This document shows, in pieces, positions 1-64,000 of a stretch of DNA of 64,000 bases. Within the stretch, counting starts at the first letter, position 1. Each line of letters starts with the position of its first letter. Under the pieces are notes generated by a model. That model did no database searches. It was given only the letters and a program-made list of their open reading frames with translations, and was not told where the DNA came from. The position numbers were made by a program, and so were the translations under genes. The stretch spans positions 152,460,001 through 152,524,000 of the forward strand of contig NC_086097.1 in the NCBI RefSeq assembly GCF_963921235.1, written 5' to 3'. This DNA is from Mobula hypostoma (Eukaryota).

Positions 1-846
1 TCTTCTCACCCTATCTCTTGCAAAAACGCCATCCCCTTCTCGCAATTCCTCCGTCTCCGCCGCATCTGCTCTCAGGATGAAGCTTTTCATTCTAGGACGA
101 GGGAGATGTCTTCCTTTTTTAAAGAAAGGGGCTTCCCTTCCTCCACTATCAACTCTGCTCTTAAACGCATCTCCCCCATTTCATGTACATCTGCTCTCAC
201 TCCATCCTCCCGCCACCCCACTAGGAATAGGGTTCCCCTGGTCCTCACCTACCACCCCACCAGCCTCCGGGTCCAACATATTATTCTCCGTAACTTCCGC
301 CACCTCCAACGGGGTCCCACCACTAAGCACATCTTTCCCTCCCCCTCTCTCTCTGCATTCCGCAGGGATCGCTCCCTACACAACTCCCTTGTCCATTCGT
401 CCCCCCCATCCCTCCCCACTGATCTCCCTCCTGGCACTTATCCGTGTAAGCGGAACAAGTGCTACACATGCCCTTACACTTCCTCCCTTACCACCATTCA
501 GGGTCCCAAACAGTCCTTCCAGGTGAGGCAACACTTCACCTGTGAGTCGACTGGGGTGATATACTGCGTCCGGTGCTCCCGATGTGGCCTTTTATATATT
601 GGCGAGACCCGACGCAGACTGGGAGACCGTTTTGCTGAACATCTACGCTCTGTCCGCCAGAGAAAGCAGGATCTCCCAGTGGCCACACATTTTAATTCCA
701 CATCCCATTCCCATTCTGACATGTCTATCCACGGCCTCCTCTACTGTAAAGATGAAGCCACACTCAGGTTGGAGGAACACCTTATATTCCGTCTGGGTAG
801 CCTCCAACCTGATGGCATGAACATCGACTTCTCTAACTTCCGCTAA
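1..846 (+). CDS. C-terminal part of a Penelope-like element ORF (RT thumb, Cys-rich linker, GIY-YIG endonuclease); 5' part lies outside the window
   Basis: Frame is open from base 1 (SSHPISCKNAIPFSQFLRLRRICS...) to TAA at 844-846. Contains linker CKRNKCYTC and GIY-YIG motif GVIYCVRCSRCGLLYIGETRRRLGDRFAEH, and ends ...LGSLQPDGMNIDFSNFR. The Cys-rich linker suggests the Neptune group (inference). Confidence 0.9.
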   Translation, partial: SSHPISCKNAIPFSQFLRLRRICSQDEAFHSRTREMSSFFKERGFPSSTINSALKRISPISCTSALTPSSRHPTRNRVPLVLTYHPTSLRVQHIILRNFRHLQRGPTTKHIFPSPSLSAFRRDRSLHNSLVHSSPPSLPTDLPPGTYPCKRNKCYTCPYTSSLTTIQGPKQSFQVRQHFTCESTGVIYCVRCSRCGLLYIGETRRRLGDRFAEHLRSVRQRKQDLPVATHFNSTSHSHSDMSIHGLLYCKDEATLRLEEHLIFRLGSLQPDGMNIDFSNFR

Positions 847-1145
847 GGCCCCACCTCCCCCTCGTACCCCATCTGTTACTTATTTTTATGCACACATTCT
901 TTCTCTCACTCTCCTTTTTCTCCCTCTGTCCCTCTGAATATACCTCTTGCCCATCCTCTGGGTCCCCCCCCCCACCTCCTTGTCTTTCTTCCCGGACCTC
1001 CTGTCCCATGATCTTCTTGTATCCCCTTTTGCCTATCACCTGTCCAGGTCTTGGCTCTATCCCTCCCCCTCCTGTCTTCTCCTATCATTTTGCATCTCCC
1101 CCTCCCCCTCCAGCTTTCAAATCCCTTACTCACTCTTCCTTCAGT

Positions 1146-1183
1146 TAGTCCTGACGAAGGGTCTCGGCCTGAAACGTCGACTG
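1146..1183 (+). ncRNA. Minimal type-I hammerhead ribozyme in PLE 3' end
   Basis: TAGTC-CTGACGA-AGGGTCTCGGCCT-GAAA-CGTC-GACTG. Core CUGANGA at 1151-1157, stem II hairpin, GAAA at 1171-1174, palindromic ACGT stem III, GUC cleavage triplet at 1176-1178, stem I TAGTC/GACTG. Confidence 0.85.
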
Positions 1184-2289
1184 CGCCTCTTCCTATAGAT
1201 GCTGCTTGGCCTGCTGCGTTCACCAGCAACTTTGATGTGAGTTGTCAGAGTGTGTATAGTTACAGCAAACACTAGTTGCCAGCTTATCCTAAGAAACAAC
1301 AATTGATATATTGAGCAGAGTAAGGGCTGTGTGAAGGCAAGGAGGGATTTGTAGAAATTGGAAACACATTTGAAGACTGGTTTGTTAACCTCTTCACTGA
1401 TACAACAGGAAAAAGAGACCATTATAAAAATATCCTGCTCAAACTTCAATGACCACACCAGCTAAAAGTGAACTACTGGAACTGTTTCCCTTTTCCAGAG
1501 TTAGGGTAGATTCCAGATATTCAAATGTGCGTCCAGCTGTATTTGAATCCACTGAGGGCTTCTACCTCCACAGCCTTTACATCCAATGAGTTTAAGCTCC
1601 TTACCAGTTACTGGATAAAATGTTTTTATGAAAAACACTTTAAGACAAATAATTTTCTCCTGTTCAGTTTTATGTATCACATTGAAATCTTGGCTCATGT
1701 GCAGTATTCAGAATAAAACAGACCCTAGTCTAGAATGCTCCAATCCTGCAAACAGTCTTACCTACATATTCTGTAGCGTGGTTCTGGAAACATATTCAAT
1801 ACTTCAGCTGGGTCTTAGCTAGTTTTCAACTGTATACTTGCATTACATTTGCATTCTTATCCACTTTATCCACCTCACAGAGAAGTGAGGAAGGAGACCT
1901 GTAAGAATGGAATGAAGAATATTCCTCCATTAGCTTTGGGCTGACTCACTGAACAGAGCTAGCAATCTTGTCACAACTTCCATTCTAGGGAATTCAAGAT
2001 AAGACGTTGCCTGAAAATTGTTGCACAGTGACCCACTTGTCCACATTTGCAATTATCTCAGCAGGTTCAATTTATTACACTCTAGGGAGTCATCCCATTA
2101 GTAAAAAGAAGACTTTGGAAGCTGTGACTTTTAATGGGTATGTTCCAAACCAGTATATGTATTACCTGAAAGTTATCTAATCTGCTAGCAAGTGAGATTT
2201 TCTTCATCATTTGTCTTTTAGTTGCCTTTGAACTACTTAAGAGTCCTTGTGCAATACTCCCAGAAAATTAATTTACAGGTTGAAATATT

Positions 2290-2572
2290 CCCACAATTTA
2301 TAATCTCACTTTCAAGGACCCTTCATCTCATGTTCTTGATAATTATTGCTTATTTATTTGTTATTATTTCTTTCTTTTTGTATTTGCAGTTTGTTATCTT
2401 TTGTACACTGGTTTATGTCCACGTTGGTGTGGATTTTCATTAACTCCATTATGGTTATTATTTAATTATGGATTTATTGAGTATACCTGCAAGAAAAAGA
2501 AATCTGAGGGTTGTATATGATGTCATATATGTACTTTGATGATAAATTTACTTTGAACATTGAACTTTGAAA
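2290..2572 (+). mobile_element. 3' end of a non-LTR retroelement with (TTGAAC)n tail
   Basis: Ends ...ATAAATTTACTTTGAACATTGAACTTTGAA; a related copy lies at 20730-21080. Confidence 0.6.
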
Positions 2573-2824
2573 TGATTTAACCTAGACAATGTTGACAATA
2601 TTAAGTGCCCCTTTGACAAATTTGTAATGCTGGTACTCAACCATAAAATATAAACATGTTACGGCCTGCATTAAAATAATGCACAAATGACTTCTGCTGA
2701 ATATGCTGAATAGAACTGACTGTAATTCTATCCTCGATAAGCGGCTGGGACAGGAAAAAGTGTAAAAATACAGAGTGAAAATGAAGATTAGAAGTAAGTA
2801 AAGTCTTAGCACAAGTCAACATAA

Positions 2825-3340
2825 TTCAGAATTAAAATCAGGTTTATTAACATTGCCATACAGTATGTGTGAAATTTGTTGTTTTGCAACAGCAGTGCGG
2901 TGCAAACAATTATAAGAAATAGCTATAAGTTATGATAATAAATATATCAATAAAAATAAATAGCGCAATATAGTGAGTTAGTGTACATGGGCTCACTGCC
3001 CAGTCAGAAATCTGACAGTGGTGGTAAGAAGCTTTTCCTACAATGTTAAGAGTACATTATCAGGCTTTTGGAGAGGACATGTCCTGGATGGTAAGGGTCA
3101 TTAATGATGGATGCTGCCTTTTTTGAGGTACTGCCTTTTGAAGTTATCCTCCATGGTGGTATGGATTGTTCCCATAGTGGAGCTGGCTGAGTCTAAAACT
3201 CTGCAGCATTTTCGATCCCGTGCTTTGGAACTTCCATACCAGTCAGAATACTCTATAAAGGTACATTTGTAGAAATTTGCTAATCATTTTGGTGACGTAC
3301 CAAATCTCCTGAAACTCCTGATTAAGTCTGCTGATGGTGT
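2825..3340 (-). mobile_element. Decayed Rex1/Babar-like LINE 3' end
   Basis: Colinear similarity to 9169-9690 and 10936-11010 (AATCAGGTTTATT tail region, AAGCTxTTCCT, TACCAAATCTCC). Confidence 0.65.
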
Positions 3341-3599
3341 ACCTCATTTCTTTTAAATATGATGAATCTGCATTGGATACAAATAACTCAGCCTTATTAT
3401 TGAATTCATTTTTTTTCTTTGTGTAATATTTATGTGCATTATATAGAACTCTTCTGATGGCAGATAGTACAGAGAAGATTGAGAATCATTGACACTGAAA
3501 GCTGTAAGTTGATGCAGGGAAATTACAGACAGGTGTAGAACTAATTGCGTTGTAAATGTAGCTGCTTTTAACTTCCATAATATTAACAGGATTAGATGT

Positions 3600-5910
3600 G
3601 TTCGGGAAAGTTTCTCAAGCAGTATGTAGATGGCACTGCTAGAGAAGGGTCTACATTTAACTACTTCTCAAGAAATGAGTTTGAATAAATTGTTGATGGA
3701 TAAGACAGTGAACACTTTAGGACCAGTGTGTATAATTCTGTTAATTTTAAGGTAGCATGGAAATGGATAGGGCTTTTCGTCAAGTTAAAATCTTAAATGG
3801 GGGAAGGTTAATTTTAGTGGCATCAGGCAGAAGCTTGATTGGGAGGGTCTGATTACAGGAAAAGGAACATCTGGAGCATCTAGCAAGTGTATGGTAAGAC
3901 AGGAAGAGTTGTTGAGCAAGTATTTTCCTAACATAGTAATATGCAAATATAACTAGATTAGGGGTCTTTGAATGATGAAAGGCATTGAGGGTTTAGTCAG
4001 GTAAAAGATGGAGGTACATGTCATTATGCAACAGGAGTCAAATTAGTTTCTTGAGGAGTTTAAGCGATGTGAGACTACATAAGACAGACATTGGAAGGAC
4101 TAAAAGGGCTCAGGAGATATCCTTGGCAGAAAAGATAAAAGAGAATCCTAGAAGATTCTACTGTATAAGTGTATTAAGGGCAAATGGTAGCTAGGGATAC
4201 AGTAGATTCACTGAAGGATTACTAAATGGTATTAAAGCTATGCCCTAAAGCTATGTAACTGAAAGCCATGCCCTAAGCTATACACCTTAAAGATATGTCC
4301 TCAAATTCTGGTGGTTAAATGGTGGAAACAGATCTGATAATAATGTTAATAGGCACATTAACATAGACAGGCACATGAACAGGCAGGGAAGAGAGAAATT
4401 TATACTAGGCATTTCGGATTTGTTTGGATTGGCATCATGGTTGGCACAGACACCCTGGGCTGAAGAACTTCTTCTTGTGCTGGATTGGTCCATGTTCTAT
4501 GTTCTGGTATCAGTGTGATGATATGTGGAGGCACAGGAAATGGGAGAGGTCTTACATAAATACTAGCCTCTGTACTTAGCAGGCCAAGGAAACTAGTGAG
4601 TTCAGGGGAAAAGAATCATGATATCCTGGAACATATTAATATTATGAAGGAGGAGATGCTGCAAGTTTTCAAATACACAAAGGTAGATAAATCCATGGGG
4701 CATAACTGTAACCTAGAAAGTTATAAGAAGCAAGGCAGGAGTCTTAGGGGACCTGGTGGAGATTTTTGTATCTTCATGAGGAAGAATGGAGGATTCCAAA
4801 AGCTGTGCCCTATTGAAGAACAACAGTAAGGGTAAGCCAGGGAACTACAAGCCAGTGAGCCTCACTATTGTGGTAGGAAAGTTATTGAAAAAGATTTTGA
4901 GGGACAGGATTCAGTTGCATTTGGAAAAGTAAGAACTGATCAGGGATTGTCAGTATAGCTTTGAATGTGGAAAATCATGTCACACAAAGTTAATTGAGTT
5001 CATGAAGAGGTGACCAACAGTGTTAACATTGCCAGGGTGGTAGGCAGTAGAACACATGGATTTATGGTAAGTTAGCAAGCTGGATATAAAATTGGTTTGG
5101 CAGTTAGCATCAAAGGATTATCTTTCAGACTGGAATCTGATGACCAGTGATGTGCCAAAGGGATTACAATCATTCCTTTGTTGTTTGTCATATATACAGG
5201 GTATGCAGTGAAAGACTATATTATATATTGTGTGTCTATGTGTATTAAAATATTTGGGTAAGAATGTAGCCACCATGTGAGCTTGTGGATGACAACAAGA
5301 TTAGTGGTATAGTAAACAGTGAAGAAGCTGTCTAAGTTTACAGCAGGATATAGATCAACTGTGCAACTGGGCAAGGAATGGCAGATGAATTTTAACTCAG
5401 ATAAGTGAGAATTGACACATTTTGAGAGAAGTTAAACCAAGGCAGGCCATACACAGTGAATGGCAGAGCCCAGGAGATTATTACAGAATGGAGAAGATTT
5501 GGGGTACAACTACAAAGTGGCAATACAAGTAGACAGGATGGTGAGGAAAGCATACTTGTCTTCACCGGCCGGGGCATTGAGCATAAGAGATGGACATCAT
5601 TTTATGACTGTTAATATGCTGGTTAGGCCACACTTGGCGTACTGTGCGCAGTTCTGGTCACCATACATTATAAGGAAGGGTGTGATTAAGCTGGATAGAG
5701 TACTGCAAAGATCCACAAAAATGTTACCTGCAGTGGAGCAATTTAAGCATCAGGAGGCATTGGGTAAGCTGGATTTGTTTGCCTTGGATCAATGGAGACA
5801 TGATAGAGGGATATGGAGATAATGCAAGCAAGTGGGATTGGTATATATTGGAATTATGGTAGGATAGATATGGTGTGGCAAAGGTCCTGCTTCTATGCAA
5901 TACACTACCA
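3600..5910 (+). mobile_element. Heavily decayed CR1-type LINE (endonuclease C-term to 3' end)
   Basis: Fragments KVDKS, GNYKPVSLT-like and LVRPHLAYCAQFWSPYIIRKGVIKLDRVLQRSTKMLP; many stops and indels. Confidence 0.8.
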
Positions 5911-6734
5911 TGTCTCAATGGTTCCATGACATACAGTATAAACATATATAAACATGAATCAATGAACATAAGATGAATGGCATCACTTTTAACTTTGAAA
6001 CTCCAATTTTCTCTAGTGCTGTATAATTATAAACTGTCTTAATTTTACCTTGAGCCAATGAGATTCTTCGCCTTTCCAATTCCATTTTTTTTTTGCATGG
6101 AAGCACCAATGCGAGATTGAGTAATTAATAACTTAACTGCTTGTAAATTAAACTGCAAATAAACTTTTCACATAGCTAACAGTCAAAGGATTTGCCAAAG
6201 TTACCTTGCTGAAACAGATTCTTTGATGAGAAGATGCAACCTCTATCTCATCTGACTTCCAATTCCATATTGTAAATTCATAGTTTGAGGTTTTAGGCTC
6301 AAATAATTCTTGAGCTTTTCTACTATTCTTTCCTTAAGTAAAGTATTTCTTTTCTTCCAATGGTGTTAATGCTGTAGATTTGCTGTTATCCTGTATATTT
6401 CTGAATCATTTCAATTAAATCAATGACCTTAAAGGAAGATGAGATATTCCTGTAAAAGTAGATTCTTGCCATCAATGTCATTTTCTGCAAGTTTTATGCA
6501 TGATTTGATGTGCCTGTATTCTCAACCCACACAACTGAACTTTACAAGCTCAAGGTCAATCAGCCAATTTGCCATCTTCTTCTTTTGATACAGTTCCACC
6601 TGTATAAGATACCTGTAAATAGTCAGTGATACAAATGAGCAATGATGGTCCTAATTAAATAAAAAATTTTAAAAATGACAGTGCCTTATGTCCACACAGA
6701 CAAAACATTTACCAAAATGTGTTCAAATGCATTA

Positions 6735-7260
6735 GGAAATAGAGCATAGAACCTGCCCTGTACAGCATGAGAATGAGCTCTTTGGCCCACAAAGTCTGCA
6801 CTGAACATGATGCTGAATTAAACTCATTCTCTTTTGCTGTACATGATCCATATCCCTCCATACACTGTATATAAATGTGCCTGACTAAAAGCCTCTTAAA
6901 TACCACTATTACATCTGCTTCCAATAGTTTCCATTAGTTGCCTGTTGTGTAAAAAAGCTTGCTCCTCACACACTCTTTAAATAGTCCCCCACTCACCTTA
7001 AATCCACGTCCACTAGTATTTGAAATTTCTACACTGCGGCAAAAATTCTGATTGTCTACCCTATCTAGGCATCTCAGAATGTTATAAGATTTCATTAAGT
7101 CTCTCCTTAGCCTCCAATGCCCAGAGAAAACAGCACAAATTTGTCCAACCTCTCCTTAGAGAAGATGCCCTTTAATCCAGATAGCCTACTAGTAAACATC
7201 CTGCAAGATTGCACCCTTTCCAAAGCTTCCACATCCTTCCTGTCATTGGGCAATCAGCAT
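6735..7260 (-). mobile_element. CR1-type LINE 3' fragment
   Basis: Minus ORF EADVIVVFKRLLVRHIYIQCMEGYG matches the CR1 ORF2 C-terminus seen in the younger copies; (TTCTATG)-like tail. Confidence 0.75.
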
Positions 7261-8469
7261 GTTCTGCATCAGCCGCAATAAAAATGTTTGTAACTCTTAA
7301 GTAAGGTCAAGACTTTTTTCATGATGTAGTAATTGTTTTTCAGAGCTCTATTTAGGCTACTGCTTGATTTCTCAACACACATTGAGCTGGATACTAACTG
7401 GGTCAGTATCTCTTACACAGCTCTGTTAGGAAAGTATATATGAAAATGCTTGCTGCTACCATTTACAAGGAACTAACCAGCAATTGTCAACTGATTCATT
7501 CTGAGCTAATTTACAATATGCTTGCAATACATTTTCCAGAGTCTTATTTGACGACAATATGTTGTGTCCGTGTGACGAATGAGGTAAGCCTTTTCTGCCA
7601 CAGTTTATACAACATGTCTAGCCCTATATACATAGTGAAGGTTTCTTTTCACTGCATCCAATATTTAGACAGTTTTCTATTGCATGAAGTCCTGTCTTTA
7701 TTTACTCCAACATATATTGTTTCAATTTAGCTCACTGTCTTCCAGTGCACTTTCACGTGCTATCCCAGTTGGACAGGGTCATGCCCAGTAGCAGTTTTTC
7801 ATACTTAGGGGCATGGTGTCCAATTTCACAGTTTAATTGATTCGCAATTCTGACATCATACCTCTATATCATTCTTCGAAAAGTGATGGAAAAAAAGTTG
7901 GGAGTTTAACAATGGTGGTGTTTTTTTTTAAATATAAGAAAAACTTAGTGTAGGACAGTATAGTTTAGTGATTTACTTCTGAACAGTCAATGCATTCTGC
8001 CCAATTCTATAATGAAGAATCTGTAGCAGTAAGCAGAGAGCAGTAGGTTACACTTAACAACTCTGAAGGGGGTACTTACCCAATATTACATAAAACACAC
8101 CTGTTCCATGTTATATTAGAGAGGACAAAGTATTGCTTTCTTTTCAGTTTCTGTCTAATTCTAGCTCAATAAACCACTGCACTAGCACCTACAGTACAAT
8201 TCTCATGTTGCTGAAACCATTGAGAGCTTCACTATGCTGGTGTACATATATGGACGTAGGAGCATAAGTAAAAATAGATTTGGTCCTGGCGGCTGCACTA
8301 CCTGTCATTAAGATCACTGTTGTACTTTAACCTCAGTACTGCTCTCCCATACTAAAACCATTTGCATTGAAGGCCTTATCATCTAAAAACCTAATTTTCT
8401 GTCTTGAATATTCAGCAACTGATCCTTCAAGCTGACCTATCAGGAAAAGCCAGACAGTTTTAGCTCTGC

Positions 8470-8820
8470 ATTCCTTGGTGTTTAGAAGACCTTATATGTT
8501 TGTATAAATATGGGTTGACCTTTTTAAACTTATTAGATACTGTGGTGCTTGACAGGGTAGATAATTTCATTAGTGGGAAAGTCACACGTAAGGAGACATG
8601 ACAGCAAAATAAGGGACCTGTCATTTAAAATTAAGGTGTACAGAAATTTCTTCTCAAAGGGAGTCATGGATATCTAGAATTGTCCTCTCTAGTGAGTGAT
8701 GGAGGCCAAGTCACTAGAAGTACATGAAGGTGAAATTTGAAATCTTAAGGAATTAATGGTTAAGGGGAACTGGAATGGAAGAAGCATAGATCATCCATAA
8801 TTATATTGAAGGCAGGGTGT
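8470..8820 (+). mobile_element. Very decayed CR1-type 3' fragment
   Basis: Weak colinear similarity to CR1 3' ends (GACAGGGTAGAT...GAAATTTCTTCTC...AAGGGGAAC). Confidence 0.45.
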
Positions 8821-9874
8821 CTTCTTAACCAGAGAATGGAAAGATTTATTAACCACTCAGTGAGCAAATTTCTTATGCCTGCCTGGCCCATATTTTCCAT
8901 GAGGGAATTTTGGATGTTCTAAAAGCTCCATACAGAGAAAGCAGCACCTCAAATCCACCATGATATGGATCATGTACAGAACAATTTTCTACACTTCAAA
9001 AAAGTTTCCTTTCAGTCTTAAAAACCCTGCCAAGTAAAGCCCTAGATCCTCTGTTGTCTGTATTGAATCAGCCTTGCACTCTTCTACAAGAATCCTCAAC
9101 CAAGTTACCTACCCACGAATCAAGGCACGCCCTCCACCTTTCTCTTGCAGAGTTTTGATTAGTATTCAGAATCAGAATCAGGTTTATTATCGTTGGCATG
9201 GGTTGCCAAATTTGTTAACTTAGCAGCAGCAGTTCAATAGAATACATAATATAGCAGAAGAAGAAGAAAAAAGTAATACATAAATAAGTAAACCAATTAC
9301 AGTGTACGTATATTGAATAGATTTAAAATCATGCAAAAAACAGAAATAATATATCTTAAAAAGTGAGGTAATGTCCACAGGTTCAACGTCCATTTAGGAA
9401 TTGGATGGCAGAGGGGAGGAAGCTGTTCCTGAATCAGTGAGTGTGTGCCTTCAGGTTTCTAAACCTCCTACCTGATGATAACAGTGAGAAAAGGGCATGC
9501 CCTGGGTGCTGGAGGTCCTTAATAATGGACACCGCCTTTCTGAGACACCGCTCCTTGAAGATGGACTGGGTACTTTGTAGGCTAGTACCCAAGATGGAGC
9601 CAACTAAATTTACAACCCTCTGCAGCTTCTTTCAGTCCTGTGCAGTAGCTCCACCCATACTAGACAGTGATGCAGCCTGTCCGAATGTTCTCTACAGCAG
9701 CGGTCCCCAACCACCGGGCCGTGGACCGGTACCGGGCTGCAAGGCATGCGCTACCGGGCCGCGAGGAAACAATATGATTTGGTGATATGAGTCAGCTGCA
9801 CCTTTCCTCATTCCCTGTCATGTCCACTGTTGAGCTCGAATGCACGCGAGGTCATTACCCACATGTCATCAATG

Positions 9875-10155
9875 TCAGAGCGGGAAGGAGATCAACTCCT
9901 CGAGCTTGCAAATGACGGCGGGCTGAAAAGTATGTTTGACATAACATCTCTGCTGGCATTCTGGATCAAAGTCAAGGCTAAATATTCTGAGATAGACACG
10001 GAAACACTGAAAACGTTGCTTCCATTTCCAACATATCTCTGCAATGAATGCAACGAAAGCTAAATTGCGGAATAGACTGGACATAAGGAACCCCCTTCGA
10101 GTATCGCTGTCTCCCATCACCCCTCGATGGCACCGTCTTGTTGCAGGGAAACAAG
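9875..10155 (+). pseudogene. hAT transposase C-terminal (dimerisation domain) remnant
   Basis: QLLELANDGGLKSMF...FWIKVKAKYSEI...LLPFPTYLC, then frameshifted TKAKLRNRLDIRNPLRVSLSPITPRWHRLVAGKQ. Confidence 0.8.
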
Positions 10156-10300
10156 AATTCAGCCCAGGGCTCCCACTGATTCAGCGATATTGGCGCGTTG
10201 CAAAGATTTTATATGTTCATATGAGGAAAATATACGCTGTATGTTTAATATCCAAATGTTACTTAAAATGTTATAATGCTATTGACTTATAAGTGACTTA

Positions 10301-10502
10301 TGTAACCATATAACAATTACAGCATGGATACAGGACATCTCTACCCTTCTATTCCGTGCCGAACGCTACTCTCACCTCGTTCCACCGACCTGCACTCAGC
10401 CCATAACCCTCCATTCCTTTCCTGTCCATATAGCTGTCCAGTTTAACTTTAAATGATAATATCGAACCTGCCTCTAAAACTTCTACTGGAAGTTCGTTCA
10501 AC
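10301..10502 (-). mobile_element. About 200-bp CR1 3' end inside the hAT element
   Basis: Closely similar to 15182-15384 (TAACCATATAACAATTACAGCA...CTTCTxCTGGAAG); possible ACTTA TSD at 10296-10300 and 10503-10507. Confidence 0.85.
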
Positions 10503-10965
10503 ACTTACTTCAAGCTCCCCTGTCCTCCCCTGATAATTGACTTATCACTATAATCATGCGAGGAAAATATGCACTGTGTGTTTAATATTAAATTTGTTAG
10601 ATAAACCCTTTGAGAAACGTAATTGAGTGTATTAGCCACTTATCACCTATATTCTGTTCGTGATTAACACCCGCCCCCCCAAACAGAATTGCCAAAAACG
10701 ATTTGCAAAAAAGAAATCGGCATGTGCACGCATGCGCACAGGTTCCCACATAAGGCTTCATGGTCATTGTAGTCTTTCTCGGGGTAAACATAATGTATTT
10801 GACTGCTATTCTTGTCTGTTGGCAACCATATCCTCCCCCCCACCACCACCACCACTGGTCGGCCGGTCCGCAAGAATATTGTCAATATGAAACCGGTCCG
10901 CAGTGCAAAAAAGGTTGGGGACCCCTGCTCTACAGTGCATCTATAGAAGTTTTTGAGTGTATTTG

Positions 10966-11469
10966 TTAATATACCAAACTCCTAATGAAGTATAGTTGCT
11001 GTCGTGCCTTCTTTAAAACTGCATCGATATGTTGGCACCATGTTAGGTCCTCAGAGATCTTGACACCCAGGAACTTGAAACTGCTCAAACTGTCCACTTC
11101 CGATCCCTCTATGTGGATTGGTATGTGTTCCTTTGTCTTACCCTTCCTGAAGTCCACAATGAGCTCTTTCATCTTCCTGACATTGAGGGCAAGGTTGTTG
11201 CTGCGACACCACTCCACTAGTCGGTATATCTCACTCCTGTACGCTCTCTCATCACCACCTGAGATTCCACCAACAATGGTTGTATCATCAGCAAATTTAT
11301 AGATGGTATTTGAGCTATGCCTAGCCACACAGTCATGGGTATAGAGAGAGTAGAGCAGTGGGCTAAGCACACACCCCTGAGGTGCACTAGTGTTGATCGA
11401 CAGTGAGGAGGAGATGTTATCACCAATCCTCAAGATTGTGATCTTCCAGTTAGGAAGTCGAGGATTCAA
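10966..11469 (-). pseudogene. Rex1/Babar-like reverse transcriptase fragment
   Basis: APQGCVLSPLLYSLYTHDC...KFADDTTIVG...WCRSNNLALNVRKMKELIVDFRK. Confidence 0.85.
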
Positions 11470-11804
11470 TTGAAGAGGGAGGTACAGAGGCCCAGGTTCT
11501 GCAACGTCTCAATCAGGATGGTGGGAATGATGCTATTAAATGCTGATCTCTAGTTGATGAACAGCATCCAATATAGGTGTTTGTATTCATTCCCAAGCCC
11601 ACATTTATAATTACCTTTTTTACACACAAATTCCATTAGAGTGATTTTTTTTATTCTATATCTCAAAATGTTTGGAAATAAATTGTGAATTCTGAAAAGA
11701 TGATTTTCCGTTAACTGAACTGCTGTAACATAGGGTTAACTTTGTATATCATAAATACATACTCACTCCAGGCTGCGGAATATTCTTCCGAGTTTCTGTA
11801 CCTT

Positions 11805-11995
11805 GCATCCAGCACTTGACTGGACAAGGAGTGATGAATATTACTGGATGGGAGGCTTGATGTCTGTCATTAAGTAGGGACCACCATTGGCTGAGCTGGC
11901 AGAGTGTTGAAGGAGGTAGCTGCCAAGCTGTCTGAACAGATGATAAAAGACTATCTTGAGAGAAAAACTTGACCTTGTCCTTGCTGATTCACCAA
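11805..11995 (+). mobile_element. Ancient LINE endonuclease-region relic
   Basis: Resembles, from memory, APE-domain coding DNA (degenerate GDFN segment and ...REKLDLVL...). Confidence 0.35.
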
Positions 11996-11999
11996 TCAG

Positions 12000-12385
12000 C
12001 AGAGTCAGATTTGGATATTATTGTCATGAACACCAGGGTGCAATGAAATACCTTGCCCATGTGAAGCTCACAGAAAAAACAGTATACATGGTAGCAATAA
12101 ATACGACAACAAGTATAGTGTTTAACACAAAAGTGCAGAATGATGCAGTACAATTTGAAGTAGTGCTAAAAGAAATGTTGAATTGACAATAAAGGAGTAA
12201 CAAAGGAGAGTAGAATCAAGAGCCTGTAAAAGTAGCAGCATCACCATGAAGGGGATGTGAACAGATGGCTAAATCATAAGTGATAGTAATGAGGAAGGAA
12301 CTGTTCCTGAGTCTGAATGTTCATATTTTCAAGCCCCTGTATTTCTCCCAGATGGAACGGAGGAAAGGGAGTGATGAAGGTGGCA
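12000..12385 (-). mobile_element. Decayed Rex1-like LINE 3' end
   Basis: GGAAGGAACTGTTCCTGAGTCTG... resembles 9415-9480. Confidence 0.45.
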
Positions 12386-13357
12386 GACATAATCAGGCAT
12401 AAATCAGATTAACCACTGCATGGTCAATAACAGTAGGTCCTCAAAGTCATATAGTCAAGGAACCATAGATTTGTATGGCACAGGAAATGGTCCTTCAGCT
12501 ATCCACGGCGACCATCTACACTAGGGATAGTAGTTGATGGTATGAGGAGGTTGACTACATGATTGCATGATGGCATAAGGAGGAAACACAAAATCTTTCA
12601 GTATGTGGCTAAGATAAAGGCAGTAAATTAGGAAGAGATTCATGTAGAGTATAAACATCAAGACAGACTATTTGGCTAAGTAGTTTTATGGTCTTTATTA
12701 TATATTGTGTACAATTAGCTGGCTTCATTCTCTATCAATAGAATAATTTGGTAAGATCTGCTGTTTTTAATAATAGGAAAATATTCATGCTCAATTATAA
12801 AAAGTGCTACTCATTGACAATGCAAATCTACTGTGAGACCAAGCAAACAAAAAATAATCCAGATGGCATTAACATTCATGGAATAACATTAGAATAAGAC
12901 CTTGGAGCAGTGCCTGTTGAAATTTCTTCATGACCTTTCCAACAACTCCCTGTTGCATTCTGACTTCTGCTAACTCTCCATCCATGTTGACTCCTATTTT
13001 TTTTAAAAAGCTGGAACAGTTGCACTTGTATCATTAAAGCAGTGATCCAGGGTATACGTCCAGAGTGAAATAATGCACTCTGCAAAGGGTGGAGGTGGGA
13101 TGGTGGTGTGTCGATGGGAGCCTTCTGGTCGAATTGTAAATGTCTTGCGGCCCAGTGGAATTATTTATTCTTGAAGTTTTCCAATACAAACAATAAATTT
13201 TGCATTTAAATGTTAGCAATCCTTTCCCATTCAGCTCAATCTCTCTAAGTACTCAGTTATTTTATGGTACAGTGGCTCAGAAATTCTAGTATGCATCTTG
13301 ATAGCTATGTGGGCTATGTAATATAATTTTTAAAGAAAACTATGAAAATCTATGATA

Positions 13358-13787
13358 GCAACACACATCAAAGTTGCTGGTGAACGCAGCAGGCCAGGCA
13401 GCATCTCTAGGAAGAGGTACAGTCGACGTTTCAGGCCGAGACCCTTCGTCAGGACTAACTGAAGGAAGAGTTAGTGAGAGATTTGAAAGTGGGAGGGGGA
13501 GGGGGAGATCCAAAATGATAGGAGAAGACAGGAGGGGGAGGGATGGAGCCAAGAGCTGGACAGGTGATTGGCAAAGGGGATATGAGAGGATCATGGGACA
13601 GGAGGCCCAGGGAGAAGGAAAAGGGGGGGGGACCCAGAGGATGGGCAAGGGGTATAGTCAGAGAGACAGAGGGAGAAAAAGGAGAGTGAGAGAAAGAAAG
13701 TGTGTATAAAAATAAATAACGGATGGGGTACGAGGGGGAGGTGGGGCATTAGCGGAAGTTAGCAGAATTCCTCTTGTTTGCGTTTTT
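13358..13787 (-). mobile_element. Non-coding PLE 3'-end insertion (inverted 3' UTR plus short forward tail)
   Basis: About 13360-13762 is the reverse complement of about 832-1240; 13762-13782 GCAGAATTCCTCTTGTTTGCG is a forward tail piece; 13-bp TSD AAAATCTATGATA at 13345-13357 and 13788-13800. Confidence 0.9.
13420..13457 (-). ncRNA. Minimal type-I hammerhead ribozyme, intact core
   Basis: Reverse complement is identical to 1146-1183. Confidence 0.85.
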
Positions 13788-13842
13788 AAAATCTATGATA
13801 TTCTTTCTGGGTCTTTGGTATGCAGGTCCAAGAAAAGGTGCT

Positions 13843-14900
13843 TTAGAACATCGAACATAGAACAGTGCAGTACAGTACATGATGTTATGCTAACTCCCTA
13901 ACCTACTCCAAAATCAATCTCACAATTTCCGCTCACATAGCCCTCCATTTTTTTTATCCTTGCACCTACTTAAGAGTCTTTTATATATATCCTTCATATA
14001 CTTCCTCTACAACCACCCCTAGCAGTGCATTCTTTACACTTTCTATGTAAAAAAAAACTACCTCGGACATCTTCCCTATAACTTTCCTCCAATCACCTTG
14101 TATTAGTCATTGTTGCCCTGTGAAAAAGTCACTGGAGATCCACTCTCTATATGCCTCTTATCTTCTTACGCACCTCTGTCAAGTCACCTCTCATCCTCAT
14201 TCATTCAAAAGTGAAAAGACCTAGTTTGCTCAAACTATCCTCATGAGGCATATTCTCTAATCCAAGCAGCATCCTGGTAAATCTCTTCTGCACCTTCTCT
14301 AATGCTTCCACATCCTTCCTATAATGAGACAATAAGAACTAAACGCAACACTCCAAGTGCAGTCTGAACAGCATTTTTTAGAACTGTAATATCGTCTCAT
14401 GGCTATTGAATTCAACCCACCAACTATTGAAAGCAAAAACACTAGACATTTATTTAGCTACCTTATCAACAGGAGAAGCAACTTTGAGGGATCTATGGAT
14501 GTGGACCCTTGGAACCCTCTGTTCCTCCACACTGCTAAGAATCCTGCCAGTAACCTTGTACTCTACCTGCAGCTTTGACCTATCAATACTTCGCACTTCT
14601 GCATTGATTTTATCTGCCACTTCTCAGCCCAGCTCTGCATCCAGTCAATGTCCCATTGTTAAATATTACAATCTTCTACACCCTTCACAGCACCATTAAT
14701 CTTTGTGCCATATGCAAACTTACTAACCCACCCTCCCTCTTCCTCGTACAATATAGTATAAAGAGTAGGGGCCCCAGAGAAGACCCCTGTGGAACATTAC
14801 TAGTCACCAACCTCCAGGCAGAATATGCTCCCTCTATTACCGTCCTCTGCCGTCTGTGAGCAAGCCAATCCTGAAACCACATGGCCAAGATTCCCTGAAT
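13843..14900 (-). mobile_element. Decayed CR1-type LINE with internal deletions
   Basis: WFQDWLAHRRQRTVIEGAYSAWRLVTSNVPQGSSLGPLLF; (TTCTATG)-like tail at about 13843-13863. Confidence 0.8.
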
Positions 14901-14949
14901 CCCAATGAGTTACAAGATTTTTATCTAGATGACATAAAATCTTACATTT

Positions 14950-15173
14950 CCCCTCTCCCACCTGGCTTAATCTGTCTAAAAATATTTTCCTTATCTGTTT
15001 CTTATCACCTATCAACCATTGTCTCTACACTCCCTTCTACCCTTCTCTCACCTGGTTTCACCTGCCCATCATCTCTCACCTCACCTGATTCCATCTATCA
15101 CCTACTGTCTCTTGTCACTCCATTCCCTCTCCTGATACTAGCTCTCTTTCTTCTGCACTCTCAGTTCTGATTA
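14950..15173 (+). mobile_element. Old PLE 3' UTR relic, left part (continues at 16811-16918)
   Basis: Pyrimidine-rich segment with CTATCACCT and CAGTTCTGAT, resembling 1030-1157. Confidence 0.55.
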
Positions 15174-16810
15174 TAACCATATAACCATATAACAATTACA
15201 GCACGGAAACAGGCCATCTCGGCCCTTCTAGTACGTGCCGAACTCTTACCCTATCCTATTCCCATCGACCTGCACTCAGCCCATAACCTTCCATTCCTTT
15301 CCTGTCCAGATATCTATCCAATTTAACTTTAAACGACAACATCGAACCTGCCTCAACCACTTCTGCTGGAAGCTCATTCCACACAGCTACCACTCTCTGA
15401 GTAAAGAAGTTCCCTCTCATGTTACCCCTAAACTTTTGTCCTCTAATTCTCAACCCATGCCCTCTTGTTTGAATCTTCCCCACTCTCAATGGAAAAAGCC
15501 GATTAACGTCAACTCTATCAATCCCCCTCATAATTTTGAACACCTCTACCAAGTCTCCCCTCAACCTTCTACACTCCAAAGAATAAAGACCTAACTTGTT
15601 CAACCTTTCTCTGTAACTTAGGAGATGAAACCCAGGCAACATTTTAGTAAACCTCCTCTGTACTCTCTCAATTTTATTGACATCCTTCCTATAATTTGGT
15701 GACCAGAACTGAGCACAATACTCCAGATTTGGCTTTACCAATGCCTTATACAAATTCAACATTACATCCCAACTCCTATACTCTATGCTCTGATTAATAA
15801 AGGTCAGCAAACCAAAAACTTTCTTCACCACCCTATCCACATGAGATTCCATCTTCAGGGAACTATGTACCATTATTCCTAGATCCCTCTGTTCTAAAGC
15901 ATTCTTTAATGCCCTACCATTTACCATGTATGTCCTATTTTGATTAGTTCTACCAAAATGTAGCACCTCACATTTTTCGGCATTAAACTCCATCTGCTAT
16001 CTTTCAGTGCACTCTTCTATCTGTCCTAAATCTCTCTGCAAGCTTTGAAAACCTACCTCATAATCCACAACACCACCTATCTTAGTATCATCTGCATACT
16101 TACTATTCCAATTTACCACCCCATCATCTAGATCATTAATATATATTACAAACAACATTGGACCCAGTACAGATCCTTGAGGCACACCACTGCACACCGT
16201 CTTCTAATCTGACGCGCAGTTATCCACCACTGCTCTCCGGCGTCTCCCATCTAGCCACTGCTGAATCCATTTTACTACTTCCATATTAGTGCCTAACGAT
16301 TGAACCTTCCTAACTAACCTTCCGTGTGGAACCTTGTTAGAGGCCTTACTGAAGTCCATATAGACAACATCCACTGTTTTACCCTCGTCAACTTTCTTAG
16401 TAACCTCATCAAAAAATTCGATAAGATTTGTCAAACATGACCTTCCACACACAAATCCATGTTGACTGTTCCTAATCAGACCTTGTCTATCCAGAAAATT
16501 ATATATACCATCTCTAAGGATACTTTCCATCAATTTACCCACCACTGACGTCAAACTCACAGGCCGATAATTGCCAGGTTTACTCTTAGAACCCTTTTTA
16601 AACAAAGGAACCACATGAGCAATACGCCAATCCTCCGGCACCATTCCCGTTTCTAATGACATTTGAAATATTTCTGTCAGAGCCCCTGTTATTTCTACAC
16701 TAACTTCCCTCAAAGTCCTAGGGAATATCTTGTCCGGACCTGGAGACTTATCCACTTTTATATTCCTTAAAAGTGTCAGTACTTCCTCTTCTTTAATTGT
16801 CATACTTTCC
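15174..16810 (-). mobile_element. Relatively young 5'-truncated CR1 (HER1-like) LINE; RT to 3' end with few disruptions
   Basis: ORFs 16204-16812 (KSPGPD, GNYRPVSLTS, QHGF, VYMDFSKA), 15997-16197 ([16 protein letters not shown]) and 15256-15993; (TATGGTTA)n tail; ATTA at both junctions. Confidence 0.95.
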
Positions 16811-16918
16811 ATTAAGGGTCTTGATGCTGTAACATTGACTACATCTTTGCTTTCACGGATGCTGATTGACCTGTTGATTGCTCCAGTAGCTTTGCTCCAT
16901 GTTCCAGCATCTGCAGTT
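16811..16918 (+). mobile_element. Old PLE 3' end relic, right part
   Basis: AAGGGTCTTG...AACATTGACT...GATGCTG...TTCCAGCATCTGCAG is colinear with 32500-32608. Confidence 0.65.
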
Positions 16919-17479
16919 CAGTCAGAGAACCTAAGACCTACTGTGGCACATTGTAACAGAATCCCAGGCAGGTTCATTTAAAGAGCTACACCCCTTTCTT
17001 GCTGATTGTGTCAACCAACACGACCCCACCTCCCAAGCTATTCACCACGATTGTACTGCTTCAGAAGGCAATTTCCCACCCTGAATACATTAGCAGAGAC
17101 CAATCATAATATTGATGTTAACTCCAGCATCCGGTCTACTGGAAATTCACACAGCCTTGATTGGGACTCAAGGAGCATGTTGAGGAAGGATGCTTCAAAA
17201 AGTTAAATAGGCATGGTTTGTTGTGTTGAATGCTGCTCCTTAGACCTCAGGCCCTATAGCTATTTTGAACACAAATCCTTAAGAAAAGCATTTGTTTTCT
17301 CTACGTGCATTGATATTGAAAAATTTCTAGGCAATGAAAAAAATTACGTTTGGTGTTAACCTGAGTTAACTCAGGGCTTAGTAAGCTTTCTTATTTTGTT
17401 AGTCTTCAATCAATAATTTGCAGTTATCCCCATTATGTCAAGAAAATAGTCAACCTTTTCAAAATAAACAGATTAACAG

Positions 17480-18240
17480 TTAGAGTCATAGAGTCATAGG
17501 GCATAGAGACAGGATCTTTAGTTTGCCCGTGGTTGGCCCAAATCCCTGTACACAAACATTTCTTATCTATGTAGCTGTCCAAGTACCTTTCAAATGTTGT
17601 GAATGTAACTGCATCAGCCACCTCCTCTGGCAGTTTATTCCATGTACTAACCACTGTCTGGGTGAAAAAGCTGCCCCTTACATTCCTATTAAATCTTTCC
17701 TGTTTCACCTTAAACCTATGCCCTCTAGTTCTACATTCCCCCATCCCAGGATAAAGACTGTGTATCCACCCTGTCAATTCCTTTCATAATTTTATACATC
17801 TCTATAAGATCACCTAACCCCACAAAACCTGGGACATGACATCTTCTCAATACTACCATCAAGGATGAGATACAGGAGCCTGAAAGCCCACCCTCAATGT
17901 TTTGGGAAGAGCTTCTTCCCATCTGCTATCAGATTTCCAAATAGATCATGAATCCATGAACACCATCTCACTATTCCTCCTTTGCACTGTTTATTGAATT
18001 TTGTAACCTATCATAATTTTTATGTCATGCACTATACCACTGCACAAAGCAGCAAATATAATTACAAATGTCAGTGATAATAACGCTGATTCAGATTCTG
18101 ATGAAATATATCTAAACCTGTTCAAACTCTCTCCATAACTCAGACCAACAACATCCTTGTAAATCTCCTTCCAGCTGAATCCATCAGTTTTAAGGTAGGG
18201 TGATTAAGACTTCCACCAAGGTTGTGGAAATACCACAAGG
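17480..18240 (-). mobile_element. CR1 3' fragment interrupted by a plus-strand LINE 3' end (about 17820-18102, (CTGATT)n tail)
   Basis: Minus ORF RTRGHRFKVKQERFNRNVRGSFFTQTVVSTWNKLPEEV; (GACTCTAT)n tail. Confidence 0.75.
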
Positions 18241-18373
18241 AACATAGTCATGGGGAAATTTCACAAACCTTATGTTCCCAAATAGTAATAACATATGGAG
18301 TATGACTTTTCATTCATTCGATAGTCATAGAAACAGCACCCATTCAGTCCATGATGACTGAATCCGCTGCCTA

Positions 18374-18835
18374 CTTTTTTTTTAGATTATGAGGACACGC
18401 AGTCCTCTTTTATTGTCATTTAGTAATGCATGCATTAAGAAATGATACAATATTCCTCCGGTGTGATATCACAGAAACACAGGATAGACCAAGACTGAAA
18501 AACTAACAAAACCACATAATTATAATATATAGTTACAACAGTGCAACAATACCATAACTTGATGAAGAACAGTCCATGGCACAATAAAAAAGTTCAAAGT
18601 CTCGAAAGTCCCACATCTCACACAGATGGGAGAAGGAAGAAAACTCTCCCTGCCATGCCCGATCACAGTCCGACTCTGAGTCGTCCGAAAACTTCGAGCT
18701 CTGATCAGCCCTCTGACACCGAGTACCGAGCACCATCTCTATCCGAACATTTCGACCTCAGCCTCGGTCGTCAGCAGCAGGCAAAGCCAGGGATTTTGGG
18801 GCCTTCCCTCTGGAGATTCTCGATCGCACAGTAAC
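18374..18835 (-). mobile_element. Poly(A)-tailed retroelement 3' fragment inserted in a CR1 3' UTR relic
   Basis: T-run at 18374-18382, CpG-richer body, CR1 3' UTR-like sequence on both sides. Confidence 0.5.
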
Positions 18836-20729
18836 AACTGTGACAATTCATCTACCTGCCTCCGGAACATATCCCTCCAGAACATATCCCTCCAAACCGT
18901 TCTTATCCATGTACCTATTCAAACTTCTCATAAGAAATAGCCTTTATATGAGTTGTCCATTGCACAAATCACACAGACCGCAAATTAAATCCCTGCATCC
19001 ACCACTATGGGCGGCAGAATTGAGAAAGTGGACAAGTTACATCAGCCAGGGCTAAACCTTGCTACCTAGTAAATGCTCATGATGAAAACTGAAAGAAAGA
19101 CAGTGCCTATCACAATCTCAGAATCTGCAGTAGCACTTACAAGATATTTTTGAAGTGCCACATGGCTATATTGCAATAAATACAGAATTATTCTCTGCAA
19201 AGCAAAATCTCAACCACTCTTAAGAATTTTAGTTGCGACTCAAGAATTTTGATCACTGTCAACAGCAATGAAAAGAAAACTTTTTGCAGCAACCTCTAGA
19301 TGAGCGTGGTGTTCTGTTCTTATTCTCAGATGCCTGTACCACCCTCTGCTTAAGTCTGTTGCATGAAAAATTACAAAAAAAGACACAATCACAGTACTCA
19401 GTTATTTCAATGCAGAAGTCTGAAGTTTCTTGCATTGAGAAATCACAATTTTAGTTTTTTGTGTTTCCGTTCACTATTTTATGTATTTATAATTTACTTT
19501 TTCTCCTCCATGTAAGGGATATATCCTTCTTCAGCTTAAGGCATGCTGCTGTAACAAATATTTTTTTTTAAGCAGAATTGAGCCAGACTGTAAAATAGAG
19601 TTGAGGAATGTACAATTAATCAAAGTCTGTGTTGATGTTGTTAGTGGCCTGATTGGTATTTCAAAGGCACTGGCACAGATTTTTAAAAATGTAACAGAAA
19701 ATATTAGCAATAGAAATATGACAGTATGAACCATGGGCCTAGGAACACGTGAGGTTTTTGTTTGCAGTCTACTAATCAATGCATAAAAGAACAAGATCCT
19801 GGTAGCCATGAATCCCCTCTTCTTTTACAATTTATTACAAAAGCAGCTGCATTCCTGCTTCTGAAAGACATTCATAGAAAGTGACATTCTGAGAGATTGA
19901 TATCACCTTTTAAAAAGAAAGCTGCTTTGATGAATGGAGACTATCCTTTTATATGTAAGCTTGAAGAATTCAGACACTGAGAAAAGAGGGGAGAATGCTG
20001 AGTGGAGGACATTAAGAGAGGTGTGCTCAATGGGTGGAAACCAAATGTTTGTGAGGGTTTTAATGAAGGGGAGATAAATGAAAAGCATATGATAATTAGG
20101 TAACTAAACTCCAAAACAGACAGATTTCACCAACTGAGGAACAAAGAGAGGAAAAGATTCAGAGTGATAGAAGGATTAGAAATATTATGGATAATACCAT
20201 CAGGATGGGATAAGAGAAACCGGTGTGAGAAAAGAGGTTTGCGTTGAATATTTAAGATATTTGTGACAAGAGTCCTTGGCTTGGACCCAAATGCTGGAGG
20301 ATCTGAGGCTGGGATTGAGACACGGTCTCAAATGGGATTAAGAGACTGAGCACAAAACAAACGATAGATGAAATTACTAGAGGGTTTACAGTTGAACACT
20401 AACCTATGTTCAGGTGTTCCTTTAAGTACTCAATTCTTGTCACCCAAAACATGATCATCAATTAATGGAAATGTCCTAAGCCCTTAGAGGGGGCACCAGC
20501 GATCTGTACTCTGGAGAGTTAGAGCATTTAAATCTCAAAAGCTGGAAGCTGGCGTGGTTGTGAGTGTCTTGTAACAATATTATTAGGAAATTCTCAGTAA
20601 TCATTGTTACAAAATATGAAGAATGGTAAATGTTAATCATTTTACTCCAGATTATTTTGATTCAGGCAGCTGTTTTGAAATGTACTGCTGGAATAAATGA
20701 ATACATGGGTATATATTGGGACTAAATAC

Positions 20730-21080
20730 TTACTACCTCTTGAACCAGTGGGGTTAACTACAACTTCATTTGCCCCTTTACTGAACTGTTCCCACAACCT
20801 ATGGACTCAATTTCAAGGACTCTTTATCTCATGTTCTCAATATTCTATTGTTTGTTTGTTTATTTATTTATTTATTTATTATGTTTTTCCTCTTTGTATT
20901 TGCACAGTTTGTTGCCTTTTGCACGCTCGTTGTTGTCCACCTGGTAGGTGTGTATTTTCATTCATTCTATTTATGGTTTTTGGATTTACTGAGTATGCGA
21001 TAAGAAAATAAATCTCAGGGCTATATTTGGTGACATATAAGTATTTTGATAATGAATTTAATTTGAACTTCGAACTTTGA
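20730..21080 (+). mobile_element. Non-LTR 3' end with (TTGAAC)n tail and internal (TTTA)n
   Basis: Same family as 2290-2572 (TTTCAAGGAC...ATCTCATGTTCT...AAATCTxAGGG). Confidence 0.65.
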
Positions 21081-23074
21081 GATAATTTTGGGATAATGTC
21101 ATGACAGTATGCATTCTGGAGCTGAGAAAACCATGCCATAAAACTAGGTTTTCATTGGATCACATTGACTTAACTCAACTGGAATGTTGAATAGGGAGGA
21201 TCTTCAGATTATGAAACTAAGAGGAATATTTATTGGTAATTTTGGTTAATGAACTTTAGAAAAAAAAACATCAGTCAGCTTTTTCAGATTCTCAGTAATC
21301 ATTGTAACAAAATATGAGGAATGGTAAATGTAATGCATAGCTCTATTTCTTTTAGAGCAATGACCCCTCCCACTTAGCACTACGTATTGATCTGATGTCT
21401 GCACATGCACTATGTTGTCTCTCTCTCGCTACAATGTGAATACTCAAGTTAAAGCCATCTCCCACATCTGTGCTTTTATTTAATTGATATGTAATTGTGC
21501 ACAGAGTTGGCGACGAGCCTGAAATGTCAGAAAATACCACAAACTGCATGGACAGTTACTGCACAATTATGGAATGAAACAGTGGAAGTTAAACAGCACG
21601 AGAAGGCCATCACAGACGCTGACAAACGTGTGATTTCAGTGCATAGTTACAGTGAAAGATGCGCTGAACATAAATAACATGGCGATGGCTTCAGTCAGGA
21701 AAGTTGACGAATTTGACGGCACTAATGAAGGTTGGGAATCATATATTGGGAGGTTTGTAATGTGAACAATGTGGATGAGCAAAAGAAAGCCCCTACACTT
21801 TTTAGCTTAATGGGTGCAAAAACACCGTCTCTTAAGCAACCTAGCAACCCTTGAAAAACCAGCAAGCAAGATGTTTGACAAAATTGTTACAATTTTACAA
21901 AATAACTTGGGCCCTAAGCCATTGGCAATGGCTGAGAGATTTAGTTTACAAAAGGAACCAGTCAAAAGATGAAAGCCTTCCTGAATACATTGCAGAACTG
22001 TGACTTTAGAGATGGACTTTCTGATGCATTAAGGGATTGTATGTGTCATTCATAGTCAAAGCACCCAAAAGAGGCTATTGTTAGAAAGAGACCTAATGTT
22101 CAATCGAGCCCTGACCATTGCAATATCGTTAGAGACTGCAGCAAAAGATGCAGCAGAACTACAGAAAAGGAGGTTAGAATGTGAAATGCACAAAATGAAC
22201 TTGAATGGTGCAAAAAGCCAAAAATGTTATTGATGTGGCAGATTCTCCCATGATGCAAACGACTGTTGGTTCAAAGAAAATGTCTGCAGAAAGTGTCACA
22301 AACAAGGTCACATACAGAGAACGCGCAAGGCAGTCAAAAAGCACAACCAAATGAAAAATTCCAAACACAAAACTAGGCAAATACATAAAATGACTAACTG
22401 TGGAACAGAATCAGACAATATAGAGTCTGACAAAGGTGAACTGTCATGCCTAGAACTGCATAGCATTACTGCAGCAGATCACTAAATCCTTTGGATTACA
22501 ATAGATGTGTCTGGTGTAAAACTGAAATTAGAGCTGGATACAGGGTCAGCTTTGTCCATAATTCCAGAGGCTGACTACAACAGACTGTTTTTTTGGATAA
22601 CATTAGAGAAGAACTCAGTGATGCTAAAGACTTACATAGGTGAAAAAAATCTCCTAAAGGCAAACTGAAAGTAAATGTGACGTATGGAGGCCAAATGCAA
22701 CAGTTAGAGCTTTATGTATTAAAAAGTGGTGGGCCAGCACTTTTCAGCTGTGCATGGTTGAGAAAAATCCAACTAGACTGCCACTCAGTCAAAGCTCTCA
22801 GTATGATGTCAACAGGCAACTGCTGCCCAAATGGCAGCACTAACCAGAGACTGACACAGCTGCTTAATGCTAATCAGAAGGTGTTTTGAGAAGGCAGTAG
22901 ATAAACAGATTGAAAACTTGGCCAAAGCTTTTCAGGGTGCCAAAAAGTTCAAAATGTACCCACACAGCACTGTTACACATAGGAGTGGCCTTTGTCACTA
23001 TGGCAAAGAGTACATGTTGATTTTGCTGGGCCATTCACGTACTCAATGCTTCTGATTGCTGTGGATGCTCATTT

Positions 23075-23527
23075 GTGTCCCCTCTGAGGACTATCTTTGC
23101 TAGGAAAGGATTGCCAGAACAAATTGTGAGTGGCAATGAACCACAATGCACATCAGAAGAATACCAACTACTCATGAATGAAGATGGCACCAGACATTTC
23201 AAATCAGCTCCTCACCACCTAGCTACGAATGGATTAGCTGATGGGTTTATCCAAACCTTCAAGGAGTCCCTTAAAGTGATGGACAAAGAGGACATTTTTC
23301 TACAGCACAAGGTGGACAACTTCATTTTTGTGTATCGGAACTCTGTTCATGCAATGACAAATCAAACACCTGCAATGCTGTTCATGAGCAGGAACCTGAG
23401 ATCTTGCATCGACCTCCTGAAACCAGACCTCTGGAGGGAAGTAAAGAATAAACATTTCAGTCAGCTGCCAAGTGAAGCAGCAAGGAGCTTCAAGATTGGA
23501 CAGGAAGTCCTAGTGTGTGATTACTGA
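23075..23527 (+). pseudogene. Gypsy integrase core/C-terminal remnant
   Basis: LRTIFARKGLPEQIVSGNEPQ...HHLATNGLADGFIQTFK...FVYRNSVHAMTNQTPAMLF. Confidence 0.85.
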
Positions 23528-23666
23528 GAAGATAAGTGGACACTTGGTCAGATAGCTACAAGAACTGGACCACTGATGCACACAGTGGATGTTGGAGATC
23601 AGTCATGGAGACATCATTTGAACCAGATACCTGATGCTCAACTGAAGACCACACCTGCGTCGACTG

Positions 23667-24257
23667 TGTAGGAGTTGAGTATAGGAGTTGGGATGTAATG
23701 TTGAATTTGTATAAGGCATTGGTAAAGCCAAGTCTGGAGTATTGTGTACAATTCTGGTCACCGAATTATAGGAAGGATGACAATAAAATTGAGAGAATAC
23801 AGAGGAGGTTTACTGAAATGTTGCCTGGGTTTCATCTCCTAAGTTACAAAGAAAGGTTGAACAAGTTAGGTCTTTATTCTTTGGAGCGTGGAAGGTTGAG
23901 GGGAGACTTGATAGAGTTGACGTGGTTAGACTTTTTCCATTGAGAGTGGGGAAGATTCAAACAAGAGGGCATGGGTTCAGAATTAGAGGACAAAAGTTTA
24001 GGGGTAACATGAGGGGGAACTTCTTTACTCAGAGAGTGGTAGCTGTGTGGAATGAGCTTCCAGCAGAAGTGGTTGAGGCAGGTTCGATGTTGTCGTTTAA
24101 AGTTAAATTGGATAGATATCTGGACAGGAAAGGAATAGAGGGTTATGGGCTGAGTGCAGGTCGGTGGGAGTAGGATAGGGTAAGAGTTCAGCACAGACTA
24201 GAAGGGCCGAGATGACCTGTTTCCGTGCTGTAATTGTTATATGGTTATATGGTTATA
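23667..24257 (+). mobile_element. Young 5'-truncated CR1 inserted in Gypsy copy A
   Basis: Very similar to the reverse complement of 15174-15785; 7-bp TSD TCGACTG at 23660-23666 and 24258-24264. Confidence 0.93.
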
Positions 24258-24674
24258 TCGACTGCATCCAACAAGAAAGACACATTACAGTCACCAGACT
24301 TACCTCTCAGTGATGATGTCACTGACAGCAATGTAACACTGGCAACCGAGAACGTTGTCTCAGACAAGACACCTGCCAAACCTGATGTCACTCCACAGGT
24401 CTAGAGGTGCTATCCTGAAAGAAACAGAGTACAACCCAAAAGACTGAATCTTTAGAACTGTGAAGTTGTTCTGGATTGTTATTGTGAAAGCATGTTTATT
24501 TGGAATATGGATTTATGAAAGGGAAATTGAATGTTTTATACATATACACTTTTATGTTGCATTAATCTAAAGGGGAATGAATTGTAACGTATACAATTAT
24601 TTCTTTTAGAGCAATAACCCCACCCCCCACCTTAGCACAATGTATTGATCTGTTGTCTACACATACGCATTGTC

Positions 24675-24903
24675 CTACCCCTCCCCTCCTATCCCTTCTC
24701 CTTTGCCTTTCTCCTCCCCTTCCCCCTCCCCTTCTCCCCCTCTCCCCTCTCCCTCTCTCTCTCCCTTTCTCTCCCTCTCTCCCTCTCCCCTTCTCTCCCT
24801 CTCTCCCTCTCTCCCTCTCTCCCTCTCTCTCTCTTCCCCTCTATCCCCCTTCTCCCCCTCTCTCCCCTTTCCCTCCCCCTCTCTCCCCCTCACTCTCCCT
24901 CTC
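24675..24903. repeat. C/T-rich low-complexity expansion within the 3' LTR
   Basis: About 230 bp of almost pure pyrimidines with (CCCTCT)-like units. Confidence 0.9.
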
Positions 24904-25069
24904 AAATGTCAATACACCAGTTAAAGTTATCTCCACTGTGAATGTTTGTATTTTATTGGTATATAGCTCTGCATAGGTACAACAGTTAGTGTTAATCATT
25001 TTACTCCTGATTGTTTTGGCTCACACAGATGTTTTAGAATGCAGTGCTGGCATCAGTGAATACGTGGGT

Positions 25070-27002
25070 GAAATTTTGAGAGTACAAAATTTGTATGTGC
25101 CAGTCATATTAAAAGGCAAATCTAACAGGTTTAGGGAACTTGGATTTAAAAGAGATATTGAGAGCCTGGTTAAGAAAAAAAAAGGAGTTGCATAGCAGGT
25201 ATAGGCAGGAACAAATGAGATACTTGAGGAGTATAAGAAATGCAAGACACACTTTAGAAAGAAATCAGGAGACCAAAAAGAAGGCATGAGGTTGCTCTAG
25301 CAGACCAGGAGAAGGGGAACCCTAAGGACAGACATGTGAAGAGCAAAAGGAATACAAGGGAAAAAATTGGTCCTCTGGAAGATCAGCATAGTGATCTATG
25401 TGTGGAGCCAAAAGAGATGCGAGAGATCTTAAATGGATTTATTGCATCTGTATTTACTTAAGAGACAGACTGGGAGTCTATAGAAGTGAAGCAGAGCAGC
25501 AGTGATGTCACAGACCCTATGCAGATTACAGAGGTGGAGATGTTTGCTGTCTTGAGGGAATTCAGAGTGAACAAATCCCCAGGGCCTGATAAGGTGTTCC
25601 CTTGGACCCTGTAGGAGGCAAATGTAGAAATTGCAGGGGCTCTAACAGAGATATTTAAATCATTCTCAGCGGCAGGTGAGGTACGAGAGGATTGCAGGAT
25701 AGCTAAAGTTACTCTGCTGCTTAAGACACTTTGAATAAACCAGGAAATTATAGGTTGGAGAATCTGACATCAGTAGTGGGAAAGTTATTGGAAAGTATTC
25801 TGAAGGACTGGATATATGAGCATTTGGATAGACAGGGAGTGATTAGGAATAGTCAGCATGGCTTTGTGCGTGTTAGGTTGTGTCTAAAAAAATCTTACAG
25901 TGTTTTTTGAGGAAGTTACCAGGAAACTGGATGAAAGCAAGGCAGTGGATGTTGTCTACATGGACTTCAGCAAGGCATTTGACAAGATCCTGCAAGGGAG
26001 GCTGGTTAGAAAGGTTCAGTTGCTTGGCATTCAGGCTGAGGTAGTTAATTGGATTAGACATTAACTTTGTTGGAGAAGTCAGAGACTGGTAGTAGAGGGT
26101 TGCCTCTCTGTCTAGAGGCCTGTGACTAGTGGAACGCCTCCAGGATTAGTGCTGGGTCTGTTGTTGTTTGTTATCTATATCAATGATCCAGTTGATAATG
26201 TGGTTAACTGAATCAGCAGATTTTTGAATGACACCAGAACTGGGGACAGAAAGGATGTCTATAAAAAGGTTGCCAGGGGGGGCTAGACCAGCTGGAAAAA
26301 TGAATTGAAAAATGACAGATGGAATTTAATGCAGGCAAGTGTGAGATGTACTTTTGGTGGCCCAGCAGGGCAGGTCTTACACAATGAGCAGCAGGGCACT
26401 GAAGAGCGTGATAGAACAAAGAGATATGGGAATTCAGGTCCATAATTCATCAAAAGTAGTGTTACAGGTAGATCGGGTTGTAAAGAAAGCTTTTGCACAT
26501 TGGCCTTCTGAAAGAGTAGAGAGAAAATCTGCAAGGATGTTGCTATTTCTAGAGGATTGAGTTATAAGGAAAGTTTGAAGAGGTTAGAACTTTATTCCCT
26601 GGAATGTGGAAGATTGAGGGGAGATTTGATAGAAGTATACAAATTTATGAGGGGTATAGACAGGGTAAATGCAAGAAGGCTATTTCCACTAAAGTTGGGT
26701 GGTACTGCAACTAGAGGCCATAGGTTAAGGGTGAAAGGTGAAAAGCGTAAGGGGAACATGAGGCAAAACTTCTTCACTTGGAGTGTTTGAGTGTGGAACA
26801 AACGAGCTGCCAGCACAAGTGGTGGATGCCTTTTCGATTTCAATGTTTGAGAAGTTAGGATAGGTACGTGGATGGGAGGGGGATGGAGGGCTGTGGTGCA
26901 GGTGCAGGTCGATGGGACTAGGCATTTAAAATGGTTTGGAATGGACTAGATGGACCAAAGGACCTGCTTCTGTGCTATAGTTCTCTATGAATCTATTCTA
27001 TG
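25070..27002 (+). mobile_element. Decayed CR1 LINE (tether, RT, 3' end) with an internal deletion near 26510
   Basis: AAATCCCCAGGGCCTGAT (KSPGPD), QHGF, VYMDFSKAFDK, SYKESLKRLELYSLECGRLRGDLIEVYKFMRG. Confidence 0.9.
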
Positions 27003-30000
27003 TGTGCGTATAAAGCTATCGATTAATTAAAGTATTCCTGTCCACTGAAGTCACAGGAGCTTTGTGAGATTTCAGTAAGAGGACTGATAAGAATTCTCAA
27101 ATGGTTGTCAAACAAACCACTCTCCTCCTTCCCGTAAGTGACAGTAACTGAGTTTGATCAAGCCGAACTTGATTCCTCGTACAAGGAAGGTCATCAATAA
27201 TAGGAAAGTCAGCGCTACTAGGAAGCCAAACAAATCCTGATAACTTTTGCTGTCACTTTAGGCGTAAGGAACAGGGCTGTCAAATGGCCAGCATTTCCAG
27301 ATGATTTAAGTTATCAATTGTTTGTGTTGAAAGGTTTCTTGTTGAATGAGCTTCTAAAGTAAAAAATTAGCAGCCTCTAGCATTCTAGTGGAACCAAGCA
27401 AGACATGATGTATAAACATTCAGATATTCTTTTTGAGTTAATCTTGAGGGAAAAGAATATATGGGTAGAAAATAATAAATTGAGTTTAATTGCTTCAATC
27501 ATAAAAGATCTAGCCTGATATTAATACAATCTTTGGTATAATTGGTAGGTTTTCTTCAGTGCACTCAATGTCATCAAAATGAATGCAACTAAAAGCAAAT
27601 GGCTTTTGTAGGTAGTAAATTGGAAGTAACAAAGCAGAGCATGTAACTCCGCAAAGCAAACAGGTAACATTACTGTTGCTGCACTGTTTAGGTAACAAAA
27701 TAAGATCATTCCATCTTTGAGTTTAACATTGATAAATGTCACTATTACTTTCCTTTCAAATTGAAATGGAACATTCTATTGTCTTGTGACTATTTCTAAA
27801 ATCGTAATGAAATAAACTATAAATTATCCCTATTCTGGGGCTGACAGTTAGCTATAATTGTAGTAAAATGCATGACAATAATTTGAAATAACCCAAAATG
27901 ATGCACATTACTCTCCTACTTCCAAAACGAATCAGCATGGTTTTTAGTGAGTTTTAAAATTAGACTGTGAATTCCGCAGAGCACAATCCAATAAAAGCTA
28001 TAATTATGTAACAATCACTGTGCTTATCGTGATTCAGACAAGTGAGATCCAAATACTTGCACTGCCCATTGGTGGGATATCTATTATTGAGCTCAAATGG
28101 AGTCTTAATGGGCACTTACAGCACTTGACGCACAGCTGCTATAAAAGTGTGAAGCAATGACACAGATAGAATTTGCAATTCATTTAATTTTATTTGTGCA
28201 AGTTGATCGTTATGATTGTATCAGTAGGGTAGTTACTACCTTAGTTAACCCCTGAAGGTTACTGTGCACTTGACAACTTTTGCTACTGTTTAACTTTAAA
28301 AACAATGGGAAAAAAAATCTTCTGATTTATTTTCAGTCTCACAGCTTGTCCACAAACAAGTAAAGCCCATGATTCTGAGAACTTGTAATTGCAGGAAGCC
28401 TTGCTGTCCAACTAACCTTTTTCACAAAATTCCTTATCGAAAGCAGCCCATGTTTAACTTTCCTCATACACTTTGCTTGAAAAGAAAGGAAGGGCATGCA
28501 TCTCTTCTCTATTAATAGATCACATTCAAAAATATTTTTTGTACTCTATAGAGACCGAAGTATTTGCCCCCTGGAAGGAGAGATTGTGGCACACAGGAAG
28601 TGCCAAAATTACACAAGTGACTTTGCAAAGGAACTGCATCTTTCATCTTCTATTATGGCAAGGTCGGCTCCATTGAATATTCTTCTGAAAATCCTGGTGC
28701 ATCAGTCGTGATTGCTCAGGAAAACCAGCAACATCTACAATTAGAGGCACGCCACTGCCCAGGGAGCAATGAAATATAAAGAGCAACTTGCATTTATACC
28801 TAATATAGTAAAGTCTCACAATGAGGTTCAAAGGTATATTTATATATAGTGGTATCAGAGCAGCAAAGTGGCACAGTCAGGTTGGATCCTGATCTGAAAT
28901 GCACTGCGGAGTTTGCATATCATCACTATAAGTAGTGGCTGTGTCAGTTAGAGACTGTCAATTTTTCCAAGTATGCTTGTGATTAAAAGAATCAGGGCAA
29001 TGATAATAAGAATGTAGGAGAAAAGATGTGGGATAAGTGCAGCATAGATGTCAATGGGCTCTTGCTGGCAGGCATGGACTTGATGAGCACAATGGACAGC
29101 TTTTATGTTATTCTGTGACTCTGATAATTAGAGGTAAGAAACTAGAACAATGTTTTTATAAATAGAGCAGAGGCTGAAAGTTTTATAGGGGAACCATAGG
29201 AAGAAGGCCTAGGTAACTGAAAACATTACTGCCAATAGTGGAGAGATGAAAATCAAAGACACACAAAAGATTAAAAGAGTATTTTAAAACTAAAGTACTG
29301 ACATTGAAAGCCCTTCTTACTTTGGATGTTTTCCCTGGGGAGCAATGTGTAATGAGGAGCTGGAGAACTCTTCAGGTATTGCTGAAACATTTTGCTGAGA
29401 CAGCCTGCCCAGTGAGCAACCTCCCCACCCCCTTTCTGTTGGTCTGAGCACTCAATGAGTCAGATTTCTTCCACTGAATTTACAGCCCTATTGTGTGAAA
29501 TTCCAAAGTATTTGTTCAAAACATATTTGCTTCAGACCTGAAGCAAAGCAGTCTTCATCCATGCAGTCAGCCAATTCATTGCAAACTGGTGGTAAGGTAT
29601 ATAGATGGGACCAATAAACAAGTTTTGCCTCTATAATCTAGAAATCACTTTTGCCCTTTCACTCAGATTATTCTTCTTGTTTCTTGTTACTAATAATGTC
29701 CTTCAGTTAGTAGGGTTATTGGATTGTTGCTTCCTAATGGTTCAGATTCAACTTTCAGCATTTGTAAACAGTCAAGTTTACCCCAAAGGCCTCTTCACCT
29801 TTGTCTACTGAATTTAATTGCATTATTTCTTTATTTCACATTTTAAGGTCACACTAGCAATGTTGTCATCACCAAGTAGCCCTAGGTCCTACAACAAAGC
29901 AACTGCCACACCACATTTTGTGAGCGCATTACACACATGCATTGATTATTTTATTTCAATTAAACCAAATGTTCCATGCCAAACTTTCAACAGGGGACAA

Positions 30001-31182
30001 GCCATGAGAAATTAAAAAAGTGCTAAATCCTTCATCCAATGATCATCCATGTATGACATAATATATGTGTAATATCCAGACATAACTGTTTTCTGGAGCT
30101 GGTATAGACCAGAGGAAGTCAGAAGGGCTATTTCTCAGTGGCAGTGGCACATTGCTACAAACCCCAGCAAACTAGCACAATTGTGATCGTCATCATGAAC
30201 ATTGGCTGTTCAATTCCACAATGAATTATCAAGACATTTGTTCCACACTAACACAGTAGAATTAAAACTACACTCACTATTGCAGACCTACTAGACTATT
30301 GACTGAAACGATAAGCTGCCATGACCAAGTAGACGGCTCTGGAGTGACAGTGCTTTTAAGCGTTAGGAACAGGACATGAATCCCTGTCAAAAAGTGAGCT
30401 CAGGAATATAAAAGGGGTGTTAGAAGGGAAAGAAACGAAGCTGGAAGTGGATAGTAAAAATATTAGCAAAATAGTGGCAGAAACAAAGGCAGGCGGTAAA
30501 GGTGTCAGAGTACGGAATAGACAAATGTAAAGGCAACATATCTGAATGCACAATGCATCCAAAACAAAGTGGATGAATCCATGATAAAAAGTATTCATTT
30601 ATAGATATAATTTCATTAGAATTATGAAAATTTGGCTACAGGATCTGAATATTTCATGCAGTAGATCTTCAAGATATTCAAAATTTATGGGTACATTTAC
30701 AAGGGAAAGGTATTAGGGTAGTGCTGACAAAACCCAATGACATCAATGCAATAATCAGAAATAAAAGTTGGATTGGAAGATTGTATACAGCTAAGGATCA
30801 GCCTGCGCATGTTTGTTTTCAAGTCTCTGAAAAGTAGTTATGATACAAAGTATAGTAAGAATAAGCAAAACTTGGTAGTAGACTAATAATTGGGATCTTT
30901 AATCTGCATATGCAGTGGGATAATCAAATTAGTTCTGACACTAAAGGATGAGTTTTTAGATTTATGTATGGGATAGATGGATTTTGAGATCAGTTTGTTG
31001 AGGAATTAAATCAGAAATAGGCTACTCTATATAAGTACTGTGCAATGAGAAAAGGTTAATTAATGATCTTATAAAGGAGCTTTAGGAAAGAGTGACCACA
31101 ATATGAGAGAATTTTGCACTAAATATGAAAGTGATGTTGTGTAATCTGAAGACAGGATTTTCATTTTAAAAAAAGGTAATAA

Positions 31183-31274
31183 AGAAATGCCTCAGCCCGA
31201 AACGTCGACTGTTTCTCGATTTCCATCGAGGCTGCCTGGTCTACTGAGTTCCTCCAGTATTTTATGTGTGTTGC
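31183..31274 (+). mobile_element. Short PLE 3'-end fragment with the 3' half of the hammerhead
   Basis: CTCAGCCCGAAACGTCGACTG...GCTGCCTGG...TGTGTGTTGC; imperfect flanking repeat AAAAGGTAATAA / AAAAGTAATAA. Confidence 0.75.
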
Positions 31275-32029
31275 AAAAGTAATAAGGGGAAGGTTGACTG
31301 TTGTAGACCGAAAAATTACATTAAATTGTATGACTGTCGCCATGTAATGGCTAGTATTTAATGAAATAAATAATACACATTAAAGCTCAAAGACATGACA
31401 GTAAAATGGTCCAACATAGGCTACAGGACAACATAGAGTCAGCATCAAATCTAGGGAAAATAACTTAAATGCAAATAAACGGCAAACATGAAAAGTGAGT
31501 TCATTTTGGAATTCAGCAATGGACGACAAAGATATTGATAAAAGAATGGAAAATGGAATATACATATACACTAGCAAAAAGAAAACCACAAGATATTCTG
31601 TAGGTCATTAAAAAATGAAAATTATGAACGAAGCCAAATGTGTGTCCCTTAAGACAGAGGCAGGAAAATTATAAGTGAGAATTGGGGTATGCTGTGTCTG
31701 CCTTCATGGAAGAAGGTACAATAGTACAATAGATAGCTCCCAGAAAGAGATCCAATGGACAATACATTTAAAGAACTTAAAATAAATTAAAATTATAAAT
31801 TTTAATTAAAATTAATTAAATTAATTTTAATTAAATAAATTAAAATATATCCGTACTAATTTAGAAATCAAAATGAAGTTAATCAGCCAGAAAAATGTTA
31901 AAGCTATAACTGTATAATCTATATCCTAGATTTATGAAAGTGACAGTTTGATAGTCACAGTCTAAAATTCTATACATTTGGAATTATCACTTCTGATTGG
32001 GAATTGCAAATAAGATTCCACTATTGAAT

Positions 32030-32660
32030 TGTGTCGATAGTCAGAGGCTTTTTCCCAGGGCTGAAATGGCTAGCATAAGAGGGCATAGTTTTAAGGTGCT
32101 TGGAAGTAGGTACAGAGGAGATGTTAGGGGTAAATTTTTTTCACAGAGAGTGATGAGTGTGTGGAATGGGCTGCTGGCAGTGGTGCTGGAGTCGGAAATG
32201 ATAGGGTCTTTTAAGAGACTCCTGGATGGATACATGGAGCTTAGAAAAATAGACGGCTATGGGTAAGCCTAGGTAGTTCTAAGGTAAAGGATCTATTCGG
32301 CACAGCTTTGTGGGCCGAAGGGCCTGTATTGTGCTACACACACAAAATGCTGGTGGAATGCAGCAGACCAGGCAGCACCTATAGGAAGAAATACAGTTGA
32401 CGTTTTGGGCCGAGACTTTTCATTAGGACTAACTGAAAGAAGAGATAGTAAGACCACTTTCAAATCTCTTACTATCTCTTCTTTCAGTTAGTCCTGACAA
32501 AGGGTCTCGGCCCAAAACATCGACTGTACTTCTTCCTATAGATGCTGCCTGGCCTGCTGCGTTCCACCAGCACTTTGTGTGTGTTGCTTGAATTTCCAGC
32601 ATCTGCAGATGTCCTCGTGTTTGCTGTATTGTGCTGTAGGTTTTCTATGTTTCCATGTTC
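32030..32660 (+). mobile_element. CR1 3' fragment, interrupted by the PLE fold-back element
   Basis: DSQRLFPRAEMASIRGHSFKVLGSRYRGDVRGKFFSQRV...; tail TTTCTATGTTTCCATGTTCC. Confidence 0.9.
32336..32623. mobile_element. 288-bp PLE-derived fold-back element with two decayed hammerheads
   Basis: Inverted arms 32336-32453 and 32467-32584, 13-nt spacer, tail to 32623; 12-bp TSD CTGTATTGTGCT at 32324-32335 and 32624-32635. Confidence 0.92.
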
Positions 32661-33611
32661 CTATATTAGAAAGGAAAGAGAGAGAAAATGCGTACCTGAA
32701 TTTGGTAGTTGAAAAGTTGCTGGAAATAATAATAAAAACATGATCATAAAATATTTATGAAGTGATAATATGATTGTCAATTTTATATTAATAAAAAGGA
32801 AACAATACTTAACCAATTGACTGGGATTCTTTGAGGACATGTCTGGTAGCATAGCTGAGAAAGAACCAGTAGGTATGATGTATTCAGTTTTTGATAAGAT
32901 CCCATGCAACAAGATAATGAATAAGATTAATGAGCATGGAATTTATGGCAATATATGAACACTGTTTGAGAATTCAAAAACAGATAGGAAACAAAGTACA
33001 GGAATAATTGGGTCTTTCTCTGGTTGGCTGGCTGCGACTAATCAAGTACCACAGGGATCAGTTCTTGAACCAATTCACAATCTGATAGAACTCAGAATTA
33101 TACAGCAGAGAAAGAGGGCCTTCAACCCAATTCATCCATTTGACCAAGGTGTCTATCTGAGCTTAACCTATTTGCCTGCATTAGGTCCATATTTCTCTAT
33201 GCTTTTTCTATTCATGACTTTTCCAAATTTCCTTTAGAGATTGTACTTCTGTGAGAATTACCCATTGAAACACAGGTAATGTTCAGGCGTCAGGGAACAG
33301 GTTTGGTGGAGGAGAATAGGTATTGAGATGACTATGTATCTGGGTATGAGTTCATCAAAGAAATGAGAAAGTGCTGTAATTATGGGGCAGAGCTGGTTAA
33401 AAATAATTCTACATTTGAAAATGAACATAACCCTTAAATAGACATTTAGAGCAGGCAAGGAACAAAGAACATAAGACGTAGGGTACATAGCCTGTGCTGT
33501 GTCAACCAACAGTCTATAAACCCACTTCATGATCAATCTAACTCTTCCCTTCTACACAGTCCATAACCCTCCATTTTTAAGTTTCAAAGTAGCATTAAAA
33601 TTTATGGTTCA

Positions 33612-34196
33612 TGTAACACTTGCTTTGCCTAGCGGCTCACTCTAGGGGGTGATAACGCCACTGCCCGGCCAAAACTTAATAAATCTTGTTTGGGTGGATG
33701 CTGTACGATGTGTCCCCTGTTTCAAATCAGTACCTAGAACTAGCAAATAGTACACAATATGTGGTTGAACGATTAAGAATTGTACCTCTTACTTTGACTA
33801 TATGGTTAGTAGAGAAACAAAATATAAAAGAAAAAGACGCCAATCTTATTAAACAGTCTGTGCACAGATCGTTGGAGCTCATTCAGCAAGATCTTCTTTC
33901 CACCATTCGATCTCCTCTGAGCGTCGCCAACCTCCGGACTCCCGTCCAGAGTCCACCCGGTGGGGTGACCCACCAACTCCCTCAAGTCGCGTCTCCTCTT
34001 TTCATTCCCCTCACGCCTTCCGGAAAAAGCCCGTGAAACCAACAGCTTCCAGACACACAAGAAAGAATAACATTTCCCTCATTGGATAGCCACTGAATAC
34101 CAAGTCCCATTATCTCTAGTCATAACCCAAATATTGCAGCTACAGAGAAGCCATTACATTAGCCTTAGCAGTTAACATTACAGAGAAGCCCTTATA
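33612..34196 (-). mobile_element. Probable solo LTR
   Basis: Starts TGTAAC and ends CCTTATA (probably decayed ...TTACA, as in the internal repeat at 34141-34158). Flanks TTCA/CTCA; CpG-richer than surroundings. Orientation tentative. Confidence 0.55.
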
Positions 34197-35704
34197 CTCA
34201 TCAGGAAAACCTTAGTCTGTTGTGTGACAACAAAATAAATAAGATCAATCCAGAGTAGATCTGCAAGTGTGACACTTACTGAATGGATTGTTTGATCATT
34301 TGCATAATGTGTGCATGTGTGCAGACTAATAAATCAGATGTACTATTTTGAGTTCTGTGGTTCAAACTGTTAAGCCTAGCACCGGGTTAGATCAAAGTAA
34401 AGTGTTGTCGAGGAAACAGACAAGGACTCAGGAATTTAACCAAAGCATGGGGGTGTTTATTTAACATCTCCTTCCCACAGCTACAGTACCTGCAGTCAGA
34501 ACAGCCTATGTGACAGTAATGGCATGAACGTACTGTTAACATACTCAGTACACTACACCTGCACTACAATATGCAGGTCCCGAAACAAACTAAAAGCATA
34601 GACATCACATTCAGTTAAATCAAACTTCCTGAAAGACAAATATATATATATATATATATTCTATAACTGAGTTTGTAAAAAGATGAACATACTGGAAATA
34701 CTCAACAGGATTGGCAGCATCTGTGGAGAGAGAAACACTGTTAAGATTCTGATGGAAGGTGACTGCTATCAAATATTAAAATTTTATGCTACTTATCCTG
34801 GTGATTATTTCCAGCATTTCCATGGTTTTGCTCTACTGACATCAGTTGTGGTACAGCACTGCAGTCAACTTAATATTTTTGAAAGGAATTGAGTCCTTTT
34901 CCCTCTACCACCTTTGCAGACGATGAGTTCTGGATCCTCCTCTCACCTTGCCACACCATCTGATGGAAAACATGGCTTTGTTGTTGGCTCCAAAATGAGA
35001 AATAGGCTCCTCCTGTTCATCATATATAAGTCTCTCATAATTTTATGCACAACTTATTTCAGCCTCATTAGCATTTCTTACCACCTAGTGTTTTCCCTCC
35101 AAACCCTAATTTTCCATGCGATCAAGCACTAATCTGGTTTTTCCCCAGTAGCCACCTGCCACCCACCTATACTAGTGGTATTTTAGGTAGCTAATTAACC
35201 TACTAACATGCCTCTGCATGTGGGAAGAAACCTAAGCAGCAGAGGAAATTACAAGAAGAACATGAAAATAACAGCTGCACACAGACATTTCCCAAGGTCA
35301 GGAAGGAACCAGGATTTCTGTAATTGTAAGGCAGCAGTGTTAACTGCTGCACCATTGTACCTGCTAGTTACTCTAGCAATGAGAAGGGTTGAAGAAATAA
35401 CTTAAGAGTTGAAGGGGTTGAATTTCTGACAAAGAGTCACAAACTCATGACTTGTGTCATGTGACTACGACTAACTCAAAATGTTAACTGTTTTTCTATT
35501 TCCACACGCAGCCCAACTTGCTGGGTTTCTTTACTTTGATTTCATATTTCCAGCAGCTGCAGATTTAAAAAAAAAATCAATTACTGTTGGAAAAAATCAA
35601 TAGTATTTTTTAAATTTAATTCTCAATAAGGTCAAAGAGAACAAATTCAAAGACAAATAGCAAACAGCGCAAGAAAACTTTGCATATCTGACCATCTCTT
35701 AGAT

Positions 35705-35785
35705 TAGGAGTTCCCAAACTTTTTTTATGCCATGGACAGCTACCATTAAGCAAGGGGTCTATGGAGGCCAGATTGACAACCTCTG
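35705..35785. mobile_element. 81-bp decayed hAT-type MITE
   Basis: Ends TAGGAGTTCCCAAAC / GATTGACAACCTCTG resemble CAGGGGTTCCCAACC TIRs; 8-bp flanks TCTTAGAT/TGTTGGAT (6 of 8). Confidence 0.65.
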
Positions 35786-36699
35786 TGTTGGATCAAAAGA
35801 CAAAAGCAGATGCTGCACCATAAGCATTTGTGTCCAATCTATCTGAGGGGATATTTGAGGTTGAAAGAAGTTGGTGGGGAGTGCTGATGAGCCATAGAGT
35901 GTCGGTGGGTGGATTGTGACAAAACAATTGAGAAAACTCATTGGAATAATGTGCTTGATTTGCTTTTACAGAAAGAGATGGATCCTGATCAAGTTCATTT
36001 TGTTCAAGTCATCATTTTAAACTAAAAATGAGTCCAATATTTCTCTCAGCTTCCTGTTTGGTTCATTGCAGTAATCACTTTGTTCAACAGTTTTCTTCAG
36101 CTTTAAAGTTCAGAGGTTTTCTCTTCTGTTGCTTCAAGGAAAAAAAAAATCAGGCCTGATTAGTTAATATGCACATATTTTCAATGTATTTACATATTCT
36201 TATTTTAGGCATTTTTAGGAACAACCTACAGTTATATATTTATCATGCATCAAAATGGCTCATTAGTGAATTGGAGGCTACAACAGACGAAGATTAATGG
36301 TGAGATCGAAAACCTTATATGCTAATGAGGTTTTCAATGCATAATATTCTGTGGAGGGGCTCTAAAGAACTCTAAAGTAAATGAACAATCATAAATAAGT
36401 TCACACCAATCTAAAGTGTATCTGTTCATCCAATGTCAATACCTAGAAGAAGACTGCTACTTCTACAAATGGTAAAATGTTTATCTTTAATGTTTGAATG
36501 AAAGGACAGTTTTAATGATTGGCCAATTCGTATATTTTCAGATTTCATTTTGTGTCAGAGTTGAATTAGTTAACCTTTAGTGATGTACTGATCGAAAAGA
36601 TTTAACTTTTGGCCTCCACTGCCCACTAAACCCCCTCCCCCAAACAGACCCCCCCCCCACTGATGCTCTTGGCTCCAGGCTTTCATTCTGCTAATTCCT

Positions 36700-39600
36700 T
36701 GCTCTTTCCCACAAACTGCAGTAGAGGTTGTTGAGAGCTTTTAGTTGTTAGTAATAAATATCATTAATATCTTGCCTTGATTCAACCACATAGACACCAT
36801 AGCCAACAAAGCACACAATTAATTCTACTACCTCAGAAGATTAAGAAAATAACTCAGTGTTCCTGATAGACCATAAGACATAGGAGCAGAATTAGGCCAT
36901 TCAACCCATTGTGTCTGCTCCACCATTCCATGATGGTTGATCATCAGTCAACCCATACATCTGCCTTGTTGCCATATCCTTTGATGCCCTGACCAATCAG
37001 GAAACTAAAAATATTTCCTTCTTACCTCTGTTCCAAAAGGTCACCCCTCAATTTTGAGGATGTGCTCTTTACTTCAGGATATCCCCACCACAGGAAACTT
37101 CCTTTCCACATTCACTCTATCTAGTCCTTCCAACATTGGGTAGGTAAAATGAGATCCCTCACATTCTTCTAAATTCCAGTGCCTGACAAGTCTCTCATAA
37201 AGCCTCAGCATTATCTCCTTGCTTTTATATTCTATTCCCATTGAAATAAATGCCAACATAGCATTTGTCTTCTTTACAACAGACTCAACCTGTAAATTAA
37301 CCTTCTGGGAGTCTTGTACGAGGACTCTGAAGCCACTTTGCACTTCTGATGTTTGTACTTTCTCCCCATTTTGGTAATAGTTGACACTATTGTTCCTCTT
37401 ACTGAAATGCATTCTCATATATTTCTCAGCACTGTATTCCATCTGCCACTTTTTGTCCGTTCTTCCAATTTGTCTGTCCTGCTGCAATTGCATCACATCC
37501 TCAGCACTACCAACCCCTCCACCTATCTTTGTATCATCTTCAAACTTTGCCACAAAGCCATCAATTCTATTATCTAAATCACTTAAAAACAAAGTGTAAA
37601 GTAGTGGTCCCAATACTGACCCATGAGGAGCACCACTCGTCACTGGTAGCCAACCAGAAAAGCCCTTCTTTATTCCCACTCACTGTCTCCTGCCTGACAG
37701 CTATTCCTCTATCCATGCCAGTATCTTTCCTGTAACACCATAGGATTTAATCTTGTTAAGCAGCCTCATGTGTGGCACCTTATATAATTCCTTGCAAAAA
37801 TCCAAGTAAATAAAATCCACTACCTCTACTTTGTCCACCCTACTTGTTACTTCCTTGAAGAACTCTAACAGATTTGTCAGGCAAAACTTCCCTTCACAGA
37901 AGCAATGTTGAATTTGACATATTTTATCATCAATCTCCAAATACCCCAAAATCTCATCCTTAATAATAGACTTCAACACTTTCCCAACTACTGAGGTTAG
38001 GCTAATTGGCCTATAATTTCCTTTCTTTTCCATTCCTCCCTTCTTAAAGAGTGCAGTGATATTTGCAATCTTCTAGTCCTCTGGGACCATCAAATGATTC
38101 TTGAAAGATCATGTCCAATGCATCCGTTATCTCTTCAGCAACCTCTCTCAGGATTCTGGAATGTAAGCCATCTGGTCTGGGTGACTTATCCACCTTAAGA
38201 CCTTTGAGTTTGCCTAGAAGATTTTCTTTTGAAATAGCAATGGCACTCACTCCTGCTTCCTGACAATCATGGACCTCTGGCACTCTGCTAGTTCTGTCCA
38301 CAGTGAAGACAGATGAAAAGTACTCCTTAGATAGCTTTTCCCTCATTACTACCTCACCAACATCATTTTCCAGTGGTCCAATATCAACTTTTTCACTTCA
38401 TATAATTAAAAAATACTTTGGTTATCCTGCTTTATATTATTGGCTAGTTTGCCCTCCTATTTCATTTTTTCCCTTCTCGTAGCTTTTATGGTTGCCTTTT
38501 GTTAGAATTTAAAAGCTTCCCAATCATCCAACTTCCCACTCACTTTTGCTACTTTATATGCCTTTTCCTTGGCTTTTATATGGTCCTGAACTTTCTTTGG
38601 CAGCCATGGTTGCCTACCGCTGCTATCTGAGAACTTCTTCTTCTTCTGTAGGACATATCTATCCTGCGCTTTGTGAACTATTCCCGGAAACTTCAGCCAT
38701 CTCTGCTCTGCCATCATTCCTGCCAATATCCTCCTCCAATCCAACTGGGCAAGCTCTTCTCTCATGTCTCTGTAATTCCCTTTATTCCATCGTGATACTG
38801 ATACTTGTGACTTATGCTTCTCCCTATCAAGTTGCAGTATGCTCATATTATGATCATTGTCTCCTAAGGGTTCCTTTACATTAAGCTCCCTAATAAGATC
38901 TGGGTTATTACATAAGATAGCTTTTCCTTGAGTAGGCTCAAACACAAGCTGCTCTACAAAGCCATCTCATAGGTACTCAACAAATTCCCTCTCTTACAAT
39001 TTGGCACCAACCAGATTTTTCAATCCTCTTGTTTATTGTGGTCCCTCATTACAAGTGTGCCTGACATGCCTTTTCCAGCTCCCTTTGCAATCTCAACCCC
39101 ACACACTGGCTATTACTTGAAGGCTTATATATGATTCCCATAGCTTTTTTTTAACCCTTGTCGTTTCTTAACTCAACCCACAAAGATTCAGCATTCTCTG
39201 ACCTTATGTCACCTCTTTCTAAAGATGTAATTCCATCTCTTACTAACAGAGCCACCCCACTGCTTATGCCTTCCTGCTTGTCCTTTCGATACAAAATATA
39301 TCCTTTGATGTTAATCTCCCAACTGTGGCCTTCTTTCAGCCACAATACAGTGATGACCACAACGTCATACCAACTAATCTCTAATTGTGCCTCGAATTCA
39401 TCCACCTTATTTGGAGTGCTACACACTTTTAAATACAGCACCTTCCATCCTGCATTCTTCACCCTTTTGAATTTTGACTCTGTGGTATATTTTAACTCTT
39501 TGCTCTATCTGCATTCGTACCCAATCATTGGCTTGTCCTTCCTTACATTCATGTTACACCCATCACCCACCTGAGGATGCTAGTGCATCCTCAGTTCTCT

Positions 39601-40155
39601 CATATTGGTTCCCAACCCCTGCCATATTGGTTTGAACCTTCACTATTTTTTTTATAGATGTAGCAAAGAGACCATTCTATCCAGACGCATCATAGCTTGC
39701 TCTGCCCAAGATTATAAGAAATTGCAGAGAGCTGTGAACACAGACCAAACTATAACAAAGCCTCTCTCCTCTCCAGTTGGTCTACCTACACTTCCCACTG
39801 CCATAAGAAAGCCGCCAGCATAATGAAAGACTCCTGCCACCCTGGTCACCCTCTCTTCTTTCCCTCTTCTATCAGGCAAAAAGCACAAAGACCTGACAAC
39901 ATGCAATTCCATGCTCAGGAAAAGCTTCTATTCTGTTGTTATCAGATGCTTAAACAGACATCTTGTATGAGAAAGATGAACTCTTAATCTCTCAGTTTAC
40001 TTCGTCATGGCCTTTGTATTTCATCTTGTTGCACAGTGCTTTCTCTGCAATGATAACTCTGCATTTTGCATTATAGTCATGCATTTACCTTTGTAGTACT
40101 TTGATGTGTTTATGTTTGGAATGATCTGTCTGGATGGCATGTAAAACAAAGTACA
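36700..40155 (+). mobile_element. Old Rex1-like LINE fragment split into about 36700-36866 and 39632-40155 by a CR1 insertion
   Basis: Left part has TTCTACTACCTCAGAAGATTAAGAAAA (YYLRRLRK-like); right part encodes FYRCSKETILS...CSAQDYKKLQRAVNT. Confidence 0.65.
36867..39631 (-). mobile_element. Near full-ORF2 CR1 LINE, decayed
   Basis: Endonuclease N-term (KVLYL...DVVVITVLWLKEG...YRKD), EPLGDNDHN, KSPRPDG, GNYRPISLTS, PHGSVLGP, FEDDTK; tail (TCTTATGG). Confidence 0.92.
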
Positions 40156-40157
40156 TT

Positions 40158-40410
40158 TGGGGCCCCATCATAGCATAGCAGTTAGTGCGACACTACTACA
40201 GTGTGGAGCGCTGGAGTTCAGAGTTCAATTCAAGGGCTGTTTGTAGTGAGTTTGTACGGTCTTCCCATAACCATGTGGGTTTCGTCCGGGTGCTCCGGTT
40301 TCCTCCCGCATTCCAAAGACGTATCTGTTAGTAGATTAATTAGTCATTGTAAGTTGTCCTGTGATTAGGTAGGGTTAAATAGGGTGGTTGCTGGCTGGGT
40401 CAATAATAAA
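40158..40410 (+). mobile_element. tRNA-derived V-SINE-like element
   Basis: A-box-like TAGCATAGCAG, B-box GTTCAATTC, V-domain-like GTGGGTTTCGTCCGGGTGCTCCGGTTTCCTCCCGCATTCCAAAGAC. Confidence 0.8.
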
Positions 40411-40622
40411 TCAATTATCATTTATTGATTACCAGCATATACAGGTTACCATCAAAGTCACTGGGGTCTGGATCAGGTTCTATTGGATTTTTGTCAATTC
40501 CATATTCTGTCTTCATTAGACAGCCCACAGATCTTCTGCCTCTTGAACAATTCCTGATTCCCTCTTTATCCAAACATATCCCCAAACCTGGCCCACTCCA
40601 AACAAGCTTTGCTCTGTGTTAC

Positions 40623-40850
40623 TGTGGTAAACCATATATATGTTGTAACTGGGTTACCTGTCTGGACACGCCCCTCTGCTGACTGGCCCTGTGGCTCCTC
40701 CCACAGATCCCTGAATAAAGGTGATGTCACCTTGCCCCTCCCCCTCAGTCCGGGGACAGACACTCACCGTGGAGGTCATATTTTACTGCGAATAAAAGCC
40801 TTTCAGTATTTACCCTACTTCAGTCTTTTGGAATTATTGAAGGTGCTTCA
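40623..40850 (+). mobile_element. 228-bp solo LTR
   Basis: TG...CA ends; perfect 5-bp TSD GTTAC at 40618-40622 and 40851-40855; AATAAA at about 40714 and 40791. Confidence 0.85.
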
Positions 40851-41737
40851 GTTACTACAACACCTCGGGTTTTAGTTCTGACCAGCATGATATTTACTTA
40901 CAACCAAATCTGTCACCAGAAGTCACTTTATGTTCGCTTTGGTTTTTGCTGCTCTAAAACTACATGTTTTACTATTGATCTATATTAAATTCAAAAGCAC
41001 TTAGTATGTCAAGTGTCTTCTGTGTAGAGAGAAGCAGTTAAGGTTCTGGGTCAATGCAGTTTTTCCAGAATTTCCAGTTCCCTTCTTTTTTTCAAACTCT
41101 TCTCTATCTTACTCTATTTCATTGAATAGTTCACCTTGTTCCATATGATCTGTGTTGTATTCTTGAATAATTTCTTTATATTCTCAGCCTAGAAAATAAA
41201 TCATTTACTCCTATTTCTTGTGCTTGAACAATGCACAGCATATGATCTTGGATATTTCTTGCAGCGTTTGCCATTGGGAATTGTGAACAGGCACTTCCTG
41301 CCACATTTCTCCCTAATATCGATACAGTTTTCCATAGCATTTTCTGCAAATAATGATCTAATCAACCTGCATAAACTGGATCAGAAGGCTAAAATTTAAG
41401 ACCAACATTTTTAATATGTTTCAACACTGAGTGCATCATGCTGAGGGATGTGAAACATTTGCGATTTAAAATATTTGTGATATATATAGATTATATATTG
41501 AAAATTATCTTTTAAAGCTTGAATTCTATAAAACAGTTGTTGGCCTTGGTACAGATAAGGCTTCTGTAAGCTGTTAAATGCAGTTCATTGATCCTTTAAT
41601 CTCTGATCTGTGATCTGCTGTTGTTGCTGTTGCTGTTGCTAAACACTGTGACACAGGACTTCCATGACCAGGGGTGAGATGGCTTCATTCTAGGCTCAGT
41701 TGTGTTTTCTTCAGACAAGAGACTCAAGGCCATAAAC

Positions 41738-41817
41738 CTATACAGTCATCCTATACAGTCATCCCATACCTATACAGTCATCCCATTCATGTATATACCT
41801 ATACAGTCACCCATTCA
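41738..41817. repeat. Short irregular tandem repeat of CCTATACAGTCA (4 copies)
   Basis: Direct inspection. Confidence 0.8.
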
Positions 41818-42965
41818 GTATGTTTCCTTTGCATCAGATATGCTTATTGTTTACATCAGTCCCCTTTCACAGGACAGGATTTATATACAGAAGGCCTCAG
41901 CACTGAGGATGGAGCTGCCTTCACCAAACAAACTTTGACTTGGGAAACCCACACAAAGTAGATGTGATATTTTTCCCGTAGGTCATCTGTGAATGTGCGT
42001 AGTTAGCTGATGACTGTAGATTATGGGATGTTAGTTTCATAGACAAATACTTTTTTTAAAAATTAACTTTCTGGGCCAATGCCAAACTGCCGTGCAAACC
42101 AAATTTTTATGGGTCTTGGTTTAGTCCCAACTTCCCCATGCAGAAATGTAACATTTGTTGTGCCTGTACAACTACAAATCAATTAAAATAAAAGCCCGCA
42201 TGCAGGAAATGGGTTAACTGGTGTATTCACATTGCAGCGAGAGAGAGAGAGAGTGAAAGCAATGTGCATGCATAGACAACAGATCTATACCCATTGGTAA
42301 GTTATCAGTTCATACGTATTCCTAAGCAGAGTCATTGCTCCAGACAAAATAGATCTATACATTACAGTTTCCCCCCCTTTAGATGAATGTAACATAAAAC
42401 TGTATATGTAACAAAAGATTTAAATTCACTTTAATAACCCATATTCAAGTATACATACTTTTACAATAACAGTCTATAACTAACTTCACTATCCTAATGA
42501 TTCAGTCTTTTAGGTGGTACTTTGTTTCTTTCAGGTTTGTGCCTTTGGACCTGTGGAGTGGCATCAGGTTTGGCAGGTGTCTTATCAAAAACAACTTTCT
42601 CTTTTGCAGGTATCACATTGCTGTTAATGACATGATCATCACGAGAGTTAAGTCCAGTGGCTGTAATGCGTCCATCTTGTTGGATGCACTTAACTCAGGT
42701 GTGTTCTTCAGTACAGCACCCAGTATCTGGTCCAAATGATGTCTCCATGTCTGATCTCCAACATCCACTATGAACATCAGTGGTCCAATTCTCGTAGTTA
42801 TCCTACCAGGTATCTACTTGTCTTCTCAGTAATCATGCTCCAGGACTTCCTGTCCAACCTCGAAGCTCCTTGCAGATTCACTTGGAAAATGGCTGAACTG
42901 TCTATTCTGTACTTCCCTCCGGAGGTCTGGTTTCAGGAGGTCTATGCAAGATCTCAGTTTCCTTC

Positions 42966-43749
42966 TCATGAACAACATTGAATTGTTTGATTTGTCATTC
43001 CATGAACAGAGTTCCGATTAATGAAAAGGAACTTGTCCGCCCCGTGCTGGAGGTGCTCTTCATCATTCTTGCCGGTCACAATGATATCATCAAGAAAATA
43101 TTCCGCTCGTGGGATATCTTGGTGTACATGGTCCATTGTCCTTTGCCAAACTGCTAAAGCTGATGCGACACCGAAGATGAAATGATTACAGTGGAACAGT
43201 CTCTTGTGAGTGTTGATTGTGAGGAACTTACTGCTTGACTCTTCAATCTCATTTGCAGATAGACTTGTGACAATCAGTCTTTGAAAATCTCTCCCCACCT
43301 GCCAAAGATGGAAATACATCTTCTATTCATGGCAGGGGATACTGCACAGCATGCAGCACAGTGTTGATGCTTACTTTGAAGTCTCTGCATATGTGAACAG
43401 CTCCGGCATTTCCTTTCTTAAATACCAGGATAATGTGCATGGCCCAATCACTCCATTCAACCTTGGAAAGAATATCAGATGCCTCCAAGCTCTTCAGTAC
43501 AACATCCACTTTAAAAAGTGGTGTGTAAGGCACTGGATGCGCATCATGGAAATTTAGTGTTGCCGCTTCATCCAGTTCAATTCTGACCTTCACGCCTTTG
43601 AGTTTACCTATCCCCTTCTCAAACATCTTTTCGTTAGCATTAAGCAATTGTGCTGGTCTCTGGTTAATGCTACCAGTTGGGTTGCAGTTGCCTACTGATG
43701 ACACATTGTGAGCTTTGATTGCTTGCTGGTCTAGTTGGATTTTTCTCAA
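42966..43749 (-). pseudogene. Gypsy RT remnants fused to an integrase C-terminal remnant
   Basis: VEWSDWA...VHICRDFKVSIN...QYPLP; LTINTHKRLF...FGVASA...YFLDDIIVTGKNDEEHLQ joined directly to DKFLFINRNSVHGMTNQT. Confidence 0.85.
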
Positions 43750-44277
43750 CCATTCACACCCAAAATGTGCTGGCCCTGCACTTCCCAGTACATAAAACTC
43801 TAATTGTTATATTTGGCCTCCATACATCACATTTACTTTCAGTTTGCCTTTGGAAGACACTTTTTCACCTGTGTAGGTATTTAGCATCACTGAGGTCTTC
43901 TCTAATGGTATCTTAGAAAACATTCTGCAGTAGTCAGCCTCCGAAATTATGGAAAAAGTTGATGCTATCCAGCTCCGCTTTCAGTTTTACACCAGACAGA
44001 TCTATTGTGATCCAAATGATTTTGTGATCTGCTTCAGTAATACTATGTAGTGCTAGGCATGACAGCTCACTTTCGTCAGACTTTGTATTGTCTGATTCTG
44101 TTTCATATTTAGTTACTTTGCATTTGTTTAATTTTTTTGTTAGAAAGTTTTCACTCTATGTGGTTTTACTCTTTGATTGTGCTTTTGTTTGATTTGCACC
44201 CTCTCTATGTGACTTTGTCCATGATGCTTCCTGCAATCTTTTTCTTTGAACCAACAGTCATTGCATCCTGGAAGGAT

Positions 44278-44880
44278 TTACCACATTGATAACACTTTTG
44301 GTTTTTTTGCACTATTTAGAGACATTATGTGGATTTCACATTCCAAACTCTTTTTCTGTAGTTCTGCTGAATCCTTTGCTACAATCTCTAAAGATATTGC
44401 AATGGTCAATGCCCATTCTAAGTTTAGGTCTCTATCTGACAATAGCCTTTTTTTGGTGCTTTGACTATGCATGCCACATACCAGCCTATCCCTTAATGCA
44501 TCCAAAAGTCCATCTCTAAAGTCACAGCACTGGGAAAGTTTGCGTAGTTCTGCAATGTATTCAGAAATACATTCATCCTTTGACCGGTTCCTTTTGTTAA
44601 ATCTAAATATCTCAGCTACTACCAGCAGTTTGAAGCTCAAATTATATTGTAAAATTGTAACAATTGCATCAAATATCTTGCTTGCTGGCTTTTTAGGAGT
44701 TACTAAGTTGTGCAAAAGCCTGTATGTTTTAGCACACATTAAGTTAAGAAATATGGATACTTTCTTTTCCTTATGCACATCATTCTCATTGCAATACAGT
44801 TTAAACTTCTCAATATACGGTTCCCAGTCCTTATTAACACTATCAAATTCAGCAATTTTCCCAACTAAGGCCATCAACAT
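44278..44880 (-). pseudogene. Gypsy gag remnant
   Basis: MALVGKIAEFDSVNKDWEPYIEKF...RFNKRNRSKDECISEYIAELRKLSQCCDF...LRDRLVCG. Confidence 0.85.
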
Positions 44881-45829
44881 GTTATTTTCATTTTAACTTT
44901 CCTAAATGTGCATCTTTCATTGTATACTGTGCACTATTACTCATTCATTCCTTTGTTTCCGGACCGTGCCTGTCTTCCGTCTTCTCTGTATAAACAGTAT
45001 CTTAAATAGAATTTAAACAGAATCTTTCCTCTTGCTGTCTCCTGTAACTGTCGGTGCCATTGCTGACATTCACTGGCTTTCAGATTCGTACTCATCGCCA
45101 ATTTATTATGTCCGTACAACTACACATCAATTAAAATAAAAGTACGCACATGGGAGATGATTTTAACTGGTGTATTCACATTGCAGGAAGAGAGGGAAAG
45201 CACAGATCAGAGCACAGAGCATGTGTAGACAACAGATCATTGCATATAGCTAAGTTATCAGTCTATGAGTAGTGCTAAGAAGAGTCATTGCTCTAAAAGA
45301 AGTAGATCCATACATTACAACATTTATTTTAATTTTTCCATGCTAAATCCCTTTGAGTCAAATTGCCATATTAGGGAAAATGATGGTGTGGAATGCATTC
45401 TTTTTAGTAACTTGGTTGTACTCCTGAAATTTTGAATGCAAAAATTCATTTTGCGAGCAGGTTTCTGATATGAGAAAAGCTTACATTCAGTTGATTGGAA
45501 ACAGGTTTTGCACAGACATGAATGGAATTGTTGTTTTCAGCCCCATCTTCAAAAGTGGTTCTGAAGGGAACTCATTGGGGTTTATATGGAGAAAGTTTCA
45601 AAGAGTGGAGTGAAAAATTGTTTCAAACAACAAGATTTTAAGGATGTGGAAGTAATTAAAACTAATATCTTAATCAACTGCCAAAAATTATGGCAAATTT
45701 TGTTAGGACAATAAGGAAGGAGACAAAAAAATCAGAAGGGGCAGCAAATATTAAAGTGCACACATGATTTTAAAATCTGCAATCAGACAAATAAAGTAAA
45801 TGATGGAGAACTTAGAAACATTAATCTAC

Positions 45830-46450
45830 AAAGTGTCTTTGGGGTGCAAGCTCATAGCTTCCTGAGAATGGTGACTCAGATGGATAGGGTGGAGACAAAT
45901 GTATTTCACTTGCTTGCCTTCTCAGGCAAGGGTATTGAGTATAAGAGTTAGAACATCACATTGCAGCTGTGCAAGACTTTGGTTCAGTTACACTTGGAAC
46001 ATTTTCTGCAGTTCTCTTCATCACACTACAGAAGGAATATGGTAGCACAAGGAAGAGTGTAGACTAGGTTTGCCAGGATGTTTCATGAATTAGAAGGCTC
46101 TAGTTACAAGGAAGGATTAGACACGTTGGGATTGTTCTCACTGGACTGCAGGAGCCTGAAGGGTGACCTTAAAGACGTTTATAAAATTATGAAGGACACA
46201 AGTGGGGTACTTACAATTTTTTTAAGGGTTGAGAGACTAAAACTGGATGAAATAGGATTAAGGTCAGAGGGGAGCTATTCTGAGGGGCAATATGTTACAT
46301 TAATAGTGGTTGGTATATGGAGTGAGCTGCCAGAGGGCCAGAGGAGGTGGTAGAGGCATGTACAGTCATAGAGGTTAACGTGCATTTGGTTATGTACACG
46401 GATAGGAGAAGAATAGAAGCATGTGGGCCAATGCAGGAAAATAGTATGTT
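45830..46450 (+). mobile_element. Decayed CR1 3' fragment
   Basis: SYKEGLDTLGLFSLDCRSLKGDLKDVYKIMK...WSELPE. Confidence 0.75.
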
Positions 46451-46815
46451 AGCGAGTTCCAGGATTGGAGGCCTGATGCTGGTCAGCAGGTCCTGAAGCC
46501 GGAGGCCTGATGTCTTCAAGTCTGGTGGTTGGCGGCCCAGAGATGGTCTGCCAAGGGTCATCCGTGTGTGTGGGTAGGGAGGTGGAAAAGTGGCTTGTTT
46601 TGTTGTTGCTCTTTGTATGTTGGCTGCACATGGTTCTGCCGAACATTGTGGGCATGTTGTGTTGGCTCCAAAATGGGTGGTGACATTTACAGGCACATCT
46701 TTAGCACATCCCATCTTGTGCTGGTTATTAATGCAAATAATGCATTTCACTGCATGTTTCAATGTGCATGTGATTAATAAATAAATCTAAATCTAACTAA
46801 ATCTAAATCTAAATC
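46450..46815 (+). mobile_element. Non-LTR 3' end with (TAAATC)n tail
   Basis: ...CATTTCACTGCATGTTTCAATGTGCATGTGATTAATAAATAAATCTAAATC; similar 3' end at 63590-63640. Confidence 0.55.
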
Positions 46816-48129
46816 TTCAAGCTGACATCAGAAAAACATTTCCTTCCTCTACAGATGAACCTGATTTACCCAAGTCACGACAAGCCTTAGTCAAGGAAAG
46901 GAAAATTTCACCTTTGATGTTATGTTCACACCTGACCTTCTCTGTTGGAAGGTTTCATATTAGCATTGGGAGATCAACAATGACATAAGCTGGGTTTGAA
47001 ACCCATGCTGTGCTCTCAGGCAATGCCTTTCTCAAGAATATCCTTTTGGTAAGCATATCAAAGGTAACTGTCACTTGAAGAACAACAATTGTTTTGGATG
47101 AGTGGAAATGCAGGCAGAAAATAGTTGGCTTTAAAATAGAAATGAAGCTACGGTGCCAACTCCAGACATAGTCTTATTTGGTTATTAAAGCATACCTGCT
47201 TCTGTTTCTAATGGTATAGAGCTTTTGTTAATAAAATCAGTCTCTAATTTAACTGAGTTAAAACCAATGGTAAATAATGTCTTCAACAATTAAATGTGAT
47301 AATTATGTAAGTTAATTTAGTACAACCTGATTGAACTCTGCCTCTTTTTACAGCTTTTCTCAGTGATAAATAAGTGAATTATAATTTACATTTGATGTGG
47401 GCTTTAATTACCTTTGTAACATCTGTAACCAGTGAGTAATCGAGAAAATAAAACCTGTCACTTCACTTAGAAAATAATTTGTGCTGATATATAGGATTAC
47501 TGAGAATTATTTACGTCGTATTACTTCATAGTAACTTCATAATTACTGTGTGATATACAAAGAATTTTCCTGTAAGTTCAATATTATTGTTTTACTTTTC
47601 AGTTTTGTGAAATTAAAATTAATAATTTTTTGTGTGAAGCATAATAAGTCTATTTCAGAGATGTTAATGCATTTATTAGAAATTTTTCTTGAGAACATAT
47701 TGTATTGACTCATCTTTGTAAATCTGTAAGGGGTTCTGTATGTGAGACGTGATGTCATAAATTATTTTGAGGTTCCCTTCGGAGCATTGTGAGGTAAATT
47801 TTTCTGTCTGTCAATAGGCACTTCTAAATATGTGATCTTAATGCTGCTGTGGCACCAACCTGGGAATTCAACGAAGTAAGCTGCTTACACCCATACTGCA
47901 CCCAACCAACCTCAATTTTTAAAACTTCCTTCACCTCGACCAATAGATTCTATCTTCAGTCAACTCTAGACTCCTCCAGACTGTGGGCCCCCTCATCCTT
48001 TTATTCTCTGGATCCAATGAACGTCCTCCAAATCCAGTAATCTCCAACATTATGGTACAACCAGCCCTCTGCCCCAAAGCATGCCATCTCCCAGACAACG
48101 TCCCAGTTTCCAGTCACACAAACACTCAT

Positions 48130-48198
48130 GCACATGTGCACATGCACAAACACACACACACACACACACACACACTTACACACAAAAAACACACACAC
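48130..48198. repeat. (CA)n microsatellite, imperfect
   Basis: Direct inspection. Confidence 0.85.
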
Positions 48199-48834
48199 TT
48201 CATCTTGTTCTGCCCTTTCTCACAGCAAAATGCAGTTGAAACCGGGGTTCCCAAGGAAGTGCCAGCAATAATTGCAACACACCACCAACATGTAAATGGA
48301 CCGCATCATATTATTTGCATCACTGACAACATATCAATAATAATTCACTGTTAGTCTATACTTTATGACTTCCCTGCTTCAAAGACAGCAATCTTTTAAA
48401 ATATCACTATCTCAAAAAAAAGTTTATAATTGTCTCATTAGCAAAATGAAGTTCCTCCAATCTTCAATTTTGATGAGGTATTTAAATGTTTACTTTATGG
48501 TCTCTGCTGTTATGGCAACCATTCTATTCCATGATATAAACCACACAATGTGGTTTACAGGTTCTGACCAATCATGACAAGGAGGGCAAGTTTCAGTTTT
48601 ATTTTATTCACTTAAAGAACTTTACATTATCATCCAGGCATTATGGAGTGGAATGCTGACAACATACTTATAATTTTTTGCGGCAAGTTTGCCTGGACAT
48701 TGGTGCAATCCTCTTTGGAAGCAATGCAAATCTACTATGTATTTTCTCCGAGAGTTTTTCAGTCTCCAGGCAGACAATTTAGAAGGAAATCTCAGGGAAG
48801 GTAAGATAAATTAGAAAATGGAACACCTCATTTT

Positions 48835-49122
48835 CTAGAGTAGCATAGAGGTGAACACAAAGCTTTACCGTGCCAGTGACCTGGGTTCAATTCCCACTGC
48901 TGTCTGTTTGAACATTCTCCCCCTGACAGCATGGGTTTTCTTTGGGTGCTCTGGTTTCCTCCTACAGTCCAAAGATGGACCAGTTGGTAGGTTTATTGGC
49001 TATTGTAAATTGTCCTGTGATTATGCTAGGATTAAAATTGGAGGGTTGCTAGGCAACAACTGGCTGGAAGGGCCTATTCTGAGCTGTATGTCAATAAGTA
49101 AGTAAGTAAATAAATAAATAAA
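48835..49122 (+). mobile_element. tRNA-derived V-SINE-like element
   Basis: B-box GGTTCAATTCC, GGGTGCTCTGGTTTCCTCCTACAGTCCAAAGA, (TAAA)n tail. Confidence 0.78.
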
Positions 49123-49304
49123 TTTAGACTACCTTCAAATATAATTCTCTGTCTAAAAATTCATCCCAATATGATGGGTCCATAAATTTTATATGGTCTT
49201 TGTTGTGTTTTGTTTGCTGCTTCTGAAGTTTGTTACCTTTACAAGTAGAGTAGATATCGTGTTATGTGCTGCCAATAGGGGAGAACATTCTACGTTATTT
49301 TGGA

Positions 49305-49680
49305 ACATAGACCATAAGACCATGAGACATAGGAGCAAAATTAGGCCATATGGCCCACTGAGTCTGTTTCACCATTCAATCATGTCTGATTTATTATCCC
49401 TTCTCAACCCCATTCTCCTGACTTCTCCCTATAATCTTTGATTTAATCAAGAACCTATCAGTCTCTGTTTTAAATATACCTGATGACTTGGCTTCCACAG
49501 CTGTATGTGGCAATGAATTCCACAGATTTACCACCTTCTGCTAATGAAATTCTTCCTCATCTCTGTTTTAAAGGGACTTGATTCTATTCTGAGGCTGTGC
49601 CCTCTGGTCCTAGACTCCCTGCACTACAGAAAACCATCCTCTCCCCATCCACTCTGTCTAGGCCTTTCAATATTCATTGA
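49305..49680 (-). mobile_element. CR1 3' fragment
   Basis: Reverse complement resembles 55990-56282 and 60640-60942. Confidence 0.8.
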
Positions 49681-51621
49681 GATAGGAGTAGGGATTCTTT
49701 TCATTCTAAGTGGTGGACATCATTGGCAAGGTTGATATATTGCCCATTCCTATTGCCCTGAGAAAACCATGGTTAGCTTTAAGCTTCAGTCATTCAAGGT
49801 CACTTAAGGGTCAGCAACTTTAGTGTGAGGCTGGAGCCATATTTGGATCATTGCATCTCCTTCTCTGAAGTATTTCCATAAATAACGAAAAATACAGTTA
49901 ATGCAGAATTTATAACAAAAAGACATTCAGTATTACTAGGTTACTTATTTTACTTTCTCTTTTTTTTCTTTTTTTTCCGATGATATTTCAGAAAATAGAT
50001 TCCTTTATTCTCTCCCCCACTGATTCCTTGTGATCTGCTCTCCAAATATGGGATTTAAGTCCTCTGCAGCAGTCATCCATAGATAAAGCTAAACTTCCAG
50101 GAAACATACTTGCATTGTAATTAATAGTTAATACAAGTCTGGCTATTGTTATCACATTGCTAATTATGGGACCTTGTGTACATTTGGCTGCCACTATTTC
50201 TACACTAATAATTATACTTGAAAATTACTTAATTAGCTATTAATCACACTGGGACACCCTGAGGTTGCAAAAGCTGTTTTAGAGATGAAATTCCTTTTTT
50301 TTAATGAAGCATTTCAGTGTAATTCAGTCCACAACATTTATTGTATTTTGTTGCATCTCCACTCAGCTTCATAGAGATTTATTTTCCCTTTTTACCTGAT
50401 CTCTCTCCCTTGTGATACATTCTATTCTTGTGTGAATATGCTAAGCAAATAATATAGTTTTCTCGTAGTGAATCTCTCAGATTTACATACCTATGTAAAT
50501 AGGATGAGGTGGATCATTCATTGGGACTAGAACAGTTTTCCACGAGCACTCTCAAAGCAGCATTGGCTAGAGTATAAAGCTCGAGTTAGGTGTTTCCATA
50601 GAATGTATAGTCATATTAATATTCAGCCATTGGGTTTTATAACTTTGGAATCAACAGTAAGCAGGTAGTTGTTGCTAAATTATTGGTCAGGAAGATTAAT
50701 GTTTTCATGTGTTTAAGCAGACATCACCAATACTTAGGCTGTGTCATTAAATATTGGGCACCATTATGGATGGAGAGCCAGCAGGAGATCAGCTGAAGTC
50801 TCAGGTCAGATTTTGATGAATGATCTAGACTGACAATTTGGGCAGCACTGATTTGTTCAGTATGTTAGTAGCTTTTTTAAATTTTTGCTCCTGTCTTTCA
50901 CCATCCTATTTTTTAAGATGTTATTTCTTTGGGTTCTTCGCTGGCCTAATGGTATTCTTCCACATAATTATCTATTAACGTTATAATTTCTTATTCAGAC
51001 TGTGTGTTAATGGAATAAAGAACTGCCCACATTGAGCTTCCTACTGACTACACCATCTGGATCAAACACTCACTTGTACCCAGGAGTCCTGTTGCAAAGT
51101 CACTGGGCTTTGAACAATAAAAGGGTTGAACATGAGGCGTATCCACAGAAGACCCTGTTGGACATCTAGCAATCAAACAAATAGATGTAAATAATTAGAA
51201 AATATATAAAAAGAAGATATGTAGTTAAAACATCTTATGATCTTAGAAATAATTTTAACAATAAGATCATTTAAAATAAAGAAAAAAGTTGCATTCAGGG
51301 CTGGGAACTATTGTCAAACGAAGTGGCAGATAAAAGGCTGAGAGGACGATATGATACATGTCTGGTCTTCCCTATCCCTGTGGTGAGTTCAGGGATGGAG
51401 TTGAAGTCATGTGCTTTTGGCATTTCAATGCAGGGTGTGGATGTCAAGGGGTGAAATGATCCTTCAGAAGGCATTGCTGGCAGTTGACCAAGGAACCACT
51501 GACCTGTCTGTATATGATGTAACCCTGTAGGGCACTGGGATCTCTGTGATGTTATTGGACTCTGATGCATATATGTTGAAAATGATTACATCAGCATTGA
51601 ATGTGTATTGTTATTGCTGTT

Positions 51622-51870
51622 TCTTACTTACTTAAGCCCACCACCCCTACTGGGGCATAGGCTGCTGACAACAACTTGCCAGAGTCCTCTGTCCTGGGCC
51701 AGTCCTTCAAATTGTCTGCAGGTGTAGTGCTTCTGTAAAGATCATTCTTCTGCCAGGGAAAAGGTCTTTGGAGATTCCACTGACTTTTCTGGAGTTCTGG
51801 ATGGAGTTGCTAAACCCATGCGCAATCCTCCTCCTTTCATAGGGGGTTTGGAACAATCCATGGCAAAGTC
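51622..51870 (-). mobile_element. RTE-like LINE 3' end with (TAAG)n tail
   Basis: Minus strand GCCCAGGACAGAGGACTCTGG (AQDRGLW)...CCTATGCCCC...TAAGTAAGTAAG. Confidence 0.6.
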
Positions 51871-52919
51871 ATAATTTTTGGGGGATGAGGCCAAAATCTT
51901 GGCCCACCAACTTCAGAGAGATCTTAGTATTTTAACCATCCATTTGCTTGTCTTTTGACAGGTAACTGCAGTGGAAAATATCGCCAGTCTTGAGAGAGAT
52001 TCACATGGAACTCCAACTCTGCTCTAGTGAAAGTCTTACATAAATTCTTCATTGCATCTCAGTGAAGTGACTTTCTCAAAGATATGTTTTATTAGGCTTA
52101 AAGGTCAGATTTAAAAATAACAATCATTAATGTAAAGTGCATACAACAATGGAATAACTATTCCATCAAAATTAGTATGCAGATAATTTTACAAATCAAT
52201 CATCTTCACAGCTTTACTGAGTGATATGGATTGGGCTATATTTAGGCAAATTAATGATTTGGCAAACTAATGTTAGCAAGCTGATTAAGAACTAAATTAT
52301 ATATTGTCTTTAACTCAGGGTGGAAAGTTGTTTTAAAGATGGTATGTTCTCTGCGCGGATAGTATCAGTAGTATCAATCTTTATTTTTTCTACTTGCCCT
52401 CACTTCATTTAATGTCCTTGAATCCTGCCCTTCTTTAAAAACTCCCTGCATATGAACTCTCCCACATAAATTCATGGACATCTTGACATTGCCAGTTCTT
52501 ATGGCCTTTTTTATTTTGTGGTGTTGATTTCTGCACTTCATTTTCCAAACTCATCTTCCAGATTCAACAATGCATTCAAAAATTTCAGACGATTAGCTGC
52601 CTTATTGCAGGCTTTCAGCAGTCACTCCACAATTCTCTATAATTTTAGATAATTATTTTACATTCATACCTCCTCCACAATGCTTTTTCTGTTCCCCAAA
52701 CCCTCTTCATCTTCAAACTCTCCTTCTATACCTTATGATAGAGCTTCACTTGTGCTATCTTCTCCTTTCACCTATTCTCTGCATTTCAAAACTATTTTTT
52801 AAACTCTTATTATTCCATTTTTGATGAAAGTCTGGAAATTGGATACTGTTTCCTTTTGAGCAGATGCTGCCTATCTTGCTGAATGTTCCCAGCAGTTTCC
52901 CTTTTTATATGACATTTTA

Positions 52920-53235
52920 ATCTGCAGAGTTTAGAAGTGTAAGAGATTACCTCACTAAGACACATAAATCCCCAAAGAGCTCAATAGGATAAATGCAGGG
53001 ATGATGTTTGGCAGTTAAGAGCTCTAGAACTAAAGATCAATTTAAGGGTGGCTCATTGACAAATGAAATAAGAGCTTTTCCACTCAGTGTGGTGAACCCT
53101 TGGAACTTTTCTACCCCACAGTGTTTTGGAGTCTCAGAATCTGAGTTCGCTCAGAAGTCAGATCAGCCTTGATTTTAATAAATGACAAAAATGCTCAAGA
53201 TCGAACAGGACTATTCCTGCTCTTATTTCTTATGC
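52920..53235 (+). mobile_element. Decayed CR1 3' fragment
   Basis: GAGTTTAGAAG...GTGGTGAACCCTTGGAAC...CCTGCTCTTATTTCTTATG. Confidence 0.55.
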
Positions 53236-53392
53236 TGTGTTTAAAAAAAACCTTTATCTTCCACATCAGGAATATTTTGGAGAACAAACAAAACTTATTT
53301 TCTTCTTAACCAACTATCTCTCCAGCTTCTGCCCTGTTCACTCAAATGCCCCTTCAACAGCACACTCCTGGTTCTTTAAACTTAATAACTAT

Positions 53393-54254
53393 TGTTACGT
53401 ACCCCGTAACTGGGTTGCCAAACCAGCAGAAATGGATCACTCAGTTGGAGTCTGGAGTACTAGAACTAAGAAAGTTTTATTAAAGAAACAAGCAACACAG
53501 TAATCGAAAGGATAATAAATGCAACAATTCAACAATGATAACCACACATGTGCACAGAATTAAGATAACAGCATCAATCAAGCTCTATCGTTGTCTAGGG
53601 GTAAATGACCAATTTCAAAATGACTCAAAGTTCAGTCCAGTTAGTAGTTCAGTTCGCAGTAATCGTTGCCATGGCGATGGACAAGGTGGGGGAAGAGAGA
53701 CAGAGAGAACAGGAACAACTCATCATTCAGCACAGCTTCACTCACAGACCAGCGAGATTGCTCACGAGCAACTTTTGGGCGGGTCCTTGGTGATGTCACC
53801 TGAGGTCACCGACTGTGACCCCTCCTCCAGATGCGGTCGATCCTCTGCAGTGAACCCGGCACCCAGGCAAGGGCGGACACACACCGGGTTCCCGCTGATC
53901 GTACCTTTCCACCCTTGTCGTTGTCTGATACTTCTCACCCACTCGTGAGAGGCGCACCGCTTCCAGGGTCTCGTTACCTCGGGTGGCGTGTGTGTCCTGT
54001 CTTAGCGAACCTGTCCCTTTTTATCCCCCTGCTGGGGTATCGCCTGTCCATCACTTCAAACAGTTCAGGGTTCAAAGGGGGGAGCCGCTCCAGACAGCTC
54101 TCTCTCCCACATCCCTTCATTACACATCTCCAGACGCTGCTCCATTGTTCCTTATCTCTCCTTCCCCTGAGGGCAGGTGGCAGACCAACTGCTGATGCCA
54201 CTGATGCTAGCCCAGGCCAGCAAACATCTTAATTTTATGTGTATTCTCGTAACA
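53393..54254 (-). mobile_element. 862-bp solo LTR, probably young
   Basis: Perfect terminal inverted TGTTACG...CGTAACA; perfect 4-bp TSD CTAT at 53389-53392 and 54255-54258; minus-strand TATA-like GATAAAAA at about 54018-54025 and AATAAA at about 53476-53481; CpG-rich. Confidence 0.9.
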
Positions 54255-54757
54255 CTATTGCTATATCTCCCTTCATTTTGATGATCAAGTCAAACCTGTT
54301 CCAGGCTCAGCTACCCTTGATTTATATTTTGTTACCTCTTCATGCTCATCTTGTTCAAGAAATTCACCTCCTGCTTCCTTGATCCTATAACTATTAAACT
54401 GCTGATCAATCCTCTTTCCTGGAGAGTTCAACCATCTCTATTCACACATAACAGTGAACAATTAAGTCTACGATGGGAAAATTATTCAATCTAGTCTTTA
54501 TCCTATCTGTAAGTTGATGCATTTTCTCAGTTGCTCGTCTCCATCATAATAAAATCAATGTGATCTACTTTCCTCATTAAAAATACAAAATATACATACG
54601 CTGTCTCCATTCCACCTTTGAACTTGCAAATTTTGAGCTTACAGAGATAATGACCTTCTCATCTTTACACTGAAGGTATTCTCAATGAGCTGAATGGCAC
54701 TAAGGCTACACTGAATAAGATTAATTCAGGATATATTTAACAGTTCAAAACTGAGAA

Positions 54758-56282
54758 TAGATGGACCAGATGGACTACACTCCAGGGTTCCGAAAGAGGT
54801 AACTGAAGAGACTGTGCAAGCATTTGCAATGATCTTTCTAGAATCAATTGATTTTGGAGTGGTTCTGAAGGAGTAGGAAATTGCAAATGTCACTCCACTC
54901 TTCAAGAAGGGAGAAAGGCATAAGTAAGGAAATTATAGGCCAGTTAGCCCGACTTCAACTGTTGGAAAGATGTTGAAGTTGATTATTAAGGATGTGGTCT
55001 TGGAGTACTTGGAGGCACATGGTAAAACAGGCCAAAGTCTGCTTGGATTCCTTAAGGGAAAACCTTGCCTGACAAATCTGCTAGAATTCTTTGAGGGACA
55101 AACAAGTAGGATAGACAAGGGTGAATTTGTGGATTTAATGCACTTGGATTTTGACAGGGACTTTGACAAGATGCCAAACATGAGGCTGCTTAACAAGATA
55201 AATGCCCATGGTATTACAATAAAGATATTAGCATGGAGAGAGCATTGGCTAATAGATAGGAGGCAAAGAGTGAGAGAGCCTTTTCTGGGCAGTTGCCTGT
55301 GAAGTGGAATTCTTCAGGGATCTGTGTTGGACTGATTGTTTTCATGTTATGTGTTAATGATTCAGCTGATGGAATTGATGGCTTTGTGGCCAAGTTTACA
55401 GACAAAATGAAGATAAGTGGAGGGGCAATTAGTGCTGAGGAAGCAGGGAGGTGCAGAAGGGCTAAAACAGATTAGGAGAAAGGGCAAAGAAGTGGCAATT
55501 GGAGTACAGTGTCAGGAAGTGTATGGTTATGCCCTTTAGTAGAAGGAATCAAAGTGCAGATTATTTTCTAAACAGACAGAAAATTCAAAAATCTGAGGTG
55601 CAAAAGGATTTGGCAGTCCTTACGTAGGATTCCCTAAAGGTTAATTTGCAGGTTGAGTCAGTGATGAGGAAGGCAAATGCAATGTTAGCATTCATTTCAG
55701 GAGGACTAGAATATAAAAGCAAGGATGTAATATTGAAGCTTTATAAGGTACTAGTGAAGCCTCACTTGGAGTATTGTGAGCAGTTTTGGGCCACTTACTT
55801 AAGAAAAGATTGCTGACATTGGAGAGGCTTCAGAGGAGGTTCACGAAAATGTTTCCAGGATTGAAATGCTTGTGTATTGAGAAGTGACTGCTGCCTCTGG
55901 TCCTTTACTCACTGGAATTTAGAAAAATGAGGGGGATCACATTGTTACCTGTTGAATGCTGAAAGGCTTAGATAGTGTTTCCTATGGCAGTGGAGTCTAG
56001 GACAAGAGGGCACAGCCTCAGAATAGAGGGATATCCATTTAGAACAGAGATGAGGAGAAATGTCTGCAGCCAGAGGGTGGGGATCTGTGGATGCCGGGTC
56101 ATTGGATGTATATAAAATGAAGGTTGGTACATTTTTGATTAGCCAGTGCATGAAAGATTACAGAGAAAAGGCAGAGGAATGGGATTGAGAGAGAAATGGA
56201 CAAGCCATGATGGGATGGCAGAATAGACTCAATGGACTGAATGGCCTAATTCTGCTCCTATGTCTTATAATCTTATGGTCTT
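54758..56282 (+). mobile_element. Decayed CR1 LINE (RT to 3' end)
   Basis: GFLKGKPCLTNLLEFFE...LDFDRDFDKMP; tail TGTCTTATAATCTTATGGTCTT. Confidence 0.9.
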
Positions 56283-57019
56283 CTGGCCCCATCTATGGAA
56301 ACCACACAGACCACATATGCACTAAGCTGTAGAGCAGAAGGGAAAACAAAATTATCATATTGCAGGTATTAAATCAAAGCTTTGGAACCAATTATAAATC
56401 TGGTCATGGATGCAGGCACCCAGATAAACAATTAACAGGTTGGTATGCTCCATAAAAAAATCTGTCCTAAAAAGAGGGGAAACCTTGTATCAGAATGTAA
56501 AAGTCAAAGCTGAAAATTTTGCAAAGTCTTCAACCAATGTGCTGTGTAGTATTTATTGGCTTCCTCCTGAGAACCCATTATCACAGAAGCTAGGTTATCA
56601 GCCAATTCAATTGATTTTATATGGTACCAGGATATGACTGAATGCATATGATACAGCAAAGGCTACAGGTCTCCTCAAACATTAATGAACATTTACTCAG
56701 TCCAATGAATTCAAAGTTTTCATTTTCTCCTGATACAACCATTTTTTTTGTCAGGATTTTAAGAACTTAATGTACATTCTCAAATTAATTATCATTGAAA
56801 GCTTCTGGGTTAATATACCAAAACTTCAATTCAGCACTAAATTGAGAATCTCATTCAGAAGTCCTGTTAAATTTATAGTTTGTTAGGGATTACTAACCCG
56901 AGTGGGACTGAGGAATACCAGCAGTACAGGCTCAGGTTAACATTAGCTTATATCAGGTGTGCTGACCTTGATGGCCCAAATAGAAATAGATCAACCGCTC
57001 AAGAATAGAGACATGAGAG

Positions 57020-57118
57020 ACTGTTGGAGGAACTGCTGGAGGAACTCAATAGGTCAAGCAGCATCTGTGGAGGCAAAGGGGTGGTTGATGTTTCCGGGCA
57101 AGATCCTGTTTCAGGACC
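57020..57118 (-). mobile_element. Decayed PLE 3'-end/hammerhead relic
   Basis: Minus strand GGTC-CTGAAAC-AGGATCTTGCCCG-GAAACATC-AACC...AGATGCTGCTTGACCTATTGAGTTCCTCCAGCA. Confidence 0.6.
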
Positions 57119-57859
57119 CGTTAGCGGTGAGAAGTTGTTTGATCTTTTTTCATAAAATAAATAGAGGTCTCTGACATTTTCCTGATGTTTTCTCAACCTG
57201 GAAAATTGATTATTTAGCCAACTTTTTAGTGTTTGCTTGGTAATCGCATTTCTACAGCTCCCAATAGTAAACATTTCCTAAGATTAACAAGCTTTGTGAA
57301 GGGTTATCATTTATTTCAGTAGTAAGTGGTCAACCCCTGACCGTGCCATAAAAGAAGAATTATCATAGCAGATTAACTGGTGTACTATTAAGAAATATTT
57401 GAATCTTTTTTCAAGGCTACACAGAGTTTCAGTTGTTCATCTCTGCATAATAACATTTGTAATCCCTTCACTCTGATCACAATGAAGCAGCATGAGTAAT
57501 CTTGCAGAAACTTAAAAGGAGTCATTATCAATTTTCCACAAAAGAAGGTCACTTGAGGTTAATTGCAATTTAGTAGGAAAAGTAGACTTGGACAGTTTAA
57601 GTTAGCAGCACTAGCAGATGTGTTATTAAAGGGAAGTACATATATACAATTATTGTAGACAGATGGTTAATGTGTCAAAGGAATAACCAGATGAAATATG
57701 TTTTGAATTAAAGAATTAATTTGAGCATTCTGTTTCATATTTTTAATTTATTTCAAATTACGTTCCATAAACTCCTGAGTAACCCTCTGTAAATCATATA
57801 TTTGACTGAATAGAATCAGACTAACCCAATACATACACAGATTTAGAAGGATCTTGGTT

Positions 57860-58110
57860 ATTCATTGGACTCCGGTTAATTGGGCCATTAATTAATCGGT
57901 ACCTCTGTTTATTTAGGGTAACACTTAAAGAACAAAATCTAATAGAGAAAATAGCTGGGATTTTCTTTGTTTATTTGGGACACTATGCCATTTAATTGAG
58001 ACAGGAGACTGATGACTAAGTTTCTAACTAGTGCCAGTTGCATGCGCTTGAGTGGTCGTTAAAATCTATGCAGTGATTAAAGAAAACAGTTTTAAATAGT
58101 GTCAGTTGTG
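57860..58110. mobile_element. Possible Tc1/pogo-type MITE end
   Basis: CATTGGACTCCGGTTAATTGGG resembles CAGTGGACTC-type TIRs, with sub-terminal AATTGGG/ATTTGGGAC repeats; second end not found. Confidence 0.35.
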
Positions 58111-58117
58111 TGTGTTA

Positions 58118-60942
58118 GGGTGAATACAAGACTAAAGGTGTTATATTTGAATGCATGCAGTATATGGAATAAGGTCGATGATTTGCAGATGTGATGTTGT
58201 AGGCACCACTGAATCATGGCTGAAAGAAGATTGTAGCTGGAAGCTTTATGTCCAAGGAGTCACATTGTATCAAAAGGACAGGTAGGAAAGCAGAGGGAGT
58301 GTTATTGCTCTGTTGGTAAAAAATTAAATCAAAGCATTAGAAGGAGGTTGACCCATGGTCAGAAGGTGTTGAGTCATTGTGGAAAAAAGACGCTAATGGG
58401 AGTTGTACACACACCCCCAAACAGTAGTAAGGATGTGGTCTATAAATTACTGTGGGCGATAGAAAATGCATATCAAAAGGGCAATGATACAATAGTCATG
58501 TGGGACTTCAATATGCAGATAGAAAATCAGATTGGAGCTTGATTCCAGGAGCGGAAATTTCTAGAGTGTCTATGAGATAGCTTTTAGAGCAGGTCATGGT
58601 TGAGTAAACTAGGGGATCAACTATTCAGGATTGGGTGTTGTACAATGAACCAGAATTGAGCAGAGAGATTAAGGTAAAAGAACCTATGGGGGAGAGTGAT
58701 CACGAAATGATCAAATTCACCCTGAAATTTGAGGAGATGTATTAGTATTACAGTGGAGTAAAGGGAATTACAGATGCATGGGAGAGGTGTTGGCCAGAAT
58801 TGATGGGAAGGGAACATTGCCAGGAAAGACAGCAGAACAGCAATGCTTCTAATTTCTGAAAGCAATTCAGAAGGCACAGGATATATACATCCCAAAGAAG
58901 AAATATTCTAATGGAAAGATGACACAACGGTGGCTAATAAGAGAAGTCAAAGCCAACATAAAAGCCAAACAGAGGGCATATAATAGAGCAAAAACTAGTG
59001 CTAAATTGGAGGATTGGGAAGCTTTTAAAAACCATCAGAAGGCAACCAAGATGTCCGTATGAAGGTAAAGAGGGAACACAAAAGTAAGCAAGCCAATAAT
59101 AATAAAGAAGATTCCCAAAGTTTCTGCAGATACATAAAATATAAAAGGGAGGCAAGAGTAGATATCGGACTGCTGGAAAATTATGCTAGAGAGGTAGTAT
59201 TGGTGGACAAGTAAATGGCGGATGAACTAAATAAGTATCTTGCATCAATCTTCACTGTGGAAGACACGAACAATATGGTGGAAGTTCTGAGTGTCGGGGA
59301 TCATGAAGTGTGTGAAGTTACCATTACTATAGAGAAGGTTCTTCGGAAACTGAAAGGTCTGAAATCAGGTAAATCAACTGGACCACATGGTGTACATCCC
59401 AGCGTTTTGAAAGAGGTGGCTAAGGAGATTGTGGTGGGATTAGCAATATCTTTAAAGAATCACTAGGATCTGGCATGGTTCCAGAAGATTGGAAAATTGC
59501 AAATGTCACTCCACTCTTCAAGAAGAAAGGCAGAAGAAAGGAAACTATAAGCCAGTTAGTCTGAACTCAGTGGTTGGGAAAATGTTGGAGCCTATTATTA
59601 AGGATGATATCTCAGGGTACTTGGAGACACATGGTAAAACATGCTGTAATCAGCATAGTTTCCTCAAGGGAAAATCCTGCCTGACAAATCTGTTGTAATT
59701 CTTTGAAGAAATAACAAGCATGATAGACAAGGGAGAATCAGTTGATGTTGTGTGTTTGGATTTTCAGAATGCCTTTGACAAGCTGCCACACATGAGGCTG
59801 CTTAACAAGCAATGAGCCCATCGTATTACAGGAAAGATTCTAGCATGGATAAAGCAGTGGCTGATTGGCAGGGGGCAAAGAGTGGAAACAAAAGAAGCTT
59901 TTTCTGATTGGCTATCATTCTGATTAGTAATGTTCCACATGGATCTGTGTTGGAAATGATTCTTTTTACATTATATAACAATAATTTGGATGATGGAATT
60001 GATGGGTCTGTTGCAAATTTTGTAGGCAATATGTCGATAAGTGGAGAGTCAGGTAGTTTTGAAGAAGTAGAGAGGCTACAGAAGGACTTAGACAGATTAG
60101 GAAAATGGGCAAAGAAAAGGCAGATGGAACACAGAGTCGGGAACTGTAGGTTCATTTACTTTGGTAGAAGAAATGAAAGGGTTGACTATTTTCTAAATGG
60201 AGAGAAAATACAAAAAAAAACTGAGGTGCAAAAGGACTGTGGAGTCCTTGAGCAGGATTCTCTAAAGGTTAATTTGCAGGTTGTATCTGTGGTTAGGAAG
60301 GCAAAAGAGATAATATCATTCATTTCAAGTGAACTAGAATATGAAAGCAAGGATGTAATGTTGAGACTTTATAAAACATAATCAGGACTCAGAGTATTGT
60401 GAGCAGGTTTTGGCCCTTATCTTAGAAAGGATGTGCTGATATTGGAGAGGGTTCAAAGCAGTTTTATGAAAATGATTCCAGGATTGAATGGCTTGTCACA
60501 TGAACAGCATTTAATGGCTCTGGGCAAGTATCCATTAGAATTCAGAAGAATGAGGGGTGACCTAATTGAAACCTATCAAATGGTGAAAGGCCTTGATAGA
60601 GTGGATGTGGAGAGGATGTTTTCTATGGTGGAAGAGGCTCAGAGAACTCAGCCTCAGAATAGAGGGTTGCCATTCTAGAACAGAGATGAGGAGGAATTTC
60701 TTTATTGAGAAAGTGGTGAATCTGTGGAATTCTTTGCCACAGGCAACTGTGGAAGCCAACTCTTTATGTATATTTAAGGCAGAGGTTGATAGATCCTTGA
60801 CTGGTCTGGGCATGAAGTGATGTGGAAAGGAGGCAGGAGATTGGAGCTGAGAGAAAAATTGGATTGGCCATGATGAAATGTCAGAGCAGAACTGATAAGC
60901 CAAATTGCCTAACTCTGCTCCTATAATTCATGGTCTTATGGA
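58118..60942 (+). mobile_element. Near full-ORF2 CR1 LINE, decayed
   Basis: TTATATTTGAATGCATGCAGTATA (YLNACSI), WDFN, GESDH, KSTGPHG, GNYKPVSL, PHGSVL; tail ATGGTCTTATGG. Confidence 0.92.
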
Positions 60943-60944
60943 CT

Positions 60945-63075
60945 AAATGTAGGTAAGCTGATTAATATGTCTGCAAGTGACACTATTATTGGACATAATT
61001 GTGGACAGTGAGAAAGGTTGTCATAGGATTTAACTGTATATTGTTCAGATGGAAATGTGCGTAAAAAAAAAGGAAGATGACATTAGGAGCATTGGGAGTA
61101 TCAATGTACCAATGGATACTGGGATGCAAGTCCATAACTATTTGAAAGTGGTTACATTAGTAAAGAAAAAAGCATGCAGAATACTTGTCTTCATTGGTCA
61201 GGGTGCTGAATATAAAATTGAAAATTCAGGTTCTGCTATATAAAACTGTTGTCAGGTCATCTTTGGAATATTGTATGCCTAGCAGGAAGGATGTGGAGAC
61301 TTTGGAGAGGGTGCAGAATAGGTTGACAAAGATGTTTCCTGGATTAAAGAGTATTACCTATAAGAAGAGGTTAGATGAAATTGGCTTCTTTTTCTGGAGA
61401 TCTGAAGGCTGTGAGGATACCTGATAGAAATATATAAAATCATGAGAAGTATAGTTAAAGTCAGCATGGTTTTTGTAAAAGGAAATCTTGCCTGATGAAC
61501 CTGTTAGAATTCTTTGAGGAAGTAACAAGCAGTGTGGACAAAGGAGAATTTTGGAAGGCATTTGACAAGGTGCCTCACATGAGGCTGCTTAACAAGATAA
61601 ATCGTATGGTGTTTCAGGAGATATACTGGCATGGATAGATAAATGGTTGACAGGCAGGAGGCAGAAAATGGGAATTAAGAGGGCCTTTTCTGGTTGGCTG
61701 CCAGTTACTGGTGGTGTTCCTCAGAGGTCAGCATTGGGACTGCTACTTTTCATCTTGTTTGTCAATGATTTAGATAATGGAATTGATGGCTTTGGGGCAA
61801 AGTTTGTAGATGATACAAAGATAGGTGGAGGGATAGGTAGTGCTGTGGAAGCAAAGTGTGTCGTCAGGGGAGATGGAAGATCTATGGCTGTGTGTCCAGG
61901 GACCCGAGATCTTTGGGCACAGAGCTCGAAAACAGTGATGTAATGGACTTTTAACATTGTAAAGCAGTGACTTGTTTGTTATGACTCCCCCCTCACTATG
62001 AAACAGAGACATCTCTTTCTCCCTTAGTATGTCGAATACCAGGTGAACAAGTAGTTTTTGGAGTATTGCAAGTCTGTGTCTTTACTGTTGCTTTTCTCCT
62101 GCTCGAGTGCTCTGTGGCGAGTGCTGATGCTTTTTTTTTAACCAGTGGGGGAAGGAAGTTGTTGCTTGCTGCTACCTTCGCATGGGAGAGAGAGGAGTTG
62201 GGGGGACTTTAGGGTTCTAACATTTAATTGTCATTCATTCTTTGGGGCACTCCTCTGTTTTTGTTGATGGTTGTGAAGAAAAAGCATTTCAGGACATATA
62301 TTGTATACATTTCTCTGACATTAAATGTACTTTTGAAACCTATCGAATGTTGAAAGGACTAGATAAGGTGGATGTGGAGATGATGTTTCCTCTGGTGGGG
62401 GTATCCAGAACTAGTGGACACAGCATCAAAAACGAGGGGTGACCTTATAGAACAGAAATAAGGAAGACATTTTTTTTGTCAAAAGTCGTGAATCTGTGGA
62501 ATGTTCTGCCACAGACTATGGTGGAAGCCATGACTGTGAGTATATTCAAAGTGGAAGTTGATAGTTTTCTGATTGGTCAGGGCATCAAGGGATATGGTGA
62601 GAGGGCAGATGAATGGGGTTGAATGGGATCCAGGATCTGCCATGATTAAATGGCAGAGCAGTCTCGATGGGCTGAATGGCCTAATTCTGTTCCTATGTCT
62701 TGTGCTTCTATGGTCTTATAGTCGTAGATGGGTAAATAATGAAAGTATTTTTCCCATGATGAAAATGTCAGATAATAGAGGGATAGAGGGCCAAACTTTT
62801 AGATGAGAAGGAGAAAATTTAAAAACGATTCATATGACAAGTTCTTTACATGGAGTTTGACAGGTGCCTGAAATGTATTCTCAGGGGAAGTGGTAGAAGC
62901 AGATATGATAGCAACATTCAAGAGGAATTTAGGCAGGCACATGAGCAGGCAATGACATAGACCATGTGAAGGTGAGTAGGACTAGTCTGAATTGGCATTA
63001 TGGTCAGCACAGATAATGTGTGTGAATGGCAATGTTCGTATCTGGTGCTCTTCTGTTTTCCATGTCCTATGTTCT
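60945..63075 (+). mobile_element. Nested cluster: old CR1 (about 60945-61455 and 62723-63075) containing a CR1 (about 61456-62718), which contains a non-LTR 3' fragment (about 61856-62338)
   Basis: Outer LERVQNRLTKMFPGLKSITYKKRL resumes after 62722; inner FSGWLPVTGGVPQ...KFVDDTKIGGG; TATAGT at both junctions of the inner CR1. Confidence 0.75.
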
Positions 63076-63324
63076 ATAAGGCAACCTGTTTCCTGTTCAG
63101 AAATCCATACTAGAAATATCAAAGTGCAAACATTCATCGAGAGTGGGATTATTTAAAATGGACAGTGGAACTATAAGAAGTGCAGTCAACCATTAGATTC
63201 CATGGCAGAATAAAGATATTTATTTGAAATGGTGGAATAACTGCAATTCCAGCAATCTGTTATATTTAATATTCTTCCCTGGTGGATACTGATCTTTTTG
63301 TTGATCTCCACATGAATGCTGGAA

Positions 63325-63640
63325 AGAATGGTAGCATTGTGGTTAGCACAATTACATTACAGCACCAGCAGCACCCAGAGCTCAATTCCTATTACTGTCT
63401 GTAAGGAGTTTTACCTACTCCCCGTGATGGCATGGTTTTTCTCCAAGTGCTCTGGTTTCCTCGTACATTACTCACATATATAGTTGGTGTTGGTGGGTTG
63501 TGGGCTTGCTGTGTTAGCACTGGAACTGTGGTGACACTTGTTGGCTGCCCCCCCAGAACAATGGACCATGTTGATTGATGATGGAAAATGATGTATTTCA
63601 CTGACTGTTTCAATGTATGTGTGAAAAATAAAACTAATCA
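63325..63640 (+). mobile_element. Decayed tRNA-derived V-SINE-like element
   Basis: TAGCATTGTGGTTAG, CTCAATTCC, GTGCTCTGGTTTCCTC. Confidence 0.65.
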
Positions 63641-64000
63641 TTTAAAAACAATATCAGCTTTTTTAAAGTGGCTTTCCAGGTGAAATTTTGCAACATTAAG
63701 AAAAAAGGTTTGCATTTATGATGTTCGCTGCTTTTAAATTGTAAGGCTTCCAAGGCACAATATCAGAGGTGGAAGTTAGATTTATCGAAACTCATTAACA
63801 TCCTCTTATTTCAAAGTGTCTGACTATCAGTAAAACTTCCTTGAAACAGTCTGCAGTACTGTATTGAAATACGGCGATCCATAAGCATTTAACAGCGTCT
63901 TTCTGACCTAGGTAAGTCAATAGATATTCTATTTTGAGAGCCATATTTCATTTATACTCTGTTATGGCACACTTAATGGGTTGTGTTAATGCTATAACGA

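What the first reader, a model, noticed from the sequence alone, without database searches (positions are those of the whole stretch)
1146..1183. Intact-core minimal hammerhead ribozyme about 300 nt downstream of the PLE GIY-YIG stop codon
Seen: TAGTC CTGACGA AGGGTCTCGGCCT GAAA CGTC GACTG, with all catalytic core positions, stems I and II, and a stem III reduced to the palindrome ACGT. Established: PLE pLTRs carry minimal type-I hammerheads, and motifs with a tiny palindromic stem III are thought to cleave as dimers. Inference: cleavage after GUC (1178) processes PLE transcripts, and could cut any plus-strand host transcript if a partner copy is available.
Basis: partly seen in the sequence, partly recalled or inferred. 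Interest (0 to 1): 0.75.

Follow-up and report, generated by a model that had tools for sequence, protein, structure and literature searches.

The report
Penelope hammerhead, one of 33,000 copies
This is a real but known kind of minimal self-cutting RNA motif at the end of a truncated Penelope-type jumping gene, present in about 33,000 identical copies in this genome; the copies run through its cut site and often begin at its front edge, so it likely does not make the ends of the RNA that gets copied.

Summary
The motif is at 1146-1183 as described. It lies in the pseudo-LTR of a 5'-truncated, 2.6-kb Penelope-like element (RT, CX4CxxC linker, GIY-YIG; 16-bp target duplication). The genome holds 32,886 exact copies of 1147-1182 and roughly 100,000 with intact cores. 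Across six subfamilies the motif is kept (26 of 38 positions invariant, against 6 of 40 upstream), varying mainly at N7, loop II and A6C. Cleavage was not testable. Copy ends argue against it making template ends: 3' ends fall near +65 and +100, none at the cut site, while 5' ends pile up at stem I's 5' strand (38 of 158 at risk within 5 nt; 4 of 207 around the cut site). That likely marks the RNA start. In this copy an upstream hairpin is predicted to bury the core, so cutting host transcripts is unlikely. I found the pile-up in no paper searched; the scan noted it before on other DNA. Verdict: new member of a known kind.

The parts
1..846 (+). 3' part of the PLE ORF (RT C-terminus, linker, GIY-YIG endonuclease); the copy begins about 1.4 kb left of the window and is 5'-truncated
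   Evidence: PF01541, E 1.3e-5; RVT_1 E 2.6e-5, below Pfam's cut-off; GIY-YIG above it
445..471 (+). CX4CxxC zinc-finger-like linker between RT and EN, the mark of Neptune/Nematis PLEs
   Evidence: translation; definition in PMC8557442 passages
847..1145 (+). pyrimidine-rich 3' UTR / pseudo-LTR; in tandem copies it precedes the next unit's ORF
   Evidence: L292-L294, L300, L303, L306
1132..1162 (+). predicted hairpin of the 5' flank with the core and 5' side of stem II; specific to the youngest subfamily
1146..1150 (+). stem I, 5' strand; 1147-1151 is where 5'-truncated copies of the family most often begin
1151..1157 (+). core box C3 U4 G5 A6 N7 G8 A9
1158..1170 (+). bulged A (between 9 and 10.1), then stem II G.U, G-C, G-C, U.G with a 4-nt loop
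   Evidence: feature described in PMC4209133
1171..1178 (+). GAAA box, ACGT palindrome (1174-1177) and predicted cleavage nucleotide C17 (1178)
1179..1183 (+). stem I, 3' strand
1184..1239 (+). element sequence past the cut site, ending at the short (about +61) end of the family
1240..1255 (+). 16-bp target-site duplication (1 mismatch to the copy at L031:6602-6617)
13420..13457 (-). second, identical hammerhead in a separate short insertion of the family
32351..32625 (.). head-to-head pair of decayed hammerhead-plus-tail stubs (core changed; fails the descriptor)

Best explanation
This is the minimal hammerhead of a young, very abundant Penelope-like element (likely Neptune clade), carried here as a likely passive passenger in a truncated copy, and in the active element it likely sits at the very front of the RNA and cuts only slowly, with help from the element's protein or a partner copy. 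Shown: in tandem copies the unit is 3,516 bp and the motif lies 139 nt before the ORF's ATG; new copies end about 65 or 100 nt past the cut site; short copies begin mostly at stem I's 5' strand. Inferred: reverse transcription starts at the two tail sites, as shown for the anole element, reads through an uncut ribozyme and runs off the RNA's 5' end some 30 nt before the cut site. Inferred: selection in source elements keeps the core for occasional processing of multi-unit transcripts, not for making the ends of the usual template. Inserted copies then decay neutrally.
For: Architecture. Conservation across six subfamily consensuses: 26 of 38 ribozyme positions invariant (mean pairwise identity 0.87) against 6 of 40 upstream (0.51) and 3 of 12 in the linker (0.54); the changes are C/U at the stem I terminal pair, A6C, N7, loop II, position 11.1, and CpG-decay positions in the two oldest groups. 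Contigs of four other runs lose similarity at 1147 and 1183, the motif's edges (loose ends). 3' ends: of 203 hits, 61 fall at +65 to +74 and 73 at +95 to +105, 3 at +4/+5, none at 0; of 30 copies picked by the endonuclease alone (the window's among them) 28 reach +64 to +105, 2 end at +16/+17. 5' ends: 38 of 158 at risk stop at -31 to -27 (4.8%/nt) against 0.2-1.8%/nt in the other seven bins and 4 of 207 at -3 to +4; 0 of 26 non-inverted such stubs have UTR-like DNA upstream. Genome-wide, 23,036 of 32,886 exact copies keep the 13 nt upstream, whereas 29 of 29 untruncated copies keep them exactly. Older copies decay as fast in the core (10.5%) as in flanks (9-16%). Literature: PMC4209133, PMC11167929, PMC8557442.
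Against: No RNA 5' end or cleavage product was observed; only contigs of runs guessed to be RNA were available. No two-sided compensatory change in stems I or II was seen among subfamilies, and the tail is as conserved as the ribozyme (30 of 45; 0.85), so conservation alone does not prove catalysis. The extra-G signal expected from a capped start is modest: G:T 1.07 against 0.62 expected. About half of the stubs at -45 to -22 are inverted junctions (40 of 74), where short inverted repeats could set the breakpoint. The active dimer fold scores -11.5 against -30.3 kcal/mol for the best dimer fold. Neptune membership rests on the linker, no tree was built.
Confidence: 0.6

Rival explanations
1. 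Cleavage at two successive ribozymes frees a unit-length RNA that is ligated to a circle, and the circle is the template; the cut site is then seamless in genomic copies (model of Cervera and de la Pena 2014).
For: A full 3,516-bp tandem and short head-to-tail arrays of 310, 427 and 435 bp, each unit with a ribozyme, exist in this genome. Read-through of the cut site (203 of 260 copies) is what a re-ligated circle would give.
Against: A circle has no end at -31, so it does not explain the pile-up there. Arrays looked rare: a few among the 100 listed of 392 matches. No circular RNA evidence was obtainable.
Confidence: 0.15
2. The motif is kept as a structure or sequence signal (protein-binding site, promoter or splice-acceptor overlap, pause site for the reverse transcriptase) and catalysis is vestigial.
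For: A subfamily with A6C, a change reported to slow cleavage (PMC3088659 passage, PMC7151607 abstract), spread widely (197 exact matches; a clade). The youngest subfamily has G.U instead of G-C at 10.1-11.1. Core mutants do not affect insertion in vitro (PMC11167929) and Naiad PLEs thrive without the motif (PMC8557442). A pyrimidine tract plus AG ends at stem I, as the Penelope intron does (PMC4209133).
Against: The positions that vary between subfamilies are those a working hammerhead tolerates (N7, loop II), and A6C is a known natural, still active variant. No splice joint at that AG was listed in contigs (25 joints not shown).
Confidence: 0.13
3. One reading: dimer cleavage after 1178 processes PLE transcripts and also cuts host transcripts that read through a sense copy.
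For: All core positions are present; tens of thousands of identical partners exist; apparent starts at +1 are about 1.0% of copies against 0.6% at a control position, -10, so a small excess is not excluded.
Against: Starts at -30 are about 10% by the same rough measure (denominators come from only 17-43 sampled copies). No 3' ends at the site. The core is predicted to be buried in this copy. Nearby partner copies are mostly inverted, so one transcript carries only one in sense. Published activity is low and no RNA-seq ends were found at the site in anole.
Confidence: 0.12

Closest known systems
Minimal hammerheads (min-HHR) of metazoan PLE pseudo-LTRs, Cervera and de la Pena 2014, PMC4209133 (read: parts 1-2 of 4, abstract to start of methods)
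   Same: Type I, 4-5-bp helix I, unpaired nucleotide between 9 and 10.1, palindromic 15.2-16.2, in the pLTR, mostly single or in opposite-strand pairs, reported in fish Xena, Poseidon and Neptune elements.
   Different: Stem II is short (4 bp, not 7-8 as in Schistosoma); G10.1.U11.1 in this subfamily; copy number about 100,000 with intact cores against about 4,000 in coelacanth and 9,000 in Xenopus (different descriptors).
PAc, Poseidon element of Anolis carolinensis, Frangieh et al. 2024, PMC11167929 (read: parts 1-2 of 4; supplements searched, no term found)
   Same: Hammerhead in the pLTR near the ORF start; two reverse-transcription start sites downstream that define the tail; insertions made from uncut RNA.
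   Different: There the ATG is at stem II; here it is 139 nt past the cut site. Here a zinc-finger-like linker points to Neptune. No biochemistry exists for this family.
EN+ PLE insertion units, Craig et al. 2021 PMC8557442 and Arkhipova et al. 2013 PMC3846280 (passages only)
   Same: 5' truncation, partial tandems, adjacent inverted truncated copy, 30-40-bp tail on one side, palindromes at inverted junctions.
   Different: The passages read do not describe a pile-up of 5' ends at the ribozyme's front edge.
Non-LTR retrozymes derived from PLE pLTRs, bioRxiv 10.64898/2026.07.22.740005 (read: part 1 of 5, discussion, passages)
   Same: Short tandem arrays with a hammerhead in each unit occur in this family (L295-L297); the paper reports retrozymes in one chondrichthyan.
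   Different: The window's copy is a single truncated coding copy, not an array.
Small dimer-cleaving hammerhead variants, Lunse et al., RNA Biol (not held; seen only as cited in review PMC6765202 passages)
   Same: Short palindromic stem III, PLE association, dimer requirement.
   Different: Could not be compared in detail.

Membership tests
PLE minimal type-I hammerhead | Core boxes CUGANGA and GAAA with UH cleavage triplet end | tested here: met
   descriptor hit
PLE minimal type-I hammerhead | Helix I of 4-5 bp closing the motif and helix II with an unpaired nucleotide between 9 and 10.1 | tested here: met
   in the bare 38-mer stem I 0.55-0.98 and stem II 0.87-0.97; near 0 with the native 5' flank
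PLE minimal type-I hammerhead | Palindromic 15.1-16.1 segment in place of helix III | tested here: met
   ACGT at 1174-1177; the consensus in five of six subfamilies, CpG-decayed in the sixth
PLE minimal type-I hammerhead | Conserved G10.1-C11.1 pair | tested here: inconclusive
   G.U in this copy and the youngest subfamily; G-C in four of six consensuses
PLE minimal type-I hammerhead | Location in the pLTR of a PLE | tested here: met
PLE minimal type-I hammerhead | Self-cleavage as a dimer or with protein | not testable with these tools
   only contigs were available
Rfam hammerhead families (Hammerhead_1 and others) | Covariance-model match | tested here: not met
   no hammerhead family among 8 matches at E<=10 in window 1-3000
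EN+ Penelope-like element | Single ORF with RT then C-terminal GIY-YIG | tested here: met
   (RT hit below Pfam's cut-off, E 2.6e-5)
EN+ Penelope-like element | Tandem/pLTR layout, inverted truncated partner, 30-40-bp one-sided tail | tested here: met
   family-wide; the window's copy is a single direct copy with the short end
Neptune clade | CX2-5CxxC linker between RT and EN | tested here: met
   445-471; shared with Nematis
Neptune clade | RT phylogeny groups with Neptune | not tested
   no tree with named references was built
Non-LTR retrozyme | Two or more consecutive tandem units each with a complete hammerhead | tested here: not met
   single copy at this locus; met by other loci of the family

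The most novel reading that the evidence does not exclude
The element's capped RNA starts about four bases before the ribozyme core, and tens of thousands of stub copies are run-off products that record this start. The hammerhead is then a switch at the head of the mRNA: cutting removes a 31-nt capped leader, ending translation and leaving a ligatable end. Its job would be regulation of the element's own message, not release of the template.
Probability: 0.25. Interest if true: 0.6.

Novelty: new member of a known kind. Interest (0 to 1): 0.27.

Why it matters
The motif class is published, but what it does for Penelope-like elements is still stated to be unclear (PMC8557442). This family gives a young, huge sample in which the ends of copies record the template: uncut, and often starting just before the ribozyme. 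That turns the open question into simple tests (5' end mapping, cyclic-phosphate sequencing). The single copy at 1146-1183 has no special standing.

Tried and rejected
Rfam scan: no hammerhead. Sequencing runs: no RNA holder listed; the eight runs laid are contigs and cannot show starts, ends or expression. A conserved on/off switch by the 5' flank: rejected; burial of the core is strong in the youngest reference (0 of 60 shuffles as low) but not in four other references. The idea that T1170 is copy-specific CpG decay: rejected; it is fixed in the youngest subfamily. Splicing at the AG in stem I: no such joint among those listed, inconclusive. N7=A and N7=U pattern hits are largely mutated copies of younger subfamilies, so those counts are not subfamily sizes. 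The loose match at 18745-18774 (-) fails the descriptor. In some searches, 4 of 267 tail hits gave no alignment and 3 touched a locus edge (260 counted); that set was found by a tail model, so its 3' ends are biased and only searches are used for 3' ends. In one search one reference group with 3 members was left out of the consensus comparison. The 140 sampled stretches are evenly spaced on 13 large contigs, not random over all 200. Whether a host gene overlaps this copy on the plus strand was not examined. No protein database search or tree was run. Literature searches listed no paper whose title or opening abstract concerns the 5'-end pile-up or this family; subscription papers, Repbase and bioRxiv supplements were not seen and may cover them.

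Full report
Observation. The window holds 3 matches to the motif against none in 100 shuffles. Rfam lists no hammerhead family even at E<=10, which fits the need for a special descriptor in the paper that defined these motifs (PMC4209133). [quoted passage not shown] Positions below are counted from C17 (1178) as 0.

The element. Upstream DNA shows a stop-free frame with RT and GIY-YIG hits and a CX4CxxC linker, which marks Neptune and Nematis (PMC8557442 passages); only Neptune and Poseidon were reported in vertebrates, so Neptune is inferred, without a tree. The copy is 2,622 bp, 5'-truncated, ends at 1239 and is flanked by a 16-bp duplication with one mismatch. Tandem copies elsewhere give a 3,516-bp unit, with the motif 139 nt before the next ORF's ATG. 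The host is probably a cartilaginous fish; this is recalled resemblance plus earlier notes, not tested.

Abundance. 32,886 exact copies of 1147-1182. In 140 evenly spaced 10-kb samples, 267 tail hits against 0 in a reversed control extrapolate to about 660,000 copies, and 38-60 with intact cores, by three definitions, to about 94,000-149,000.

Across six subfamily consensuses 26 of 38 ribozyme positions are invariant, against 6 of 40 upstream and 3 of 12 in the linker; the tail is as conserved (30 of 45). Changes fall on the stem I terminal pair (U.G to C-G), A6C, N7, loop II, 11.1 and CpG-decay sites; no two-sided compensation was seen. Contigs of four other runs diverge at 1147 and 1183. In older copies the core decays like its flanks (10.5% against 9-16%), so selection acts on source elements and not after insertion; in young copies the core shows 3 of 332 mismatches against 3-7% in flanks, which subfamily mixing may explain.

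Do copies end at the cut site? No. Of 203 hits, 3' ends cluster at +65 to +74 and +95 to +105; three end at +4/+5 and none at 0. Of 30 copies chosen by the endonuclease alone, 28 reach +64 to +105 and two end at +16/+17. Two ends about 35 nt apart match the PLE tail, explained by two internal RT start sites (PMC11167929).

Do copies begin at the cut site? Rarely. Of 260 copies, 38 of 158 at risk begin at -31 to -27 (4.8% per nt), against 0.24% per nt at -3 to +4 and 0.2-1.8% in the other bins. These are true truncations: none of 26 non-inverted stubs has UTR-like DNA upstream, and genome-wide 30% of exact copies lack the 13 nt upstream that 29 of 29 untruncated copies keep. Rough genome-wide rates of apparent starts are 10% at -30, 1.0% at +1 and 0.6% at -10 (small denominators). 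A G before the start is 1.7 times commoner than background (909:846 against 0.62), a modest hint of a cap. About half of the stubs at -45 to -22 are head-to-head junctions, where short inverted repeats could also set the break. The sequence there resembles both an initiator (recalled consensus) and a splice acceptor; in Drosophila Penelope an intron ends at helix I and the promoter is internal (PMC2377424 abstract and one section). No splice joint was listed in contigs. I reached this reading, which showed that the scan had noted the same pile-up in this and other genomes; those notes are not independent support.

Could it cut? With its native 5' flank the core is predicted to pair upstream and stem I falls to about 0; an RNA starting at -31 or -35 keeps stems I and II at 0.33-0.68. 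This burial holds for the youngest reference only, not four others. The palindrome duplex is -1.7 kcal/mol and the active dimer fold is far above the best fold, though such models ignore tertiary contacts. Published data agree: no monomer cleavage and low dimer cleavage; protein-assisted cleavage, no need for it in insertion in vitro, and no RNA-seq ends at the site; review passages on dimers. An A6C subfamily spread here, a variant reported as slow but active.

Verdict. The most likely mechanism (0.6) is a slow, assisted ribozyme at the head of the element's RNA, copied uncut, with this copy a passenger. Circles (0.15), a non-catalytic signal (0.13) and routine cleavage of element and host RNA (0.12) remain. 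New member of a known kind; interest 0.27, owed to the copy number and to the end distribution, which makes the open question of function testable.

Noticed in passing
L296 (G000:C2:157816300-157817900), L295, L297: Retrozyme-like head-to-tail arrays of the family: four 310-bp units, each starting at -33 joined to ORF sequence, with the cut-site base alternating between units; also 427- and 435-bp units.
   Followed up: partly
L293 and L294 (G000:C2, 3,516 bp apart): A full head-to-tail tandem of the autonomous unit; it gives the ORF start 139 nt past the cut site.
   Followed up: partly
L247-L271 and a clade: A subfamily with the core variant A6C, reported elsewhere as slower and Mn2+-favouring; several copies have PLE ORF remnants upstream.
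   Followed up: partly
window 13340-13780 (-): Short insertion of the same family: inverted tail piece joined to the ORF's last codons, UTR, identical hammerhead and short tail.
   Followed up: partly
window 31191-31274 (+) and 57031-57117 (-): Older, decayed stubs of the same family (71-77% identity).
   Followed up: no
window 18745-18774 (-): A CTGACGA...GAAA look-alike inside another repeat that also occurs in L031; it lacks stems I and II in hammerhead register.
   Followed up: partly
window 1146-1244 frame (1012-1275 +): The ribozyme and tail are stop-free in one frame; the annotated-looking ATG of the tandem unit lies further on, so this may be chance.
   Followed up: no
G000:C1:28958652-28958707 and C1:30295879-30295934: Inverted pairs in which one arm begins at +1 and the other at -30, as fold-back through stem I complementarity would give (listings).
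   Followed up: no

Follow-up and report, generated by a model that had tools for sequence, protein, structure and literature searches.

Among PLEs, an inverted, 5'-truncated copy beside the 5' end and a tail of 30–40 bp that is often one-sided are described as standard in the available text of Craig et al. 2021 (PMC8557442). Arkhipova et al. 2013 (PMC3846280) reported inverted pLTR units with a 31-bp tail and TSDs of 8–10 bp, one of which was verified by an empty allele, and D. virilis Penelope is most often found with inverted terminal repeats (PMC2377424). The formation of such tandem and inverted structures is called unresolved in the accessible portions of two of the sources (PMC8557442, PMC11167929). 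The insertion at 13345–13800 of the window (the whole stretch of 64,000 nucleotides analysed here) resembles the insertions in these publications in having a tail at one end only, in lying as a unit within a short TSD, in carrying a hammerhead in the pLTR and in having a parent ORF of the GIY-YIG type. Unlike them, its forward part (26 nt) is shorter than the tail, so there is neither arm overlap nor an inverted repeat; in the published examples, as far as these sources describe them, the forward part is a full pLTR or ORF. It belongs to the already known inverted-plus-tail class of PLE insertions, at the limit of a short forward arm, and its value is that of a limiting case validated by an empty site, in which both fixed PLE ends occur in opposite orientation, in one event and without overlap. 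Neither a forward arm shorter than the tail nor an explicit twin-priming model for PLEs was found in the literature covered, a weak absence, as few subscription journals were included.

The closest biochemical system is the Poseidon PLE of Anolis carolinensis (Frangieh et al. 2024, PMC11167929). In the available text of that study, the purified protein nicks and extends both target strands, starts reverse transcription at two internal sites that delimit a tail of 30–40 bp, favours AT-rich targets containing ATT and takes as its template unprocessed RNA, uncut at the hammerhead; inverted insertions are not explicitly modelled in that portion. The present locus is similar in its two fixed ends about 37 nt apart, its AT-rich target, its hammerhead-uncut template and the apparent extension of both target strands. 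It differs from Poseidon in that the parent has a CX2-5CxxC linker and in that the starts lie at the 3' foot of weak, GU-rich hairpins rather than at an AC-rich loop. A further likeness is to L1 5' inversion by twin priming, in which, according to the part of Kojima 2010 (PMC2912911) available, an inverted upstream segment and a forward 3' segment meet at junction microhomology within a TSD. Non-overlapping arms and junction microhomology within one TSD were found here too, a correspondence of mechanism and not of L1 membership: the enzyme is a GIY-YIG/PLE RT instead of an APE/L1 RT, poly(A) is absent, and the second priming takes place at a fixed position of the family, not at a chance match within the element.

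Minimal type-I hammerheads of metazoan PLEs, as presented in the available text of Cervera and De la Pena 2014 (PMC4209133), share with the motif studied here a conserved core, a helix I of 4–5 bp, an extra nucleotide before helix II and palindromic positions replacing helix III, and they are mostly solitary and tied to truncated PLEs. The motif here differs in its short helix II (3–4 bp) with G10.1–U11.1. According to the same source, a single minimal motif shows no cleavage and dimers show low cleavage, and opposite-strand hammerhead pairs 100–700 bp apart are already on record. Non-LTR retrozymes are tandem by definition, with at least two hammerhead units (bioRxiv 10.64898/2026.07.22.740005, in the text available), in contrast to the single unit of the present insert, which has one motif and no tandem array at the locus.

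Anatomy of the insertion and its empty site

The insertion and the two copies used as comparators comprise the following features.

13345–13357, plus strand: left TSD copy (sequence match; one copy in empty-site contigs)
13358–13762, minus strand: inverted 5'-truncated arm, ending at the proximal (tail-less) terminus (92.3% identity to 833–1245)
13419–13457, minus strand: minimal type-I hammerhead motif (hand match of the core to the published description)
13762, no strand: inner inversion junction, shared G (template alignment of both arms)
13762–13782, plus strand: forward arm, distal 21 nt of the PLE tail of about 37 nt (match to the tail of the 32336 element)
13783–13787, plus strand: T5, insertion-derived, by template continuation or untemplated (absent from the X19 empty-site contig)
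13788–13800, plus strand: right TSD copy (sequence match; empty-site contigs)
1–1245, plus strand: parent element in forward orientation, truncated where the window begins (comparator)
32324–32635, no strand: fold-back insertion, called the 32336 element, with inverted arm 32336–32453 and forward arm 32454–32624 (comparator)

The 13-bp TSD, AAAATCTATGATA, is exact at both positions and not extendable. It occurs only twice in the 64 kb with both strands searched, and the chance of such a match within ±50 nt, given the base composition, is about 8e-6. The insert between the TSD copies measures 430 nt. Its inverted arm (405 nt) aligned to 833–1245 with 374 matches, 31 mismatches and 8 gap columns, the 92.3% identity referring to ungapped columns, and contains the last 14 nt of the GIY-YIG ORF (a partial Ser, Asn, Phe, Arg and the stop), the 3' UTR/pLTR and the minimal hammerhead. 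The forward arm amounts to 26 nt with the shared G13762 counted in; it is made up of the 21-mer, which has 4 mismatches in 21 to 32605–32625, and of the T5 that separates it from the right TSD and is missing in the empty site.

On the template, the arms neither overlap nor abut. The forward arm starts 17 nt downstream of the proximal site, and the 17 template nt missing between the arms correspond to 32588–32604 on the 32336 copy. At the inner junction, G13762 is common to both arms (a 1-nt microhomology or, alternatively, an imperfect 5-of-6 match); this junction (13762/13763) is assembly-based, with no bridging contig among those listed. At the left junction, A13357 matches the template base after the proximal site, again over 1 nt. 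The target site is 75% AT, and an ATT spans the right TSD edge.

In line with the preliminary description, the 13-bp TSD was confirmed, an inverted arm of roughly 400 bp was recovered on the minus strand, and the hammerhead described as identical to another copy is a 38-mer of 1146–1183 that recurs exactly at 13420–13457 (minus). Two of its terms needed adjustment: the forward tail of about 21 nt was confirmed as the 21-mer, to which the T5 has to be added, and the insertion is non-coding almost wholly, except for the 14 nt of ORF in the inverted arm.

Holders of the locus were identified by a run search, in which the share was 0.80–0.86 for organism A, possibly the assembly's own sample, about 0.5 for B, 0.22 for G and 0.21 for H. 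Four of the 23 listed runs, with one sample per organism and a share of at least 0.2, were aligned to 12600–14160: X2 (A), X5 (B), X19 (G) and X20 (H). In X19, letters 1–512 of a 960-nt contig (contig 2) corresponded to 12849–13344 and letters 513–880 to 13788–14160, with a single TSD copy and with the arm, the tail and the T5 all absent. A 971-nt contig of X20 (contig 17) aligned to 12768–13353 and 13804–14137 with 6 letters between the two blocks, compared to 7 predicted for an empty site. Contigs from X2 and X5 covered 12600–13379 and 13763–14160 and crossed both outer junctions. The flanks differed by 0.1% in A, 2.0% in B, 5.9% in G and 7.4% in H.

The empty-site comparison that the preliminary description had proposed as a check was thus carried out, and in G and H the site holds one TSD copy and no tail; the refuting result named in that description, an empty site already carrying the 21-nt tail or both TSD copies, did not appear. 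The stretch 13345–13800 is a genuine TSD-forming PLE insertion. Since the site is empty in G and H and both outer junctions are present in A and B, the insertion postdates the split from G/H and predates the split between A and B, as seen in one sample per organism.

Parent element and recurrent ends

The parent copy at 1–1245 consists of the C-terminal part of an ORF (1–846), followed by the 3' UTR with the hammerhead and a tail-less end at about 1244. Bases 1–843 are an open frame of 281 aa (P0001), in which a Pfam match to GIY-YIG was obtained (E 1.3e-5; 25.9 bits vs. a cut-off of 22.6). The CCHH residues C192, C195, H214 and H230 were invariant in 9 aligned proteins, and residues 149–157 form a CX4CxxC linker motif. 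The copy in the window is truncated at base 1; 33 longer homologues were found, many with the RT domain PF00078. Two of the 33 are named, both of them shark proteins, one matching the full query at 63% identity and the other 48% of it at 61%, which makes a cartilaginous fish the probable host. The alignment also showed that the ORF at 1–846 has one residue missing near the conserved endonuclease Glu relative to the homologues.

An inverted 5'-truncated copy within a short TSD and with a single-copy empty site is a property of EN+ PLEs, and their optional one-end tail was likewise found, as a 37-nt tail at 32588–32624 alongside tail-less ends. In the available definitions of PMC8557442, CX2-5CxxC in the RT-EN linker marks the Neptune and Nematis clades. 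On these definitions, and by its linker motif, the parent is classified from its translated sequence as a putative Neptune/Nematis-type, endonuclease-bearing PLE. Membership of the Penelope/Poseidon clade was rejected because the Cys linker is present and that clade lacks such a linker. The family is highly abundant, with 79,766 contigs aligned in X2.

On the forward arm of the 32336 element, the proximal site is position 32587, from which the full 37-nt tail runs to 32624. The window has six family segments, four of which terminate no more than about 3 nt from the proximal site: two forward copies (at about 1244 and about 31274) and, by their outer ends, both inverted arms (13358 and 32333–32336). 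As for the other two, one runs through the 37-nt tail and the diverged segment 57031–57117 (71% identity) stops earlier. TSD searches for the 31191 and 57031 copies yielded only candidates of 6–7 bp, which were not relied on. Tail-only insertions were sought in the window and none was found beyond the two known tails; three matches to the 5' half of the tail with 4 edits were taken as chance. The proximal and the distal fixed end each fall at the 3' foot of a weak hairpin (-4.2 and -2.9 kcal/mol), a correspondence that is suggestive only. We also observed that the forward arm 13762–13782 coincides exactly with the weak terminal hairpin of the tail (-2.9 kcal/mol), and that the ends of 13358–13377 and 13762–13782 both finish in a similar TTGC motif.

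The preliminary description had regarded the insertion as sharing its architecture with the 32336 element, and both inverted arms indeed begin at the same template position. The latter element has a 12-bp TSD (32324–32335 and 32624–32635), an overlap of about 117 nt between its arms when these are placed on the template, and an inner junction without a shared base. Between the two arms, 12 of 115 aligned positions are different, and neither hammerhead core is free of mutations; on these grounds the element looks older than the 13345 insertion or derived from two RNAs.

The hammerhead of the inverted arm

The hammerhead at 13419–13457 (minus strand) was called by matching the core by hand to the published description of minimal HHRs. 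It is composed of a 5-bp stem I, CUGACGA, an extra A, a stem II of 3–4 bp and GAAA, with a palindromic ACGU replacing helix III. The CUGANGA and GAAA..UH core, helices I and II and the palindromic 15/16 positions of the minimal type-I class were all found; position 11.1 is U, which gives G10.1–U11.1 instead of the conserved G–C. The cut is predicted between 13425 and 13424. Rfam returned no hammerhead family match in the whole window at E<=1; the four matches that it did return are miRNA-type hairpins below gathering scores, three of them on the 32413–32508 palindrome, and were rejected as chance. Exact-pattern hammerhead scans gave 0 loci in collections of viral, metagenome and prokaryote genomes, as expected for an animal repeat.

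Free folding of pieces of 13358–13470 yielded z-scores from 0.05 to 1.16, which lend no support to a stable monomer, and the hammerhead was not the minimum-free-energy fold of the monomer. By analogy with the published minimal motifs, the hammerhead is expected to be dimer-dependent. At 92% identity between the inverted arm and the parent copy, the longest identical run has P ~0.30 and the specific 38-mer P ~0.04, so that the identity of the motif to 1146–1183 is not clearly beyond chance. Further, the inverted arm spans the cut site, and its template must therefore have been uncut or re-ligated. The view of a design that delivers an intact ribozyme, put forward in the preliminary description, is not supported, given the missing monomeric helix III, the G10.1–U11.1 pair, reverse transcription through the cut site and an identity not clearly beyond chance. 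Judged from the sequence, the hammerhead looks like a passenger of the pLTR, with no sign of selection or of purposeful delivery, and the locus gives no indication of a new ribozyme-delivery system.

Other copies of the family in X2 and X5 showed go-back joints, from 13452–13460 to 13418–13426, 13383–13388, 13366 and 13358, as well as one from 13396 to 13357 with tail letters in between. These joints are head-to-tail partial tandems elsewhere in the genome, some extending little beyond the hammerhead core, and could supply the hammerhead with a dimer partner. Hundreds of contigs, in all four runs, diverged at 13454–13456, the 5' edge of stem I, which suggests other subfamilies or short units that share the hammerhead-to-end segment alone. 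The copies at 31191–31274 and 57031–57117 resemble such hammerhead-to-end-only units.

Formation of the insertion and its surroundings

Taken as a whole, the explanation that we favour, at a probability of about 0.7, is that two-ended target-primed reverse transcription made the insertion, leaving a dead copy in a single dead-on-arrival integration. The GIY-YIG domain would nick both strands of an AT-rich site 13 nt apart. On the top strand, the 3'-OH after 13357 would act as primer at the proximal RT start on the element RNA, giving a cDNA that runs 405 nt upstream, passes the uncut hammerhead and barely enters the ORF. On the bottom strand, the 3'-OH at 13788 would prime at the distal start, the end of the tail of about 37 nt, and synthesis of this second cDNA would halt after some 26 nt, leaving 17 nt between it and the proximal start. 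The ends of the two cDNAs would then be joined at the 1-nt microhomology, either by host end-joining or by an RT template jump, and fill-in would yield the TSD. Directly observed are the anatomy of the insertion, its TSD and empty site, the proximal end that it shares with other copies, and the gap of 17 nt; to these we add by inference the two priming events, their order, the use of one RNA and the transfer of Poseidon biochemistry to this clade. The sequence by itself is compatible with either strand as the first to be primed and with either route of joining the cDNAs.

Several points weigh against this two-ended scheme. It draws on two inverted insertions (n=2), both from the window. Its biochemistry comes from the Poseidon clade, and the parent carries a linker of the Neptune/Nematis type. 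In the published work the RT start is worded as an AC-rich stem-loop, in contrast to the two present starts with their GU-rich sense strand. At the left junction, primer and template would have paired over just 1 nt. Lastly, the arm overlap of the 32336 element (about 117 nt) is less easily explained by one RNA, such overlapping arms needing either two RNAs or the re-use of one.

A stronger version, which we hold only tentatively and consider rather doubtful, is that the inverted-plus-tail architecture of PLEs reflects programmed twin priming by a dimeric protein with two hard-wired starts on one RNA. An arm that stops within the tail would then record a collision of the distal RT with the proximal complex, and the gap of about 17 nt would recur. 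If this were true, later steps of PLE integration that are as yet unvalidated could be read from genomes. The material for doing so would be the present family of Neptune type, which occurs in very many copies, has been active recently and has empty sites in close relatives that can be dated.

The preliminary description had proposed priming at the tail followed by a polarity switch. In this scheme, the bottom nick primes at the tail, the RT jumps about 26 nt later to a cDNA or an antisense RNA, whose polarity is opposite, and follows this template past the hammerhead as far as the proximal site; the end so made is attached to the other target end. The final sequence would be identical, the 1-nt match at the inner junction fits a template jump, and such jumping is accepted for R2-type RTs (PMC2912911, in the available text). 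However, the template jumped to must end exactly at the proximal site, like the tail-less forward copies ending at 1244 and 31274; a cDNA begun at that site would then have to pre-exist, and the model folds into two initiation events. It is also at odds with the direct extension of both target strands by the purified PLE protein (PMC11167929, in the portion available). We therefore consider a single primer improbable, as the proximal end fits a second priming site better, and retain from the proposal a template jump as a possible joining step in the two-ended scheme. A genome-wide junction table for this PLE family could test twin priming against template switching.

Two further explanations appear very unlikely. 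In the first, a pre-formed non-autonomous unit of inverted arm and tail was transcribed and retroposed whole, in the manner of a SINE or a retrozyme, spreading the ribozyme. Such a unit would accord with the extreme abundance of the family (the 79,766 X2 contigs) and with the PLE-derived non-autonomous hammerhead elements described in the available part of bioRxiv 10.64898/2026.07.22.740005; it is opposed by the different inner junctions and arm lengths of the two inverted copies in the window, by the summed X2 contig depth, a rough measure, which is 1.9 million on one side of the inner junction and drops to 14.5 thousand on the other, by 97 X2 contigs that run on from 13762 into the ORF and not the tail, and by the presence of one hammerhead in the insert rather than tandem units. 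In the second, a forward, 5'-truncated, tailed copy was later inverted at the DNA level with a loss of 17 nt, or two independent insertions occurred at one site. Nothing direct speaks for this beyond the limited sampling of four runs, in which no intermediate state was covered. Against it, a single breakpoint would need to coincide precisely with the TSD edge as well as the proximal terminus, a coincidence repeated in the 32336 element; the entire unit lies within one perfect TSD; and the same two outer junctions occur in organisms A and B.

Least credible of all is a hammerhead that is functional here or maintained by selection acting on a host transcript of the minus strand. In its favour, no position of the catalytic core is lacking and the 38-mer is the same as 1146–1183 (P ~0.04). 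Against it, monomeric helix III is absent and single minimal HHRs are uncleaved in vitro (PMC4209133, in the text available), the best monomer fold differs from the hammerhead, the longest identical run does not exceed what chance allows (P 0.30), and Pfam detected no host exon among 450 of the 466 window frames.

This Pfam search covered stop-to-stop frames of at least 50 aa, a threshold at which short exons would be missed, the remaining 16 frames lying at 61999–63947. Its matches were limited to GIY-YIG, LINE-type RT fragments and two sub-threshold matches; a sub-threshold match to Trm112p over 13716–13898 was rejected. The four LINE-type RT fragments are all on the minus strand (10969–11508, 16000–16917, 37077–38072 and 42969–43322), which possibly reflects an orientation bias from an unseen host gene, or chance. 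Finally, a 612-bp repeat is present as a pair in opposite orientation (15172–15783 and 23677–24257; 91% identity), with diverged copies at 10300–10504 and 26560–26982, and these repeats are probably LINE 3' ends.

Follow-up and report, generated by a model that had tools for sequence, protein, structure and literature searches.

Near the middle of the 64,000-nucleotide stretch of Mobula hypostoma DNA analyzed here (hereafter the window), a 288-bp sequence that folds back on itself interrupts the 3' end of a LINE, and it raises the question of what kind of element this is and whether it arose in a single integration event or belongs to a mobile hairpin family. It is clear from our results that the insert consists of two 5'-truncated PLE ends joined head-to-head within one 12-bp TSD. 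We are confident that it is a dead one-off PLE insertion, and it is likely a unit without progeny. The locus is an ordinary piece of PLE scrap, with a layout that is already known in kind. The features of the insert and its immediate surroundings are as follows.

32030..32663, plus strand: host, the 3' end of a high-copy LINE, with its 3' UTR interrupted by the insert
32324..32335, plus strand: left copy of the TSD, found once in paralogous LINE ends
32336..32453, minus strand: inverted, 5'-truncated PLE pLTR end, 118 nt, at the family's tail-less end
32454..32584, plus strand: direct, 5'-truncated pLTR end, including the former "spacer" 32454-32466
32585..32623, plus strand: PLE tail of 39 nt, restricted to one arm
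32624..32635, plus strand: right copy of the TSD, its first C readable as tail too

In a self-comparison of the window, 106 of the 118 positions of the left arm (32336-32453) pair with their counterparts in the right arm (32467-32584) across a gap of 13 nt, and the single-copy 39-nt tail follows the right arm only, which bears out the fold-back structure described in the first-pass annotation; a separate repeat search returned an inverted repeat of 121 nt at 89%. The plus strand of the 288-nt unit is predicted to fold at -198.5 kcal/mol (z -24, with 0 of 200 shuffles equally stable), as any long inverted repeat would. The 13 nt do lie between the paired arms, but they are not the foreign spacer DNA they had been taken for, since in alignment they match the pLTR of the 13.4-kb copy at every position; contigs of three runs likewise extend left past 32454 into ordinary pLTR (252, 158, and 68 loose ends). 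Because these 13 nt continue as pLTR, the insert resolves into a 118-nt inverted end and a 170-nt direct end. The left arm and the tail-less copies at 1.2, 13.4, and 31.3 kb all stop at the same place to within 3 nt, and the right arm ends where the family's tail ends, with the loose ends of contigs diverging just past 32623. The direct arm is 91% identical to the copy at 13357-13492, and the focal tail matches the inverted tail at 13762-13780 at 16 of 19 positions, the sole other such match among 127,962 positions. All 288 nt of the insert are PLE sequence, and the unit codes for nothing, as had been proposed: both arms are truncated inside the pLTR, and no ORF is left.

Both copies of the TSD, CTGTATTGTGCT, match exactly (32324-32335 and 32624-32635), and the chance of finding such a duplication is about 2e-5 when 5 nt of slack are allowed per end. 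In paralogous LINE ends, position 32335 runs directly into 32636 in 497, 461, 243, and 769 loose ends, a skip of ~300 nt that is seen in the contigs of all four runs. Since these paralogous ends hold the 12-mer only once, the duplication is real and the paralogous site is empty, and the perfect 12-bp TSD of the first-pass annotation stands. Its placement of the insert in the 3' UTR of a CR1 element holds as to the 3' end of a LINE, the C-terminus of which matches ORF 15256-15996 at 46% over 78 aa, that ORF following an RVT_1 ORF in the window; the LINE is presumably of the CR1 type. Contig depth is very high from ~32000 to 32663, summed contig depth not being the same as copy number. Separately, an A+T-only self-complementary stretch at 31763-31850 consists of TTAATTAAAA-type units with several overlapping inverted repeats.

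With this anatomy in place, the possibility can be weighed that the palindrome stems from independent insertions of two PLEs at a single spot, from misassembly, or from a DNA-transposon MITE, to which we can give scarcely any credence. A MITE is bounded on either side by the terminal inverted repeats of a DNA transposon, and the insert does have terminal-looking inverted repeats; however, all 288 nt are PLE, each end is a known end of the family, and the 39-nt tail offsets the repeats, which are hence not terminal. The pLTR sequence, the TSD, and this offset agree with the earlier reading of the insert as a retro-insertion of PLE ends and not a MITE. Separate insertions or an artefact might be suspected on the grounds that 10% of positions differ between the arms, the left arm having the larger share of the changes, and that no piece spans the junction among the 32 contig pieces listed of ~381,000 in four runs, but a single TSD encloses both arms, and the differences between the arms resemble independent decay, their asymmetry being non-significant.

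All 12 differences between the arms are transitions, and 7 of 12 CpG dinucleotides, counted over both arms together, are mutated. The asymmetry was considered as a sign of two templates and rejected: the split of 10:2 (p 0.04), with more changes in the left arm, becomes 9:3 (p 0.15) once the T at 32573 found in the family contigs is applied, and the non-CpG asymmetry is 6/9 (p 0.11). The seven non-CpG differences are similar in extent to the divergence of the flank from organisms B and D (9/309 and 17/290), and contig pieces on the unique right flank occur in organisms B, C, and D, with no empty orthologous site observed among the pieces listed. Judged from these substitutions, the insertion is probably old, with the dating being rough.

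Each arm also holds a decayed minimal hammerhead, and our placement of these relics agrees to within 1 nt with that of the first-pass annotation.

32395..32430, minus strand: decayed minimal hammerhead with CTAATGA replacing CTGANGA, AAAA replacing GAAA, and stem II broken, located by arm symmetry
32490..32525, plus strand: decayed minimal hammerhead with CTGACAA, AAAA, and CATC

Residues are numbered by the usual hammerhead scheme (G8, G12, and so on). The right arm carries the changes G8A, G12A, and G16.2A, and the left arm carries G5A and G12A together with the broken stem II, the left-arm relic alone folding with merely -1.7 kcal/mol. The description of the insert as ribozyme-bearing does not survive these changes in both catalytic cores, as G12 and G8 are reported as the catalytic residues of the hammerhead (PMC6155905), and neither arm retains the combination of CUGANGA, GAAA, and stem II that marks an active minimal hammerhead. 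The copies at 1.1 and 13.4 kb retain an intact minimal hammerhead, and a G is found at both 32499 and 32514 in most of organism A's depth in the family contigs. The insert is likely without a working ribozyme, to judge from its motifs, and the suggestion that the ribozyme would be sequestered by its antisense arm falls away, since both motifs are decayed and leave nothing functional to sequester. Rfam gave 0 matches at gathering score for the insert and also missed the hammerhead of the intact copy, so it fails to detect this minimal motif. Matches of 32370-32550 to microRNA precursors were dismissed, being far under gathering (best 61 of 180 bits) and of the sort that mirrors any long hairpin. 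Taken alone, CTGANGA occurs at chance level in the window (44 vs 42 expected).

The 3' part of the parent PLE occupies positions 1-1244, its 5' end lying beyond the window. It comprises a stop-free stretch of ~280 codons, containing GIY-YIG, CX4CX2C, and CCHH, and behind it a complete pLTR whose hammerhead is intact and whose end is tail-less; the arms of the insert are 88% identical over 132 nt to the pLTR behind this GIY-YIG ORF (1-843). The best of 33 longer relatives is a zebra shark protein (63%), which points to a cartilaginous fish as the likely host; many relatives carry RT, and relatives of the parent ORF carry PF00078 and PF01541. Conserved in the alignment of the parent are C149, C154, and C157, as well as C192, C195, H214, and H230/H236. 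A CX2-5CxxC linker combined with CCHH is given as the signature of Neptune/Nematis in PMC8557442, and the parent has this linker and CCHH, which would assign it to the Neptune/Nematis type by its motifs, with its RT core outside the window. The insertion has the attributes of EN+ PLE insertions: a pLTR origin, an inverted truncated copy, a one-sided tail, and a short variable TSD. Further members of the family in the window are listed below.

13345-13800, minus strand: region of a second two-armed PLE insertion
13357-13770: family piece inside that region
31180-31278: other family piece
57031-57117: other family piece

The third of these pieces, traced at 31169-31290, is an older, short, tail-less PLE end, ~77% identical, with an imperfect A-rich duplication of ~11 bp around it. 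The stretch at 57031-57117 is a degraded PLE end and apparently an older related copy, as are, apparently, the short tail-like matches at 35546-35564 and 16902-16916; no second arm was seen on inspection at the matches at 35546 and 16902. Other repeats occur in the window as well. An apparent solo LTR of 862 bp at 53393-54254 has TGTTACG...CGTAACA termini and a 4-bp TSD, CTAT, and is locally CpG-rich. The related stretches at 21672-23660 and 42693-44892, which are 76-85% identical and in opposite orientation, contain what by eye are remnants of ORFs resembling gag, RT, and integrase and are presumably decayed LTR retrotransposons.

How the two ends came to be joined is best approached from the second two-armed insertion, which spans 13358-13787 on the minus strand (430 bp), has a 13-bp TSD, TATCATAGATTTT, and has a junction unlike the focal one. 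Its 26-nt inverted arm is tail, its 404-nt direct arm is tail-less with an intact minimal hammerhead, and its tail polarity is opposite to that of the focal insert. Because this inverted arm is absent from its own direct arm, fold-back copying is hard to invoke for it. For the focal insert, fold-back would mean that a single cDNA folded back, primed itself, and was copied, with the endonuclease then resolving the hairpin 39 nt before its end. Junction palindromes in PLEs have been read in print as self-priming (Arkhipova 2013, PMC3846280), and fold-back predicts the subfamily letters and the G12A change that are common to both arms. The arms are also identical over the 27 nt nearest the loop, and the loop contains a TTT-C-AAA near-palindrome. 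We nevertheless regard it as unlikely. The shared G12A requires no dead template, since 7 of the 12 CpGs have decayed; the near-palindrome is one of 7 sites (stem of at least 3, loop 0-1) in the 414 nt of the pLTR and is unremarkable; and the left arm halts at the family's usual tail-less end. Compared with the family sequence, the join of the inverted and direct ends also shows no microhomology (0 nt). The one-off origin put forward in the first-pass annotation is most likely right as far as a one-off integration product is concerned, and the fold-back priming it offered is weakened by this lack of microhomology and by the arm at 13.4 kb.

One-sided tails are found among distant relatives as well. 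In a set of 80 distantly related loci (36-51% protein identity), a minimal-hammerhead-like motif lies behind the ORF at 31, and an inverted match lies upstream at 18 under our own filter. Nine of these 18 were inspected, and the nine omitted were at contig ends, very long, or apparently unrelated repeats. A shared tail was present on one arm only at six of the nine inspected loci, three of them with TSDs of 12-14 bp.

Tail on the direct arm: L044
Tail on the inverted arm: L033, L058, L059, L060, L079

At L080, the tail is on neither arm, L002 and L076 were not scorable, and the junctions differ among all of the inspected loci. The loci L044:841-2038, L058:2381-4007, and L059:1665-4039 have a one-arm tail of ~50 nt and TSDs of 13, 12, and 14 bp, respectively, and the side of the tail switches between these three.

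From the 13.4-kb insertion, the one-sided tails in relatives, and published in vitro data from the anole, we infer that two nicks each primed a cDNA, and we lean toward this explanation over fold-back on the basis of the two insertions in the window and the nine distant loci. The PLE endonuclease would have nicked both strands ~12 bp apart in the LINE 3' UTR. One 3'-OH would then have primed reverse transcription at the tail-less initiation site, giving 118 nt, and the other at a site ~39 nt further downstream, giving 170 nt. The cDNA ends would have been linked by a template jump or by end-joining, with no microhomology involved, and then filled in, and the inserted copy would afterwards have decayed neutrally. 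The protein of PAc (Poseidon, Anolis carolinensis; Frangieh et al. 2024, PMC11167929) nicks and extends both target strands in vitro and has two internal initiation sites that bound the tail, much as proposed for the focal insert; hammerhead mutants of this element still insert, and hammerhead cleavage is accordingly dispensable for insertion. Unlike PAc, the focal parent has the CX4CX2C linker of the Neptune/Nematis type, which Poseidon lacks, and the focal target is not especially AT-rich; inverted products are not reported as reconstituted in that study (PMC11167929). Neither two-nick nor twin priming in PLEs was found among the search-result entries of a literature search. The account as a whole, in which PLE ends came to lie head-to-head in a single abortive integration with two nicks each priming a short cDNA, seems to us probable.

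This layout is consistent with what has been described for other PLEs. For EN+ PLEs, the described layout includes inverted 5'-truncated copies, a one-sided tail of 30-40 bp, and a TSD (PMC8557442; PMC3846280), and the unit in Fig. 2 of Craig et al. 2021 (PMC8557442) has, like the focal insert, an optional tail at one end, a short TSD, and a pLTR hammerhead. In contrast to the canonical EN+ PLE unit as depicted there, both focal arms are truncated inside the pLTR, and there is no ORF. In the Adineta vaga element Pen2a_Av (Arkhipova et al. 2013, PMC3846280), an inverted truncated pLTR likewise adjoins a direct copy, but the focal junction lacks a palindromic overlap; the focal TSD of 12 bp compares with 8-10 bp in the rotifer, and the focal tail of 39 nt with the 30-40 bp of the described layout. 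Like those of metazoan PLEs (Cervera and De la Pena 2014, PMC4209133), the focal hammerheads have no helix III and carry an additional base ahead of stem II. The same work describes pairs of minimal hammerheads in Schistosoma mansoni that lie on opposite strands at a distance of 100-700 bp, whereas the focal motifs are core-mutated and ~60 nt apart.

The remaining proposal is that the 288-bp hairpin belongs to a non-autonomous family, transcribed and re-inserted in trans by a PLE protein. The unit does have both PLE end types and a clean TSD, and non-autonomous PLE derivatives and mobilization in trans have been published (PMC8557442; PMC3846280; bioRxiv 10.64898/2026.07.22.740005). We find a family highly unlikely, however, as the junction occurs once in the 64 kb, the other PLE pieces and insertions differ from it, contigs reaching 32454 run on into normal pLTR, and both ribozymes are decayed; the family suggested in the first-pass annotation is unsupported. 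Exact pLTR motif scans returned 0 matches in viral, genome, and metagenome contigs, and no MITE-like PLE hairpin family was found among the search-result entries of the literature search. The focal unit is non-coding, PLE-derived, and hammerhead-bearing, as are the non-LTR retrozymes (bioRxiv 10.64898/2026.07.22.740005), but retrozymes, as defined in the text of that preprint, are direct tandem repeats with complete, intact type I hammerheads, whereas the focal unit is an inverted pair with dead motifs. It shows no sign of amplification, and it is neither a retrozyme nor a MITE. The associated idea of long dsRNA is sound structurally, given the predicted stability of the hairpin, and for Penelope inverted repeats it has already been published, with Drosophila siRNAs matching inverted regions of rearranged Penelope copies (PMC3681739).

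Were the hairpin family real, a PLE would have given rise to a family of MITE-like units seeding dsRNA against the parent element genome-wide; a junction-identical family, if one existed, would represent a new type of non-autonomous retroelement and might serve as a source of silencing RNA. As it stands, the focal insert is a tidy fossil of PLE integration, a process for which the mechanism is still debated, and as a single locus it matters little. Together with the 13.4-kb insertion and the distant loci, it is consistent with a mode of integration in which each of the two nicks uses a different RT initiation site.
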